IMG/VR virus record: IMGVR_UViG_3300028048_000042 | Direction: 5' to 3' (one strand) | DNA: 64,000 nt | From: a virus | Taxonomy: Duplodnaviria; Caudoviricetes | Shown: positions 1 to 64,000 of the stretch, one piece after another | How the letters are laid out: the number at the start of each line of letters is the position of its first letter | How positions within the stretch are numbered: the first letter of the stretch is position 1 | Translations under genes and position numbers: made by a program | Notes under the pieces: model-generated | What the model was told of the DNA's origin: nothing | Database searches by the model: none | Seen by the model: the letters and a program-made list of their open reading frames with translations, nothing else

Positions 1-8
1 TAAAGAAT

Positions 9-380
9 TTGATGGCGGCAACTAGCGGAGCAAATCATGTGGGCAAAATGAAAAATGGTGTCACTTGTAAGAAGGGCGATATTTTAAGTTATACCGCAGG
101 TGGCTATATTTTGGCTAGTAATAATGATATTAATAAGGCTGACAATATTGTGGTTGCGACAAGTGATAGTAATTCATCAGGGGACGTAGATGTATCACAG
201 GCGATTACGGTTGTAACGACAGATACAAGTCATGATGGACAGACAGTATATTTGGGTGTTAATGGTAAGTATACTTTTGATGCTCCCACGGCAAAAAATA
301 CAATAATCAAGCAAATAGGATTTTTTGAGAAAAATAAATTTGTTTTTAATGGACTGGGATATTCATTTATCAATAAATGA
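9..380 (+). CDS. putative virion structural protein (possibly 5'-truncated by window edge)
   Basis: ORF whose frame is open back to the window start; Gly/Thr-rich beta-type composition; followed by a terminator. Confidence 0.5.
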   Translation: MMAATSGANHVGKMKNGVTCKKGDILSYTAGGYILASNNDINKADNIVVATSDSNSSGDVDVSQAITVVTTDTSHDGQTVYLGVNGKYTFDAPTAKNTIIKQIGFFEKNKFVFNGLGYSFINK

Positions 381-382
381 TA

Positions 383-414
383 AAAATAGCAGATTTTTGT
401 CTGCTATTTTTTTA
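383..414 (+). terminator. intrinsic terminator
   Basis: aaaaatagcaga-loop-tctgctattttttt hairpin with T-tract. Confidence 0.8.
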
Positions 415-460
415 CAGAAAATGTATGTTTTTATTAGATTCAATAAAGGAAGTGATTTAG

Positions 461-892
461 GTGGCAGTTACACCAAATGAATATATCAATATATATAAAG
501 GCACTGTGACAAAAGGTGCACAGGATGGCACGTTGGTTAGTCAGAATGATATTCAAACAGACCCATTGGAAGTAGATTTGGACGCTACGAACAATGAGGT
601 AAAGTATATTAAATGTGCAATCAGAACGCAGAGTGGTTATAAGAGCAATCGTACTTCGATTAGTTTTGTTGGTCAAACACGAGATAAATGGCAGATTGCA
701 AAAGATGAAAATTTCAAAGATGAAGAAGATGCTAAAAAGAATGGGGTATTTAAAAGTACGTTAGTTACCACAGATGAAATTAATGACAAAAATACTATTT
801 TTTGGGTTAGAGTAAGTTCTTCAAATGATGAAAAACCTCGTAGAGATATTTCTGTTTCATTTAAGATTGATACATATATTGTAACCATTTGA
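461..892 (+). CDS. hypothetical protein, probable virion/tail-associated
   Basis: GTG start with aagga SD; 143 aa beta-rich ORF. Confidence 0.6.
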   Translation: MAVTPNEYINIYKGTVTKGAQDGTLVSQNDIQTDPLEVDLDATNNEVKYIKCAIRTQSGYKSNRTSISFVGQTRDKWQIAKDENFKDEEDAKKNGVFKSTLVTTDEINDKNTIFWVRVSSSNDEKPRRDISVSFKIDTYIVTI

Positions 893-903
893 GGTGATTT
901 GTA

Positions 904-1869
904 ATGAGTATTCTCTATGTAAATTCAGGTTACAAATCCCTTTTGCAGGATTACAACATGAATTGTTATGAGGGTGTTAATGAACAATTTGCCAAATGTA
1001 AAAATTATTTAGTCCCTTTGGATTACAAAAATTGGTATACCGTATATTCAAATGAAAGAATGAAAGAATGGTATGTACGATTTAACATCTATACAAATTT
1101 AACCAATAAGCCATACAACGATTATGAAGGTTTTTTAAGAATTAGCACTTTAGGTAAGCATTTAATGTTAAGTATTGATTCTATGGGTAAATTAGTTTTG
1201 AGTGTAGAGATTGGTGAAGAATCTACTGAATTAGTTCGATTACCATTTGAATTAGATACTATAAATTCATATGAATTGCATTTGCATTCAAAAGCGAATG
1301 ACCGTGAAATTATTGAATTAAAATGCGGCGAAAAGGTTGTATATAGAAATTTAGCCAACGGAATTTATAATTATTTTGGTCATAGTGAACCATATAAAGT
1401 ACAAATAAAAAATATTGTTTATTTACCAAATGAAGAAAATTATCGTTTTGGTATGGCACTTTCAAACTTTATCGTTGGAGATACCCCCATTGGAGATTTA
1501 GTGGTTCAAGAATTAGACACAAATGTAACTTCAAATTGGAATTACTCAAAAGGTGAATACAAAACGGCAACTGATGGTAAAGAAATTGTTCAAACAATTA
1601 AAGACAAAACCGTTTTGTCTGATATAGAAAACAACGATAATATTATTTGTGCAGTTGCAATTGTAGCAGAACATGCAAAAACAGATACAAAAAATACAAA
1701 ATTATCTTTCGGCGTAGATGATTTCAATAACAATGAAACATTTTTAACAGAAGATTTTGATAAAGGTTACGAATCTGAAATTATGGAAACAAATCCTGTA
1801 GAAGGATTATTTTGGGATTATGATAATATAGATAAGAAATTTAAAATAAAGAGTGGGGGATATACATGA
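904..1869 (+). CDS. hypothetical protein, possible tail/receptor-binding beta-sandwich protein
   Basis: gaggtg SD; 321 aa ORF, coupled to neighbours. Confidence 0.55.
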   Translation: MSILYVNSGYKSLLQDYNMNCYEGVNEQFAKCKNYLVPLDYKNWYTVYSNERMKEWYVRFNIYTNLTNKPYNDYEGFLRISTLGKHLMLSIDSMGKLVLSVEIGEESTELVRLPFELDTINSYELHLHSKANDREIIELKCGEKVVYRNLANGIYNYFGHSEPYKVQIKNIVYLPNEENYRFGMALSNFIVGDTPIGDLVVQELDTNVTSNWNYSKGEYKTATDGKEIVQTIKDKTVLSDIENNDNIICAVAIVAEHAKTDTKNTKLSFGVDDFNNNETFLTEDFDKGYESEIMETNPVEGLFWDYDNIDKKFKIKSGGYT

Positions 1870-3020
1870 TTGAAAATTTAAAAAATCCCAAACTATTTAT
1901 TGTAAAAGGCAAAAATGAAGGTATTCGAGTTCAGGTCAATGTAGATACTTTACGTGTCGTTGGTAGAACAACAATTGCAAGAAATGATACTTTACGTATG
2001 ATTCATCGTACAGATTCGTTTTCTAGCGATACAGCTCGTAAGATTCACAATATGAATAACATTCAATTTGATACTAGGAGAAAAATCAATCGTCAAGAAG
2101 AATTGTACGTAGATACTTTTAGAATGGTAAAATCTTTGTTACCTGTATACAATCATTCTTTATACGTTCATTCTAAAACAGGTAAACCAATTGAATGTGT
2201 AATTTTTAGTAGTACAAAACTATTCCCTTACAAAGACAAATACATGCATGTGATATTGGACAATGGTGATACAGGCTATGTTCCATTAGCTCCTGTAGGT
2301 TCAGAGATGGATTCAGGATTAAGATATACAATGGATAATGGTGAAGTATGGCAAGTTTGTAGTAATGTAATTTACAATATTTTTGATACATTCCTTGTGG
2401 ATAGAAATTATTTCATTAATACTTTGAGTACGGATTACGTTTATCGTGCATTTAGAGCAATTTTTGGTGGTCATGTATCGAGACAAGGACGAGATATTTA
2501 CTTATTGACTCCACAGTTTGATTGTGGTGTGAGTAAATTATTTATGATTGGTGCAGATTTACGTATCACATGGATTGATGAAACAGAAACAGATTGGAGT
2601 AAGGGAATTACATTAACCACTTACAATAATGGTGTTTGTGATACAAGTTTTGGTGGTGATGAAAAATACAAAGCAAATGCAATGCTTGTTAAATTAGAAC
2701 CACGTAAAAAATACAAAATTACTTATTATGATTCATGTAAATGGACTTCATATACTCCTGATGAAAGGGTAAAGGGTTGCTTTATCATTGGTCGAGATGT
2801 TGAATCTTTGCCTGAAGAAAGCGCAAGTTATGAAAGTTTAGTAAAAACAGACAGCTATTGCACGTTGGATGAAAAAACCGATGTCATTCTTCATGCAAGC
2901 GAAAACACAGATGATTACTATTTTGATGCTTGGCAAATGAAAAATAATTGGTTGAAATACACCAATAGTCGTAGATGGTATCAATATTATGAAGGTAAAA
3001 AACTGAAATATACTGAGTGA
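1866..3020 (+). CDS. hypothetical protein with five approx 14-aa D-T-x-R repeats
   Basis: VDTLR, NDTLR, SDTAR, FDTRR, VDTFR in the N-terminal third; ATGA overlap with upstream gene. Confidence 0.6.
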   Translation: MIENLKNPKLFIVKGKNEGIRVQVNVDTLRVVGRTTIARNDTLRMIHRTDSFSSDTARKIHNMNNIQFDTRRKINRQEELYVDTFRMVKSLLPVYNHSLYVHSKTGKPIECVIFSSTKLFPYKDKYMHVILDNGDTGYVPLAPVGSEMDSGLRYTMDNGEVWQVCSNVIYNIFDTFLVDRNYFINTLSTDYVYRAFRAIFGGHVSRQGRDIYLLTPQFDCGVSKLFMIGADLRITWIDETETDWSKGITLTTYNNGVCDTSFGGDEKYKANAMLVKLEPRKKYKITYYDSCKWTSYTPDERVKGCFIIGRDVESLPEESASYESLVKTDSYCTLDEKTDVILHASENTDDYYFDAWQMKNNWLKYTNSRRWYQYYEGKKLKYTE

Positions 3021-3242
3021 TATAAAAATGACAACAAAAATTTTTGTTGTCATTTTTTTTAATACAAAACAATAAATTGTGTGATATTATTTTTTATTGC
3101 ATAATATTGGAGAATAAAAACAAAATACAAATATATTAAATATATTCTTAATATATTACCAAGGCAATATGACAATCTGTGAGGGATAATTTTGTATTTA
3201 GTATTTGGAAAATCAAAATAATTCATGGAGGTTTGAGTTTAT

Positions 3243-3602
3243 ATGGAATTAGGATTCGGAGTTCAAATTTTCCTTATTATCTTTCAAGCACTTGCGGCTA
3301 TGGTTACTGCTTATATCGGCATTCGTGTAAGGAGACATGATAGCGAGAAAGAGCAACAAAAGAAGGAAAAAGAGATTGAAGAAAAAGCGTTGAAGCATGG
3401 TTTGCAAGCAGTTCTTAGGGATAGAATTTTGCAGGCGTGTGCTTTGTATCAACGTAAAGGCTGTATTACAGTCTCACAGATGGATAATTTAAGTAATATG
3501 TATAACGCATATCACAATTTGGGTGGTAACGGAGTTGTGACAAATGTGTATTTACAGGTAATGGACTTGGAAAAGGATGTGGAAAGTAATGATGTGGTGT
3601 GA
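3243..3602 (+). CDS. holin-like / lysis-associated membrane protein
   Basis: N-terminal TM helix, coiled coil and Y-H-N-L-G-G-N-G motif typical of a common Bacillota phage holin-associated family. Confidence 0.6.
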   Translation: MELGFGVQIFLIIFQALAAMVTAYIGIRVRRHDSEKEQQKKEKEIEEKALKHGLQAVLRDRILQACALYQRKGCITVSQMDNLSNMYNAYHNLGGNGVVTNVYLQVMDLEKDVESNDVV

Positions 3603-3632
3603 ATAGAATAACTATTTTTTTTTCACCTTTAG

Positions 3633-3661
3633 TTTACACAAAATGCAAACAGACATATAAT
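3633..3661 (+). promoter_or_regulatory. sigmaA-type promoter (unit 1)
   Basis: TTTACA-17-TATAAT. Confidence 0.7.
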
Positions 3662-3667
3662 ATTAAT

Positions 3668-3781
3668 GTAAACATTTTACATATTTCCTTGATTATCTTG
3701 ATTTTTACAAAAAATTCGATTTGTGCAAAATAGTATCTTTCTACCTTTATCAACTGTTTTGTACAAATCGAAATTTTTTTT
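3668..3781 (+). ncRNA. candidate small RNA 1
   Basis: promoter, conserved 5' GUAAACAUUUU leader, long hairpin with UCUACCUUU loop, U-tract; no ORF. Confidence 0.5.
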
Positions 3782-3790
3782 GCAAATTAG

Positions 3791-3819
3791 TTATACAAAA
3801 ATGCAAATAGACATATAAT
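3791..3819 (+). promoter_or_regulatory. sigmaA-type promoter (unit 2, duplicate of unit 1)
   Basis: TTATAC-17-TATAAT inside an approx 60-bp direct repeat of unit 1. Confidence 0.6.
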
Positions 3820-3825
3820 AACAAT

Positions 3826-3921
3826 GTAAACATTTTATACATTTCTTTTTGATACAGGGTTCTGCATTAAATAATTGTTTTTCATCTACCTTTTTAACAA
3901 TTGTTTGACAGAACCCTTTTT
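3826..3921 (+). ncRNA. candidate small RNA 2 (paralog of sRNA 1)
   Basis: same 5' leader and UCUACCUUU loop; different stem sequence (agggttctg...cagaaccct) with U-tract. Confidence 0.5.
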
Positions 3922-3933
3922 CGTTAGGAGGAA

Positions 3934-4308
3934 ATGAAATTGAATATAGAAGATTTAATGAAAGCAAAATCTGACGGTGAACGTCATGATGATATGAAGG
4001 TTCAGGAAATGCTTGATGGTGAAACAAAAATTGAAAGCAATGAATTTGGAAGCACTATTAAGACTGAACAAGGTGATTTGAACATTCAAGGAAGACCACA
4101 GCAAATTCAAATCAATATACCACGTTGTGAGTTGTGTGGACGAATTGGTGACAAGCAACGACCTCTGTTTACAATAGATGGAGAAAAATATATCTGTAAA
4201 CCATGTTTGATTTATGGATTCAGAACTATGCTCTTAAATGGGGTAAATATGCCAACGATTGAGGAAATGAGTAATGAACAAGAAAAATTTGATGCCTATA
4301 AGTATTAA
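3934..4308 (+). CDS. C4 zinc-finger protein, ClpX N-terminal zinc-binding-domain-like
   Basis: CELCG...YICKPC resembles the ClpX ZBD pattern CSFCG...YICxxC; aggagg SD. Confidence 0.55.
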   Translation: MKLNIEDLMKAKSDGERHDDMKVQEMLDGETKIESNEFGSTIKTEQGDLNIQGRPQQIQINIPRCELCGRIGDKQRPLFTIDGEKYICKPCLIYGFRTMLLNGVNMPTIEEMSNEQEKFDAYKY

Positions 4309-4849
4309 GGTTCTTGATGTTTTAAAAGAGGAACAGATTCAAGATGAAGAAGTTCTTGAAGTGTTGAAAAATGTTTACAATAATATTGCCGCAGCTACAA
4401 GTTATTCCATTGATGTAGAAGAAATTTATTTTAATCTTCTAAAAGATACTGTTTGGTATAATCTTGAAAAAGGTTCGACCAAGACATTATCAAATTATGG
4501 TAGTAAATATATAACTTTTATGAATGCTTTTGAAGATGATAATATTATAAAAAATGAAGATATAGATTCTTTCTTGAAAAATTTGAAAGAAATTAAATCG
4601 AAGTTAAATGATAATAGCATTTTGGCTAGTTTGTCAGGTGCAGAAGATTTATTTGTTCAGACAACACCTGTATATTTCGTTGGACAAAAAGCAAAAAAGA
4701 AAAAAAATTCTGTAATTTGCAGAGCTGAAAATGCTATTGGGTCTTGCCATATGGAGAAGATTAAATTATTTTCTATTTTGGATGGATTCATTGAAAAGTC
4801 AGAAAAAGCATTACAAACAGGTGGATATATTGAAGTTAATTTCCATTAA
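4274..4849 (+). CDS. hypothetical protein
   Basis: 191 aa ORF with SD, overlapping upstream gene. Confidence 0.6.
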   Translation: MNKKNLMPISIKVLDVLKEEQIQDEEVLEVLKNVYNNIAAATSYSIDVEEIYFNLLKDTVWYNLEKGSTKTLSNYGSKYITFMNAFEDDNIIKNEDIDSFLKNLKEIKSKLNDNSILASLSGAEDLFVQTTPVYFVGQKAKKKKNSVICRAENAIGSCHMEKIKLFSILDGFIEKSEKALQTGGYIEVNFH

Positions 4850-4862
4850 ATAGGTGATGTAA

Positions 4863-5183
4863 ATGGCTAAAACAGCTAGAAAAGGCGATACGATTAAAAT
4901 TTCTTGTCCACACGGAACGCAAGTAGGAATTATTACTTCAGGTTCAACCACAAGGGCTGTTGACAATATTCCGTGTGCTCGATTGAGTGACAATGCAATT
5001 TGTTGTTCTTGTGGCGGTAGTGGAAATATAATTACAGGTAGTAATACAAACGTTACTGATAATTTGGCAGTAGCTAGGGTGGGCGACCAAGAAATAGGAA
5101 CATGTCAACCAGGTTGTAAAACGTGCAATCATACTCATAACGGAGAAATTAAACAAGGAAGCCACACAGTATTTACAGATTAA
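4863..5183 (+). CDS. PAAR-repeat baseplate spike tip protein
   Basis: TARKGD, PCARLSD, AVARVGD repeats with GS turns and Cys/His zinc ligands. Confidence 0.85.
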   Translation: MAKTARKGDTIKISCPHGTQVGIITSGSTTRAVDNIPCARLSDNAICCSCGGSGNIITGSNTNVTDNLAVARVGDQEIGTCQPGCKTCNHTHNGEIKQGSHTVFTD

Positions 5184-5193
5184 GGAGATTAAT

Positions 5194-5412
5194 ATGACAA
5201 AAGAGATGGCTGAAGAATTAGGATTACAAAAATATATTTTTGGTGAGGGTTATTGTAATGAAATTCTTGAAGTTAAAGCAGGTGGCTATGTAAAATGGTA
5301 TGACCGTGATAAGGACTGTGTTATTGAAGGTCATATCTCTGAATTCGATGGCGACCAAGTTTTTGTTACAGATGGGAAAGGGTATGAAAAGTGCTTTCCT
5401 GTGGAAATGTAA
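5194..5412 (+). CDS. hypothetical protein
   Basis: aaggag SD, 72 aa. Confidence 0.65.
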   Translation: MTKEMAEELGLQKYIFGEGYCNEILEVKAGGYVKWYDRDKDCVIEGHISEFDGDQVFVTDGKGYEKCFPVEM

Positions 5413-5427
5413 GAGGAAAGATGTAAA

Positions 5428-5607
5428 ATGACAAGAAAAGAATCAATTTTAGAAGAATTAAAAAATGATGATGAAAAACTTATTCTTCTTTTAGCTTTGG
5501 CTACTTGTTATAAAGATGTGCTTGAAAAAGCGAAGAAGGATGAAGAATATAAAGATGTTCTTGAAGAAAAAATCAAGGAATTAAATGAAGAAATTGGTGA
5601 AGGTTGA
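5428..5607 (+). CDS. small coiled-coil hypothetical protein (not in ORF track)
   Basis: 59 aa ORF MTRKESILEELKND... filling the gap, agagga SD. Confidence 0.6.
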   Translation: MTRKESILEELKNDDEKLILLLALATCYKDVLEKAKKDEEYKDVLEEKIKELNEEIGEG

Positions 5608-5613
5608 GTTAGT

Positions 5614-6135
5614 ATGCTAGTAGTAAATTTTTTTGCAGGAGCAGGTGCAGGGAAGAGCACAATTGCTTCAGAAGTGTTTTGGAAATTAAAAAAACTTGGT
5701 TATTCAACAGAATTGGTTGGTGAATATGCCAAAGAAGCCATTATTAAAAATAATCTTGAGGATTTAAAAGACCAAGTTTATTTATTTGCACAACAGCTAC
5801 ACCGTTTACGCTGTATGGAACAGAGTGGTGTTGAGGTTGCTGTTTGTGATAGTCCGTTGCCATTAGGTTTAATTTATCAAACAAATGAAACTGAAATTTT
5901 TGAGCAATTTGTTTGGAGTGAATTCAATCGTTTCCATAATATGAATTATTTTTTGGAACGAATTGATGGTTTTTGGAAACCTGATAATCGCATGGGTACT
6001 GAAAAAATTGCAAAACAAAATGATAAATTAATCAAAGAACTTATTATTGAAATTCCGTTTAAGAAGATTTCTCCTTTTAATGGCGATATTGTTGTTCGTG
6101 ATGTAGAGAAGGAAATTCATAATGTCGAAATTTAG
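5614..6135 (+). CDS. P-loop nucleotide kinase (NadR/AAA_28-like)
   Basis: GAGAGKST Walker A, EYAKE and VCDSP motifs. Confidence 0.75.
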   Translation: MLVVNFFAGAGAGKSTIASEVFWKLKKLGYSTELVGEYAKEAIIKNNLEDLKDQVYLFAQQLHRLRCMEQSGVEVAVCDSPLPLGLIYQTNETEIFEQFVWSEFNRFHNMNYFLERIDGFWKPDNRMGTEKIAKQNDKLIKELIIEIPFKKISPFNGDIVVRDVEKEIHNVEI

Positions 6136-6958
6136 TAATTTTATGATTGCATATAGTGATATGCAAAGAGAAAAAAAATTACAAATCACTCCATCAAATA
6201 GTAAACAGTTTGGTTGGAAAATTGGTGTAAACGCTAAAGCTGCATTTGAAAAACATTTAGATGAACAAGGTGACGTAGAATTTGAACCTGAAGTAAAAGA
6301 AAGGTTTAAAAATATGTTCACTAAGGGAAATGAAATGATGGCAGTAAATGTTATCAGCAATCCAAGTGGTAGTCGTGCTAATAAAGTTGTTTTGTATAAA
6401 ATCAAGGCAAAAAAAGAAAGTGCGACAATTAAAGATGTTAGCTTTAAAGGACAAAAAATTTTACATTCTTGTCCAATTGTAACTGACCCCCAAGGGGGAA
6501 AATTTACTTGGAAATATGGATTAAATTCCAATTGTATCACTATTAAAGATAGTGTAAATGTGTATGTCGATGAAGCAGGTAAAGGTAATGGTACTTTTGC
6601 AGATGAAGATAAAGGCGTTGCTGTAAATGGTACAATAAATTATCAAACAGGCGAAATTAAAATTCACAGAATGAGCGACCATAATGAACAGTTGGCGTTA
6701 AGATTTGAAAAAGAATACAATGAAATTCTTAATATGCAAACATCTGCTTTGACAGGCAGTGGTGGTTCAGGAAGTGGAGGTAGCTCTAGTAGTGGGTCAT
6801 CTTCTAGTGCAAGCCAATCCATTGGTGATGCATTGAATAAAAAACATGGATATTATGACAAAGATAATTTTGAAATTAGTTACACTGCGTTTTATGACCC
6901 TGTAAAAATTATTTGGGAATATGATATAACCGCAGATGATGAAAGTGAGGAAAATTAA
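6122..6958 (+). CDS. putative virion (baseplate/sheath-associated) protein
   Basis: GTINYQTGEI motif common in myophage structural proteins; Gly/Ser linker. Confidence 0.5.
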   Translation: MSKFSNFMIAYSDMQREKKLQITPSNSKQFGWKIGVNAKAAFEKHLDEQGDVEFEPEVKERFKNMFTKGNEMMAVNVISNPSGSRANKVVLYKIKAKKESATIKDVSFKGQKILHSCPIVTDPQGGKFTWKYGLNSNCITIKDSVNVYVDEAGKGNGTFADEDKGVAVNGTINYQTGEIKIHRMSDHNEQLALRFEKEYNEILNMQTSALTGSGGSGSGGSSSSGSSSSASQSIGDALNKKHGYYDKDNFEISYTAFYDPVKIIWEYDITADDESEEN

Positions 6959-6961
6959 AAA

Positions 6962-7171
6962 ATGACTATTCGTACACAAATCTTTGAATATAACGACAAG
7001 AAGCGCATTAACAGTTCTGCTAAGAAGCATAATGTTATGGCTGCAGAAAATGGCAGAAATGTAGCACTAATTGGTGAAGCAAACGATGTTTATGCTGTGC
7101 TTGATAGTTGCTTTGGACAAGGAAATTATCATTGTCGTTTAGACGGAGATATTTTGTTAGTCAATTTGTAA
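6962..7171 (+). CDS. hypothetical protein
   Basis: gagga SD, 69 aa. Confidence 0.6.
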   Translation: MTIRTQIFEYNDKKRINSSAKKHNVMAAENGRNVALIGEANDVYAVLDSCFGQGNYHCRLDGDILLVNL

Positions 7172-7182
7172 GGTGATTTTTT

Positions 7183-7611
7183 ATGGCATTAAATATGGAT
7201 AAATTTTTAGATGATGATAATATTATCACTAAAGATGAAAACGTAGAAGATGTGGAATTAGATTTTGAGGATAATACAGAGGAAGAACCTGAGGTGGAAG
7301 TTGTAAAACCAAAACCGAAAAAAAGAAAGATTCCAAAATCTTCTACACCAAAGAAGAAAGAGGAAAAAGTTGAGGTCGTTAAATCTGCAATTAAGTCGAG
7401 GAAAGAAATTATTGCAGATTTAATTAATCGTTATCAAGAACAAAAAATTGTTAAAGAAGTTGAGCTAGATATGAACCATTATTTATATAATAATGGTGGT
7501 GGAAATGACATTCGCAATCGCTGTGAACTTGTTATTAAAAATCTTGCTAATGACATTCGTACTATTGAACAAAAAATTAAGTTCTTGCAAGAAAAATATA
7601 AAGCGGAGTAA
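7183..7611 (+). CDS. hypothetical protein (acidic/basic blocks plus coiled coil)
   Basis: aaggtga SD, 142 aa. Confidence 0.65.
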   Translation: MALNMDKFLDDDNIITKDENVEDVELDFEDNTEEEPEVEVVKPKPKKRKIPKSSTPKKKEEKVEVVKSAIKSRKEIIADLINRYQEQKIVKEVELDMNHYLYNNGGGNDIRNRCELVIKNLANDIRTIEQKIKFLQEKYKAE

Positions 7612-7615
7612 GATT

Positions 7616-8158
7616 ATGGAAAGTGCAACACACAAACGATTAAAATTAGTAGCTTGTGCGTTCTTAAAAAAATGTTGTGTAGATGTTGTATCAACAGAAA
7701 CACGTTTTCGAAATCTGCGTAGCATTGCAGATGCTTGTGGTATTAATTTAAAACGCAAAGAAGTTCGTGTAGTAGAAGCAAAAGCTACTTGGGAAGATTA
7801 CCGTAGAGATAGAAAATTGTTTAATGTGGATAAGTCTTATTATCCACATTGTAATTATTTTTATATTATCTGTCCTACAGGAGTTATCCCTAAAGATAAG
7901 GTATGTAAAGAATATGGTTTGCTATATGTAGATGAAGAAAATAACATTGAAGTGATTCAGAAGCCGATTAAGAATAGAAAACTCAAAACTCGTTTTGAAA
8001 CTACATTAAAAAATTCTTGTCGCAGTATTACAAATGATTTGATGTTTAAATTCATGAAAATTGCAAAGCATGTGAAAGGATTTAAGTATTATAATGATTA
8101 TGAAGAATATGATGATTGGCTTGATGAACAAGATGAAGCTGAAGAAGATTCTGAATAA
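7616..8158 (+). CDS. MmcB-like PD-(D/E)xK nuclease
   Basis: AD..G...VVEAK..W.DY..D.K...Y...CNYFY pattern; start reassigned to ATG 7616 after the ggag SD. Confidence 0.7.
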   Translation: MESATHKRLKLVACAFLKKCCVDVVSTETRFRNLRSIADACGINLKRKEVRVVEAKATWEDYRRDRKLFNVDKSYYPHCNYFYIICPTGVIPKDKVCKEYGLLYVDEENNIEVIQKPIKNRKLKTRFETTLKNSCRSITNDLMFKFMKIAKHVKGFKYYNDYEEYDDWLDEQDEAEEDSE

Positions 8159-8351
8159 AACTATGCTTTATGTAGTTTTGGTTGCTGTATTAACAGCTTT
8201 GTCAATGTTCTTGACAGCTACTTTTAACGTCATGCCATTAACATTTCAGTCAGCACTTGGTTGTATGTCATTTTGGGGATTAGTGTTCCTCAGTGAATTA
8301 TATGATTATTTTGAAAAAATTAGACAAAAAATTAAAAATGTGATTTTTTGA
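8094..8351 (+). CDS. small membrane protein (2 TM)
   Basis: two hydrophobic stretches; start uncertain. Confidence 0.55.
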   Translation: MIMKNMMIGLMNKMKLKKILNKTMLYVVLVAVLTALSMFLTATFNVMPLTFQSALGCMSFWGLVFLSELYDYFEKIRQKIKNVIF

Positions 8352-8390
8352 TAAAAAAAGTGTAGAAAAATGTGATAGGGGTTGTGTTAA

Positions 8391-8963
8391 ATGCAAATCT
8401 TTTGTTTAGTGGGGGCTTCAGGAAGTGGGAAAGATACATTATGTAATGAAATTGTTAAGCGACAATTGGCAAAACCTATTGTTACTTACACTACTCGTCC
8501 TATTCGACCTAATGAAGTAAACGGTCGAGAATATAATTTTGTAACGGACGAACAGTATTGCAATTTCAAACGACAAAATAAAATCATTGAAGAACGTAGT
8601 TACAATACAAAACATGGCGTTTGGCGGTATTTTGTTGCTGATGATGGGCAGATAGATGAATCAAGTAAGGAAAAATATGTTATTGTAGATTCTTTAGAAG
8701 GTGCTACATCATTAGTCAAAAAATATGGTTATCAAGTATGTGTTATTCACATTTATTTGGATGATGAAACGAGATTAATGCGTTGCATTAAAAGGGAAAA
8801 AGAAGGACGTAAGGATTATATAGAATTATGCCGTAGATTTTTCCATGATGCTGAAGATTTTTCAAAAGATAAATTTAAAAAATTGCTATATTGGATGGTC
8901 ATTGAAAATTATGATTTAAAAAAAGCAATGGACGATTTAACACAAGTTATTGAGGGATTTTAA
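8391..8963 (+). CDS. gmk: guanylate kinase
   Basis: GASGSGKDT P-loop; TTRPIRPNEVNGREYNFV signature. Confidence 0.9.
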   Translation: MQIFCLVGASGSGKDTLCNEIVKRQLAKPIVTYTTRPIRPNEVNGREYNFVTDEQYCNFKRQNKIIEERSYNTKHGVWRYFVADDGQIDESSKEKYVIVDSLEGATSLVKKYGYQVCVIHIYLDDETRLMRCIKREKEGRKDYIELCRRFFHDAEDFSKDKFKKLLYWMVIENYDLKKAMDDLTQVIEGF

Positions 8964-9041
8964 AAATCCCTCTTTTTTTATGCATATTTTTTTCGTAATA
9001 ACTTATATATTTTTTAGATTAAATAGAAAGGTACGGATAAA

Positions 9042-10754
9042 ATGAAGAAGTTAATCGCCAAACTTGCTACCTTGCCACAATATAGTAAAAATGATAACTT
9101 TACTATGGCCTTGGTAGATTATTTATATAATGAATTAAAATTAAATGGTATTAGTGCAAGACGAGAAAAATCTTATGTAAAAGTTGCACTCAGCAATAAA
9201 TATGAAGGTAAATTTGAGCATATTATTATCGACTGTTGTGATGGTAGAATGTATTTACGTGGAAAAGATTGTAAAGATAAGCGTTGGGGAAAACTAAGCA
9301 AATTTAATCTCAAACGTAAATCTGATGCTTATGTTTGCGCAAATTACAATGCTCGTAGAATTATTAATCGAATTAAAAAGTTAGAAGATAAAATGATGGA
9401 GAAGGTCGAAATGATTCAAAAAGAAAAATTTTCACTTGCATCATCTACAAGCATTGATGATGAAGTGAATTATTATTTGTGTGATTTAGATAAAGATATT
9501 AATGAAACTGAAAAAGAACCTGTTGAGGTTGATATTATTGATTCAGACAATGATGAAATCATTGATTTAGATGCTGAAGATGAAATTATCGAATTAGATG
9601 ATGATACAGAAGCATATCCTTATTATGAATTAGATGAAAATGATGTAGTTGAAGAATATCCAATCTATGACCTCGATGATTACGATGGGGAAATCGAAGC
9701 ATATATTTTTGTCGAACCAATGGAAAAAGAGGTTATGGATGAACTTGTTCATGATTTGATGGAAGGTAACTATATTGAATTAAGTGACGAAGATGTAGTA
9801 GATGTTTATCCTTATTATGATTTGGAAGATGATGACGAAGTAGAAGCATATCCATATTATGAGTTAGACGAAAATGATGTGGATGAAGCATATACATTTG
9901 ATAACTTGTCAGAAGAAGAACAAACTGAATTACTTCATGATATGCTTGATGAAAATTATATTGACATCAAAACTGCATCAGATGAAGATAAACCATTGGA
10001 TAAATTAATGGCTCAAAAAGATGCAATTTTTGATGAATATTTTAAGAATTTTTTTCAGTCTCAGGAATTAACTAATTTTATTCAGAAACAACCACTTACT
10101 TATACAATGAGCCTTGGTGTTGAAGATTTAGTTCATGATGTAAAAGATAACTATCGTAAAGACATTGCTGATTTCGTTAAAAATAAATTGAATATTTCTG
10201 TGGACGATACAAATTTTGACAAAGACATATATGATGTTTTTAGTGATTATGTTTTCTCCAATGAGAAGAAACTTTTTGATAAATTAATCGTTACATTAAA
10301 GAACGTAGCAGGTAAAATGTTAGATGATTTTTCAAAGCAACTTGAAAATAATGATGACCAAGTTGGTAGAAAAATTGATATGGGTAATGGAGTAATTGAT
10401 ACCGTTGATATTATTAACCGTTCAAAACCATTTTTGTTTTTGGACGGAGAAGTTCATGTTGGGAAAAATAATCAGACACATTCTGATATTTTAAGAGAAC
10501 TCAACAAAACAGATAAAGAAGGTATGAGAAGACCTACAATGAATGATTTTCCTGATGATGCTGCAGTAGCATTTGGTCATATTTCAGGTAAAATTGGATT
10601 TTTGGATGGTTATACAAAAAACTGTTCAGATGAAGAAGTTGCTAAAGCTGTTGTACAATCAGGCGTTGTAAGCAAAGTTTATACTACACCTGACGGTGGT
10701 AAATATATAACAAGATTAGCAAATAATAAATTGGCTTGGATTCTTGGAGAGTGA
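9042..10754 (+). CDS. multidomain putative internal head protein (MKKL leader, acidic YPYY repeats, conserved THS/AFGH domain)
   Basis: 570 aa ORF; C-terminal domain paralogous to 42754, 51403 and 42337. Confidence 0.6.
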   Translation: MKKLIAKLATLPQYSKNDNFTMALVDYLYNELKLNGISARREKSYVKVALSNKYEGKFEHIIIDCCDGRMYLRGKDCKDKRWGKLSKFNLKRKSDAYVCANYNARRIINRIKKLEDKMMEKVEMIQKEKFSLASSTSIDDEVNYYLCDLDKDINETEKEPVEVDIIDSDNDEIIDLDAEDEIIELDDDTEAYPYYELDENDVVEEYPIYDLDDYDGEIEAYIFVEPMEKEVMDELVHDLMEGNYIELSDEDVVDVYPYYDLEDDDEVEAYPYYELDENDVDEAYTFDNLSEEEQTELLHDMLDENYIDIKTASDEDKPLDKLMAQKDAIFDEYFKNFFQSQELTNFIQKQPLTYTMSLGVEDLVHDVKDNYRKDIADFVKNKLNISVDDTNFDKDIYDVFSDYVFSNEKKLFDKLIVTLKNVAGKMLDDFSKQLENNDDQVGRKIDMGNGVIDTVDIINRSKPFLFLDGEVHVGKNNQTHSDILRELNKTDKEGMRRPTMNDFPDDAAVAFGHISGKIGFLDGYTKNCSDEEVAKAVVQSGVVSKVYTTPDGGKYITRLANNKLAWILGE

Positions 10755-10758
10755 GAAG

Positions 10759-11847
10759 ATGCTTTTAAATTCAGATAAATATTTTAAATCTCAAAAAATT
10801 CTTGATATGTTTAAAGTATCACAGTTGGATGTTCCTGATATGACAGTTCATGTAAATAGTGGTACGATTATTTATAACAATCAGGTAATTAATTTTAGCG
10901 AACAAGATAGTGAATATATTGAAGCTCCTAGAATCGGAACATGGCTTGTGGTTCTTTCTATTAATACAAAAGGACAATTGGTTTACACATATGGAGTTCA
11001 GTCTACGGAAGATAAGCAAATTCCTGTTTTGCCTGAAGATTGTTTCCATCTTTGTATTATTGAAGTTGGCGCAGATACAATGCAGATTACTAATGATATG
11101 ATTAGTGATATGCGAAATATGTATCATTTTAGTTCCACACAAGAGCAAAAATGTGTATATAAATGTGGTCTTGAAAGTGATTATTCTTTCACTGAAGAAG
11201 ACCGAAAAATGCTTAAATCTTTCTATGATAAATATGAAGACCTTCAGGCTCAAATTGATAAAATGAAACTGTTATTCAATCCTAAGAAGGAATATACAGT
11301 AATTACTGATAGCGGTCTTGAATATAAGATTCGTTTTAAAGATGATGGTACTCCATATTTTAGCAGAAATGATGCTTTTGATGATATTGACGATAACCCT
11401 GAAGAAAAGCATAAGAATTATAAATTTACATATAATAATGAAAAAATTACTGTTGTTATGGACAATCCTGAACAGTATTTGCAGTTACCTGTTAAAATTA
11501 AATCTTTTGACAATTTAAATGATGCATTGAATGTTACATTATTTGTTCGTTGTAAAGACGCAACTATTTATAGTCCAAATTTTGAACCACATTATCAGGA
11601 AGATGAATTCCAAATCAAAAATCTTGATTTGGCAAAAAGTGGGTTTTTTGAAAAATTCTCTGTAAAATTCCACGGCAGTGGAAATCATGATGTACAGTTG
11701 CTTTTGTATGATGCTGAAACAAAACAATTAATTGATAAAGCTAGTATTAGTTATGCAGTAGAATTTACTGACGAAGATTCAGAAGAAATTGGTGAAAATA
11801 CATATTCTAAAAGTTCTTCTAGGTCTTCAGGGAAAATCCATTTTTAA
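10759..11847 (+). CDS. putative fibre/appendage protein, paralog of 35334
   Basis: N-terminal approx 110 aa aligns with 35334 (PxMTVxVNxG...WxVVxxxNxxGxL...ITxDMIxDxR). Confidence 0.6.
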   Translation: MLLNSDKYFKSQKILDMFKVSQLDVPDMTVHVNSGTIIYNNQVINFSEQDSEYIEAPRIGTWLVVLSINTKGQLVYTYGVQSTEDKQIPVLPEDCFHLCIIEVGADTMQITNDMISDMRNMYHFSSTQEQKCVYKCGLESDYSFTEEDRKMLKSFYDKYEDLQAQIDKMKLLFNPKKEYTVITDSGLEYKIRFKDDGTPYFSRNDAFDDIDDNPEEKHKNYKFTYNNEKITVVMDNPEQYLQLPVKIKSFDNLNDALNVTLFVRCKDATIYSPNFEPHYQEDEFQIKNLDLAKSGFFEKFSVKFHGSGNHDVQLLLYDAETKQLIDKASISYAVEFTDEDSEEIGENTYSKSSSRSSGKIHF

Positions 11848-11854
11848 AAATATA

Positions 11855-11883
11855 TTGACAAAATAATCATGTTGTGATATAAT
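11855..11883 (+). promoter_or_regulatory. sigmaA consensus promoter
   Basis: TTGACA-17-TATAAT with extended TG. Confidence 0.85.
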
Positions 11884-11920
11884 AAAATCACAATACAGTA
11901 GTGAAAGGAAAGAAAATACA

Positions 11921-12382
11921 ATGAATATTATTGAAAAACGAATTAAGAAAGTTGCTTCCGTAGAAGGTTTTTTGAGTGGTATGAAAGAAGAGTATTCTAA
12001 TTATAATTGGGAACAGCTTGATAGCAACAACGTTGGCTTTTCTGTTTCTTATACAGGCGATGCTAATGGAGTTACTGATAAAAACGTAGCTTTGGTTATT
12101 GGCTTTGGCTTTCAGCCTGAAGACGAGCAGGAAGCGGTTGATGATGAAAATGTTCGTTTGACAATCATTGCAAAGACTTATATTGATAATGTTTTGAAAA
12201 ATACTGCTATTGAAAAAGAACTGAATGGAGTTAATGTAAAAAACATTATGACTCGTATTGAGAATTATATCACATCTGTGAATAGTGGTTGGTATAATCT
12301 CAACTTCCTTACAAAAACTGCAGCTTTTGTGAAAGAACAGTTCGGTGATGACTATACAAAGATTACATTTGCTCAGAAGTAA
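11921..12382 (+). CDS. hypothetical protein with KRIKKVAS leader
   Basis: aagga SD, 153 aa, followed by terminator. Confidence 0.7.
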   Translation: MNIIEKRIKKVASVEGFLSGMKEEYSNYNWEQLDSNNVGFSVSYTGDANGVTDKNVALVIGFGFQPEDEQEAVDDENVRLTIIAKTYIDNVLKNTAIEKELNGVNVKNIMTRIENYITSVNSGWYNLNFLTKTAAFVKEQFGDDYTKITFAQK

Positions 12383-12444
12383 AACTTTTTGAAATATTCA
12401 GAAAAAAGAATCTCAAAAATACGAGATTCTTTTTCTTTTTTGTG

Positions 12445-12473
12445 TTGACAAAATACGAAAGGTATAGTATTCT
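12445..12473 (+). promoter_or_regulatory. sigmaA-type promoter
   Basis: TTGACA-17-TATTCT. Confidence 0.65.
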
Positions 12474-12550
12474 GTATTTATTAAACTACTATATATACAC
12501 AAAAAACCATATATAAAACACACATATATAAAAAGGAGAGTATTGGGAAA

Positions 12551-12916
12551 ATGGAATTTTATGAAGGTGAAGAAGTAGCATTGTTTGCTGTATATTTTTC
12601 AGAAAAAGACCAACAGTGTAAATACAAATCAATAGAAGCAACAGTAATCACATTTAATAATCAATTATATTTGGAATTCCGACAGAGCTTTACAGAAACA
12701 ATTACAGGTATTTATGTATCTGAATTAAATAAAGTAGTTAGCGATGAAAAAGTAGATGTAGTGTTCTGTAATCAAGTTTTTAAAGAAGTGCTTAAATCTC
12801 AATATGAATTATCGTATAAAGTAGTGAATGAAATTAACAAATTGAAAAATAAAATTGCAGAGCTAGGTGAATTGGAAGCGAGAATTTTAATGAAATCTGC
12901 AACTGAAGAAAAGTGA
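12551..12916 (+). CDS. hypothetical protein
   Basis: aaggag SD, 121 aa. Confidence 0.65.
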   Translation: MEFYEGEEVALFAVYFSEKDQQCKYKSIEATVITFNNQLYLEFRQSFTETITGIYVSELNKVVSDEKVDVVFCNQVFKEVLKSQYELSYKVVNEINKLKNKIAELGELEARILMKSATEEK

Positions 12917-12995
12917 GAATAACAAAAAAGAGGTGCATCTTGAAAACGTACTACACCTCTTTTTTGTTAAATATGAATATTTTTTTAAAAAACTG

Positions 12996-13024
12996 TTGAC
13001 AAATCTTTATATATGTGTAATAAT
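12996..13024 (+). promoter_or_regulatory. sigmaA-type promoter
   Basis: TTGACA-17-AATAAT with extended TG. Confidence 0.65.
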
Positions 13025-13075
13025 ATAATCAAACGAAATCAAGATAAAACTTATAAAAAAAGGAGATTGTATAAA

Positions 13076-13882
13076 ATGTTGACGAAGGTAGCAGAAAAGA
13101 GATTTGCAAACGGTGTTGTATATGCATTGAGAACGGAAGATGGGTATCTGATTGAAACCACTGATACTTTCCTTCCTTACTATACTAAGGATGCTATTGG
13201 GAGAAAGCAGAATTTCCTTAATAACAAGGATTTGGGTTCGCGTAAAGAGCGTTGGATGATTGGAGTTTCAACCATGAGTGGCTGTTGTGTTGGTTGCCAA
13301 TTCTGCGCCACTGGTAATATGAAGAAATTCCGCAATTTGACGGCTGATGAAATTGTAGAACAGGTAGAGTTCATTATCGGCACTCACAATACCCCTGAGA
13401 CTCGTCAGAATCCCTCAGAATCGCTTGAATTTAAGATTAACTATACTCGTATGGGTGAACCGTTCCTCAACATTCAGAACGTGCGAGAAGCGATTACACG
13501 GCTTGATAAAGAATTGTCTGATACCAAAATCCACCATTATATCTCTACGATTGGAATTAAAGGTAGTGATTTTTCTTGGATTAAAGACAATATCACGTTG
13601 CAGATTTCTTTGCATAGCCTTGATGATGAACGTAGAAACAATTTGATTCCTATTAAAGGGAAAATGACAATTGAAGAGCTTGGTCAGATTCGTACCAAAT
13701 CTAATTTGAAAACAACTATCAATATGACATTGGTAGATGAAAAAGATTTTGACATTGATAAAATGAAGAAGTATTTTGACCCCAAATATTTCTTTGTAAA
13801 ACTGTCACCTATCAACGAAAACAATATTTCAAAGAAAAATCATATGGGGAAAGGAATCATTGAAGGGGTGAATATTGTTTGA
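13076..13882 (+). CDS. RlmN/Cfr-like radical SAM enzyme, N-terminal (large) part lacking the C-terminal AACGQL segment
   Basis: VSTMSGCCVGCQFCATG, RNLTADEIVEQ, MGEP, IST.G and ISLH motifs; start at ATG 13076 after aaggag SD. Confidence 0.85.
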   Translation: MLTKVAEKRFANGVVYALRTEDGYLIETTDTFLPYYTKDAIGRKQNFLNNKDLGSRKERWMIGVSTMSGCCVGCQFCATGNMKKFRNLTADEIVEQVEFIIGTHNTPETRQNPSESLEFKINYTRMGEPFLNIQNVREAITRLDKELSDTKIHHYISTIGIKGSDFSWIKDNITLQISLHSLDDERRNNLIPIKGKMTIEELGQIRTKSNLKTTINMTLVDEKDFDIDKMKKYFDPKYFFVKLSPINENNISKKNHMGKGIIEGVNIV

Positions 13883-14331
13883 CACCAAGAGAATTAAGAC
13901 AATTTGAGGAATTAAAAGCAGTTTATGATATTTTTTGTGGTGCGCACAAAAATGAAGAAGATACGGAAGAAGAAGATATGGATGATTTAGAAAAAGAATT
14001 AGAAGAGTTTTTTGACAATATGTATATACCTAAAGATAAAGATATGGAGGAAGAAGAAATGAGAACACCTAATGATGATTTTGATATGGACGATTTGATT
14101 ACAGGTGATGGAACGTCAAAATATGTAGTGGATTTGAAGGATGTGCTTGATTTTTATGATTTCCGAAAATCCAAAGGTTCAAATGTAACATCTCGTGATT
14201 GTTTGAAAATTTCCAACCAAGAGCTTGTACAGAATTTTGTTAAATTGACACGAAGAATGAGTCAGGAATATGGTAATGATAAAGAAGGATTTTTGAACGA
14301 CATCAAACGTGTAATTGAAATGGAAGGATGA
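13879..14331 (+). CDS. acidic hypothetical protein
   Basis: 150 aa ORF overlapping neighbours by 4 nt. Confidence 0.6.
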   Translation: MTPRELRQFEELKAVYDIFCGAHKNEEDTEEEDMDDLEKELEEFFDNMYIPKDKDMEEEEMRTPNDDFDMDDLITGDGTSKYVVDLKDVLDFYDFRKSKGSNVTSRDCLKISNQELVQNFVKLTRRMSQEYGNDKEGFLNDIKRVIEMEG

Positions 14332-14744
14332 CAAAAATGACTCTGAACGATGAATTTAAGAGTATTACTGCTAATCGAGCAAAAGAAAAAAAAGAATTGG
14401 ATTTTATTCTTGACTACATTGAATTTAAGACAAGTAAAGGGAATCATTGTACGCTTGGAGATTTTAAAATGAACCCCAATTTTAATCAAGAAACATTGCA
14501 ACTCGTGGCACAGGGAGCACGGCTTTTGCAGTTGCTTGGTGATGATTGGAAAGAAAAAATGGAAATGTTAAAAAATGTTAATACGCAGGGCGTTTGTGAT
14601 GGTTCAAGTGCAGGTTGTTTTGTAAGAAAACGTACTTCAGGCGGTGATGGCTGTCATGGTGGTTCAACGTATCTTGTGTGTGATAATGCAAAATATTGTG
14701 ATAAGAAAAATTGTGCTCTTAAACGGCGTGTAGAGGTGTATTAA
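14328..14744 (+). CDS. hypothetical protein with Cys/Gly-rich C-terminus
   Basis: CDGSSAGC...GGDGCHGG...CDNAKYCDKKNC. Confidence 0.65.
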   Translation: MTKMTLNDEFKSITANRAKEKKELDFILDYIEFKTSKGNHCTLGDFKMNPNFNQETLQLVAQGARLLQLLGDDWKEKMEMLKNVNTQGVCDGSSAGCFVRKRTSGGDGCHGGSTYLVCDNAKYCDKKNCALKRRVEVY

Positions 14745-14746
14745 TC

Positions 14747-15613
14747 ATGATTAAATTGGCTAAGTATTATTGTTCATTGAATGATGAAGAGCCGAAACGA
14801 ATAAAAGAACCGCAGATAAATGTATATGTACGTTTGCAGAATGTTTGCAATGCAGATTGCGACTTCTGCGAATTCTGTGGTCAGGCGAAAAAATTTGATG
14901 AAGAAAAATTCAAAGCCCTTTTAATTAAACTACATACTACCATCAAAATTAACAAATTATCATTTACAGGTGGAGAACCGACATTAGATTTTCCCTTATT
15001 CAAAAGGATGCTAAATTTTGTTAATGAATTAGACAAAGATATATTTACAGTAGTAAATACGAATGGTCTTCATCTAAAAGAATTAGCAGAGCTAGATATA
15101 AATAGTGTAGCTTTGTCGAGACATCATTATAATGATGAATTAAATCAATCTGTATTCAAAACGAAAGTGCCAACGAGTGAAGATATACGTTTATATAACA
15201 AAAAGAATACCAATTTACATTTATCGTGCAATTTGGTAAAAGATTATATAGACAGTCAAGAAGAAGTGTTAAACTATCTTGATTGGTGTGATAGTGTAAA
15301 TGCAAGGGATATAGGATTTGTAGGGTTGATGAAAACCAACGATTTTTGCAAAGAGCACTATATAGACTACAGTGTAGTAACAAAAAACCATAAACGAATT
15401 TGGAATAGTAAAACGTATAGTCGTCACGAAGGGAAAAATTTAATTTGTCGTTGTGGCAATTACGTATTCATGGGAGAAAATGGATTAGTTAATTTTTATT
15501 GTCGGCATTATATGTGCAATAACAACAGTGAAAGCACATTGGTGTATGACATTGATGAATTCAAGAATGGGTTTACAGGAGAGAACGTAGATGGTTGGAT
15601 TGTAAGCAGGTGA
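14747..15613 (+). CDS. radical SAM protein
   Basis: CNADCDFC, TGGEP and NTNG motifs. Confidence 0.9.
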   Translation: MIKLAKYYCSLNDEEPKRIKEPQINVYVRLQNVCNADCDFCEFCGQAKKFDEEKFKALLIKLHTTIKINKLSFTGGEPTLDFPLFKRMLNFVNELDKDIFTVVNTNGLHLKELAELDINSVALSRHHYNDELNQSVFKTKVPTSEDIRLYNKKNTNLHLSCNLVKDYIDSQEEVLNYLDWCDSVNARDIGFVGLMKTNDFCKEHYIDYSVVTKNHKRIWNSKTYSRHEGKNLICRCGNYVFMGENGLVNFYCRHYMCNNNSESTLVYDIDEFKNGFTGENVDGWIVSR

Positions 15614-15786
15614 AGAAAATGAATATTAATGAAGAAGCTATTTCAAAGGAATACTATGTAGTTTTGAATGAGAAAAAAGAAATGGTCGAAAGCTATGTAA
15701 GTAGGAGTTCAGCAGAAGCTAGGGCAAAGTTTTTAAGCAAAGAAACAGGCAAAGAATATAGTTGTGCTGTTATGAGATATGAATGA
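15595..15786 (+). CDS. hypothetical protein
   Basis: short ORF in operon; true start probably MNINEE. Confidence 0.55.
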   Translation: MDCKQVKKMNINEEAISKEYYVVLNEKKEMVESYVSRSSAEARAKFLSKETGKEYSCAVMRYE

Positions 15787-15795
15787 GGAAACAAA

Positions 15796-16515
15796 ATGTC
15801 AAGAACTGTAAAATTCAAAGAATATAAAAGCAAGGATTCTAATGGAAAGATTGAAATTAAAAAGGTTGCATATTTCAGTGCCACATCAAGAGCAAGGAAT
15901 ATATTTGGCAGTGATATTGTAAAAGAAGCAATAATAGTAGTGGATGAATATGATGAAAGTGTTGGTAGTGAAGAAGAATGGAAAGAATGTGTAAAATCGA
16001 GTAAATATAATATTGGTAATAGAGAAGTTATGAATTTGACTAATAACGTTGTTTATGTAACGTTTAATAATGGAGAGACAGTTAGATTTTATGCTTCTGA
16101 CTTGGGAAGTATAAAAAAGACGGATGAAATTAAGGAAGAAGGGGAGGATATGAATAGAGGATTTAGTGTTTGCATTTTAGGTAGTGACAAAGGATGGGGA
16201 AAGAAATTCATGGATTTATGTGATAAACTTTCCATTCCAAGTGAAGCAACCAAAGAAGATTTCATTAATGCAGGCTTTAAGAATTTAGATGACGTTGTAT
16301 TTACATTTTTTCGTGCATTGCATTTGAAGGATAAATATCCTGTTAGCTTGACGATTAGAGCTGTGCAGAAGAATAAAAAAACGATTGTATTGACAGACAT
16401 TGATGTGTTGGATGAAAACTTTTTGCAACCACATTTTATAGATGAACAAATTTATCAGCAGTGTGAAGAATATTTCCGTATGCTAAAAAACAAAAATGTT
16501 TTATCAATTGATTAA
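15796..16515 (+). CDS. hypothetical protein
   Basis: gagga SD, 239 aa; internal SD plus in-frame ATG near 16150. Confidence 0.6.
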   Translation: MSRTVKFKEYKSKDSNGKIEIKKVAYFSATSRARNIFGSDIVKEAIIVVDEYDESVGSEEEWKECVKSSKYNIGNREVMNLTNNVVYVTFNNGETVRFYASDLGSIKKTDEIKEEGEDMNRGFSVCILGSDKGWGKKFMDLCDKLSIPSEATKEDFINAGFKNLDDVVFTFFRALHLKDKYPVSLTIRAVQKNKKTIVLTDIDVLDENFLQPHFIDEQIYQQCEEYFRMLKNKNVLSID

Positions 16516-16523
16516 AAAAATTG

Positions 16524-16552
16524 TTGACAAATCCTTTCTTTTGTGAGATAAT
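16524..16552 (+). promoter_or_regulatory. sigmaA-type promoter
   Basis: TTGACA-17-GATAAT with extended TG. Confidence 0.7.
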
Positions 16553-16580
16553 ATGATTAAAGGAAGGGGAGCGTGAAAAT

Positions 16581-17093
16581 ATGGAATTTGATGTAAAATT
16601 CAAATATAAATGTGGTGAGTATTACAATAAAAAAGACCCCACGAAGAAGATAACTTTGCTTAAAAGAAGATTAATTCCTTGTGAATCAAGAGGTGTATAT
16701 GGCAAAAATTATTTGATTGAAAGAGATGATAGAACGAGAGATTACATCAAAGAGAATGATTTACCGATAGAAGAATATGGTATTGAAGAAGACAATACAA
16801 ATAACTGTTTAACGATTAATAGCAAATATGAAATTGGTCAAAACATAAATTTGTATAAACGACTTTCAGGTACAAACATTAAAGTTAAGATTGTAGATAT
16901 ACAAGTTAAGGTTACGGATATACGGTTAAAAAACAAAAGTGAAAATTTTGTTTTTTGTGATTATCTTATTGACAACCCTGATACAGAGCAAAGATTATGG
17001 ATGAATTTAGAGGATGACTTGTATGAAAAGGAAATTATTACAAACAAAAGAAAAAAATCTTTAAAAGGATTTTTTAAAAAATTTTTTAAATAA
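16581..17093 (+). CDS. hypothetical protein
   Basis: SD present, 170 aa. Confidence 0.65.
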   Translation: MEFDVKFKYKCGEYYNKKDPTKKITLLKRRLIPCESRGVYGKNYLIERDDRTRDYIKENDLPIEEYGIEEDNTNNCLTINSKYEIGQNINLYKRLSGTNIKVKIVDIQVKVTDIRLKNKSENFVFCDYLIDNPDTEQRLWMNLEDDLYEKEIITNKRKKSLKGFFKKFFK

Positions 17094-17122
17094 TTGACAT
17101 TCATATGATTTCATGATATAAT
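17094..17122 (+). promoter_or_regulatory. sigmaA consensus promoter of the 42-aa AACGQL gene
   Basis: TTGACA-17-TATAAT with extended TG. Confidence 0.85.
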
Positions 17123-17154
17123 GAATATATAAAACAAAAAATGAGGTGGATAAA

Positions 17155-17283
17155 ATGGAAAATATTAAAAAGCAGTTGGAAGAAAATGGGTATGATTATG
17201 CGGTAGCAATTGCTACGGAAGCTGAAATTAAGAATGGAGCTGCTTGTGGTCAGCTTGCCATTATTGTTGAAAACGAAGAATAA
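17155..17283 (+). CDS. 42-aa protein equivalent to the C-terminal catalytic-Cys segment of RlmN/Cfr (not in ORF track)
   Basis: MENIKKQLEENGYDYAVAIATEAEIKNGAACGQLAIIVENEE; gaggtg SD; own promoter and terminator. Confidence 0.8.
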   Translation: MENIKKQLEENGYDYAVAIATEAEIKNGAACGQLAIIVENEE

Positions 17284-17288
17284 TTCAA

Positions 17289-17334
17289 AAAAAACCCAAT
17301 CAATTAAAATACATTCTTAATTGATTGGGTTTTT
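17289..17334 (+). terminator. intrinsic terminator
   Basis: aaaaacccaatcaattaa-loop-ttaattgattgggttttt. Confidence 0.85.
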
Positions 17335-17358
17335 ACATATGGATTGGGGGTATAAAAA

Positions 17359-17628
17359 ATGCCTACAGAATATGTACAAGAAACAGAAGATTATTTTGAA
17401 AGTTGTTTCAAATTTGTTGATAAGATAAATAAATTCAGCGTAAAATTATTTTATAACTGTGGAAATTCCAAATCAGGTAGATATAATGGTATGTTTGACA
17501 TTTATGTGGAAGATTGGAAAGTAAAATCTTTCAAAGGTTTTAATGAATATAAAATTGATAATTATGGAGTATATCGTTGGTTGACGAGAAGACAACGGAA
17601 CTTTGTTAGTAGAACGTTAGGAGTGTAA
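17359..17628 (+). CDS. hypothetical protein
   Basis: 89 aa ORF with G-rich SD. Confidence 0.6.
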   Translation: MPTEYVQETEDYFESCFKFVDKINKFSVKLFYNCGNSKSGRYNGMFDIYVEDWKVKSFKGFNEYKIDNYGVYRWLTRRQRNFVSRTLGV

Positions 17629-17630
17629 AA

Positions 17631-18128
17631 ATGAGTTATCGTACAAGTGTGAATGAAGTTCAAATTTTTGGTAATAATGAGTATTATCCTGAGTGGATTG
17701 AATTCATTAAATCACAGGGAATTGAAGTGAATGATGACGGTTGTTATGATGGAGAAATTACAGATGTAATGGGTGCATTGAAAACAATCGAAAAAATTGT
17801 TATGCAATTAGAAAAAGAACATCGAGAAGAAAAAGTTGATAAATGGGAAGACAATTATATAACTTCTGAAAATGGCGAACTATATAAAAGCCTTTTTAAT
17901 TTCTCTTACATTTATGATAAAGTGGTGGATAGCGAAGGGAAACGATATAGCAATCACTTAACTGATTTGTTAATTGAAATTAAAAATAATTCTTATGTAT
18001 TTATGCCTTTAGCGTTTTTGCAAGCATGTGGGGAAAATATTAAAAAAGGTCATATTTCAAGAACAGATGGAAGACTTTATACATATTCTTTAATTGATGG
18101 GAAAAAGATTAAAGTACATGCAGGATAA
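17631..18128 (+). CDS. hypothetical protein
   Basis: aggag SD, 165 aa. Confidence 0.65.
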   Translation: MSYRTSVNEVQIFGNNEYYPEWIEFIKSQGIEVNDDGCYDGEITDVMGALKTIEKIVMQLEKEHREEKVDKWEDNYITSENGELYKSLFNFSYIYDKVVDSEGKRYSNHLTDLLIEIKNNSYVFMPLAFLQACGENIKKGHISRTDGRLYTYSLIDGKKIKVHAG

Positions 18129-18186
18129 TTTAAATGAATCCTTCTTTATTTTCTATAATAAAAGTAGAAAATAAAGGAGGATTTTT

Positions 18187-19020
18187 ATGTCTGCAAAAAT
18201 TTTATATGGAAAAGAGTACGCCGATAAGATTAAGCAAGAAGTAAAAGACTACATTAATAATAAAAATGTAGGACTTGCTGTTATTATTGTAGGTAGTGAC
18301 CCTGCTAGTCAAGTGTATGTTCGCAATAAAGCAAAAGCATGTGATGAAGTAGGTATTACAAGTACAACAATTGAATTGCCTGAGGAAAGTACAAAAGAAG
18401 CAATTATTGCTGAAATTCACGCATTGAATAATAATGATAATATTTCAGGTATTCTTGTACAGTTACCGTTACCAAAACATTTGCGTGAATTTGAACAGGA
18501 GATTTTAGATGAAATCTCCCCAAAAAAAGACGTAGATGGATTTTTGCCGATAAATGTTGGTAAACTTGGTATTGGCTTAGATTGTGTTGCTCCATGTACT
18601 CCATCAGGTGTTATTAAAATGCTTGAAATGGAAAATATAGATTTTAATGGCAAAAATGCTGTTGTGATTGGTCGTAGCAATATTGTTGGGAAGCCAATGG
18701 CAAATATGCTATTGAAGAAGAATTGCACCGTAACAATTTGTCATTCTCGTACACAGAATTTGAAGTATTATACAAAAAATGCTGATATTGTTGTGGTAGC
18801 AGTTGGTCAACCTAATTTTTTGACTGATGACATGATTAAGAAGGGTGCTATCGTTGTTGATGTGGGCATTAATCGTGTAGATGGCAAACTTGTTGGTGAC
18901 GTTAATTTTGAAACGGTTAAAGAAAAAGCAAGTATGATTACTCCTGTACCAAAAGGTGTCGGTGCATTAACAATTGCAATGCTTTTACATAACACAATGA
19001 TGTTGGATAAAAGAAAGTAA
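18187..19020 (+). CDS. folD: bifunctional methylenetetrahydrofolate dehydrogenase/cyclohydrolase
   Basis: YVRNK, GILVQLPLP, KDVDG, PCTP, GRSNIVGKP, VDVGINR and TPVPKGVG motifs. Confidence 0.97.
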   Translation: MSAKILYGKEYADKIKQEVKDYINNKNVGLAVIIVGSDPASQVYVRNKAKACDEVGITSTTIELPEESTKEAIIAEIHALNNNDNISGILVQLPLPKHLREFEQEILDEISPKKDVDGFLPINVGKLGIGLDCVAPCTPSGVIKMLEMENIDFNGKNAVVIGRSNIVGKPMANMLLKKNCTVTICHSRTQNLKYYTKNADIVVVAVGQPNFLTDDMIKKGAIVVDVGINRVDGKLVGDVNFETVKEKASMITPVPKGVGALTIAMLLHNTMMLDKRK

Positions 19021-19059
19021 AAAAAAGTATGGTAGAAAAAATCTACCATACTTTTTTTT
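19019..19059. terminator. bidirectional intrinsic terminator between convergent genes
   Basis: aaaaaagtatggtaga-loop-tctaccatacttttttt. Confidence 0.85.
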
Positions 19060-19462
19060 ATTTTTCTAATTCAACTTTAAACGAAATGTGGTCTTCAAAG
19101 GCACGAGCAGATACCGTAGCTTTATATTTATAAGAAGTCTCAATTTCATTAAATGCTAAAGCACCGATTTCGTCTTTTTTGGAAACCATGTAGTTCATTA
19201 AGTCTTTGCCCAATTTGCGTTTATTTTCAGTAGTAAGACCTGTAAATCCGATGTCGGTAGCATTTGCGAGGTCATCTAAATCAATTGTAACGACTGTAGA
19301 ATATTTATTTTCGCCGTCTTCAGAAAGAACGCCAACGTAAGGGCGACAATCGTGAATTGTCTGCTGTTCGAGTACCCACTGTTTACGTTCATTAAGGCAT
19401 TCATCATACTTACTGTTATCTTCAGCAATGCGAATAAGTCTCTGTTTAATTACATTACTCAT
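19058..19462 (-). CDS. hypothetical protein with KQRLIRIA leader
   Basis: start reassigned to MSNVIK after aaggag SD; the longer track ORF overlaps the terminase. Confidence 0.7.
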   Translation of the reverse strand: MSNVIKQRLIRIAEDNSKYDECLNERKQWVLEQQTIHDCRPYVGVLSEDGENKYSTVVTIDLDDLANATDIGFTGLTTENKRKLGKDLMNYMVSKKDEIGALAFNEIETSYKYKATVSARAFEDHISFKVELEK

Positions 19463-19526
19463 AAAATATAAACTCCTTTTAAAAACAAATTTTACACTAA
19501 AAATATATTTAACAAAAGTATTAATA

Positions 19527-21620
19527 TTATCTCCATCTATATCTTCCATGACCTGCTTTTGGCATAGTGGAGCGTTGACCTGAATTCGTAGCGAAGTTAG
19601 CCAAAACGTCAGCATCACAAACGTCATCATGATAACCTGAAGGGGCTTCAATTTTTTTATTAACAGAAAAACCTGTAGTAGTCTGTTCAAGGTCAGCCCA
19701 TTCACCAATCATACGGTGATAATAATTAACGTTATCTTTACCTGCGCATTTTGTTGGTGAATTTAAGAATCTTTCTTTTGTAGGGTAGAAGAAACGACCA
19801 TTATCAAGTTCTTGTCGCCATTTGCCGTACATGGCATTTTTCATATTCATACCTGAATTGGTATATCTATCACGAGAGTTGAAGATGATACCTTCTACAT
19901 TACGCATACCATATTCATCTTGTAAAGTTTGAACAACTGCCGCACCACAGCCTGTATAATCAGCAAAGATTTTTGAACATTTAAATCTAGGATTTGCGCC
20001 ACCTAAAAGTCCTGCTATATAGTACATTTGTTCAGGATAAGTAGCATCTTTAAATTCTTTACCAAATACTTTATTTTTAGTACCATCACGATTAATACGA
20101 AGGACAGAGATTTGGGTAGCATCACCTTCAGGATTAGCACCTGCAAAGTCGATACCTGCCACATAATGTTCACCAATAATACCGTGGTCTAGCCAATCGA
20201 ATTCACCTGAACGCATTTTATCTACTTGAACTGAAGTAAGGAATTTACCTGCGCCATCAATGAATTCAAGCATGTACTGAGTACGGAAGTCTTCAATATC
20301 CAAGTTTCCTTCTGTCCAAACTTCAGGATTATTTGGGAACATTTCTTCTTTTAGAGCTTTAGGCATTGCCTGCTCTACAATAAACTTTGAATACGGACGA
20401 ACGATACCTGTTTTGGGGTCAGGAAGATAAATAGCACCCAAAGCCCAAGATTGAGCACATTGAGTCCAATCACGTTTAATAACAGTCCATTTATTACTAG
20501 CTTTACCTTCTACACAGTCATAGAAATGATTTCTAGTTTTAGGAGTACCAATTTTGACCAACTTAGCGTTTGTAGCACCGCCCATAGGTACAATTCGCTC
20601 TGACCAAGTATAATCAGAAACTTTTTGAGCCTCATCCAATACGATAACATCAAATGTCAAACCTTCGATATTGGATTGGTCAGAAGCAGAAACGGCACAT
20701 ACATAAGAACCATTATCTAATTCGACTTTATCTTTTGTTATTTTGACAATTTTGTGATTTAATTTATCTTCGTTCATTTGGAAGAATGTAGATAAACGTC
20801 CAATAGAAACTTCTGCCTGTTGCAAACGTGGTGTAAAAATACCAATGCGCATACAAGGGAAATTGTCAATTAAGAATCCACAGAATGAAGAAATAGATTC
20901 AGTGTTATGTACTACGGTATAGTCTTCAAGCATGAACAATTTATCTTCACTATCTAAGGTAAAACCGTAGTAATTTGCTTTTCTCTTTTTTACAACAATG
21001 AATCTATATTTTGTGAAGCTAGTTAAATCTTTAGACATTCTCCATCCAAAAAGATTTTCTCTTGTTTCTTTTTTTAATTTTAAATAATCTTTTATATTGA
21101 TATTTACAATATGATTATCAAAAGTCATCAATGATAAAATGTGAGACTCGTTAACTGTGTATTCAGAGTTATCAAAACCTTGAATTTTATACATAGTTTC
21201 TTTGCCACGCCCTAAATCAATAACTGTTGTGATATTACCAAATGGAGAAATTAATTTATCACCAACTTTGATGTCTTCAACTTTTTTTATTGATTTATCA
21301 GCCATCAAAATTTTTGTACCTTTGGCAAAGCATTTACCTGCCTGACGAGACATCATGCCTGCAACCATTTTTAATTTTGGATTGCAGACAGCACGAATAA
21401 GTGCTGTTTGATTCTCATGTAATTTTTGAAATTTTATAGGTAAATGACCACGTAATACATTTTCCACGTATTCAATAGGGTCAATTCGATTTAAAAATTT
21501 ATGATACATGAAATCATCTAATGGCATACCGTTAATTGTATTGTCTTGGCTTACTAAAGAGATTTCATCTTTGATTGCAGATACATTGTCTTGTATATGA
21601 ATCAATGAATTATTTTCCAT
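19527..21620 (-). CDS. terL: terminase large subunit containing a mini-intein
   Basis: SRQAGK|T Walker A, VLDEAQ Walker B, AGIDFA RNase-H nuclease motif, DYTGCG and HDDVCDA; start MENNSL after aaggag SD. Confidence 0.93.
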   Translation of the reverse strand: MENNSLIHIQDNVSAIKDEISLVSQDNTINGMPLDDFMYHKFLNRIDPIEYVENVLRGHLPIKFQKLHENQTALIRAVCNPKLKMVAGMMSRQAGKCFAKGTKILMADKSIKKVEDIKVGDKLISPFGNITTVIDLGRGKETMYKIQGFDNSEYTVNESHILSLMTFDNHIVNINIKDYLKLKKETRENLFGWRMSKDLTSFTKYRFIVVKKRKANYYGFTLDSEDKLFMLEDYTVVHNTESISSFCGFLIDNFPCMRIGIFTPRLQQAEVSIGRLSTFFQMNEDKLNHKIVKITKDKVELDNGSYVCAVSASDQSNIEGLTFDVIVLDEAQKVSDYTWSERIVPMGGATNAKLVKIGTPKTRNHFYDCVEGKASNKWTVIKRDWTQCAQSWALGAIYLPDPKTGIVRPYSKFIVEQAMPKALKEEMFPNNPEVWTEGNLDIEDFRTQYMLEFIDGAGKFLTSVQVDKMRSGEFDWLDHGIIGEHYVAGIDFAGANPEGDATQISVLRINRDGTKNKVFGKEFKDATYPEQMYYIAGLLGGANPRFKCSKIFADYTGCGAAVVQTLQDEYGMRNVEGIIFNSRDRYTNSGMNMKNAMYGKWRQELDNGRFFYPTKERFLNSPTKCAGKDNVNYYHRMIGEWADLEQTTTGFSVNKKIEAPSGYHDDVCDADVLANFATNSGQRSTMPKAGHGRYRWR
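20904..21332 (-). mobile_element. mini-intein (143 aa, no homing endonuclease) in the terminase Walker A motif
   Basis: begins CFAKGT, has block B TVNESH, ends VVHN followed by T. Confidence 0.92.
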
Positions 21621-21716
21621 ATAATATTGCTCTCCTTTTGTAAAAGGTTTTAACATAAAAAATATAACAGTTTCTATATTTTTTATGTGGTATAATGAAA
21701 AAAAATTCATGGAGGT

Positions 21717-22133
21717 TTGTATATGATAAGTATATATCAAAAATTCAAAGAAACAATGAAAGAATTATCGAAAAAAGCAGAAATTACTTGGATAAAAAAT
21801 AATTATACTCCTTTAAATGGTGTAGGAGTAAAAGGAACATGGAATATCAACGTAACAGGAAATGCAGGTAGTGCAGATGTTGTCTCATGGGATGGTATTG
21901 AAAATAAACCAACATCTTTTACTCCTGTGCCACATAATCATGATAGCTCTTATCCTTCAAAAATAGGTAATGGGGCAAGCGGAACTTGGAATATTAATAT
22001 TACAGGAAATGCCAAAACAGCCAATAGTGCAAATAATGTATCTTGGGAAAATGTATCAAGTAAACCAAAACTTGTAATTGTAGAATCGTTTGATAAAGAA
22101 AATGGAGTGCTGAAATTAAAAAGTTTAAATTGA
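21717..22133 (+). CDS. tail-fibre-like repeat protein
   Basis: two GTWNINxTGNA...VSWxxxxxKP repeats typical of tail fibres. Confidence 0.7.
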   Translation: MYMISIYQKFKETMKELSKKAEITWIKNNYTPLNGVGVKGTWNINVTGNAGSADVVSWDGIENKPTSFTPVPHNHDSSYPSKIGNGASGTWNINITGNAKTANSANNVSWENVSSKPKLVIVESFDKENGVLKLKSLN

Positions 22134-22164
22134 TTATGGTATTTTTTTGAAAAATGTATAAAAG

Positions 22165-22707
22165 GTGTTTATTATGATTTATAATGGTGGTATTGAATTA
22201 AAAAATATTTTTTATTTTGGTAATGAATTGAAAAAAGTATATTGTGATAATAAATTGATTTACGAAAAAGAAAGTGATAATACTGTAATAGGCAAGAAAA
22301 CCGATTCAGGATGGGGTTGGTTTATTCCTCCATTTACACAACAAAATATGAATGCGAATCCGAACGTTGATGCAATAGTTTTAGGAAGACGTTTGGGTGG
22401 TCAAAATTTTAAACGTATTGCAAAAATTGATGAAATAGAAGTAAATATTCCATTCCCAACATCTTGGACAGTAATATATCCTATGGTAACAGGTAGGCGC
22501 GATGAGGTACATGGAACAACGTATTGGGCAACTTTTACAATTGGAATAAAAAATAATGATGTATTAGAATATTGTTTTTCATCTCCTAATTTAAACCAAG
22601 AACAGACTTTGTATGAATATGTTTCACAAATTAATAATAAACAGCTTGCAGAAAAACTAAACAAAGATTCACAATTAAACAAACCAATTTCAATAAACTT
22701 TGAATAA
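22165..22707 (+). CDS. hypothetical protein, possibly tail-fibre associated
   Basis: N-terminal ELKNIFYFGNELKKVY beta-repeat; start uncertain. Confidence 0.55.
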   Translation: MFIMIYNGGIELKNIFYFGNELKKVYCDNKLIYEKESDNTVIGKKTDSGWGWFIPPFTQQNMNANPNVDAIVLGRRLGGQNFKRIAKIDEIEVNIPFPTSWTVIYPMVTGRRDEVHGTTYWATFTIGIKNNDVLEYCFSSPNLNQEQTLYEYVSQINNKQLAEKLNKDSQLNKPISINFE

Positions 22708-22805
22708 AAATTTTAAAAATTTTTGAAAAATTTCAAAATTTTCTATTATTTTTTGAAATTTTCAGACTATTTTTCTATAATAATGGTGAAAGGAATTTAA
22801 AAAAT

Positions 22806-24029
22806 ATGAGCGAAACGAAATTAAAGAATGGGCTTACAATCGTCACGACACCTTTTGACAGTGAATTTGTAACAATTGCTTTTTATGTAAATAAAGGTGC
22901 TAGAGATGAAAAAGACGATGAATTGGGTATTGCACATTTAGTAGAACATATGGTTTTCAAAGGTACGATTAATCGTGATAGAAAACAGATATGGGCAGAC
23001 ATTCAGAAAAACGGAGGAATACTGAATGCTTGTACCACAGAAGATTATACAATGTTTTTTGTTCATTGTTTGAAAGAATATATGGACGAAGCATTGGATG
23101 TTATTTATGAACTTGTATTTCTTAATACAATTCCTGAAGAAGAATTTGAGTTAGAAAAATCTGTTGTTGTTGAAGAAGTTAAAATGTATGAAAATCAGAT
23201 AGAACAACAGGCATTGGTCTTACTCAATAAGACGTTATATCCCAACAATAAAAACAGATGGGATGTTGGTAGTACACCTGAAAATGTTTCAAAAATTACA
23301 AGAAAACAGGTAATTGATTTTATTAATCGTAATTATATTCCTCAAAATATCACTTTATATGTAGCAGGTGATGTAGAACAAAAACATTTTGTTGATAAAA
23401 TGGAAGATTATCTGAGGGATTTTGAATTCATTAAATCTTCTCCTGAAATTCGTGCAAAGAATATAAAATTAAATTTTGATAATGCAAAAGAGTCAAAAGA
23501 TGGGTCACAGTCAGCAATGATTGCTTATTATCCAATGAATCTCAAAAATAATAAAGAAGTTATTATGGATGAAATTTCAAATTATATTTTGGGTGATGGA
23601 TTTAACAGTCGTTTCATGACAATTCGTGAAGACTTCGGTTATGTATATAGTCTTGAATGTGATACAGATTTTGATGGATTTGACGAAGAAGGTTATTCTT
23701 TAGTTTTTACTCAATTAAATAGTCAGAATATTCCAAAAACAAAAGAAGTAATTGAAGGTATTTTGGATGAATACTGCAAGGATGGAGTTTCGGATGAAGA
23801 ATTTGAATGTGCAGTAAACAATATAAAATTCAAAATTAGAAAAAGCTTTGAAACAGTTAATAAGACTAACGAAACAATTATTGGTAATAGACAAAAAGGA
23901 ATTCCTGAAACAGAAAAAGAATTGATGAAACTCCTTAATTCGATTACAAAAGCAGATTTTGATAAATTTATTAAAGACAAATTTAAAGACGTAAAGGTTA
24001 ATTATATTATTGTAGAACAAACGAGGTAG
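22806..24029 (+). CDS. M16 family zinc peptidase (insulinase/pitrilysin-like)
   Basis: GIAHLVEHMVFKGT (HxxEH), NACT and EKSVVVEE motifs. Confidence 0.93.
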   Translation: MSETKLKNGLTIVTTPFDSEFVTIAFYVNKGARDEKDDELGIAHLVEHMVFKGTINRDRKQIWADIQKNGGILNACTTEDYTMFFVHCLKEYMDEALDVIYELVFLNTIPEEEFELEKSVVVEEVKMYENQIEQQALVLLNKTLYPNNKNRWDVGSTPENVSKITRKQVIDFINRNYIPQNITLYVAGDVEQKHFVDKMEDYLRDFEFIKSSPEIRAKNIKLNFDNAKESKDGSQSAMIAYYPMNLKNNKEVIMDEISNYILGDGFNSRFMTIREDFGYVYSLECDTDFDGFDEEGYSLVFTQLNSQNIPKTKEVIEGILDEYCKDGVSDEEFECAVNNIKFKIRKSFETVNKTNETIIGNRQKGIPETEKELMKLLNSITKADFDKFIKDKFKDVKVNYIIVEQTR

Positions 24030-24037
24030 GAATTTAC

Positions 24038-24682
24038 ATGAGCGAACAAGTGACTGAAAATTTTGATTTAGTTCCCCCATTTGAACCGTTATATGAATGT
24101 GTAAAACAGGATAAAAATAAAATTTGGTTTTTTTATGAAGAAAAAATTAATCGTTTAATTGGTTGGCTCAGTTGGATGAAAAATTTTGATAAAGATGAAT
24201 TGCTACAGCAAGCGTATCTTTATTATTATGATTTGTGTGAAACATATGACCCATATTATGAAGGAAAATTTTATAAATTTGACCGTTACTTGTTTAAGAA
24301 TTTAATTATCAAACTTCGTGCTTATATTCAGCGTTATTACTTTAAAGGTAATCGTGAAAAACCAAGTGATTGTGATTTCTTGTTGCAAGACCAAGTGTTT
24401 GATAACATTAAAGATACAGAGAGTGAAATGTATATGGATTACATTTACTCCTTGCTTGATGACAGACAACAGGAAGTTGTAAAAATGACATTGAATGGAT
24501 ATAAACAACAGGAAATTGGTAAACGATTGAATATTAGTCAGAGTCGTGTATCGGTAATCAAGAAAAAAGCTTTGAAGGATTTATTCTTAGTCATTGATGA
24601 AAATCATACGGATGAAGAAAAACGAGAGATGAAAATCAATGATTTGAAGGATTATCTATACGATAAAAAACAAAAAAAATAA
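24038..24682 (+). CDS. phage RNA polymerase sigma70-family factor
   Basis: DELLQQA region 2; LDDRQQEV...YKQQEIGKRLNISQSRVS region 4 HTH. Confidence 0.85.
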   Translation: MSEQVTENFDLVPPFEPLYECVKQDKNKIWFFYEEKINRLIGWLSWMKNFDKDELLQQAYLYYYDLCETYDPYYEGKFYKFDRYLFKNLIIKLRAYIQRYYFKGNREKPSDCDFLLQDQVFDNIKDTESEMYMDYIYSLLDDRQQEVVKMTLNGYKQQEIGKRLNISQSRVSVIKKKALKDLFLVIDENHTDEEKREMKINDLKDYLYDKKQKK

Positions 24683-24866
24683 TAGATTTCAAAAAAAGAG
24701 GTATTTTTTACCTCTTTTTTTTGCTTAGAATCACAAACATTAAGTAATATTATACTTTTATTAGGTTATTTTTTTTGTAGAATATTCTGTGCAAATGATA
24801 GTTCTTGTCAAAGGTTGATAGGAACTTTTGTTTTTGTTTTTCAGAATAAACACAATTTAAAACGAG

Positions 24867-25487
24867 GTGAAATTCGTGATTAAACGAGTTGCAGAAAGAC
24901 TTGATGACAGCACAATGAAACGAATCGCATCCGCAATCAAAGAAAAGCAGAACAAGTTGTTTTCTGTTGTGAAATCTGAAGCAGAAGCAAAAGAGATTGT
25001 GACCGATTTGAAAGTGAATGGTTATCAAGCAAATTATCAAAAGGTCGGTAGTTTGTATAAGGTTTTCTACTGTACACAGATTCCTCAGTACAAAGATACT
25101 CCTTTGGCAAACCAAGAAAGTTCAGCATATGCCAATTTTGCAAAAAGCGGTTTAACACAAGTTTTAAATAAACCTGCAAAATGTGCATTTGATGAAGGAA
25201 GTATATGGCACGTAAAAGAAATTGATGGTGTTCCATATATTGTAAAAGAAGTTGCAGAAGATAATGAAGATGTAGTTATTCGAAAAAAAGCAACTGCAAG
25301 TGCTAAAGAACAGTACAAAGGCGAATTGGACGTTTCGATTGTACAGTTATTGGCAAAAAAGAATATAATAATTTCGGCAAAGCTCGTAGATGAAATCAAA
25401 GATAAGGTTTTATCTAAAGCATTAAAAATGCCATCAATGCAGAAACTCATTGAAGAATACGCAACAAAGGAGTTCAATAATGGCTGA
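24867..25487 (+). CDS. hypothetical protein with KRVA/MKRIAS leader, probable virion protein
   Basis: 206 aa ORF heading a putative late operon. Confidence 0.6.
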   Translation: MKFVIKRVAERLDDSTMKRIASAIKEKQNKLFSVVKSEAEAKEIVTDLKVNGYQANYQKVGSLYKVFYCTQIPQYKDTPLANQESSAYANFAKSGLTQVLNKPAKCAFDEGSIWHVKEIDGVPYIVKEVAEDNEDVVIRKKATASAKEQYKGELDVSIVQLLAKKNIIISAKLVDEIKDKVLSKALKMPSMQKLIEEYATKEFNNG

Positions 25488-26352
25488 TAATGTCAAGAAA
25501 AGTAAACCTGAGAAACCAAAGGAATACGATTACGAACAGAATTTGAATTGGCGTGATGACGGTGATGAATTAGGAGATGCTTCTATGAACGATTATTTAA
25601 AAGGTTATCAGATTGAACCTTATGCCTTTCAACAGTGGGCGAACAAGAAAAACATTAAAATTGCTGCACAAGAAGTCATTAATATGCATTATTATCCTGA
25701 ATTCTTGGCAGACTACATTCTTACTCTATGGAATGGTACTGATGGTACTTTGCAGAATTATTTTGAAGGTTTCACATTGAGATATAACAACAATATGAAA
25801 CAGAGTATTGCAAATGAGTTGGCAAAGAAGGGATATAAAGTACATCCTATTCTTACAGATGACCGTGCTTATTATGCAAGCAAAGTAAATAAAATTGTGA
25901 AGAAAGCTAGTAAAACATCTATTGCTACAAAATTGGATATTGCTAGACAGATGTTTAAAGATAGCGAAGCGTTGAGACTTTGCCTTGGCGAAATTGCCGA
26001 TATTACAGAAATGGGTATTAAAGTATCAAAAAAACGTGTAGCTGATTTGATTGATTATTACAAAAATATTTTCCCTGAAGATTATGCACTTTGTTTGACA
26101 GATAATTTGGTTCAGGAACGTGAAGATAATGAGCTTGAACATTATAAAGATTTTAATTTGAGCGATGAAGCGTTAATGTCCATTGAAAATATGTTGAATG
26201 GTAATCGTGAACCATATTCACCAATGTATGATGGTGGTGATGGAGAAATGGGTTATGATTATATTTCTCAAATGCGTGGTTTTGATGGAGTAACCCCTGA
26301 ACAGTATGAGTTACCAACTGTTCGTTCTGCACGTTTAAAAAAAAAAGACTAG
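25480..26352 (+). CDS. hypothetical protein, probable virion protein
   Basis: start MADNV after aaggag SD. Confidence 0.65.
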   Translation: MADNVKKSKPEKPKEYDYEQNLNWRDDGDELGDASMNDYLKGYQIEPYAFQQWANKKNIKIAAQEVINMHYYPEFLADYILTLWNGTDGTLQNYFEGFTLRYNNNMKQSIANELAKKGYKVHPILTDDRAYYASKVNKIVKKASKTSIATKLDIARQMFKDSEALRLCLGEIADITEMGIKVSKKRVADLIDYYKNIFPEDYALCLTDNLVQEREDNELEHYKDFNLSDEALMSIENMLNGNREPYSPMYDGGDGEMGYDYISQMRGFDGVTPEQYELPTVRSARLKKKD

Positions 26353-26378
26353 GTGCTGATGCTATAGGGAATGTCCCA

Positions 26379-26732
26379 TTGAGCGAAGTTATGGATGCAA
26401 TACAGCAGGCTAGTAAAAATGTAAATATTTTATTGAAAGAAAAATTTGCTATTCCTCCTGTTCCAATTCGCAGCATTCGTAGACAGAAAAATAGGGCAAA
26501 AAGTAAAATTGATGATTTCTATACTGTTGTTAATGTTCCTGACATTCTTGATGTTTTTGAAGTTTGGAAATTGACACTAAATGATTCTGAGTATAGTGAA
26601 GTATTTGTAGTAATTTCAGCAACCTGTGAAATGGCAGGATATAAAAAAGCAAAATGGTCTAATGTAGAATATCGTGGTTTTTATAGTACAGTAGACGAAG
26701 CTATCCATGACATTTATGGGAATTTAGCGTAA
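26379..26732 (+). CDS. hypothetical protein
   Basis: 117 aa ORF in operon; start uncertain. Confidence 0.55.
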   Translation: MSEVMDAIQQASKNVNILLKEKFAIPPVPIRSIRRQKNRAKSKIDDFYTVVNVPDILDVFEVWKLTLNDSEYSEVFVVISATCEMAGYKKAKWSNVEYRGFYSTVDEAIHDIYGNLA

Positions 26733-26747
26733 GGAGCAATTGATAAG

Positions 26748-29700
26748 ATGTTTGATACAGTTGATGGGAAACTTTTAACCAATACGGAAGTGCAAATTCC
26801 TGATTGGATTAAGGAAACCAAATTTAAAAAACCTGTTAAGGCTAAGTTAGATGTTAGCTTTAATACAAATATTATTAATCGTACTCATGCAGTTGCAGAA
26901 CGTAGTTTTGACGATTTGGCAAATGTTCGTGAACTTAAATATACGTTAAGTGCAAAACAGTTGCAGGTTTTTGCTATGAATGATTTAGCAAAATTCCTTC
27001 GTCAGTATCGTTATGAAGCAACTGCTAGTTCGAAAGAAAACGCAGTAGATATTAATGTAATGTTTGTAAACAATCCTTTTGAATATACATTTACTTATAG
27101 TGATGTAAATGGTAAAGTGGTTGCAAACAAAACATTCAAAACAAAATTTGACGGTAAGGTTAATGAATACCCATATAGTTATGCAGGTATTGAAGATTCT
27201 ATTGAAGACAGTAAAAATATTGACCGAAAAAAATCTGTAAAAGTAGCAAATAAAAATGTTAAATACAGCATTATTTCTAAGTATGATATTGTACAACGTT
27301 GCAATAATTATCTTGGTGAAGCTAAAAAAATTATTGAAAAACATTTAAATGAAGGTAATATTGTTGCTGTAGGAAGTAATGAGTATGCTACTGTTTATGA
27401 TACAAACCTTTTATTCCCTGATTTGCGTGAAGAATTTCAGGGTGAAGTATCTCATATGGCTGATTTTGTTGATAATCATGTTGCAACAGCAAGCTATGAA
27501 AATAAAACAGCTAATCGTTTAGCAATGGAATCTTGCAAAGTTCTTGGTGAGGTTTTCAATGTAGAAAAAATTGCTGAAGCTAATCGTGAAGGAGATAATC
27601 TCTATGTAACAGCTTATGTTACACATAATAATGTTCGTGATAAGATTAGCGTTGCTATGAGCATTGAAAATGAACGTGTTGGTAAAATTAAATGCGTTGA
27701 AGATTCTGATTCTAATCGTTACAGTGTGGCGCAAATTCTCGCTAAGTTTGGCGAAAACGATAAGAAAATTGTTGCTTATTTGAATGGTAAAGATAAGCAC
27801 GTTGCAGGCGGTTATATCTATTCTGCAAAAGCTGTAAAGGCTCAGTTGGGCAAAGTAATGAGCCATGATAATATTAATAAAATGTTGAATCTTTGGGTAG
27901 AAAATGGATTTGCTGAAAAAGTAAATACAACTACATACGCAAGTAGAATGAGCTTGGCAGAAATGGTTCAACGCACAAATGCAGAATTCTTGTCTGATGA
28001 TAAGATTGAAGAAATTCTTCATGCTTCTGCTACATTTGGTAATGATGCTCATTTCCATAAGTATTTCCAAAAAGATAATGACACACGTAACAAAGAAGCT
28101 GTTGCTGTTAACCAAGCATATAAGGGTAACGTAGAATATATGCTCGGTAAATATTTCAATAACATTAACGTTCATATGTTATCCAAAGATAAATTCGTTG
28201 TTGAATTTATGAATGAAAATGGTAAAAAGCAAAAAGTTTCTGCAAGTCTAAATAATGGTAATATCTTGTTCAAAGTTGGTAACAAAAATGTTACTATGGA
28301 TAAGATGAATCAGATGTTCAAAACAAGTGAATTACTTAAAGCTTATGCTAAAGACGTAGATGAAGATTTGTCTAAAGTTCATAAGATGGTAATTTCCAAG
28401 AAACAGTTTGCAGACAATGTTAAAGATTATCTAACAGAAGAACAGACAAATGAATTGATTGATAATCTTGTTTCTGAATATAAATTGGTAAAAGTCGCTA
28501 GTGATAAATACGTTAGTGAATATCAATTCAAAGATTTATTGAAGAGTTTTGTTGGGGATTTTGACAAAAACCTAAAACAGGAAAATATTGCAAAAGCAAA
28601 TCGTACCACTTTGAAAGAATTGGTTCGTAATTATATTACTGATGGTGACACACGTAATCAGATTGCTCTTTCTGAGAAAGAAGCTAAGTTTGCAAATAAC
28701 TACAAAAAAGTTGCAAAATATCTAAACAACTTCAAATTAAATATGGTATCTGATGATATGGGTGTTATTAACTTCTGCACAGATAATAATGAATGGGGAA
28801 AGCGCAAAATTGCCGCTAAATTTGCCGAGAATGGCGTTCAATGTAAGGTTGGCAGTAAATGGGTAGGTATTGAATTTGTCCCTGCTCTATTTAAGTCTAG
28901 CGCAGTTTTAAAGGCATATGTGAAGGACACGAAAGCTTCAGTTGATAATCATAGTATTGTTATTTCTAAGAGACAGTTCGTAGATAAAATGAGTGATTAT
29001 GTAACAGAAGATGATATTAATGCTTTTATTAAACTACTCACTACAAACAAAAAACTGACACAGATTGCAAGTAATCTATATGTATCTGACAATTCTTTCG
29101 AAGAATTACTCAGCGAATATGAAGGTAATGTAGATGAAGGTATTAAGACTGACAATCTAAATAAAAAGAATCGTTTAGCAGACAAAGAAGTGGAAAGTGA
29201 TTACATTGAAGATGGAGATACACGTAAACCACAAAAAATGTTAAGTGAATCTGAATTCAAGGCACAGTTTGAACATGCATTACCATCACACATTGCATGT
29301 AAAGAATTTAAAGACATCTCTATTAATGAAACTGCCGCAAAATGCAAAGCAGTATTGTTTAATAAACATAATGGTTTATCTGTACTTGGTTCTTATGACA
29401 TTGCAGTTACAAATGGTCAATTAGATAAAGCATTTGGTAAGAATGCAGATGCAATTTTTGATTTAACTACAATCAATAAGGTTTTCAATAAGTATAATCA
29501 CGAGAAGAGAGAAGCCAAAAAGAGAATTATTTCTAAACGTTATTTGAAGGAAAAATTAAATAAGATTGCTTACACAGGTGATTTAGATACTGTATTTGAT
29601 AATTGGGAAAAGAAAGGTTTAGCAGAACGTATTGATGGAAATACATATGCTACTGAATATACAGTAGATGAATTACTTGCAAAGAGTAATATTTTAGCTT

Positions 29701-29999
29701 ATAAAGAAGAAGAAATTCAGAATAAATTTGATAAAGCTAGTGCAATCCGTCAGATTATTCCAAAGCAGTATCATGTACAGGATAGCGATTCTAAATCTTT
29801 AGCAAATGTAGCTGATTGCAAAACTGATGATGAAATTCAGAAAGTAAAAGCATATTATAAAGATAAATTAAATCAGATGGTTGAAGACAATGTTGTTACA
29901 GCTAGTCGTGTAGAAAAACTTTATAAGAAGTTAGATGTTATCAAAGAAGTAGTTGAATTATCTGATTTTGGTAAAGAGCTTGAAAGATATATGAGATAA
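26748..29999 (+). CDS. large protein with five internal approx 185-aa repeats, putative internal virion protein
   Basis: 1083 aa; recurring ISK...Y(A/V)(S/T)...D-x-D-T-R modules. Confidence 0.65.
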   Translation: MFDTVDGKLLTNTEVQIPDWIKETKFKKPVKAKLDVSFNTNIINRTHAVAERSFDDLANVRELKYTLSAKQLQVFAMNDLAKFLRQYRYEATASSKENAVDINVMFVNNPFEYTFTYSDVNGKVVANKTFKTKFDGKVNEYPYSYAGIEDSIEDSKNIDRKKSVKVANKNVKYSIISKYDIVQRCNNYLGEAKKIIEKHLNEGNIVAVGSNEYATVYDTNLLFPDLREEFQGEVSHMADFVDNHVATASYENKTANRLAMESCKVLGEVFNVEKIAEANREGDNLYVTAYVTHNNVRDKISVAMSIENERVGKIKCVEDSDSNRYSVAQILAKFGENDKKIVAYLNGKDKHVAGGYIYSAKAVKAQLGKVMSHDNINKMLNLWVENGFAEKVNTTTYASRMSLAEMVQRTNAEFLSDDKIEEILHASATFGNDAHFHKYFQKDNDTRNKEAVAVNQAYKGNVEYMLGKYFNNINVHMLSKDKFVVEFMNENGKKQKVSASLNNGNILFKVGNKNVTMDKMNQMFKTSELLKAYAKDVDEDLSKVHKMVISKKQFADNVKDYLTEEQTNELIDNLVSEYKLVKVASDKYVSEYQFKDLLKSFVGDFDKNLKQENIAKANRTTLKELVRNYITDGDTRNQIALSEKEAKFANNYKKVAKYLNNFKLNMVSDDMGVINFCTDNNEWGKRKIAAKFAENGVQCKVGSKWVGIEFVPALFKSSAVLKAYVKDTKASVDNHSIVISKRQFVDKMSDYVTEDDINAFIKLLTTNKKLTQIASNLYVSDNSFEELLSEYEGNVDEGIKTDNLNKKNRLADKEVESDYIEDGDTRKPQKMLSESEFKAQFEHALPSHIACKEFKDISINETAAKCKAVLFNKHNGLSVLGSYDIAVTNGQLDKAFGKNADAIFDLTTINKVFNKYNHEKREAKKRIISKRYLKEKLNKIAYTGDLDTVFDNWEKKGLAERIDGNTYATEYTVDELLAKSNILAYKEEEIQNKFDKASAIRQIIPKQYHVQDSDSKSLANVADCKTDDEIQKVKAYYKDKLNQMVEDNVVTASRVEKLYKKLDVIKEVVELSDFGKELERYMR

Positions 30000-30022
30000 T
30001 AAATGACAGAAGGGAATAATCT

Positions 30023-30292
30023 ATGAAAAGATTGGTTCGTTTGTCAGCATTAGATATGAAAAAATTAGAAGAAGATTATTTGAAGATGATTGAGAAGGAA
30101 AATCAATCATCTTCTCCTTCTAATAAACCAACATATAAATTAACTGACAAAGAAAAAATGAATGATGACGAAAAAACATTTTTCCCATCGACAGGGCTTT
30201 TAGTTGAATATGATGATAATCAAGTAGATACAAATCCTAGAGGTGGAATACCTGGGCCTTGGGCGGCTTCATTAAGATGGATTGGAAGATGA
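30023..30292 (+). CDS. hypothetical protein with MKRL leader
   Basis: MKRLVRLSA start, SD. Confidence 0.65.
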   Translation: MKRLVRLSALDMKKLEEDYLKMIEKENQSSSPSNKPTYKLTDKEKMNDDEKTFFPSTGLLVEYDDNQVDTNPRGGIPGPWAASLRWIGR

Positions 30293-30296
30293 TGAA

Positions 30297-31262
30297 ATGA
30301 GATTTATCAAATTCGATAAGAAAAATTATCGTATAAGATTTCATTCAAGGTGTAAGAATTACAAAATAGAATGGTATTTTGGTAATATATGTAATTCGCA
30401 TTGTTCGTATTGTTTTGATAAAGACAGTCGAAAAACGTGTTATCGAAATATGACGAAGGAAGAAACGGATAAAGTAGTTAAATTCATCAATGATTTACCT
30501 CCATTATATGAATTATTGTGTTTAGGTGGAGAACCATCTTGTTTTAAATATTTAGAATATGGGTTAGATAAGATAAAACATGGGTGTGCGATAACGATTT
30601 TAACAAATGGTAAAGATGAAGAATTTGTAAAAAGGATGTTAAAACGTGGAACAAAAAAGCAACCGATGCACGTTGATTTAACTGCACATTCTGAAGAATT
30701 TTTAAAAGACAAAAAAAACAATTTAGAACATTTGGGTAGATTAATCAATTACAAAAATAACAATCCATATAGTAGATTAGCATTTCGTATAATGTTAGAT
30801 GGAGAAAAAACAATGGAGTATAAAGAATTAGTAGAATTCTTATATAACAACATTGTTCGAAATCATAGTGGATTAGAATTACACGTATCATTTATTTATC
30901 GTGAAGGAACTCCGAAAGAATTTATCAATAATATTCTTACCACAACAAAGTTTGATGAAGAAATTGGTGAATTTTTAAAGAGTGAATTAATGGCGCAAAG
31001 GAGTTCGTCATTAAAGAACAATTGTCATTATGGCAAGAAGTGTCCTGTATTAGAACATTTTGCATATATAAGGTTGGATGGTAGATTGGACGCAAGACCT
31101 TCATGTACAGAGAATGACAGTGAATTAACACATAAGTCGATATTTGATGATGATTTTGATTTAGAAGAAGAAAAAGAAAACATCAAATGGATTTGTCATA
31201 AAAAACATGAGCAAAATTGGGGACTATGTGAGCACGTATATGGGCAACTGAGGGAAGGATAA
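30297..31262 (+). CDS. radical SAM protein (tandem paralog 1)
   Basis: CNSHCSYC, LGGEP and TNG motifs; C-terminal Cys cluster. Confidence 0.88.
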   Translation: MRFIKFDKKNYRIRFHSRCKNYKIEWYFGNICNSHCSYCFDKDSRKTCYRNMTKEETDKVVKFINDLPPLYELLCLGGEPSCFKYLEYGLDKIKHGCAITILTNGKDEEFVKRMLKRGTKKQPMHVDLTAHSEEFLKDKKNNLEHLGRLINYKNNNPYSRLAFRIMLDGEKTMEYKELVEFLYNNIVRNHSGLELHVSFIYREGTPKEFINNILTTTKFDEEIGEFLKSELMAQRSSSLKNNCHYGKKCPVLEHFAYIRLDGRLDARPSCTENDSELTHKSIFDDDFDLEEEKENIKWICHKKHEQNWGLCEHVYGQLREG

Positions 31263-31265
31263 AAT

Positions 31266-32213
31266 ATGTGGAAGAAATATACAAAAGATTTGCGTATAAA
31301 ATTCCATTCAAGAATGTCTTATTATCGCATTGAATGGTATTATGGCAATATTTGTAACCAAAGGTGTTCATATTGTTTAAACAATCATACGTATTCTGAT
31401 TATTATAAAAATGTAACGAAGGAACAAGTAGATAAAGTAGTTGATTTTATTAATAATTTTCCGAAACCGCTTTTTGATATACAATTTATTGGTGGAGAAC
31501 CATCTTGCTTTAAACATTTTTTCTATGCATTGGAAAGAATTAATCGCAGAGGAAGAATTAATGTCATGAGTAATGGTGCGGATGAAGAATTTATAGAAAA
31601 ATTACTTTCTATGGGTACAAGGAATAATCCTGTATTAATTTGCGTTTCGCCACATTATGAATATTATTTAAAAGACAAAGAAAAATTTTTAGAACATCTT
31701 GAACGAATAGCGAAGATGAATTTAAAATATGAATACGGCGACCTTGAATTCAATGTATTGTTAGACCAAGAAAAGACAAAAGAATACAAAGAATTAGTTG
31801 AATGGGTATATCATGTGGCACGAGGAAAATACAAAGTGTGTTTTGTTAGTTCTTATGTTCGCAGAACAAGGGATGCTAAAGAAGTAGTTAAGAATTATGC
31901 AATCACTTCAATTTTTGATAAAGAAACAAGGGATTACATTCGTGAAGACTTTGGTGGAGCAAGATTAGAGTATTTAAGACATAATAACCATTGTGGGGAA
32001 ATATGTCCTGTATTTGAAAATTATGTATTTATTAGAATGGATGGAAGATTGGAAGCTACAGGATGTGAGCAACCAATTATTTCAAATAAATCCATTTATG
32101 ATGATGACTTTGATTTAGAAGAAGAAAAACGTCAATTAACACAGGTTTGTAAATGTAAAAGGCAACCAAATAACGGAATGTGTGACCACGTACATGGATT
32201 ACCACCTGATTAA
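31266..32213 (+). CDS. radical SAM protein (tandem paralog 2)
   Basis: CNQRCSYC, IGGEP and SNG motifs; colinear with the upstream paralog. Confidence 0.88.
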   Translation: MWKKYTKDLRIKFHSRMSYYRIEWYYGNICNQRCSYCLNNHTYSDYYKNVTKEQVDKVVDFINNFPKPLFDIQFIGGEPSCFKHFFYALERINRRGRINVMSNGADEEFIEKLLSMGTRNNPVLICVSPHYEYYLKDKEKFLEHLERIAKMNLKYEYGDLEFNVLLDQEKTKEYKELVEWVYHVARGKYKVCFVSSYVRRTRDAKEVVKNYAITSIFDKETRDYIREDFGGARLEYLRHNNHCGEICPVFENYVFIRMDGRLEATGCEQPIISNKSIYDDDFDLEEEKRQLTQVCKCKRQPNNGMCDHVHGLPPD

Positions 32214-32224
32214 GGAGTTTGATT

Positions 32225-32590
32225 ATGAAAAGATTGATAAAAAGGACAGCAAGGTATGTACCGAAACAAGAATTTGAAGTAAAAAGTTTTATATCAAAGG
32301 ATGGTTTGCAATACACATATAATGTACGTATTGTAGGTAATGAACCTAGATACTCCATAGTTATCAATAGTGCTTATGATAGTTATTCTTTGTATGATGG
32401 TGATGATTATGAAGGGTCGTTTAAAGTATTTTGTGAATTATCAATTGCATTGAAAGGCGTATCTTTTGCTGAAGATTTATATAGCACGAAAAAAGAAATT
32501 GAAGAAAAAATCAAAAAGATGACAGTACAGCCAAGGGATAGCTATTTGAAATATAAACACTTATTCCTTGGAGATTCGGATATGGTGTAA
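32225..32590 (+). CDS. hypothetical protein with MKRL leader
   Basis: MKRLIKRTA after aaggag SD. Confidence 0.65.
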   Translation: MKRLIKRTARYVPKQEFEVKSFISKDGLQYTYNVRIVGNEPRYSIVINSAYDSYSLYDGDDYEGSFKVFCELSIALKGVSFAEDLYSTKKEIEEKIKKMTVQPRDSYLKYKHLFLGDSDMV

Positions 32591-32592
32591 TT

Positions 32593-32793
32593 ATGAAACG
32601 ATTAGTAGCAGAAGAAATGACTCATAGAGATATAGTCATGCAATTTGGATTATCCAATCATACGTATAATGATTTAATTATTAATAATGGAGAAATTGAA
32701 GATAGTAAATATACTCCTGAATATAAATTTGAAGAACCTTGTGATAATCCTGAATGGCGATTTAAAGACCAAAACAATTCACAAAAATTTTAA
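32593..32793 (+). CDS. hypothetical protein with MKRL leader
   Basis: MKRLVA start. Confidence 0.6.
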   Translation: MKRLVAEEMTHRDIVMQFGLSNHTYNDLIINNGEIEDSKYTPEYKFEEPCDNPEWRFKDQNNSQKF

Positions 32794-32878
32794 AAAATAA
32801 TATAATATTTTAAGGTTCTTTTATTTTTGTTATAGTGATATAATAAAAAATCTGTTATAAAAATTTAAATAGAAAAAG

Positions 32879-34399
32879 ATGGTGAATATTTTGAAAATTA
32901 CTAAACAGAGTAATGGTCTGCCTGAATGGTTGTCCACGTTGGCAGACGTATTTAAGGAAAAGAAAAACGCCAAAGCAGAAATGCAGGTTGGCAACCTTCC
33001 AACAGTAGATTGGAACGATAACACATTTTATGTAGATGTTGTTGATGGTGAAGTAATTCTTTATAATCAGTATGGTAATGAAGTTCTTAAACTTATGGCT
33101 AATGAACTTGGTAAGACTGATGATGAAGATGTAGTAAGTGCTGTTGATAAATATTTGAATGAGCACTATGTAACTGCAAGCGTCAACTCTGAGGGTTCAA
33201 CAACTTTTGAAAAGAAAGTTATTGCTGAAGAGGGAGATATTGACGTTGACTTGGATGACAACGATACGAATCCTAATGATGAAATGGATATGGTCTTTGA
33301 GCAGGAACTTGAAAAAGTTGCTAGTATGGAAGACGGTATGCCTGAGGATGAAGGTTCAGGTGATTCAGAAGGTACTGATGGTGCTGAACAGCAGACAGCT
33401 ACAGCTTCTGTAGAAGAAGTTGAAGAAAACGTTGACGAAGAGCCTGTTGTAGAGGAAACTCCTGTAACAGAACCTGTGGCTTCTGATGAAGAACCTGCAA
33501 TTGCAACTGACCCTGTTGTTACTGAACAGCCTGAAGAAAAAGCAGGCGAACCTTCTCAGGGCGTTGAAGATGAAGCAGGAGAAATCTCTGAAGGTATTGA
33601 TGACGTAGCTACAAAAGGTGATGCAACACCTACTGATGATTTTGGTTTTGATGATGTAGATTCTGAACCTGTTGAAGAAGGTTGCGAATGCGAAGAATGT
33701 GCTTGTGAGGGTTGTGAAGAAGAATCTAAAGACAAAGAAGGTTTTGTAAGCCTTGCTTCTTATAATCGTCTTGTTGCACGTTTGAATGCTCTTGAAAAAA
33801 CAGTTAAGGCTTTTCAGGCAGAACAGAGAGCATATACAGACCCAGGTGATGTTTATGACCTCAATTGTCAGGAAGAAGAAGTAAAGAACTTTCAGAAAAG
33901 TGCTGCTGAAACACAGGCAGTAGTTGATGCAGAGCATGAATTGGATATGTCTAAGATGTCTGACCGTGCAAAGCTCAATGAAAATTTTGTAAATGAGGTT
34001 ATTAATAACAGTGCAGAACAGACAGAAGCAGTAAATGAAGTTGTTGCTCCTGCCGAAGTTCCTTCTGAAACTAATGAAGAAGTAACTGAAGAACCTGTTG
34101 CTACTGAAGAAGCAGTTGAGGGTGAAGTTGTAGAAGAACCAACAGAAGAAACATCTGAGGAAGCTACAGAAGAACCTGCAACTGATGAAGAAATTCCTGT
34201 TGAGGAAAATGCAACAGAAGCTGATTATGTTGCCCTTGATGAAGAACAGTTGAATAAATTTGCTAAAAAAATTTGTCCTTTCTGCGGTAAAGAACATTTG
34301 ACACCTGTTGATGAAGTAGGTGGTGTTATTGGTGTTCGTTGTGATGATTGCGGTAAGGAATTTGCCGTTAGTGATGACGAAGTATATACAAAAGAATAA
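32879..34399 (+). CDS. highly acidic protein with C-terminal zinc ribbon, putative scaffold/core protein
   Basis: E/D/P-rich tracts; CPFC...CDDC; coiled-coil YNRLVARLNALEK. Confidence 0.6.
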   Translation: MVNILKITKQSNGLPEWLSTLADVFKEKKNAKAEMQVGNLPTVDWNDNTFYVDVVDGEVILYNQYGNEVLKLMANELGKTDDEDVVSAVDKYLNEHYVTASVNSEGSTTFEKKVIAEEGDIDVDLDDNDTNPNDEMDMVFEQELEKVASMEDGMPEDEGSGDSEGTDGAEQQTATASVEEVEENVDEEPVVEETPVTEPVASDEEPAIATDPVVTEQPEEKAGEPSQGVEDEAGEISEGIDDVATKGDATPTDDFGFDDVDSEPVEEGCECEECACEGCEEESKDKEGFVSLASYNRLVARLNALEKTVKAFQAEQRAYTDPGDVYDLNCQEEEVKNFQKSAAETQAVVDAEHELDMSKMSDRAKLNENFVNEVINNSAEQTEAVNEVVAPAEVPSETNEEVTEEPVATEEAVEGEVVEEPTEETSEEATEEPATDEEIPVEENATEADYVALDEEQLNKFAKKICPFCGKEHLTPVDEVGGVIGVRCDDCGKEFAVSDDEVYTKE

Positions 34400-34420
34400 T
34401 TAAAGGCAGGTAAAAATAAA

Positions 34421-34645
34421 ATGAGCATGATTCATGGTAAAACGATTACAGCAGGTCTTAATGTAAATAATACAAGTATTCAGGAAATGCTAACACTCAT
34501 GGGTGTTGAAGCTACTGATGAAATGACCAACAATGCAATGAATTATTTCTTGCAGAAAAAGGAAGGTATTACAATGGCAGGTCTTTATGATTTCCTTCAG
34601 TCCGAAGGTGTTATGGGCGTTGCTAAAGTAGTAGATATTCGATAA
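34421..34645 (+). CDS. hypothetical protein
   Basis: 74 aa ORF with SD and terminator. Confidence 0.65.
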   Translation: MSMIHGKTITAGLNVNNTSIQEMLTLMGVEATDEMTNNAMNYFLQKKEGITMAGLYDFLQSEGVMGVAKVVDIR

Positions 34646-34749
34646 GAAATTTTGAAAGAGGAAGAAAATTCTTCCTCTTTTTTGTTATATTTTTTTGTTT
34701 TAAAGTTATATTTTTGTTGAAAATTTTGAACGATAAGGATTGAAAAAAT

Positions 34750-35169
34750 ATGATTTTGAAAAAAGAGAGAATGCGCAATTATATCAACTATGATTACAAT
34801 GAAGACGAATACGAAGAAAGTCCTGTATATACATATAAACTCAATGAGGAAGAAGACGATGAATATGATGAAGAAAAAAATAAAGATTTTGGTGCTAGTG
34901 ATGACTCTATCATTGACAATTTGGATAAAGATATTCCAATGCAACCTCACCCAACTGTTAGAAAACACAGAAAACAACGTGCCACAACAATGAATAAGCG
35001 TAAGAAATTAGATGTTGTTTATGAAGTAGGAACGGAAGTTATTTACAAAAAGAAAAAAGCCAAAGTTATTTTTGGGCCTTATGAAAAAAATTATAAATTT
35101 GTTTACGAATTGCAAATGGAAGATGGCAGTATTACAAGTGCAATTGCAACCTCTGTAAAAAAAGCATAA
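34750..35169 (+). CDS. hypothetical protein with C-terminal SH3/KOW-like domain
   Basis: YEVGTEVIYK...AKVIFGP pattern after an acidic N-terminus. Confidence 0.55.
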   Translation: MILKKERMRNYINYDYNEDEYEESPVYTYKLNEEEDDEYDEEKNKDFGASDDSIIDNLDKDIPMQPHPTVRKHRKQRATTMNKRKKLDVVYEVGTEVIYKKKKAKVIFGPYEKNYKFVYELQMEDGSITSAIATSVKKA

Positions 35170-35333
35170 AATTAAAGGATAACTATATAGTTATCCTTTT
35201 TTTTTTAATTGTGCGGTTTTTGTCAGAATATGTATGTAAAGCAATAGAAATATTAAGCAATTTAAAAAAAATATTTAATGATTAGGTACTTGAAATAAGT
35301 ATTTTATATCGTAAATAAAATGAGGTGATATTT

Positions 35334-37811
35334 ATGAATAAACCTGTAGCAGGTAGCGAATACCGCGAAATGGGCGCATGGGGGCAGGAATTAAAAGTTT
35401 CTGCTCAGAAAGACCCAAATATGACGGTTGACGTAAATGCAGGTATTTTTTATACTGAGGGTATGAAACTTGTAGAATATGAAGGTGGCGTATCTCCTGT
35501 AATTAAAAAACCTTCTCAGTATAATGAATGGGTTGTTGTTTGCTTAAACAAACAGGGTACTCTTTATGTATTAGAAGGTGCTCCTGCACAGAAACCTGAA
35601 TTACCTGTTCTTGAAAAGAATTATCTTCCATTGGCTGCTATTTATTTAACTGCCAATACTACAAAAATCACAAGCGATATGATTTTTGATGTTCGTCCTC
35701 GCTTTGTAGCAGGTGGATATGCAGTTGACCATGCTAATGTAGAAAATACTAAGCAGGAAAATTGCCATCCTATTGATGCTATTACAAACCTTCGTGAAAC
35801 ATTGGATTCAAAAGCAACTCTGCTTGACCTTGATAAGTTAGATGAAAAGATTGATAATGTACATGGTACAAATGCAGCTACATTCGTACTTAATCAGGCT
35901 CAAACAGGTGTTCCTTTTGCTAATGTAGGTATTGCAGTTAAACGTGGTGAAGAAAACACCGTAGGTATTCGTTTTAACGAACATAAAGGTGCTTGGGAAT
36001 TCACAAATGATGGTTCTGTATGGAACGAATTCATTACTACTGTATCTTTGGATGGTAGTTTGCGTGAAGCAACTGCTAGTTCAAAAGGTGTTTCTCAGCT
36101 TTCTTGTGAACCTGTAGATGCATTCAAACCAATTGCTGTTGGTGATAATGACCCACGTATTTTGGCTGTAGCTAACAAAGCTGATAAAGTAGATGTTTAC
36201 ACCAAAGACGAAGTGGATGCAAAAATTTCAGAAAAAATTGATGACAAATTTACCTATTCTCGTCAATCCATTGATGAAATGCTCAAAGGTAAAATGGATG
36301 TAGGCACAATTTATACCGAAGCTGAAATTGATGCAAAATTGATGGGTAAAGCCAATGTTGGTGACTCTTACGATAAGGCAGAGGTTGATGTTGCGCTTGA
36401 TAAGAAAGCAAATAAAGCCGATGTTTATAGCAAGGTAGATGCTGATGCTGAATTTGCCAAGAAAGTTGCTGTATATGACAAAGCTGAAGCTGATACATTG
36501 TTTGCCAATAAAGCAAATGTAGCTGATGTTTATGACCGTTCTCAGGTAGACCTTATGCTTGCTGATAAAGCAGATGTTAATAATGTCTATGACCGAGCAC
36601 AGGTAGATGGAGCATTGCTTTTAAAAGCAGATAAAACTGATGTATATACTCAGGGTGAAGTAGACGCTGCACTTGCTCTTAAAGCAAATACTGAAAGTGT
36701 ATATAGCAAAACTGATGCAGATAACTTGCTCTTATTAAAAGCAGATAAATCAGATGTTTATGGTAAAGCTGACGCTGATTCTACATTTGCAACAAAAACT
36801 GAAGTATATAATAAAAACGAAGCAGATGCATTACTCGCAGATAAGGCAAATGCAGTTGATGTTTATAGCAAAACAGATGCTGATGTTAAGTTTGATGAAA
36901 AAGCAAATGTACTTGATGTTTATAATAAAACTCAGGCAGATGCATTGCTTGACACAAAAGCAGATAAAGCTAGTGTTTTCACAAAAGTAGAAATCGCTGA
37001 TGAATTGCTTCCTTATGCTAAAACTGATGATGTAATTACTCGTCTTGGTGATTATGCAAAAGCAAAAGTAACATATACAAAAGCTGAAGTTGACAATAAA
37101 CTTACTGAAAAAGCTAACGTTGCAGATGTTAAAGCTGCTCTCGAAATCAAAGCCGATGCTGCTCAGTATGATACAACTGCTGTTGTTAATGCTAAACTCG
37201 AAAACTATGTACGTAAGTCTGATTTCAATGTTCTTAACACAGAAGCGGCACGTTTGGCTGATGTATATACAAAAGCTGATATTGATGCTAAATTGAAAGA
37301 TAAAGGCAATAAGGCAGAATTGGTAGATTTGATTTCTACAAAAGTTGATGATGCTGATTTGCTTGAATATGTTAAGAAAGATGAACTTGATACAAAACTT
37401 AACAAATATGCTACAGTTAGTGTTGTAAACGCAAAAGCAGATGCTATTGATGTTTATACTAAAGATGAAGCTGATGCTAAGTATGAAACAACAAAACATT
37501 TAGCATCAACTCTTGCATTGTATGCAAAGAAATCCGAAATTGTTACTGCTGTTGACCTTAGTGATGAATTGTTGAAATATGCTACAACAGTTAGTGTTTC
37601 TGCAAAAGCTGACAAAACAGAAGTTGCAAAAGTTCAAAAAGATGTAGATGATTTGGCAGACATTGTTGGTCAGAAAGCTGAAATGTCACAGTTGAATATG
37701 TATATGAAAAAATCAGATTCCGTAGATAACGTTGTTCTTGAATCTGCTGATGGAAGCAAATTCCGTCTTACAGTTGATAATGACGGTAATCTCTCTGCGG
37801 TAAAACTCTAA
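35334..37811 (+). CDS. fibre protein with approx 19-aa KA(D/N)xxxVY(T/S)KxExD repeats
   Basis: long run of tandem repeats typical of phage fibres; C-terminal DGSKFRLTVDNDG cap. Confidence 0.8.
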   Translation: MNKPVAGSEYREMGAWGQELKVSAQKDPNMTVDVNAGIFYTEGMKLVEYEGGVSPVIKKPSQYNEWVVVCLNKQGTLYVLEGAPAQKPELPVLEKNYLPLAAIYLTANTTKITSDMIFDVRPRFVAGGYAVDHANVENTKQENCHPIDAITNLRETLDSKATLLDLDKLDEKIDNVHGTNAATFVLNQAQTGVPFANVGIAVKRGEENTVGIRFNEHKGAWEFTNDGSVWNEFITTVSLDGSLREATASSKGVSQLSCEPVDAFKPIAVGDNDPRILAVANKADKVDVYTKDEVDAKISEKIDDKFTYSRQSIDEMLKGKMDVGTIYTEAEIDAKLMGKANVGDSYDKAEVDVALDKKANKADVYSKVDADAEFAKKVAVYDKAEADTLFANKANVADVYDRSQVDLMLADKADVNNVYDRAQVDGALLLKADKTDVYTQGEVDAALALKANTESVYSKTDADNLLLLKADKSDVYGKADADSTFATKTEVYNKNEADALLADKANAVDVYSKTDADVKFDEKANVLDVYNKTQADALLDTKADKASVFTKVEIADELLPYAKTDDVITRLGDYAKAKVTYTKAEVDNKLTEKANVADVKAALEIKADAAQYDTTAVVNAKLENYVRKSDFNVLNTEAARLADVYTKADIDAKLKDKGNKAELVDLISTKVDDADLLEYVKKDELDTKLNKYATVSVVNAKADAIDVYTKDEADAKYETTKHLASTLALYAKKSEIVTAVDLSDELLKYATTVSVSAKADKTEVAKVQKDVDDLADIVGQKAEMSQLNMYMKKSDSVDNVVLESADGSKFRLTVDNDGNLSAVKL

Positions 37812-37922
37812 TATTGAAAAAGGGATAGGAAATTAATCCTATCTCTTTTTTTTTAACTATAATAAAAGGTAAGGTATTTACTATATTTTTTTTAGAATAA
37901 TAAGCAGAAGGATGGTAAGATA

Positions 37923-39680
37923 ATGAAAAGAAACCATAGAACTGCTGTTGCTAATAGAACAAATAATTTGGCTATGAATAGCATTATTGATAAAAGTGAT
38001 TTGCCTAAGAGTATTCAGCGACAAATGAAGCGCAATTCAAAAATGGCAAAAGCTTCAGGTGTAGATATTAGAATGTCAAACCCTGTATTTTATCAGCCAC
38101 TATTTCAAAGCACAAATATGTTGTTGCCTAGAGATAGGCGTGAAAGAAATGAGTGGTGTCGCCACTTTTATCGAACAGAACCTATCATTGCAACGGCATT
38201 AGATTTACATACAGAATTTCCAATATCTGATTTGAATAATGTGTGCTCGGATAGCTATATCAGGAAGTTTTTTGATTATATGGCATTTGAAAAGCTAGAT
38301 TTAGTCAATCTTTTGTTGGATATTGGTCTTGAATATTGGAAAATTGGTGATGTTTTCCCATTTGGTCAGTTTAATGAATCTGAAGGTATGTGGGAAAAGT
38401 TCACGTTGTTAAATCCTGATTTTGTCAATATTAATTCTTCTATTTTTGCAGGTCAGGAACAGATTGAAATGATTCCTGATGATACCATGACAAGTATTAT
38501 TGCAAATGGCCCTTCAGGTTCATTAGGTGATTTGTATAGACAATTCCCTGAAGATATTATTATGCAGGTTAGACAAGGTAAAAATATTGCGTTGGATAAT
38601 CGTTTAGTATCTCATATTACCCATAAAGCTAGTTCCTATGAAACTTGGGGAACACCATTAATGATGCGTTGTTTTAAAACGTTGATTTATAAAGATAAAT
38701 TGAGACAAGCACAGGATGCTATTGCAAATAGACATATTATGCCTTTGCGTGTAGCAAAAATTGGTACACCTGGTGAGCCTATGCCATCACAGGCTGATAT
38801 TGATGATTTTCGCGATACATTGCTTGAAGGTGAGGGCGACCCAAACTATTTCCTTGTTTATCATTATGGTTTGTCTTTTGAGTATGTTGGTTCAACAGGA
38901 AAAATCCTTCCTTTGAATACAGAATTTGATTTTATTCAGCAAGAACTTATGACAGGTCTTGGTATTACACAGGCAATGCTTAATGGTGATGGTTCGGGTT
39001 ATACACAAGCACAGGTTGGTGCAGAAGCGTTAGCTAGACGTTATGCGGCTTATCGTTTGAGGTTGGAACGTTGGATTAGAGAACATGTTTATAAACCTGT
39101 TGCAGAAACACAGGGTTTTTATAAACCGAAAAATGGTTCAGGTGCTATTGCTACAAAATATATGACAGCTAGTGAAAGAAAACGTGCTGTAGCAAATAAA
39201 GAGATGGATTTGATTGTTCCGAAACTTTTGTGGCAGAAGCAAGATTTGACTTCAAATCAGACAGCAATGACATTTATTCAGAATTTACGTGATAAGGGAT
39301 TAATCTCCATGACTACAGTATTACCGTTGTTGTCGCTTGACCCTGAAACAGAAAAACGAAATCTTGAAGCAGAACGTGGTACTGTATTTGATGAAAATGC
39401 ACCTAAAACAGGGCCTTTGCCAAAAGAAGGTCAATTGCTTAATGATGAATTTGAGACAGGTTATACTATGCGTGAAATTTCACCTGAAAGTCAATTTGAA
39501 GAGGTAGATTACACATTTGATGAAAGTGGAAATGCTGTTTCTACAGGTAATAATCCTGCTGACTTTGGGTTAGAAAGACACGATTCAATTGGTCAGAATT
39601 CAGCAAAACAAGCTTTAGATGTAAATAAATTTTTTAATAAGAAAGAACCTGTGGATAAGATTTTAATTAAAAAGAAATGA
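37923..39680 (+). CDS. portal protein
   Basis: 585 aa; WCRHFYRTEPII..ALDLHTEFP, LLNPD and WGTP motifs; located upstream of protease and capsid genes. Confidence 0.8.
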   Translation: MKRNHRTAVANRTNNLAMNSIIDKSDLPKSIQRQMKRNSKMAKASGVDIRMSNPVFYQPLFQSTNMLLPRDRRERNEWCRHFYRTEPIIATALDLHTEFPISDLNNVCSDSYIRKFFDYMAFEKLDLVNLLLDIGLEYWKIGDVFPFGQFNESEGMWEKFTLLNPDFVNINSSIFAGQEQIEMIPDDTMTSIIANGPSGSLGDLYRQFPEDIIMQVRQGKNIALDNRLVSHITHKASSYETWGTPLMMRCFKTLIYKDKLRQAQDAIANRHIMPLRVAKIGTPGEPMPSQADIDDFRDTLLEGEGDPNYFLVYHYGLSFEYVGSTGKILPLNTEFDFIQQELMTGLGITQAMLNGDGSGYTQAQVGAEALARRYAAYRLRLERWIREHVYKPVAETQGFYKPKNGSGAIATKYMTASERKRAVANKEMDLIVPKLLWQKQDLTSNQTAMTFIQNLRDKGLISMTTVLPLLSLDPETEKRNLEAERGTVFDENAPKTGPLPKEGQLLNDEFETGYTMREISPESQFEEVDYTFDESGNAVSTGNNPADFGLERHDSIGQNSAKQALDVNKFFNKKEPVDKILIKKK

Positions 39681-39731
39681 TGTAAAAAATAATGGCATAT
39701 AATAAATATGCCATTATTTTTGTGAAGGAGG

Positions 39732-40748
39732 ATGTTGCTTTTGGAAATGTCAGTTAAATGTATTTCAGATGATGTTATGGCAGGAGCTATTGAAACATTA
39801 AATGTAGATACAGATTTAAATTCTAAAGCAAATACGATAGCAGAAATTTTAGTGAACGGAATTTTATTGACTACAGAACAGGCTGTAAAAAATACAGATG
39901 AAAATTATTATGTTTCTACTAATTTCCAAAAAATGCAATCTGAACACATTGAAGAAATTCATACAATGTGGGCTAGACAGATGTATTTGTTTTTGGAGAA
40001 AAAATATGGAAAAATTAAACAAGGTGAATTTTTGGATGGATTGAAAAAAATTCTTTGTGGCGAAATTTCCAATTGGTATAAAAAAGCACAATATCAGATT
40101 ATCAAAGAAGAGAATCTTTGTATGGATTTTGTTTGTCATGATTCTGCTTGTGCTATTTGTAAATGTATGGAACAGAATGAATATGTAGAAGAAAAACTCC
40201 TTTTTGGTGATACTTGTGATTCATATTTTGTAAAACCTGTAAATATGATGGAAGTGGATAATTTGATTAGTGGGGCAATTAAATTCTACGATGTTCCAAA
40301 AAAATATAAGAAATCTGTCGCTAGTTTTTATAAATTGACGAAAATTAAATTCGATAGATTTATGAAAAAATCTATAAAAATCAAGTTTGTTTCAGAATTC
40401 GATTATGGAGATGAATACAAAGATATTACAGATATGATTAACTTTGTATATGATTCTGAAAAAAATCAGTTTGAAATTAAATTTGACGATAGAACTTATC
40501 AGCATGATATTTTAAAAGCGTTTTTTCATGATGTAAAACCGACAGAAAAAATGACGGAGTTGTATTATGCCAAAACTTCAAAAGATGTGATTTTTCCAAA
40601 AGGTAATTTTATTACATATTTAGCAGGACAAAATGAATATGAATACATGAAGGAATCGCTCATTGCTTATGTATTAACCCCTTGGAAATTGAAAGTTGTG
40701 GACAATGAAATGTTTCAACTGATTCAGTCGGAGGTGGAGAAGCGTTGA
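39732..40748 (+). CDS. putative head morphogenesis (MuF-like) protein with degenerate zincin-like C-terminus
   Basis: follows portal; D..CxxC motif; FITYLAGQNEYEYMKESLIAY. Confidence 0.45.
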   Translation: MLLLEMSVKCISDDVMAGAIETLNVDTDLNSKANTIAEILVNGILLTTEQAVKNTDENYYVSTNFQKMQSEHIEEIHTMWARQMYLFLEKKYGKIKQGEFLDGLKKILCGEISNWYKKAQYQIIKEENLCMDFVCHDSACAICKCMEQNEYVEEKLLFGDTCDSYFVKPVNMMEVDNLISGAIKFYDVPKKYKKSVASFYKLTKIKFDRFMKKSIKIKFVSEFDYGDEYKDITDMINFVYDSEKNQFEIKFDDRTYQHDILKAFFHDVKPTEKMTELYYAKTSKDVIFPKGNFITYLAGQNEYEYMKESLIAYVLTPWKLKVVDNEMFQLIQSEVEKR

Positions 40749-41071
40749 TGTATTCGTTTGAAATTTGGTTTGCAAATCAGAAAAGGGCAAAGGTTTGCAT
40801 TGATACTGAAGAAATGGTAATGGGATTTAAAGGCGGTAAAGATGATACTTTAAATTCATTGTTAACTATTATTGTAAATGCCCCATATTTAACAACCAAT
40901 ACAGGAGGTTTCAAAAATTCTTCATATATTGGATTGAAAGAAAAAATTACGATAAAAGACGAACGATTTGTTGACGTTTTAAAAACGCAATTGTTTCCAT
41001 ATGAGATAAAAAATCGTTCAGAAGTAAAAGATTTGACAATTGAAGAAGTTTTAAATACTGAAATCTCCTAA
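40745..41071 (+). CDS. hypothetical protein
   Basis: ggagg SD, 108 aa. Confidence 0.6.
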   Translation: MMYSFEIWFANQKRAKVCIDTEEMVMGFKGGKDDTLNSLLTIIVNAPYLTTNTGGFKNSSYIGLKEKITIKDERFVDVLKTQLFPYEIKNRSEVKDLTIEEVLNTEIS

Positions 41072-41100
41072 CGTATATAAGAATTGAAGGAGAGAATTGT

Positions 41101-41403
41101 ATGTTAAAAAGACTCTGTAATCATGTTTCTCCATTTACACATAATGTAGTTACTGATATTGTAAAGAAAAGTTCTAGCAATGAGATTGCTAGTAGTTATG
41201 CTCATGTGTTAGCAAAACAAATTTTGGCAGACTTGCCATTAATTCCGACAGGACATTTGGTTTATAATTTGACTCAGCAGATTCAGTTTGGTTTGCTTGA
41301 TTCTGTTTGTCCTTTGGAAGATGTAAAAAATCATTGGCAGGAATGCTTAGATGTTGCAGGTCAGTATTTAAAAGATATGGGTATTTGGTGTGAAGCGAAA
41401 TGA
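41101..41403 (+). CDS. hypothetical protein with MLKRL leader
   Basis: aaggag SD, 100 aa. Confidence 0.65.
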   Translation: MLKRLCNHVSPFTHNVVTDIVKKSSSNEIASSYAHVLAKQILADLPLIPTGHLVYNLTQQIQFGLLDSVCPLEDVKNHWQECLDVAGQYLKDMGIWCEAK

Positions 41404-42323
41404 TTATTATTAACAATACAGAAGGTAGGATTGAAGATTACGTTGAAAGTAATGATGGTGTCGTTTTATTTGGTAATAAAAAAGTTGACATTAACGTATT
41501 GAAAGATAGTCCTACGTTAAATAAAGTTGGGAAGAAAATTGCTACAGCGAAGTTGGTTAAGTTAGTCCCTAAAGAAAAAGATTTTTTGTATATTCGAAAT
41601 CGTGCAGTTTCAGCAGGTAATGTTATTGAAAAAGAAGATGGCACATGTGATTTAGTTCCGATTGAGGAATTTCACAATAATTTTGGCAAATATGCTTTTA
41701 TTTGCCGTGGTGCAAATGATAACGGTGATTTCTTTTCTCATGAAGAATTAGAGAAAAAATATAAGACCTTTATTGGTAAGGCTGTTTTCTATGAGCATGA
41801 TGATGATAACATTAATAAAGCTCGTGGTATTATTCTTGATTCCATTTATAATACAAATGGTTATTACGTTGAATTATTTGAAGCAATTGACGCAAAAGCT
41901 TATCCACAGTTAGCAACTGCTGTAAAAAATGGTCATTTGACAGATACTTCTATGGGATGCTATATTGGAAAAGCAATTTGTTCCATTTGTGGCAATGTTT
42001 CCAAAGAAGTAAATCCTGAAGAGGGAATGGATGACCGTTGCGAACACATTAAACGTTATAAAGGTTTAACTTATAATGGTTTGCCTGTTTTTGAAGATAA
42101 TCGTGATGTTGTTTTCTTTGAAGATAGTATCGTTGGTACAGGTGCGGATTCGCAAGCAAAGATTATGGAACGTGTTGCAAGCAAGAAAAATCAATCAGGT
42201 ATTATTCTTCCTCAGTATTATCAGAAGAAAAACGATGTTTTCGCAAAAGAACAGAATCAGCGTACATTCCAAGGTCGTGTGCACAATCTTGAAAATAAAT
42301 TCAGTGAATTGCCTTGGTCATAA
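41400..42323 (+). CDS. prohead (capsid maturation) protease
   Basis: NDNGDFF..EEL, EH...ARG.ILD, TSMGC and CSICGN...CEHI motifs of herpes/HK97-fold phage proteases. Confidence 0.8.
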   Translation: MIIINNTEGRIEDYVESNDGVVLFGNKKVDINVLKDSPTLNKVGKKIATAKLVKLVPKEKDFLYIRNRAVSAGNVIEKEDGTCDLVPIEEFHNNFGKYAFICRGANDNGDFFSHEELEKKYKTFIGKAVFYEHDDDNINKARGIILDSIYNTNGYYVELFEAIDAKAYPQLATAVKNGHLTDTSMGCYIGKAICSICGNVSKEVNPEEGMDDRCEHIKRYKGLTYNGLPVFEDNRDVVFFEDSIVGTGADSQAKIMERVASKKNQSGIILPQYYQKKNDVFAKEQNQRTFQGRVHNLENKFSELPWS

Positions 42324-42336
42324 AAAAAGGAGCAGA

Positions 42337-42660
42337 TTAATCTGCTCCTTTTTCATATATAAGTTCTAATTGTGTTTGAGATGTGCGTAAAAAGATTCTA
42401 TTTGCACCTTGTTTTTTAAATGCATTAATAATGTCATCTTTCATCATATTGTTAAGTATACGTAAATTTTCAACAATGAAGTCGTTATTAATCTGATGAA
42501 AAAAACAAAAATGATATTGGAAGGGGTTGTAATAAAATTTTCTTAGTGCAAGAGTATGTGTTTTTCCTTTGTATATTTTCCCTTTTGAAAATACACCTGC
42601 ACAATCTCTTGTATTTAAATCAAGAATATCAATATTGAATTCTTTTTGTATTGTTGTCAT
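42337..42660 (-). CDS. stand-alone member of the THS/AFGH domain family
   Basis: DLNTRD...GKTHT...FFH aligns with the shared domain of 9042, 42754 and 51403; gaggag SD. Confidence 0.6.
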   Translation of the reverse strand: MTTIQKEFNIDILDLNTRDCAGVFSKGKIYKGKTHTLALRKFYYNPFQYHFCFFHQINNDFIVENLRILNNMMKDDIINAFKKQGANRIFLRTSQTQLELIYEKGAD

Positions 42661-42685
42661 TATAATCACTCCTCACTCTATTTAG

Positions 42686-42714
42686 ATTTTAGCATAGAAG
42701 ATAAAATTTGTCAA
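42686..42714 (-). promoter_or_regulatory. sigmaA-type promoter for the 42660 gene
   Basis: minus-strand TTGACA-17-TAAAAT with extended TG. Confidence 0.75.
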
Positions 42715-42753
42715 CATTTTTTTAATATAAAAAATAAAAGGCGGTATGATTAA

Positions 42754-43821
42754 ATGAATAAGAGATTGATTGCGGATAGAGCAGATATTCTTAAAAATGG
42801 ATATGAAGATTTAGTTGATGTAATTAATGATTCTTCAGAAGATGCAGTTAAAGAAGATTTTTTCAGTGTTATTAAAAAGAATTTCCCTGCAAAAACTTTT
42901 GTAGAAGCTACTTTAAAGCAGGGTGCGGCAACGCAGAATGAAATCAATAAAGAAACACTGATGAATAAGTTACCACAGTATTTGAAAGATACAGCGCATT
43001 TATATTATCAGAAATTCTACAAAAAACGTTTAATTGATGACGAAATCGCTTGTGAACCAAAAGATAAAATCTTTAAGCAAGCTGTTGAAAAGTTTTCTTC
43101 GGAAATTGTATTGAACGAAGAGTTGGGTAAAATGGTAGAAGATGCCATTAATGACGAAAGTGTTCAAGAACGTTATTTTAAACATGAAGAAAAGCCAAAA
43201 GAAAAAGAAAAATCAAAGGACAAAAAGCAAAACAATGAAGAGTTATCTTATGAGGAAGAAATTGAACAAACTGTCAAAAAACGAGGGGTTATACCATTTG
43301 GTGTTTTAAAAGATTTAGATGAACCTGTTGGAACAACAGGCATTCCAATTATGCCTGTTGATGTTGGGCGTAGAGATTATCCTTTTATTGTTATGGACAA
43401 TTCTATTTTCGTTAAAGGAACGTCAAAAGATAGCCATTCAACTGCATTGCATGAATGGGCAGAAAAACATAAAAATGACAAAACGGAATTAGGAAAAAAA
43501 CTTAAAGAAATTTATGATAAAAATGATGATGATTGGTATCGTGAGAATGCAATAGCTGCTCTTGCAAAAGCAGGAGTGACTAAATTAGCTTTCGGTCACG
43601 TTCGTGAAGATATGGCTTTTGTTGATACATGTGATGGATGTACAGCCGATGATGTAAAAAGTGTTGTAAAAAGTGGCACAGGAGTTTCCAAGGTTTATGA
43701 TGTAACAAAACATATGTCTTACGGTGCTTGGAGTGGAGTTCGTGTAGCTAGATTAATTCCTAATTACAATAAAGAAATGCATAATTCGGCTATTGAAGAA
43801 ATGAAAAAATTTAAGCATTAA
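42754..43821 (+). CDS. putative internal head protein (MNKRLIA leader, THS/AFGH domain)
   Basis: paralogous C-terminal domain ending in RVA. Confidence 0.6.
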   Translation: MNKRLIADRADILKNGYEDLVDVINDSSEDAVKEDFFSVIKKNFPAKTFVEATLKQGAATQNEINKETLMNKLPQYLKDTAHLYYQKFYKKRLIDDEIACEPKDKIFKQAVEKFSSEIVLNEELGKMVEDAINDESVQERYFKHEEKPKEKEKSKDKKQNNEELSYEEEIEQTVKKRGVIPFGVLKDLDEPVGTTGIPIMPVDVGRRDYPFIVMDNSIFVKGTSKDSHSTALHEWAEKHKNDKTELGKKLKEIYDKNDDDWYRENAIAALAKAGVTKLAFGHVREDMAFVDTCDGCTADDVKSVVKSGTGVSKVYDVTKHMSYGAWSGVRVARLIPNYNKEMHNSAIEEMKKFKH

Positions 43822-43915
43822 AAAAAAAGAAGTGGAATATTCCACTTCTTTTTCAAAAAATGTGATTAAAACGAATTGTAAAGTTATATTTATTTAGTAA
43901 GGCGGTGACAAAATA

Positions 43916-44404
43916 ATGAAACGATTAATCGCAGATAATAGCAAATCAATTGAACAGATGATTAAGAGTACGGCTGTTGAAGGTCGTGAGATTTTGAAAT
44001 CTTTGGAACAATTTAAATTTGAATTGGAACAATGTGTAAAGATTTCGGTAAATGAAGATATTAATAGTAAAATACATCAACATTATGATATGGTAGATAA
44101 ATTAATGTCAGGTTTATATACTATTTGTTATGATATGGAAAACGTTGATTTAGTGCCTGTTTATGATAATGACCAAATTGATATGAGTAATCAAGATTCT
44201 CCTGATAGTGATAATGCAGGTTATAAATTGGGTGAGGAATATCCACTACCTGAAGATGAAAACGCTGACGAAGAAACTAATAATGAATCTTCAGAAAATG
44301 AATCTAGTGACGAAGAATCATCAGATACAGAGACAGATGAAAATGATTCTGAAAATGAAAGTGAGGAAAAAGGAGAAGAAAGTTCCGACACTGAAGAAGA
44401 GTAA
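43916..44404 (+). CDS. hypothetical protein with MKRLIA leader and acidic tail
   Basis: 162 aa. Confidence 0.65.
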   Translation: MKRLIADNSKSIEQMIKSTAVEGREILKSLEQFKFELEQCVKISVNEDINSKIHQHYDMVDKLMSGLYTICYDMENVDLVPVYDNDQIDMSNQDSPDSDNAGYKLGEEYPLPEDENADEETNNESSENESSDEESSDTETDENDSENESEEKGEESSDTEEE

Positions 44405-44429
44405 TTGATACATAGGAAGGATTGATAAC

Positions 44430-45164
44430 ATGAAATTGAAGGTTGTAAAACCTAAACCAAAATATTATAAGATTTCATATGCTATGTTGAGTTATCATTT
44501 GGAAAAAGAAACGCCACAGGAAGAAGAACAAGATGTTGTGGAGAAACCTGTGGTAAAAAAAGCGACCACACAATTTGCTACAAAATATGAAAAATTAGTG
44601 GATATGGCAATTACTAAAGGCTTGGTGGAGGAAGATGAACGAGAAACAAAAGTCTTAGAATTGCAATGTTTATCCGAAGAAGATTTTGATGAATATGCAA
44701 AAGAGGTTGAAGATGCAGTTTCTGCGAAAGTTGGTAGTATTACTGACAAAGAACCTGAGTTTGAAGAAGGTATGACAGAAGCAGAAAAAACTTTAGCGAA
44801 AATTCGTGCTACAGGTTCAGCACCAATTATGACAGATTTTTCAGGTGCTAGTGAAGATATGTTATTGGGTGATGAATCATCAGGCTCACGTTCGTTGGCA
44901 GATATTAAGCAAGATAGATTGATGGCGCAAGCTATGGAATCAATGACGATTAAAAACGATACTCAATTACTTCAAGATGCAATGGGAGATTTGGCTGACA
45001 AATTACATAAAAATAAAGCAACGGCAAATGCTAAATCTCCAATGTCAGGTTTAAAAGGATTGACTAAACCAATTGTTGTTCCACAACAACAGCAATTTGG
45101 GTATAGAGGTAATTCTTGGGCAGATAAATTAGCAGGCTTGAATTGGTCTTCAGGAAGTAGGTAA
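44430..45164 (+). CDS. hypothetical protein, possible scaffold-related
   Basis: 244 aa; lies between protease and capsid genes. Confidence 0.55.
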   Translation: MKLKVVKPKPKYYKISYAMLSYHLEKETPQEEEQDVVEKPVVKKATTQFATKYEKLVDMAITKGLVEEDERETKVLELQCLSEEDFDEYAKEVEDAVSAKVGSITDKEPEFEEGMTEAEKTLAKIRATGSAPIMTDFSGASEDMLLGDESSGSRSLADIKQDRLMAQAMESMTIKNDTQLLQDAMGDLADKLHKNKATANAKSPMSGLKGLTKPIVVPQQQQFGYRGNSWADKLAGLNWSSGSR

Positions 45165-45167
45165 ATA

Positions 45168-46247
45168 ATGATTAAATATTTTTCAAATAAGGTTGATTGG
45201 CTTAGTGTAAGACGTAATGTTATTAAATGGGTTGAAGAAAATCTTGATAGCAATGCTTTTTTACATGGCAAAGCGTCAAGAGAATTTGCAGATAGAATTA
45301 AAAACTTTATCGGTAGTAAATATTGTGTTTTGACGAAATCAGGCACTCAGGCTTTAGCTGTAGCATTAAAAAGTTGTGGCGTTGGACAAGGTGACTATGT
45401 TATTACAACTCCATTTACTTTCATTGCTACAATTAATGCAATTAAATTGGTTGGAGCAGAACCAATCTTTGTAGATATTAAAGAAGATACTTTTAATATT
45501 GATGAAAATAAGATTGAGGAAAAAATTACTGATAAAGTAAAGGCAATTATGCCTGTGGATATTTTTGGTAATCCTTGCAATTATGATGCAATTTTGGCTA
45601 TTGCAAAGAAGCATAATCTGAAAGTTATTGATGATATGTGTCAGGCAATGACAGCAGAATATAATGGTAAAAAGTTAGGTAGTTTTTGTGATGCTTCATG
45701 TGTATCATTCTATCCAACTAAACCTTTTGGTGGGTTTGGCGAAGGTGGAGCAATATTCACCAATGATGATGAAATCTATAAAATGGCAAATTCTTATTTA
45801 GACCACGGTTCAGATGGTAATGCTAATTGCGTAATTGATGGAACAAATGGCGCATTTGATATGATACATGGTGTTTTCTTAAATGAAAAAGCAAAAATGA
45901 TGTTACCACAAGTATTGAAAAAGAGAAATGAATTAGCCCAAATTTATCATCAAATGGAAGGTGTAACTTGGCAAAAACAAGAACCAAATGCTGTAAGTGC
46001 TTGGTGTAGAATGCAGGGTGCTTTCGATTGCGAAGAAAATTTTGAATTAGCAAAGACTATATTTGAATTTGATGATTGTTATTCAAGAGATATTTGTGAT
46101 AATACTTTATATGCTCAATATCGAGAAGAAAATCCTGTATCTGCAAAAATCGCACATACATATGTTAGTTTTCCTATGTATACCTATCTTGCTGTCAAAG
46201 ATTTAAAAGATGCAGTGGAAAAATTTAACTCTTTGAGAAAAAAATAA
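45168..46247 (+). CDS. DegT/DnrJ/EryC1/StrS family PLP-dependent sugar aminotransferase
   Basis: SGTQAL, TPFTFIAT, GAEPIFVD, DDMCQA and SFYPTKPFGGFGEGG (PLP lysine) motifs. Confidence 0.93.
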   Translation: MIKYFSNKVDWLSVRRNVIKWVEENLDSNAFLHGKASREFADRIKNFIGSKYCVLTKSGTQALAVALKSCGVGQGDYVITTPFTFIATINAIKLVGAEPIFVDIKEDTFNIDENKIEEKITDKVKAIMPVDIFGNPCNYDAILAIAKKHNLKVIDDMCQAMTAEYNGKKLGSFCDASCVSFYPTKPFGGFGEGGAIFTNDDEIYKMANSYLDHGSDGNANCVIDGTNGAFDMIHGVFLNEKAKMMLPQVLKKRNELAQIYHQMEGVTWQKQEPNAVSAWCRMQGAFDCEENFELAKTIFEFDDCYSRDICDNTLYAQYREENPVSAKIAHTYVSFPMYTYLAVKDLKDAVEKFNSLRKK

Positions 46248-46523
46248 AAATTTTTAAAAATACGCAAATATTTATTAATTTTTTGCGTATTTTTAATTTA
46301 GAAAGCGTTAAGAAAAACGTTCAAAAAAAATGTGCGTAGGTGTAATAAACGACATTTTTGAGTGTATTTTTTTAATGTCAAAGAAGAAAAAAGAAAGTGT
46401 CAGTCAGACAAAACAACTTATTATAATTTATTAACGTTTACAGCAATTATCACGTTTTGTGGGCTACACTTCTTATAATACAAAAAATTTAGTTTAAAGA
46501 AAATTATGGAGGTGTATCTTCTA

Positions 46524-47030
46524 ATGGCAGGTGGAAATTTTATTTTTAAGCCAACTGCGGATTCTACAGAGTATGTCCGTGCTGCTTATGAAGGTGTAAT
46601 TAATGGTCTTTATGACGTAAATGTTGCAAAGGCAAAAGAAGTTAAAGGCGAACTCGCAGGTAAATTTGCTGCAATCGCTGCTGATGGTACTGTAACTCTT
46701 GCAGGTGATAAGGGTAAAGGTGCTGTTGGTCTTATTCGTGAAGATTTGATTGATATGGAAAACGCTTCTGCTAAAGCATCATTCTATATGCTTGGCATGG
46801 GCGGTGAATATCACGTTTCTGCAAAACGTCTTGGTGCAGATATTTCTACTTTCAAAGTTGGTGAGGAAATCACTACAAATGCTGACGGTGCTATTGTTCC
46901 TGCAGCTGCAGGCGATAAGGTACTTGGCACTGTGGTTTCTGTTGGTGAGTTCCGTATGGGTAATATGAAGGAATGGGCAGGCACAGAAGCTAACGGCGGT
47001 CTTTTCCTTGGTTTCATTATGCATGTTTAA
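46524..47030 (+). CDS. capsid decoration/minor head protein
   Basis: immediately upstream of MCP; Ala/Gly-rich; ggagg SD. Confidence 0.65.
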   Translation: MAGGNFIFKPTADSTEYVRAAYEGVINGLYDVNVAKAKEVKGELAGKFAAIAADGTVTLAGDKGKGAVGLIREDLIDMENASAKASFYMLGMGGEYHVSAKRLGADISTFKVGEEITTNADGAIVPAAAGDKVLGTVVSVGEFRMGNMKEWAGTEANGGLFLGFIMHV

Positions 47031-47052
47031 TTAGTAGGAGGTAAAAAGAATT

Positions 47053-47898
47053 ATGGCTATGACTCAAGAAGAACAGGAATTCCTTATCTCCGAAGCATTG
47101 GAGACAAGTGAAGGTCGTGCGGCATTGGCTTCCTCAATGGCTAACCCAATCCGTACATCATTGGATTATCAGGGTATCGCTCGTAAATTGCTCGTAGTAG
47201 ATGCTCTCCCACAGGGTGCTCTCCCTGTTTATGACCGTGATGTTGATGCGAAAGCATTCATCATCTCTAAGCGTGGTCAAGCTCCTGACCAGCTCATTGA
47301 AGGCGAACGTGTTCAGGTTCCAACCTTTGAGATTGTTTCTCACCCACTCGTTCGTTTCTCTCAGATTAAGGAGCGTCGTTTCAACATCATTGACCGTGCA
47401 CAGCAGCGTGCTAAGTCTGATATTATGGCTGTTGAGGATGAAACTGTATTCTCCCTTATCGACAGTGCAGCTTCTGCTGTTAATACTGTAACGGTTTCTA
47501 AAGGTGCTCTTACTCGTGATGCTCTTACAACTGCTTTTAAAGAAGTTGAAAAGCATGACCTCCCTGTTACAAAGATTGTTATGAACGCTCAGGCTTTTGC
47601 TGACATCCGTAAATGGGGTCAGAATGAGTTTGACCCTGTTACTCAGCACGAAGTTCTTCAGACTGGTAACTTCGGTCATCTTTGGACAGCAGAAATTCTT
47701 ATTTCTAAGAAAGTTCCTGCAAATACAGTCTATGTTATGTCCGACCCTGAGTTCGTAGGCGTTATGCCTGTTCGTCAGGATATTCAGGTAATTCCTGCTG
47801 ACGAGCCTGAAAAACTTCGTGTAGGTTGGGTTGTATACGAGGAAATCGGTATGTCTGTACTCAATGCACAGGCAGTTGCTAAGATTGAAATTCAGTAA
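47053..47898 (+). CDS. major capsid protein (HK97 fold)
   Basis: LASSMANPIR..LDYQGIARK.LVVD.LPQGALPVYDRD signature; highly biased codon usage; strong aggagg SD; terminator follows. Confidence 0.88.
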   Translation: MAMTQEEQEFLISEALETSEGRAALASSMANPIRTSLDYQGIARKLLVVDALPQGALPVYDRDVDAKAFIISKRGQAPDQLIEGERVQVPTFEIVSHPLVRFSQIKERRFNIIDRAQQRAKSDIMAVEDETVFSLIDSAASAVNTVTVSKGALTRDALTTAFKEVEKHDLPVTKIVMNAQAFADIRKWGQNEFDPVTQHEVLQTGNFGHLWTAEILISKKVPANTVYVMSDPEFVGVMPVRQDIQVIPADEPEKLRVGWVVYEEIGMSVLNAQAVAKIEIQ

Positions 47899-47996
47899 TT
47901 GATTTCTATATAAAATAAAAAAAAGACTAGAAATGTTTCTAGTCTTTTTTTTTGTCGTTTCTATATATAATATGTGTAAAAAAAAGGAAGATAAAC

Positions 47997-49259
47997 ATGG
48001 GAAAAAGTATATGCGTTGTCGGTTGTGGATATGTTGGTTTGCAATTGGCATTAGCTTTTCAAAAGCACATTCAGGTATATTGTGTAGATATTAACGAAGC
48101 AAGGATTGAAGCTTTCAAAAAAGGCATTGATAATACAGGTACAGTAGCTTTTTGTAATGCAGAAGAAGAATTTAAAAATATTAAATTTGAAACGGATATT
48201 AAGGCTGTGCCAACAAATATTGATACATTTATTGTATGTGTGCCAACTCCTGTTGATGAAACACATACGCCAAATTTAACTGCTACAAAAAGTGCTTCAA
48301 GTAGTGTGGCGAATGTCTTAAAAAAAGGTGATTTGGTTGTATTTGAATCGACAGTAGCTCCATTTACAACTGAAAAGATTTGTGTTCCTATTTTGGAAAA
48401 AGAATCAGGATTAAAATGTGGTGATGATTTTTGTGTAGGGTATTCACCTGAACGTTTACAACCTGGCACAAAAGGTAAAGGAATTTTGGAGATTGTAAAA
48501 CTTGTATCAGGTTACGATAAAACATCATTAGAACGAGTGTATAAGTTGTATAATACTATTTTGCCTGATGATATGTTGTGTTGTTGCAATACAATGGCTG
48601 AAGCAGAATTGTCAAAAATAATGGAGAACGTTAATCGTGATGTAAATATTGCATTAATGAATTATTTTAAGTTGGTTTGCGATAGATACGGTATTGATTA
48701 TGAAAATGTATTTAATGCCGCCGCCACAAAATTCAATTTTAATCAAAATGTTACGTATGGTATGGTTGGTGGACATTGTATTGGTGTTGACCCATATTAT
48801 TTAATTGATTTTTGTCAGAAAGACAAAGACTTTTATGATGAACAAAAAGACATTTTGCTAACTGCAAGAAGAATTAATGAATATATGCCTTATTATTTAG
48901 CAAAGAAAGTTCACAAAGCACTTGGCGAAACAGGTGAAGGAAAAGTAACAATTGTTGGTTTTACATTTAAAGAGTATTGCAGTGATACACGCAATACTAA
49001 AGCATATGATTTATATAAACACTTGCTTGATTTCGGATATGATGTTGCTATTTATGACCCTAAAGCAGATGCAACCGAAGCAAAAATTTTGTATAATGTT
49101 GATATTTTGCAAGAAGAAATGCCGAATAACAATGATTGCATTGTATTTACTTTGAATGATATTGAATTAGTTGATTTTGATGTAGATAAAAAATTGGCTA
49201 ATGGTGGAGTAATTGTTGATTTTAAAAATGTTTTAACAAAGAAAAAAAGTATTAATTAA
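47997..49259 (+). CDS. UDP-N-acetylhexosamine 6-dehydrogenase (WbpO/WecC/TviB family)
   Basis: GCGYVG Rossmann motif, CVPTP, ESTV, YSPER, AELSK..EN and GGHCIGVDPYYL. Confidence 0.93.
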   Translation: MGKSICVVGCGYVGLQLALAFQKHIQVYCVDINEARIEAFKKGIDNTGTVAFCNAEEEFKNIKFETDIKAVPTNIDTFIVCVPTPVDETHTPNLTATKSASSSVANVLKKGDLVVFESTVAPFTTEKICVPILEKESGLKCGDDFCVGYSPERLQPGTKGKGILEIVKLVSGYDKTSLERVYKLYNTILPDDMLCCCNTMAEAELSKIMENVNRDVNIALMNYFKLVCDRYGIDYENVFNAAATKFNFNQNVTYGMVGGHCIGVDPYYLIDFCQKDKDFYDEQKDILLTARRINEYMPYYLAKKVHKALGETGEGKVTIVGFTFKEYCSDTRNTKAYDLYKHLLDFGYDVAIYDPKADATEAKILYNVDILQEEMPNNNDCIVFTLNDIELVDFDVDKKLANGGVIVDFKNVLTKKKSIN

Positions 49260-49321
49260 TATCTCTGAGAAAATATGAATAGCTAAGAACAATCTGTATA
49301 TTTAATATATAGAAAAATTTA

Positions 49322-49876
49322 ATGGTGGTGAATCAAATGCCAATTATATTGCAATCCTCTGAGGACAGCCTGATAACCCCTCTGAGCGATTCAGAGAGGG
49401 ATTTGGTACATAAGTTAAGGGCAATGCTAAAAGACGTTCCTGACGAGCAATTTCGCAGTTTAAATACGCTTGTAGAAAAACAAAGAGGGCAGCGTTGGTC
49501 AGATGAATTATTGCTTGTGTATTTGCAAACAGCAATTGCAGATATAAATGCAGAACCACCTTTCACAGCCTATACATTAACAGGTGTTCCTGTTAGTTGG
49601 CATGGCTGTATTCTTACAGGTGCTTTCATTATGACTCTTATGGGTGAAGCAGTTGTACAGAATGGTGAATCATTTAGTTATTCTGACAATGGTATATCTT
49701 TGAATATCAATCAAGCGGCAGGTTACTTATCCATTGCACAAGCAATGCTTAGTGCATATGCAACTCAGAAGAAAAATCTTAAAACAGCGATTCGTCCTCA
49801 TGCAGCAGGTATTATTGGAAGTCCTGCTCCTGTTAGAATTAGGTCTTATGCACCAAGAATGTGGGTATATCGCTAA
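49322..49876 (+). CDS. putative neck/head-tail adaptor protein
   Basis: position after MCP; WSDE.L...L..A..DIN..PP.T and FSYSDNGISL motifs. Confidence 0.55.
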   Translation: MVVNQMPIILQSSEDSLITPLSDSERDLVHKLRAMLKDVPDEQFRSLNTLVEKQRGQRWSDELLLVYLQTAIADINAEPPFTAYTLTGVPVSWHGCILTGAFIMTLMGEAVVQNGESFSYSDNGISLNINQAAGYLSIAQAMLSAYATQKKNLKTAIRPHAAGIIGSPAPVRIRSYAPRMWVYR

Positions 49877-49936
49877 ATTTTTTACAAAAGACATGATTTA
49901 TTTCATGTCTTTTTTTATACTTTATTTAGAAAGGAT

Positions 49937-50794
49937 TTGATTTGTATGGTTCAAGTGTTGATTTATTATCCTTATTTAGATGGGACTTCAACATCTTTAA
50001 TTGATACTTATTATAATTTGAAAAGTTTTGGTGTAGATATTGAATGTTACGTGGCGGTAGATACTTCAGATATGAAACGTAATCTTGAATATATTCAAAC
50101 ATTGAAAAAGAGTGCGCCGAAAGATTTTTATTATAAAACTATACCTTTAAAAGAAATTTATAATAAAAATTTTGATAATTTGATTATGTCTTTTGGTATA
50201 TTCAGATTTGTTGATAAATTACCAACCAATTATAATCATTTATTTTTATTAGATGCAGGTAGAGTTGCATATGACCATTTTGTAGGAAAATCACAATGTG
50301 CAAATTATGTAAAAAAAATGCAAAATGTCAGTATTTATGGTGGAAAAGCAAATGGTAATTTTTTAAATATTGATAATTATAAAATTTGGTATCACAAATT
50401 TAGTAAGGAACGTTTTGAAGTATTGAAGCATTTACCTCAAAATGAAAATATTACAACAACACAAGACAGAGAAAAGACAGGGAACATTAAATATGATTAT
50501 TTGCTGACTAGCGAATATCATTATAATCGTTATAAACGTTGGGGAGAATTTGTCGGTGGTTATTGGGAAAATATTGGTAAAATGGTTTTTGAATTCCCTG
50601 CTTTAGGCAAAAAGGTTTTTTATTCTCCAAAAAATAAAAATTGTGATGATGGATTAACGGAATATTTGGCTTTGTTTGGAATAAATGATGAAGTAGAACA
50701 AGAAATAAAAATTTCTGAAGAACAATTGTTTAAAGTTTTGGGAATGCATGAAGATGACGTTTTGTTAAACGATATAAGGAATTACGAAAAATGA
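49937..50794 (+). CDS. hypothetical protein, possibly glycosyltransferase-like (GT-B)
   Basis: G-T-S-T-S-L N-terminal loop and ENIGK..FEF..LGKKV C-terminal motif reminiscent of the GT-B E-x7-E region. Confidence 0.4.
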   Translation: MICMVQVLIYYPYLDGTSTSLIDTYYNLKSFGVDIECYVAVDTSDMKRNLEYIQTLKKSAPKDFYYKTIPLKEIYNKNFDNLIMSFGIFRFVDKLPTNYNHLFLLDAGRVAYDHFVGKSQCANYVKKMQNVSIYGGKANGNFLNIDNYKIWYHKFSKERFEVLKHLPQNENITTTQDREKTGNIKYDYLLTSEYHYNRYKRWGEFVGGYWENIGKMVFEFPALGKKVFYSPKNKNCDDGLTEYLALFGINDEVEQEIKISEEQLFKVLGMHEDDVLLNDIRNYEK

Positions 50795-51228
50795 TTGATA
50801 GTGTAAGGTTAAAAACAAGAGTTCAGCGAGTGATGGATAAAATTTTTGAATTCGCTGATGGAAAAGATATAACATTCTATTCTTATAAAGGGAAGTATTT
50901 TATTCCTTTGAAAGATTTTTGTGATGGTTTGGTAGACTCTTTTGAGGTTGACAAAACAAACGTAAAACATATTGTTTATTTTAAGAATTATAAAAAACGT
51001 GATGCATGTGTAATGTTTACATTGCTTTTAAATGATGAACAGATTAATGATGTGAATTATCAATATGATAACATGAGTAATTACGTTAGTAGTTCAAATA
51101 ATAATGTGGATGCTTTGAAAATTGTTTTAAATTGTCAATATACAAATTATTCAGAGTTTTTAAAAATAATTTTATCTATGATAGGTGACTATTTGAAATT
51201 GAAAAATAATAATGGAAGGGGCTTCTAA
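50791..51228 (+). CDS. hypothetical protein
   Basis: 145 aa, coupled to upstream gene. Confidence 0.6.
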   Translation: MIDSVRLKTRVQRVMDKIFEFADGKDITFYSYKGKYFIPLKDFCDGLVDSFEVDKTNVKHIVYFKNYKKRDACVMFTLLLNDEQINDVNYQYDNMSNYVSSSNNNVDALKIVLNCQYTNYSEFLKIILSMIGDYLKLKNNNGRGF

Positions 51229-51229
51229 T

Positions 51230-51415
51230 ATGGAAACTGCAATAGCTTTACTTTTAGTTTTTGCTGTTTTTGTAACAGCAGTAAACTTTTTGGTTGAAGT
51301 GGTTATGCCGATTGCAATTTTTGTTTTTCTCTTTTATGCAATTGGTGGAGTTGATTATATTCGAGAATTGATTAAATATTGCAAAGCAAGGTGGGGTTAT
51401 AAATGGAAAGATTAA
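51230..51415 (+). CDS. small membrane protein
   Basis: hydrophobic 61-aa ORF. Confidence 0.55.
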   Translation: METAIALLLVFAVFVTAVNFLVEVVMPIAIFVFLFYAIGGVDYIRELIKYCKARWGYKWKD

Positions 51416-52569
51416 AAAAAGTATTGGCAGAGGAAGAAACAGAAAACGAAGAGCAAGAAATTGTTTGTGAAGATTTGAATGATATTAAACAGTATGTTGA
51501 AGATATTGATGGCTACGCATGTTCACCATATGTATTTACAGAATCAGGAATGGAAGAATACCTTGAATCTTTATTTCCTATTGATGTATCTGAAATATAT
51601 GATGATGGTGCGGAAACTTTTATTGAAAAATTAGAAGAATATACTTTTGAAGATTATTGTAATGATATTGATACCGAATCATTGAAAAGTGAATATGAAG
51701 ATAATTGGGACAGTTATGTTGCTGATGATGATTTGAATTATGATGTGTATTCGTTTGATTGGGACAATATCACAAGTGATTTGTGGGAACTTGCTTCAGA
51801 AAATGACGAGTTGGAAGATTTGTATGATTCTGTTGTTGAAAATTATATAGCAAAAGTTCCAAACACCGATTCTTCTGAACGTGTTGATGATGACGAGGAT
51901 AATTATGAGGTAAAATCTCTTGATGAAGTTGCTGAATCTGATGATAAAGTTGGTGATGTTTTCTCTTTGGAAGATTCAATTGATTATGATACAAGAGATA
52001 ATGCGTTCATTTATATTGATGGAGAGATTGTTGAAAGTAATAACGGAGAAACACATTCGCAATTATTACAGAGATATTTAGAAGAGAATGATAAAAATGT
52101 TCCTCAAGATTTGCGTGACCGTGACCAATATCGCGCTTCACGACCAAGTGTTAAGCAGACAAAAAAAATGACAAATGCAGATGATGTAGCATTTGGTCAT
52201 ATTGTTGATGATTGTGCTTTTATTGAGGTTATTTCAGGCGGTGCTACGATTGATGATGTCGCAAATGCTTGTAAAAAAGACTATTCAAAAGTATATCAAT
52301 ATGACGGAGATAATATCAAACGTGTAGCTAGTAGTAAGAAAATGGAAGATGTAATTCGTGGATTTGGTTTTCGTCCATTTGTTGTAGAAAATTTAGGTAC
52401 AGCATTAATGGGTAAGTACAGCATGATTACTATGGAAAATGGCTATCCACGTATTGATGTGGCTTTAAATGCTGACGTTGAAAATATTGACCAAGAAGAA
52501 TTTGATGATGAATTTGCAAAAGCTCTTATGCTTTGTAAGACATTGGGTAAATTGAAGTTGTATAAATGA
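51403..52569 (+). CDS. putative internal head protein (MERL leader, acidic domain, THS/AFGH domain)
   Basis: paralogous domain ending in KRVAS followed by an extra domain. Confidence 0.6.
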   Translation: MERLKKVLAEEETENEEQEIVCEDLNDIKQYVEDIDGYACSPYVFTESGMEEYLESLFPIDVSEIYDDGAETFIEKLEEYTFEDYCNDIDTESLKSEYEDNWDSYVADDDLNYDVYSFDWDNITSDLWELASENDELEDLYDSVVENYIAKVPNTDSSERVDDDEDNYEVKSLDEVAESDDKVGDVFSLEDSIDYDTRDNAFIYIDGEIVESNNGETHSQLLQRYLEENDKNVPQDLRDRDQYRASRPSVKQTKKMTNADDVAFGHIVDDCAFIEVISGGATIDDVANACKKDYSKVYQYDGDNIKRVASSKKMEDVIRGFGFRPFVVENLGTALMGKYSMITMENGYPRIDVALNADVENIDQEEFDDEFAKALMLCKTLGKLKLYK

Positions 52570-52648
52570 ACAAGGGAGCTAGGTACAAAAAGTGCCTAGC
52601 TTTGCTATAATATATAATAAAAGAAAATTTGAAATGAAGTGATATAAG

Positions 52649-53821
52649 ATGAAAAGACTTGCTAGTACAGAATTGACAGTTGTACACAGTCGTGAAGATA
52701 TTCCATCAACGGAAATGAAAAGTCTTTTTCTTGCAGGCCCTACTCCAAGAAAAAAGCATAATCTTGAATGGCGTTCGGAAGCAATTAAAATTCTTAAAGA
52801 ACTAGGCTATAATGGTATTGTATATACACCAACTGAACGTAAAGGTGAATTTGACCGTAATGTTCTGAAAGAGCAGTGTGCATGGGAATACAAGACAATG
52901 ATGGCTTGTGATGCTATTGTTTTTTGGATTCCTCGACAAAAACGACAAGATTTTGAAATGATTGCATTAACTACTAATGTGGAATTTGGTCGTTTCTTTG
53001 AGTCAAATAAAATGTTCTGTGGTGCTCCTAATGACGCAAAATCAATCGAATATTTGAAAATTATTTCTGAAAATAGATATGAATGGACAAATACTTTGCG
53101 AGATACACTTAAACGAGCTGTAGATTATCTTGGTGAAGGTGTATATCGTGAGGGAGCAGAGTGTTTAGTTCCTAAACATATTTTTGAATCTGCTCAATTT
53201 CAAAATTGGTATAAATCTCATAAGCAGAATGGAAATCAATTAACTGATTTTAAGACTTTGTTTGAATTCATTGCTCCTTATTCAAAGAAAATGTTTATGA
53301 CGATTTTTAAACCTGATGTGTTCATTGAAAAAGAAAATCGCACAAAAAATAATGAATTTGTAGTTGCAAGAACAGATGTATCATATATCTGTGCTTACCA
53401 TAAGACCAAAAAGGAAACTAAAATTCTTTTATGTGAAGAATTTAGAAGTCCTGTTGTAAATGATGATTCAATGGTTTATGAACTTGTGGGCGGTAGTAGT
53501 GATAATCCAAATGACGATGAATTGCAAGTTGCCGCAAATGAGTTTGAAGAAGAAACAGGCGTGAAATTAAAAAAGAGCAGATTCAAGAAGGTTGATATTA
53601 AACAGTCTGCAGCAACGCTTTGCTCTCATAGGATTACACTTTACTCTGTTGAATTAACGGATGAAGAAATTAAACATTTTGAGGAAGATAAAGATATTCA
53701 CGGAGTGACGGAAGCAACAGAACAGATTCATCTTCATGTCATGACTTTGGAAGATGCATTAAAGAAAGTAGATTGGACAAACGCAGGTATGATTTTTGCC
53801 GCAATGAAAGGAAAAGAATGA
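52649..53821 (+). CDS. nucleoside 2-deoxyribosyltransferase-like / Nudix hydrolase fusion
   Basis: LFLAGPTPR..WR, Q..WE, D.IVFWIPR, TT.VEFG (NDT-like); EEFRSPV..YELVGG...AANEFEEETG (Nudix box). Confidence 0.85.
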   Translation: MKRLASTELTVVHSREDIPSTEMKSLFLAGPTPRKKHNLEWRSEAIKILKELGYNGIVYTPTERKGEFDRNVLKEQCAWEYKTMMACDAIVFWIPRQKRQDFEMIALTTNVEFGRFFESNKMFCGAPNDAKSIEYLKIISENRYEWTNTLRDTLKRAVDYLGEGVYREGAECLVPKHIFESAQFQNWYKSHKQNGNQLTDFKTLFEFIAPYSKKMFMTIFKPDVFIEKENRTKNNEFVVARTDVSYICAYHKTKKETKILLCEEFRSPVVNDDSMVYELVGGSSDNPNDDELQVAANEFEEETGVKLKKSRFKKVDIKQSAATLCSHRITLYSVELTDEEIKHFEEDKDIHGVTEATEQIHLHVMTLEDALKKVDWTNAGMIFAAMKGKE

Positions 53822-54921
53822 GTAATTATTTAAGAAAAGACATTTCTACAATTTTTGTTATGTTGGGTCATGAATGTAATTTACAATGTAAATATTGTTT
53901 GCAACATGACGTAGTAAATATTGCTTTGGATAAGCAGGTTAATCCTGATATTTATAATTTTATTTGTGAAACAGCTCGTAATCAGTCAACGCCGTTAGGA
54001 ATTCAGTTCTATGGTGGTGAACCATTAGTATTTTGGAATAAAATTGTGGAAATTGTAACAGAATTGGAAAGTAGAAATACAGGTAATAATATTTATTTCT
54101 CTATGATTACAAACGGTAAGTTGTTTGATGAAGAAAAGGTAAATTTTGTTAATGAACACAATATTGGTGTTTGCATTAGTTGGGATGGTAGAAATTCTAA
54201 CATTACACGAGGATATAATGTGTTTGAAACAAATAAAGAAAACATTTTTAAGATTAAAAACTTTTCCATATCAGGTGTAATGTCTTCTTATAATTATATT
54301 GGTGATTATTTGGAAGATGCAATTAATTTGAATCTTGATTACGTTAAAAATTATAATGGGCATACCATTCATGTAAACGTAGATGATTTGCTTGATATTA
54401 ATCTTCCAAATCCTGATTTAAAAGACTTTGATTATAATAAAGCATATGAACAAATGGAAGCATTATGCGATGAATATTATAATTATGTAAAGAATGGCGA
54501 ACGGTTAGAAGTAATTAAGGTTGAATATTTTGAAAGAAAAATCAATCAAATTCGAGGTGCAATTACTAGCAAACATTATCAACCATTGAGAGATAGATGT
54601 GGTAATGGTTGTGAAGTTATCAATATGGATTTGAATGGCAATCTGTACAAATGTCATAATACAGATGCTAAAGTCGGTACAATTTATGACAATGGATTTG
54701 ATGTTTTAAAACGAGTTTTTGATTTGGATATGGTAAATCATACAGCAGAAAAGTGCAATGAATGTCCTGTACAAATTATGTGTATGAATGGTTGTCCATT
54801 AGTAAAAGAAGCACCAAGGGAAGAGTTCTACTGCGCCATGATTAATATTATGAATTATCCTATAATGAAATTGGTTACTAGGTTGGGTGACGGAGTTGAA
54901 CGGAAAGATAACGAAAACTAA
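53818..54921 (+). CDS. radical SAM/SPASM domain peptide maturase
   Basis: CNLQCKYC, FYGGEP, ITNG and ISWDG motifs; SPASM CG.G...G.LY.CH...C..C....C..GC....C. Confidence 0.9.
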   Translation: MSNYLRKDISTIFVMLGHECNLQCKYCLQHDVVNIALDKQVNPDIYNFICETARNQSTPLGIQFYGGEPLVFWNKIVEIVTELESRNTGNNIYFSMITNGKLFDEEKVNFVNEHNIGVCISWDGRNSNITRGYNVFETNKENIFKIKNFSISGVMSSYNYIGDYLEDAINLNLDYVKNYNGHTIHVNVDDLLDINLPNPDLKDFDYNKAYEQMEALCDEYYNYVKNGERLEVIKVEYFERKINQIRGAITSKHYQPLRDRCGNGCEVINMDLNGNLYKCHNTDAKVGTIYDNGFDVLKRVFDLDMVNHTAEKCNECPVQIMCMNGCPLVKEAPREEFYCAMINIMNYPIMKLVTRLGDGVERKDNEN

Positions 54922-55420
54922 ATTCTCAGCATTTGACATTGAAAATATAACAAAAAAACAATTGTTGAATGAATTGGATAGTGCTTTAACAAAACTAGAA
55001 GGTTATGCAACAAAAGTCAACAATTGTGATTGTGCACAAATTTATTCTTGTCAAGAAATGAGATGCCAAATTAAAGGCAAGGGTACAGGAAATTGTAATT
55101 GGCATCCATGTCAATCAGCAAAAAATTGTATTGATATTGTTGGATGTCAAAAAATGAGTTGTCAGTATTTTACTTGTCAAAAAATAATTTGTCAGCAAGG
55201 TACAAGTTGTCAAACATGTCAGGCTTGTGAAAAATGCCAAGTGTGTGAAACTTGTGAAAGTCAATGCTTATGCCAAACATGTCAAGTATGTCAAAAACAA
55301 ACCTATGATGTTTATTCTTGTCAGCAGGTTAAGTGTCAGTCGTGTCAGACTTGCCAAGTGTTGTTATGTGAGAATGTTTCTTGCCAAGCTAGAAAATCTG
55401 ATGGTAGAGACTTAGAGTAA
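54887..55420 (+). CDS. Cys-rich CQ-repeat protein, putative radical-SAM substrate
   Basis: 27 Cys after a Cys-free 46-aa N-terminus, 22 of them followed by Q or E; start uncertain. Confidence 0.75.
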   Translation: MTELNGKITKTKFSAFDIENITKKQLLNELDSALTKLEGYATKVNNCDCAQIYSCQEMRCQIKGKGTGNCNWHPCQSAKNCIDIVGCQKMSCQYFTCQKIICQQGTSCQTCQACEKCQVCETCESQCLCQTCQVCQKQTYDVYSCQQVKCQSCQTCQVLLCENVSCQARKSDGRDLE

Positions 55421-55487
55421 CAACGTCAAGATAAAAATCCTCATTTTTCTTATGACATTTTTGTAGTAGAATAAATGAGGTGATATT

Positions 55488-55805
55488 ATGGAAAAGTTTA
55501 AGAATGGTTTTTTTCATAATATAATGTCTGTAGACGAAACAAGAGTGTCAGTGCTAATGATAAGTCTTATTGGCGCATTGGTATTTGGCGGTTATATGTA
55601 CCTTTTAACAGGTGCTCTTAGTGTAGTTTGGGCAGATATTATTACTACTTTGATTTTGGCAGTTGCAGGTATTAATGCAGTAAACTCCATTACAACTAGC
55701 GGTATTTTTAGAAAAAATACTAATGAAATGGTAGAAATTGGGACAAGAGTTCCACAAGAAATTAAAAATACCACATCTGCTCAGAGTCAGCAATTAAAAA
55801 AATAA
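55488..55805 (+). CDS. membrane protein (2 TM), holin-like
   Basis: two TM helices, basic tail, gaggtg SD. Confidence 0.55.
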   Translation: MEKFKNGFFHNIMSVDETRVSVLMISLIGALVFGGYMYLLTGALSVVWADIITTLILAVAGINAVNSITTSGIFRKNTNEMVEIGTRVPQEIKNTTSAQSQQLKK

Positions 55806-55870
55806 TTGATTGACAAAATGGGAGAATACTATCTCCCATTTTGTTATAATTGAAAGGATTTGCTTTAGAA

Positions 55871-56653
55871 ATGAATCATAATTGTCCCTATCTTGAAATG
55901 CAGTGTCAGAATTTAAAATGTGATTGTCCAAAATATAAAGCATATATTGATGCTAAAAATCCTGAAATTTTTCGTAGGGTAATGGAAGAAAATAAATTTG
56001 ACGTAACGTTACCTGCTTTTGATTTGCTTATGAAAATGCAATATTCGTTTGCAAGTAGAGTAAGAAAAGTGGATAATTTATCTAAAGAAGAAAAAGATAA
56101 ATGGATTGACCGTTATTTGGTTTGCATTGAAGATGAAATTCGTGAAGTCCGAGAACACCTTAATTTGTATGGTGAGGAAAACACAAAAAAAGAAGACCAA
56201 AATCTCGAATTGAAAAAAGAAGTTATTGATATTCTTCATTTTATGATGGAATTGTTTTTGGTCGGTGGTGCAAATCAAGATACAATTAAAAATTATTATT
56301 CTGCAATGTATGGTTCTGAATTAAATGGAGATTTGATTGATGTTGCTTACGCAGAACAGAAAAATTTCATTGATGAATATCTTGATTGCGAATATGATAA
56401 ATATGATATTGCCGTTTTAAAAGCAAGCTGTAGATTGTCAGATTCTTGTGCTTTGGTAAGACAGCAAATCTCTTGGAAACATTGGAAAAAACCAAATGCC
56501 CAAATTGATTATGAAAAGTTATATAGTGCTTTTGCTAAATTATTCCATGAGTTTATAAATTTGTGTATTCTTACAATGGAAGTAAATGAAGTAAAAGATA
56601 TTTATATTAATAAAAATGTAGAAAATATCCTTAGACAGGAATATGGATATTAA
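55871..56653 (+). CDS. dimeric (all-alpha) dUTPase-like protein
   Basis: EDEIRE, KEVIDILHF, WKHWK and YINKNVENILRQ motifs. Confidence 0.8.
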   Translation: MNHNCPYLEMQCQNLKCDCPKYKAYIDAKNPEIFRRVMEENKFDVTLPAFDLLMKMQYSFASRVRKVDNLSKEEKDKWIDRYLVCIEDEIREVREHLNLYGEENTKKEDQNLELKKEVIDILHFMMELFLVGGANQDTIKNYYSAMYGSELNGDLIDVAYAEQKNFIDEYLDCEYDKYDIAVLKASCRLSDSCALVRQQISWKHWKKPNAQIDYEKLYSAFAKLFHEFINLCILTMEVNEVKDIYINKNVENILRQEYGY

Positions 56654-56669
56654 AAAAAAGACAGGCTCA

Positions 56670-56921
56670 TTAAAAGCCTGTCTTTTCTAATTCTTTTGTT
56701 GCCATTGAAATAAGTCTTCGACCAATGCAATTCATATAGATTTGACCTTTGTTATCATACATAGAATATGGTGAATATTGATGATGTTCGTAAATGTCAG
56801 AATCTTTAGAAGTTTGTGTGTTTTGTTTGTCATCTTTTTTCTTTTTGTTAAACTGCGTTTCTTGGTCATTGTATTGTGTGAACGCAGGATTTACAGGTGA
56901 AATCTTTTCCATTTTTATCAC
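56670..56921 (-). CDS. hypothetical protein
   Basis: only ORF between a bidirectional terminator and a divergent promoter region. Confidence 0.55.
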   Translation of the reverse strand: MIKMEKISPVNPAFTQYNDQETQFNKKKKDDKQNTQTSKDSDIYEHHQYSPYSMYDNKGQIYMNCIGRRLISMATKELEKTGF

Positions 56922-56966
56922 TTCCTACATATATAATAGTGAAAAAAACAATATTTTAAAACTTTG

Positions 56967-56995
56967 TTGACAAATAAGATAGATTTTGCTATGAT
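56967..56995 (+). promoter_or_regulatory. sigmaA-type promoter
   Basis: TTGACA-17-TATGAT with extended TG. Confidence 0.75.
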
Positions 56996-57027
56996 ATATG
57001 TACGAGATAAAAAAGGAGGTCTATAAG

Positions 57028-58743
57028 ATGTTTAAAAAACACTTTCCGTATAAAAATATACGTCCCACACAAGAGGATATATTGGAAAGCTTGGATAAGA
57101 TTTACAATTCACCAAAGAAATATCGTTATATTGTAATTGAAGCAGGTACAGGTATTGGTAAAAGTGCTCTTGCTAAGAGTATTTCAAATAAAGAGGGTTC
57201 AGCATATCTTCTGACAGCCACAAAACAGTTACAAGACCAATACGTTGATGACTTTGGTATGATGGGTGCTAGTGCTGTAAAAGGTGCTGACAACTATCGC
57301 TGTGGTGTTACAGAGAACATGACCTGTGGACATGGTGAGTGTGTATATGATGGAAGTCTTCGCAGAGATTGTTACTCTAAGAAAATTTGTCCTTACAAGG
57401 TTGCTAAAGAAAAAGCTGAAGCAAGCGAACTGTATGTGACTTCCTATGCTTATTTTATGAAAGCAAGTCGGCAACAGCGAATTGATGAAGAAGGTATTGC
57501 ACACAAGTTGATGAAAAAGCGTAATGCTATGATTGTTGACGAATGTCATATGCTCGAAGATATGCTGATTAATTTCGCAGGGTTTACAATTGTGCCTAGC
57601 GACCTAATTAAAAAGTATGATTTGGCAAATCTTCTTGATTTCAGAGAACTTGTTCTTTTTAAGAAACTTCCTAATCAAGATAATCAATCTGAATTTGATA
57701 AATGGGTAACTTTTATTAAAGGTAAACTTGAACAAAAAGTTGCCATTATGGAACAACAAATTCATAATTTTAAATTTGGAGATAGAAGTAATTTATCGGC
57801 AGATGAATTGACTGATATGAGCGATTTTGATATAACGAAAGAGTTACGTAAGGAAAATGTACTCACTTCGTTAATTGAAAAAATTAGTGCATATCTCCGT
57901 ATGACTGAAGAACAACGACAAGATTGGGTTCTTGATGTGAAGAAAGACTCTATTAGTGCAAAGCCAATTGATGTAGATAACTTATTTCAGAAATACATTA
58001 ATGATTTCGCTAACAACGTAGTAGTTTTTATGTCGGCAACTATTCTCGATAAAGAAACGTTCTGTAAAGACATGGGGCTTGACAAAAACAATACGGCATT
58101 TATTATGCGTGATGGAGTGTTTGAGCCTGACAAATCACCAATTGTATATATTCCTGTGGGTTCTATGAGTTATGCTAAACAGGCAGATACAATGCCAAAA
58201 ATGATTAAAGAAATCAAAGCATTGTTGGCACAGCATCCAAATGAAAAAGGAATTATTCATACTTCTACTTATGCCATTGCACAGAAGATTGTGGAAGAAA
58301 TTGATTCTGATAGGTTGTTGTACAAAAGTGATTTGAGTTCTAATGAAGTTCTGCTGAAAGAACATGAATTGAGTGAAAAACCGACAGTTTTGGTTTCTCC
58401 GTCTTTGATGGCAGGCGTAGACCTTCATGATGACCTTAGTCGTTTTCAAATTGTTGTTAAAATGCCGTATGTATCTTTGTCTGACGAACGAGTTAAGAAA
58501 AAGATGAAGAAGAACAATCGGTGGTATACTTGCAAAATGTTGAGAAACCTTGTGCAGGAATGCGGTAGAAGTACGCGAAATGAGAATGATTGGGCTGTTA
58601 CGTATATTCTTGATGAAACATTTACCAATGTCTTGAAGTACAACAAAAAATATTTACCACCATCCTTCTTAAAACGTGTAAGGGATATTGGTAATTTTGA
58701 CTTAGATTCATATTATGCAAAATATAAGGAGCAATCGAAATAA
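57028..58743 (+). CDS. DinG/XPD family Fe-S DNA helicase
   Basis: RPTQ, EAGTGIGKS, four Cys Fe-S ligands, DECH, MSAT, GVDL and QECGRSTR motifs. Confidence 0.92.
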   Translation: MFKKHFPYKNIRPTQEDILESLDKIYNSPKKYRYIVIEAGTGIGKSALAKSISNKEGSAYLLTATKQLQDQYVDDFGMMGASAVKGADNYRCGVTENMTCGHGECVYDGSLRRDCYSKKICPYKVAKEKAEASELYVTSYAYFMKASRQQRIDEEGIAHKLMKKRNAMIVDECHMLEDMLINFAGFTIVPSDLIKKYDLANLLDFRELVLFKKLPNQDNQSEFDKWVTFIKGKLEQKVAIMEQQIHNFKFGDRSNLSADELTDMSDFDITKELRKENVLTSLIEKISAYLRMTEEQRQDWVLDVKKDSISAKPIDVDNLFQKYINDFANNVVVFMSATILDKETFCKDMGLDKNNTAFIMRDGVFEPDKSPIVYIPVGSMSYAKQADTMPKMIKEIKALLAQHPNEKGIIHTSTYAIAQKIVEEIDSDRLLYKSDLSSNEVLLKEHELSEKPTVLVSPSLMAGVDLHDDLSRFQIVVKMPYVSLSDERVKKKMKKNNRWYTCKMLRNLVQECGRSTRNENDWAVTYILDETFTNVLKYNKKYLPPSFLKRVRDIGNFDLDSYYAKYKEQSK

Positions 58744-58994
58744 TGTATATTTGTTCTATCACAGAGTATAAACAGGATGAAAAAAGTTGTGTTTATCGGT
58801 TGGAAATGTTGGAGTTGGGAGATAATGGGTTTAATCATAACCATGAATTGAAATTTGATTTTTATATCTCAGACAATAACAAATTGGATTGGGAAAAAGA
58901 ACAAGTACGGCATTACTTCGAATATGATAAAGAAAAACCGAATATTGTTTGTAATAATATGGATGTACTGAAAATTCTTTATCAAAATGAATGA
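58743..58994 (+). CDS. hypothetical protein
   Basis: coupled to helicase, aaggag SD. Confidence 0.6.
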   Translation: MYICSITEYKQDEKSCVYRLEMLELGDNGFNHNHELKFDFYISDNNKLDWEKEQVRHYFEYDKEKPNIVCNNMDVLKILYQNE

Positions 58995-59099
58995 TGAAAA
59001 AATAAGCACTTTTTGAAAAAGTGCTTATTTTTTTTATGTAAAATTTTATATTGTTTGTAGATTAAAAAATAACAAATAATGAAAAGAGGATAAATATAA

Positions 59100-60254
59100 A
59101 TGAGAAATATTATTTTGGCTCGTTTGCGCAGAGCTTTAGCAAAAATGGATATTACTACAAAATGTCCTGCCACTCCATTTAAGGTTGGCGACCCTATTGG
59201 TGATACCGAAGTTGTTAACGCAAGTGCTTTGAAATCGGCAGGAGCACTTAGTAAAAATCTTATTGATTTTGAGGATAAGGCAGATAACAGCAAACTTTAT
59301 ACAAAACAATATATTGATACAACAGGAGAAATTACCGCAGTTGAATTGGCAAAAGTTCTTGGTGATAAAGGCCCTTGGATTGGTCAAGAACAAGATAAAT
59401 TGTATAAAAAGCTGATTGATTACATTGGTGGCAATGAATTTACTGCAAAAGTAAAGGGTAAAGAATATGAATTTAAAACTTCTACAGACCAAAAAATTTA
59501 TACAAAAAGTACAAATGCACATGACGAAAACGCATTCTTTATCAAAGTAGTTCGTGCTGATGATGAATCATTGAAATACAATTGTTTCTTTAGTTTCACA
59601 GCAAAAATTTATTATCTTGGTGTAGCAGATGCCAAAACAAAAACTTGGACAAATGAAGTTTATCCTATGGTTGATTTGGAAGGTGTTAACTTCAATGGCT
59701 ATAAAGTTGTAGGTAAAAATCAGGTTGTAAAAAAAGAACAAATGGATTCTGCTAATACAGTTGGAGAACTTGCAAAACATTTTACTGAACGAGATGCAGA
59801 AGAACTTTCCACAAAGAATTATAGCAAACTTTGTCAGAAACTAAAGAAGGGTAATCCTGTAGCAAATATTCGTAACTATTTTAAAGATTTTCTTGGATAT
59901 AAGAGTGGTAAAGATATTCCTGATGAAGCATTTGTGAAAATGATGGAAGATGCAGAACCTGCTAAGAAAGCGGTGCGTCAGGCAATGGTAGAATATGCTA
60001 AATCTGTAAGCAATCGTGCAAGAGAGAATGCAGAAGCACCACTCACAGAAGAGGATGAAAAGGCTCTTGGTGTTCTTGGGGCATTCGCAAGGTCTAATAC
60101 AGATGTTGGCGTTAATGAAGATTTTAAAGTTGGTACAACCTCACCATCAGGTAATGATTTGATGAAGCTGTATGCTAGTGGAAGTGCTGTTGGCGATGTG
60201 ATTCCATTCTCAGTAGATGATATTGTATCAATTCTTAAAACAGCAACAAAATAA
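59100..60254 (+). CDS. hypothetical protein with ARLRRALA leader, putative internal virion protein
   Basis: 384 aa monocistronic gene. Confidence 0.65.
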   Translation: MRNIILARLRRALAKMDITTKCPATPFKVGDPIGDTEVVNASALKSAGALSKNLIDFEDKADNSKLYTKQYIDTTGEITAVELAKVLGDKGPWIGQEQDKLYKKLIDYIGGNEFTAKVKGKEYEFKTSTDQKIYTKSTNAHDENAFFIKVVRADDESLKYNCFFSFTAKIYYLGVADAKTKTWTNEVYPMVDLEGVNFNGYKVVGKNQVVKKEQMDSANTVGELAKHFTERDAEELSTKNYSKLCQKLKKGNPVANIRNYFKDFLGYKSGKDIPDEAFVKMMEDAEPAKKAVRQAMVEYAKSVSNRARENAEAPLTEEDEKALGVLGAFARSNTDVGVNEDFKVGTTSPSGNDLMKLYASGSAVGDVIPFSVDDIVSILKTATK

Positions 60255-60295
60255 AATAATAAAAAAGAGAGGTATTTACCTCTCTTTTTTTATTG

Positions 60296-61030
60296 TCAAT
60301 GCCATAAAGTTTGTACTTTATCTATATCACTTGTTTTGTAATAAATAATTTTCCATATATTTGAATTTTTCATTTTGATTGTAGTTAATTCACAATCGTC
60401 AGGATTATAATCGTATTTTTCGTCTTCCGCTAATTTGTCAACCAATTCACTGATAACAGTATCAAAGTTTTCTTGCGATTCAATTTTTCGACTAACAAGA
60501 TAATTGTTTTTGTCTATACAGTTACGATACTTAAAGGTAATTTTTGTAAGTGTTTCACACTGTTTTTTGTTTAGTTCACATTCAAATAGACGTTCTTTTA
60601 TATGTTCTAACATGAATTTGATTTTCTTTTTGGTGTTATTTACGTTTTCATCAATTTCTGAACTAAAATCAAAATCATCGTTGAAAAGTTCTTCAAGCTC
60701 TTGTTCAATTGAATCGCTATCATTAGCACCAATTTCATCATACAATGCATTAATTTCTTTAAATTCTTCTTGTGAAAAAATCACAATTTTTTGTGGAGAA
60801 TCTTCAGTCATAAGAAAACTATGTTTTTTCACATTATATTTATCCCAAAATTCATTTTTAATATATAGTTGCAACCTAGTATAATGTTGGTCAACTTTAT
60901 CTTTAATTTTTTTGATATGAGATTGGATTAAATTTGTTTCATTCTGAAAAAACATTAGGTCTGCAGCATAGCTATCATATTCTTCGTCCAAAACAGTATA
61001 TAAGTCTTCGTATTTAAATTCTTGTTCCAT
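60296..61030 (-). CDS. hypothetical coiled-coil protein
   Basis: 244 aa, aaagg SD, convergent terminator. Confidence 0.65.
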   Translation of the reverse strand: MEQEFKYEDLYTVLDEEYDSYAADLMFFQNETNLIQSHIKKIKDKVDQHYTRLQLYIKNEFWDKYNVKKHSFLMTEDSPQKIVIFSQEEFKEINALYDEIGANDSDSIEQELEELFNDDFDFSSEIDENVNNTKKKIKFMLEHIKERLFECELNKKQCETLTKITFKYRNCIDKNNYLVSRKIESQENFDTVISELVDKLAEDEKYDYNPDDCELTTIKMKNSNIWKIIYYKTSDIDKVQTLWH

Positions 61031-61182
61031 ATTTTTGTTACCTTTCTTTAGCTTACCTTTATTATAGTTAAACTTAGAAAAAATTTCTTAAAACTATTAT
61101 TTAATGATTTTGTCTTGATATTTGATTTGTAGAAGATTAACTTGTCGAATTACAATTCATAAAATAAATACAAGAAAAATTA

Positions 61183-61734
61183 ATGAAAAACATAGGTAGG
61201 TGTAAAAAATTGGACAAATTTAATTATGTCTTGGACGTTTTGGAACAGCAAAACAACCCACTTTATAAGCATTGTGAGCGAGTTGCAATGCTTTGTTATG
61301 AATTTGGTCGCAATTTGGAATTGGACGCAAAAGCTCTTGAAGTATTATATAAATCGGCATTTTTACATGAAATTGGTAGATGTGATTTCCCTGAAGTTAT
61401 AACTATTGAAGGGCATGAATTAAAACTAAGCGATATTTATCCTTTATTCTCAAAAGCTGTTGTTTATAGCATTGGGGATAAATATATCGCAGATATTGTT
61501 GCGCAGCACTTGGAAAAAGTCGATGGTACAGGTCATCCTTGTGGAATTAAGGATGAAGTTCATCTGTTCGCTACAATTATTCGCATTTGTGATATGTATG
61601 ATAATTTCCGTTCTGAAGGAGATAATCATAATACAGCAACTGCAAGAATTCGCAAAGAGGGAGATTTCCCCAAAAAGTTAATCACTTCATTTATTAAGAC
61701 TTTGCTTGATAATGAAGATTTAGAATTGTGGTGA
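61183..61734 (+). CDS. HD-GYP-like phosphohydrolase (degenerate motifs)
   Basis: HCERVA, LHEIG, HLEKVDGTGHP and IIRICDMYD motifs. Confidence 0.8.
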   Translation: MKNIGRCKKLDKFNYVLDVLEQQNNPLYKHCERVAMLCYEFGRNLELDAKALEVLYKSAFLHEIGRCDFPEVITIEGHELKLSDIYPLFSKAVVYSIGDKYIADIVAQHLEKVDGTGHPCGIKDEVHLFATIIRICDMYDNFRSEGDNHNTATARIRKEGDFPKKLITSFIKTLLDNEDLELW

Positions 61735-61740
61735 TTTAAA

Positions 61741-61974
61741 ATGACAGGAAAAATCATTGGTCATATGAAGAAATTGGGGTACAAATATCATAAAGATGCC
61801 CTTGGTCATTACTTTGACAAAAATGACACACGCCTTTCTGTAATGATTTGTGGGCCTGTATATAATTGCTTTTGTAACAAAATTATCAATGGTCAGTTTC
61901 AACTACAAGATAAGCAGATTAATTTGCTAAATGATGATTTTGTCTACAAATGGTTGATGTTACATATTAACTAA
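61741..61974 (+). CDS. hypothetical protein
   Basis: 77 aa, followed by terminator. Confidence 0.55.
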   Translation: MTGKIIGHMKKLGYKYHKDALGHYFDKNDTRLSVMICGPVYNCFCNKIINGQFQLQDKQINLLNDDFVYKWLMLHIN

Positions 61975-62036
61975 AATGATAGTACGCATTTTTCAAGTAG
62001 TGCGTACTATTTTTTTGGTAGAAAGGAAATAACAAT

Positions 62037-62330
62037 ATGAGTGAAATAGATTTTAAAGTATTGAAAGACCAATATGGATATTATGTTGTTGGTTATATTA
62101 TGAGAGGAAATGTAGAAAGTCAATACCAAACTAATACAGCTTTGGGAATTCTTTTAAATCTCAACAAGGAAGACGTTAAATTTTTCTTGCATGATAAATT
62201 TGGTTCGGAAGAAGAATCAAAGAATGACAAAATGCATTTTGCTGATTATCAAACGGCATCAGATTGTGTAGATGGATTGCGAGATTTAATACCTATGGCA
62301 AAAGAAACAGGTAATTTATTTATTGTTTAG
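62037..62330 (+). CDS. hypothetical protein
   Basis: aagga SD, 97 aa. Confidence 0.65.
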   Translation: MSEIDFKVLKDQYGYYVVGYIMRGNVESQYQTNTALGILLNLNKEDVKFFLHDKFGSEEESKNDKMHFADYQTASDCVDGLRDLIPMAKETGNLFIV

Positions 62331-62341
62331 AGGTGAAGTAA

Positions 62342-64000
62342 ATGGTAAATCGTGATATAGTATTCTCCCTTGATAGAGAATTCAGACACGAATTTTATGA
62401 TTTAAAAGATGTTTTCTATACAAGAGAATATATTTATAATTTTGAATTTAGTTTCCATATTAACAATAATGATGTGCCTGTAAATTCAATTAATATATAT
62501 AAGAATGGAATTTTGTATAAAGATTGTCAGGTATTTCAGAATTCAAATAATGATTATCAAGTAAAAGACGATAATTGGATAAAATATGGTAATAATAATT
62601 TTGCTGTCGAAATTATTTTGGAGGGCGGCAGAATTTATAAGAATGATTTTTATTTGAAAGTCCTAAATGGTTATTCGCAGGATGATTTAGATATTGAAAG
62701 TTTCTCTACTTATGGACTACATGAGAATTTTTCTCCATTAAATGTTATTCTTAGAGTAAACACACAACAAACGATAGACCGTGTTTTATTATACTACCAC
62801 ATATCACCAAATACGCAGATAAATGGTAAATCATATATATCTCCTGAATCGGCAACAGCAGAGCATTATGATAGCAAGGATATAAAATGGAGTTATCTTG
62901 GTCAGATGGAATTAAAGAATCAGCAATATCAATTTACCCATCTAATCTTTGATACTACTATGCAGGAACAAAAATCATACTTATATAAAGCAGTAATTGT
63001 AACCAACAGCGAATTCAAGAAGCAAGTATCAATGAATACTGTAATCAAGCCGAATTCGTTTTCACTAAACACCATACAATATAGAGATGCCGAAACAAAA
63101 CAAAAAGGCTATGATATATATGGTGGAATTGTGGGAAGAATAATGACATCATTAGATGACCCAAATGGATTAAACCCCATGTTTAATGATAAGTTGTTTG
63201 AAATGGTTATAGATAAGACAGATACATGTAGCTATTTGACAATAGATATTGATGGGTGCTATCATTTCATTGCAGAGAAGTATCACGTAGATTATATGCG
63301 TAGGGTATATACTAAAAATCAAACAGACCGTGACCCAAATTATTTTGAGATTTATGGTGATGGGATGGCTACTTACGTGATAGACGAAAATAGAAATATC
63401 TATCAGAAAGATAATTGCCGATTTACAATGAAGCTTATATGTGGTGATAATATATATGTATCTTTTGATATTAAACCATTGAATGATGCTTCATTGGCTG
63501 TAAGGACAGAAAAGACGGCAAACAATGTTATTAGGTATAAGGCTGAAGATAAGGTTGAATATTTGGATAGCGTAGCTGAAGATAAAACTGTTTCGGCTAA
63601 TTCAACAGAAGGACATTTTAAGTATTCTAAAGACGATAAAAGATTACTTTTTGTTGATTCAAAAACCGAGCAAGAAACGAATGTAGCAATTACCATGTAT
63701 CAGAAATATTTTGATGAATGTGATTATTGTCTGTATAATAGTGAGAATTTTTACTTTATACGTTTTAATGAATATGGAATTAATGTTGTTAAGTATGATG
63801 GTATTAATTTTGATGAAGTTAAATATAAAACGTCACTTACAAATCAGACATTAAATTTTGTCAAGAAGAATAACGTAGTTTGTTTTGATAAAGACGATAA
63901 TTTATTTATTAGATTTATCAATACTGATGGAACGAACGTTTTAGAAAAAGTCATTGTAGAAAAAAATGAATTGAAAGTAATTGACTGTTCAGAAATGGTT
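62342..64000 (+). CDS. large hypothetical protein, 3'-truncated by window end (not in ORF track)
   Basis: gaggtg SD, ATG at 62342 (MVNRDIVFSLD...); frame appears open to the window end. Confidence 0.7.
   Translation, partial: MVNRDIVFSLDREFRHEFYDLKDVFYTREYIYNFEFSFHINNNDVPVNSINIYKNGILYKDCQVFQNSNNDYQVKDDNWIKYGNNNFAVEIILEGGRIYKNDFYLKVLNGYSQDDLDIESFSTYGLHENFSPLNVILRVNTQQTIDRVLLYYHISPNTQINGKSYISPESATAEHYDSKDIKWSYLGQMELKNQQYQFTHLIFDTTMQEQKSYLYKAVIVTNSEFKKQVSMNTVIKPNSFSLNTIQYRDAETKQKGYDIYGGIVGRIMTSLDDPNGLNPMFNDKLFEMVIDKTDTCSYLTIDIDGCYHFIAEKYHVDYMRRVYTKNQTDRDPNYFEIYGDGMATYVIDENRNIYQKDNCRFTMKLICGDNIYVSFDIKPLNDASLAVRTEKTANNVIRYKAEDKVEYLDSVAEDKTVSANSTEGHFKYSKDDKRLLFVDSKTEQETNVAITMYQKYFDECDYCLYNSENFYFIRFNEYGINVVKYDGINFDEVKYKTSLTNQTLNFVKKNNVVCFDKDDNLFIRFINTDGTNVLEKVIVEKNELKVIDCSEMV

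Follow-up and report, generated by a model that had tools for sequence, protein, structure and literature searches.

Why should a phage carry a radical SAM enzyme whose gene runs straight into that of a protein with 27 cysteines? The two genes lie in the window (the whole stretch of viral DNA analysed here, 64,000 nucleotides), downstream of genes for a terminase, a portal, a major head protein and a fibre-like protein, which mark a large phage; its syntenic relatives are contigs of 333–404 kb. An earlier note, made from the sequence alone, had read the pair as a maturase and its Cys-rich partner, and had proposed that the product, cross-linked by thioethers or loaded with metal, is possibly a stabilised virion appendage or an antimicrobial or host-modulating molecule. 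The overlap of the two genes that it described amounts to 35 nt, and the ATG of the enzyme in turn overlaps the stop codon of the upstream Nudix-type gene as ATGA, an arrangement of translational coupling. The Cys-rich product is called the CQ protein below.

Table 1. Features of the enzyme/CQ locus, with positions in the window.
Feature	Position	Strand	Basis or remark
Deoxyribosyltransferase-like/Nudix fusion; context, outside the system	52649..53821	+	missing at this position in several relatives
Radical SAM/SPASM enzyme, predicted Cys-protein maturase, 367 aa	53818..54921	+	profiles, model, homologs
CxxxCxxC, SAM-binding 4Fe-4S cluster motif (Cys20/24/27)	53875..53898	+	in 118–119 of 119 homologs
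SPASM domain, seven invariant Cys and invariant His280	54598..54834	+	TIGR04085, 34 bits (cut-off 27)
Type-A CQ-repeat protein, predicted substrate, 177 aa, 27 Cys, GTG start	54887..55420	+	homologs, selection
Cys-free N-terminal segment: NGxI..T.F, then amphipathic helix (residues 22–42) ending VxNC	54887..55024	+	
Cys-rich core of 3-, 5- and 6-residue units, nearly all starting Cys-Gln or Cys-Glu	55025..55417	+	
Small membrane protein, weak holin match	55488..55805	+	PF05105, E=0.004, below cut-off

Is the CQ reading frame a genuine gene? The composition that had drawn attention to it holds on recounting: residues 1–46 are devoid of Cys, and of the 27 Cys that follow, 18 precede Gln and 4 precede Glu. 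When the core was shuffled 100,000 times, C[QE] dipeptides averaged 6.0 and at the most reached 14, whereas the real sequence has 22, more than chance would give. Cys makes up a fraction of about 0.15 of the protein; none of the remaining long plus-strand frames of the window exceeds 0.044. Runs at three-residue spacing, also described earlier, are present as five successive gaps at residues 108–123, but gaps of 5 or 6 predominate elsewhere, and a gap of 4 occurs once among the 26. Nine homologs, at 53–94% identity, keep nearly all Cys. Comparison of the core with that of L001 gave a dN of 0.23 and a dS of 1.27, with all 27 Cys kept, six of them through synonymous changes. Because dN lies far below dS and nearly all Cys persist in nine homologs, the frame is a real gene under purifying selection. 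Translation may start three codons later, at the TTG at 54896, since several homologs begin at that position.

The CQ protein had zero matches in Pfam, NCBIfam, PHROG and Atlas, with no metallothionein family among them, and there was no match to a SCIFF model. The N-terminus had been described as helical over all of its 46 residues; it is free of Cys as stated, but a helix is predicted for residues 22–42 only (pLDDT about 70). The monomer model as a whole is poor (mean pLDDT 51) and, given this low confidence, was left out of the fold search.

What kind of enzyme is encoded upstream? CxxxCxxC, a GGEP motif and a partial TIM barrel place it in the Radical SAM superfamily (PF04055, 34 bits, over the cut-off of 29.5), and the SPASM profile likewise passes its threshold (Table 1). 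In the translated frame the C-terminal Cys are 261, 265, 279, 313, 316, 322, 326 and 339. Across 119 homologs 261, 279, 313, 316, 322, 326 and 339 are invariant; Cys265 is variable, being replaced by Tyr or Phe in 4 of 12 close relatives, and 51 of the 119 have an extra Cys just ahead of position 261. For auxiliary cluster I only three invariant ligand candidates (261, 279, 326) are found in these homologs. The seven invariant SPASM Cys match, though not with certainty, enzymes whose first auxiliary cluster has a site free for a substrate thiol; Cys265, or the extra Cys ahead of 261 in homologs, could close that site. The predicted structure is confident (pLDDT 94), and Foldseek ranks the sulfatase-maturing enzyme anSME first (E=2e-15, TM 0.65) and CteB next. 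By sequence, CteB is the nearest solved relative (E=6e-34; 121 bits versus 75 bits for anSME), with a Cys-His pair and three AuxI Cys positions in common. An N-terminal RRE was found neither in the sequence nor in the model, which has no N-terminal domain: the Radical SAM domain begins at residue 9, which aligns with residue 96 of CteB.

No established maturase family accommodates the protein. The top NCBIfam match is PapB (NF047865), at 123 bits against a cut-off of 340, while TIGR03974 (CteB/SCIFF) gives 86 against 425; with both cut-offs missed, and RRE and the CX3D/E or SCIFF motif absent, we rejected membership in the ranthipeptide maturases. Assignment to anSME was rejected as well (TIGR03942, 67 bits against 349; no sulfatase among the neighbours), and so was CrpC, whose profile TIGR04463 is not among the 25 best enzyme matches, scores 33 against 525 on the Megasphaera ortholog and describes an RRE-bearing enzyme. 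Because the cut-off, RRE and motif tests fail, the enzyme belongs to none of the CrpC, PapB and CteB families. As judged from sequence and model, it is a radical SAM enzyme whose SPASM domain is of the seven-Cys kind and which lacks an RRE; profiles and the CteB alignment bear out the thioether-maturase neighbourhood to which it had first been assigned. It has 158 homologs at E<=1e-30. Cultured phages hold no close homolog, the best showing 25% identity across the full length.

Is the enzyme tied to the CQ protein beyond this one locus? A single-sequence locus search of viral contigs returned no matches, and an alignment-based search fetched 240 loci. The closer enzymes are encoded by large phages and by prophages of Acidaminococcus, Megasphaera, Succiniclasticum, Selenomonadaceae and Phascolarctobacterium. 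The enzyme/CQ family is common in Negativicutes prophages. CQ genes accompany the enzyme at 10 of 10 loci scoring at least 400 bits, 64/75 at 200–400 bits, 3/13 at 140–200, 1/11 at 100–140 and 3/119 below 100 bits; pooled, 74 of 85 close-enzyme loci carry them, versus 3 of 119 distant ones, the loci being redundant and representing about 29 distinct CQ enzymes. A screen for Cys density that made no use of the CQ criterion recovered identical reading frames. In small phages the CQ genes come in twos, type A and type B, each with a conserved N-terminus of its own; by its N-terminus the window protein belongs to type A. In the reverse direction, an independent DNA-pattern scan found an A/B leader in 15 of 80 loci among the matches listed, all from contigs already in the locus set; 14 of these 15 hold the enzyme, and the fifteenth is a 1.5-kb piece of an enzyme-bearing contig. 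The other 65 of the 80 listed were discarded as off-frame low-complexity or leaderless repeats. Since the A/B leader profiles match nothing further among the proteins of the loci and the window, the leader is no general fibre motif here. Cultured phages have no type-B homolog.

A model of the enzyme with CQ residues 1–62 scored 0.53 versus 0.00 for the best control, weak support in that the mark is reached by 58 of 80 solved pairs and 2 of 110 mismatched pairs, and scores of 0.60 or less among passing pairs comprise 7 solved pairs and both mismatches. The partner has a pLDDT of 50–51, and the runs have at least 40% of their contacts in common. Two-way linkage, together with this weakly supported model of the N-terminal part, upholds the coupling of enzyme and Cys-rich protein proposed at the outset, and the pair, whose separation would have spoken against that coupling, is kept in jumbo relatives and prophages alike. 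The enzyme very probably modifies the CQ protein covalently. The Cys-free N-terminal segment, which all type-A proteins have in conserved form, is predicted, from sequence and model, to be an enzyme-binding leader and/or a coiled-coil anchor.

Which residues might the enzyme act upon? We counted neighbours of Cys on 49 non-redundant CQ cores, a set chosen for CQ content, which inflates the level of the rule but not the contrast between i+1 and i+4. Gln or Glu stands at i+1 in 289 of 345 cases where the next Cys is 3 residues away, in 65 of 86 at gap 4, 130 of 153 at gap 5 and 24 of 39 at gap 6; at gap 2 the next residue is Asp or Asn in 66 of 99. At i+4, Gln or Glu appears only where a period of three forces it (5/153 at gap 5). 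The window protein has Gln or Glu at i+1 for 22 of its 27 Cys and at i+4 for 10, and Asp or Glu at i+4 for 3 of 27. A PapB-like i+4 rule fails outside the period-3 runs. Since the i+1 residue holds at every Cys gap, the repeat unit is Cys-(Glx/Asx), and Gln or Glu at i+1 would be the acceptor or a recognition residue. No Cys-Gln thioether was found in the literature searched. This i+1 relation, unlike that of SCIFF or PapB, and the existence of two paralogous chains, A and B, had no place in the earlier note.

How could such a chain be modified? Its conserved N-terminal helix would be recognised by the enzyme, as linkage and the weak complex model suggest. By analogy with CteB, PapB and CrpC, an auxiliary cluster with an open site would hold a substrate Cys thiol, the adenosyl radical would abstract hydrogen from a residue close by, and thioether formation would follow with loss of 2 Da, the reaction being repeated along the CQ chain. 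The partner or recognition residue would, by the sequence rule, be the Gln or Glu right after each Cys, or Asn or Asp in the CxC tracts of relatives. CteB has such an open auxiliary-cluster site (PMC8326336). PapB joins Cys with the Asp at i+4 and, inefficiently, with an adjacent Asp as well (PMC9413430); QhpD accepts Asp as well as Glu as the partner of Cys, and the Asn used by NxxcA is a precedent for an amide acceptor. SuiB binds a helical leader outside its RRE.

Could the enzyme perform a different chemistry on the CQ protein, which would still become a virion part, with Gln serving for recognition only? The options are anSME-like hydrogen abstraction at Cys, leading to a thioaldehyde or formylglycine, a heterocycle, a sactionine backbone link, and Ser/Thr or interchain links. 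The fold search speaks for them: its top match anSME, likewise RRE-less, oxidises Cys and makes no thioether, which counts against the thioether reading. An i+1 ring is small and formed poorly by PapB; CteB takes Thr at i+2, where Ser and Thr are the commonest residues of CQ cores (332/851); and the links mapped in CrpA are not all at its C-X-X-Q/D motif. Set against this, the enzyme is nearer in sequence to CteB than to anSME, its seven invariant SPASM Cys suit an open site, and Gln or Glu at i+1 (68% of non-Cys residues) is far more constant than any residue at i+2. We consider a different chemistry rather unlikely, and thioethers the likely outcome provided that the enzyme modifies the CQ protein.

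Where would the product be used? In a Megasphaera prophage the genes run tape measure, Dit, two further genes, a small gene, tail fibre, enzyme, A and B, followed by a Hint-like gene, a 296-aa gene and a second radical SAM gene. Fibre-family matches lie upstream of the enzyme at L034, L067, L104 and L109; the products of the upstream genes have a C-terminal domain in common, which in the two cases tested matched the Peptidase_G2 self-cleaving chaperone. Among 96 loci, 67 combine CQ genes with a Peptidase_G2-like fibre end, 11 have CQ genes without such an end, 9 show a terminal Cys-Asx tract on the upstream protein and no CQ gene, 9 have neither and 0 have both, counts that are partly circular in that CQ loci supplied the chaperone profile and the tract test was defined after inspection. 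The enzyme persists at the 18 CQ-less loci, 9 of which have no visible Cys tract. Only one of the tract-bearing proteins is a proven tail fibre, the collagen fibre of L109; its C-terminal end reads NCNCDCDCDCDCGDDS, and many CQ proteins end alike. At L108, L109 and L111 the remaining cassette is unchanged despite the tract state. On a quick tree the tract state changes six times, at least three changes being forced by well-supported branches. The CQ chain would thus stand in for the Cys tract carried on the fibre end in other phages with the same enzyme. It would be used mainly where the fibre ends in the self-cleaving chaperone, perhaps because a fibre that cleaves off its terminal chaperone cannot keep a terminal tract. 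This context and the mutual exclusion of CQ genes and tracts lend support to the virion appendage among the products first proposed, and we think it likely that the CQ product is part of the virion.

In the clade of the window the pair is placed elsewhere, between the Nudix gene and holin-like and dUTPase genes, 6 kb past the major head gene. This position outside the tail genes counts against a virion role. The nine loci that have the enzyme and neither a CQ gene nor a tract also speak against the main reading; one of them is L010, a 500-kb phage in which the enzyme occupies the syntenic place. Every jumbo relative, even one that has no CQ gene, carries the holin-like gene in the syntenic place. 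A chaperone-ended fibre was not found within the 64-kb window, the motif that precedes the portal and capsid genes does not occur directly upstream of the pair, and a promoter scan gave nothing usefully above chance. In the jumbo relatives the enzyme remains beside CQ-A though both have left the tail module. In a 281-kb relative of the window's phage, about 210 kb separate the enzyme from a type-B gene, which follows immediately upon a conserved fibre-like gene (PHROG 6722, a weak match at E=1e-4); L256 and L257 have these two genes in the same order. Because type B sits behind a fibre-like gene so far from the enzyme, the jumbo clade probably keeps both chains, with the module split.

Might the modified CQ protein instead act inside the infected cell or be released, its position in tail modules reflecting late expression only? 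It could then be a metal or sulfur store, or a host-modulating or antimicrobial RiPP-like product. The leader-plus-core layout would fit, as would the place of the window-clade pair outside the tail genes and beside a holin-like gene; CrpA, too, has been suggested as a metal binder (PMC13692751). A Hint-like gene, which comes after the CQ genes in the majority of small prophages and forms a fusion with CQ-A in L013, could process the chain, but the free Hint-like frame is without the first catalytic Cys. No peptidase, exporter or immunity gene was seen beside the pair in the window or in annotated relatives, several neighbours being unannotated. The mutual exclusion of CQ genes and terminal Cys tracts, the terminal motif shared with a collagen fibre, and the fibre-like gene that precedes type B in jumbo relatives also speak against such a role, which we judge unlikely; the antimicrobial or host-modulating peptide of the earlier note fares badly on the same missing genes, on the absent RRE and on the missed maturase cut-offs.

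It is quite improbable that the CQ protein stays unmodified, as a Cys ladder with metal or disulfide bonds (metallothionein-like, or a zinc-bound fibre tip), and that the enzyme's target lies elsewhere in the tail module: CxxC spacing, typical of metal sites, and the retention of the enzyme at CQ-less loci, half of them without a visible tract, suit this reading, but two-way linkage and gene overlap, the persistence of enzyme and CQ-A together in jumbo relatives away from the tail module, the lack of a metallothionein or other family match and a strict i+1 residue that metal binding does not need oppose it.

A stapled fibre-tip protein is the best reading of sequence and analogy, and is favoured over a secreted peptide. 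Stapled A chain, with a B chain encoded elsewhere, would form a rigid, oxygen-independent fibre tip or whisker, as gene context suggests. To the whole proposal, in which the enzyme is a dedicated CQ-protein maturase and its product a structural part of the phage particle, we give an even chance. More doubtful is its boldest form, namely that up to 22 Cys-Gln/Glu dipeptides become small thioether rings or ladders of an undescribed kind, made by an RRE-less enzyme on a two-chain fibre tip interchangeable with the fibre's own Cys tract, in phages of anaerobic gut and rumen bacteria. If the proposal is true, peptide natural-product chemistry builds virus particles, and thioethers perhaps replace disulfides in oxygen-free habitats. 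PapB-type stapling tools require a carboxylate or a mimic; an enzyme that needs no RRE and installs many cross-links at Cys-Gln sites would be a possible addition to them.

Which known system does this one resemble? By analogy it would work most like CrpC/CrpA of Methanococcus voltae, and also like PapB and CteB. CrpC, which has the free substrate-thiol site on its first auxiliary cluster, is a SPASM enzyme proven to put thioethers on a 29-kDa Cys-repeat protein (PMC13692751). In both systems Cys-repeat proteins are encoded beside a radical SAM enzyme of the seven-Cys SPASM kind, there are two paralogous partners, and the substrate, a predicted one in the phage, is protein-sized; CrpA also has a Cys-free N-terminal part, of about 47 residues. 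In contrast to the window enzyme, CrpC has an RRE; CrpC/CrpA lie on an archaeal chromosome, whereas the CQ family is found in phage tail modules, and the repeat unit of CrpA spans 17 aa as compared with 3–6 aa.

PapB/freyrasin and CteB/SCIFF (PDB 5WGG, 5WHY) provide the best profile and solved-structure sequence matches; they agree with the window enzyme in the Cys positions of AuxI (three) and AuxII (four) and in the Cys-His pair, and where Cys recurs with period 3, CxxCQ looks like the nested CX3D motifs of PapA. A ranthipeptide precursor is a 6-Cys peptide, unlike the window CQ protein, and SCIFF and sactipeptide maturases have the RRE that the window enzyme lacks. Resemblance to anSME (PDB 4K36–4K39) extends to equal length, the RRE-less radical SAM plus SPASM layout and action on a protein Cys, as proposed for the window enzyme; identity is 20%, and the eighth SPASM Cys of anSME has no invariant counterpart. 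The CXXX-repeat and Cys-every-fifth systems (TIGR04114/04115/04117, NF038107 CefB) are bioinformatically defined pairs of a SPASM enzyme and a Cys-repeat target. Their targets have a period of 4, CQ proteins a mixed 3/5; NCBIfam and Pfam gave no match for any CQ protein, with 0 families for the window protein at E<=0.1 and for five relatives at E<=0.01, TIGR04115 is not among the 25 best enzyme matches, and CefB scores 44 bits against a cut-off of 600 on the Megasphaera ortholog.

Phage radical SAM genes have been noted before, without a substrate (PMC3322345). No phage radical SAM enzyme with a Cys-rich fibre partner is described in the literature searched, which largely excludes subscription journals, and the setting of the enzyme/CQ pair in phage tail modules is unreported there. 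The present data supply a candidate substrate and a sequence rule for such enzymes, and the prophages of Megasphaera sueciensis and Acidaminococcus fermentans are small, culturable carriers. Many cassettes contain further radical SAM genes, which could do or share the chemistry. There is no CQ protein beside the distant enzymes of RP12, RSP15 and Achromobacter phage 2-1; within this set, two proteins upstream of the enzymes bear short CxC tracts.

Several relatives of the radical SAM/SPASM enzyme depart from the window's arrangement. Four distant SPASM enzymes (loci L085, L091, L093 and L216; 22-26% identity) adjoin C[QE] repeat proteins of period 4 that are 300-906 aa long and contain as many as 107 Cys; in some cases the repeats form C-terminal tracts on larger proteins. 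On a 251-kb contig, a single enzyme sits between two A/B pairs of CQ genes (L012:9287-11996), and this array is followed by a ThiF gene and 3 additional radical SAM genes. A Sporomusaceae chromosome (L011:8865-11074) encodes an enzyme of 40% identity adjoining a 161-aa protein with C-terminal Cys-Asp repeats and an Asp-Gly tail; no obvious tail genes surround this locus. The enzyme clade also includes Elusimicrobiota genomes (L110, L112, L113), and in L110 the protein upstream of the enzyme bears a terminal Cys-Asx tract.

In about 60 loci (for example L107:7813-8208) the CQ genes are followed by a Hint-like gene, which lacks the first catalytic Cys; no such gene is found in the window. In locus L013 (11119-11970) the type-A CQ protein carries a C-terminal fused Hint domain, with its Cys-Phe start intact. 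The type-A proteins of jumbo phages (L015:7085-7978, L016:7070-7975, P0130 and P0131) accommodate inserted Cys-free stretches, 50-100 residues long, at points that differ between proteins but always lie in the core's first half. Such tolerance might be expected of a scaffold that displays variable loops.

Could the window encode further enzymes of this kind? Beyond the SPASM enzyme there are 4 additional CxxxCxxC ORFs, two of them matching radical SAM PHROGs. Possibly they act as second enzymes for CQ chains, or else on other substrates. A DegT-type aminotransferase gene and a nucleotide-sugar dehydrogenase gene stand on either side of the major head gene and are kept in relatives, which suggests phage-encoded glycan synthesis.

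The motif TATWTT-N5-TAGA is a candidate late promoter. Genes just 3' of its exact matches include the portal gene and the capsid operon; with one mismatch allowed, its count barely exceeds chance. One such single-mismatch copy (55456) precedes the holin-like gene, and the jumbo-phage relatives L015 and L016 carry exact TAT-N8-TAGR copies at the equivalent position. Read by eye only, a 10-bp hairpin followed by TATAAT (52577-52611) lies 5' of the Nudix-enzyme-CQ unit, and a similar arrangement, likewise by eye, immediately precedes the enzyme in L015 and L016.

Glycan genes, motif-bearing ORFs and exact promoter-motif matches in the window
Feature	Position	Context or basis
CxxxCxxC-motif ORF	13013-13882	motif
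CxxxCxxC-motif ORF	14747-15613	motif
TATWTT-N5-TAGA, exact	24767	directly 5' of gene
CxxxCxxC-motif ORF	30282-31262	motif; radical SAM PHROG match
CxxxCxxC-motif ORF	31266-32213	motif; radical SAM PHROG match
TATWTT-N5-TAGA, exact	37882	directly 5' of gene
DegT-type aminotransferase	45168-46247	flanks major head gene
TATWTT-N5-TAGA, exact	46288	directly 5' of gene
Nucleotide-sugar dehydrogenase	47952-49259	flanks major head gene
TATWTT-N5-TAGA, exact	59047	directly 5' of gene
TATWTT-N5-TAGA, exact	62008	directly 5' of gene
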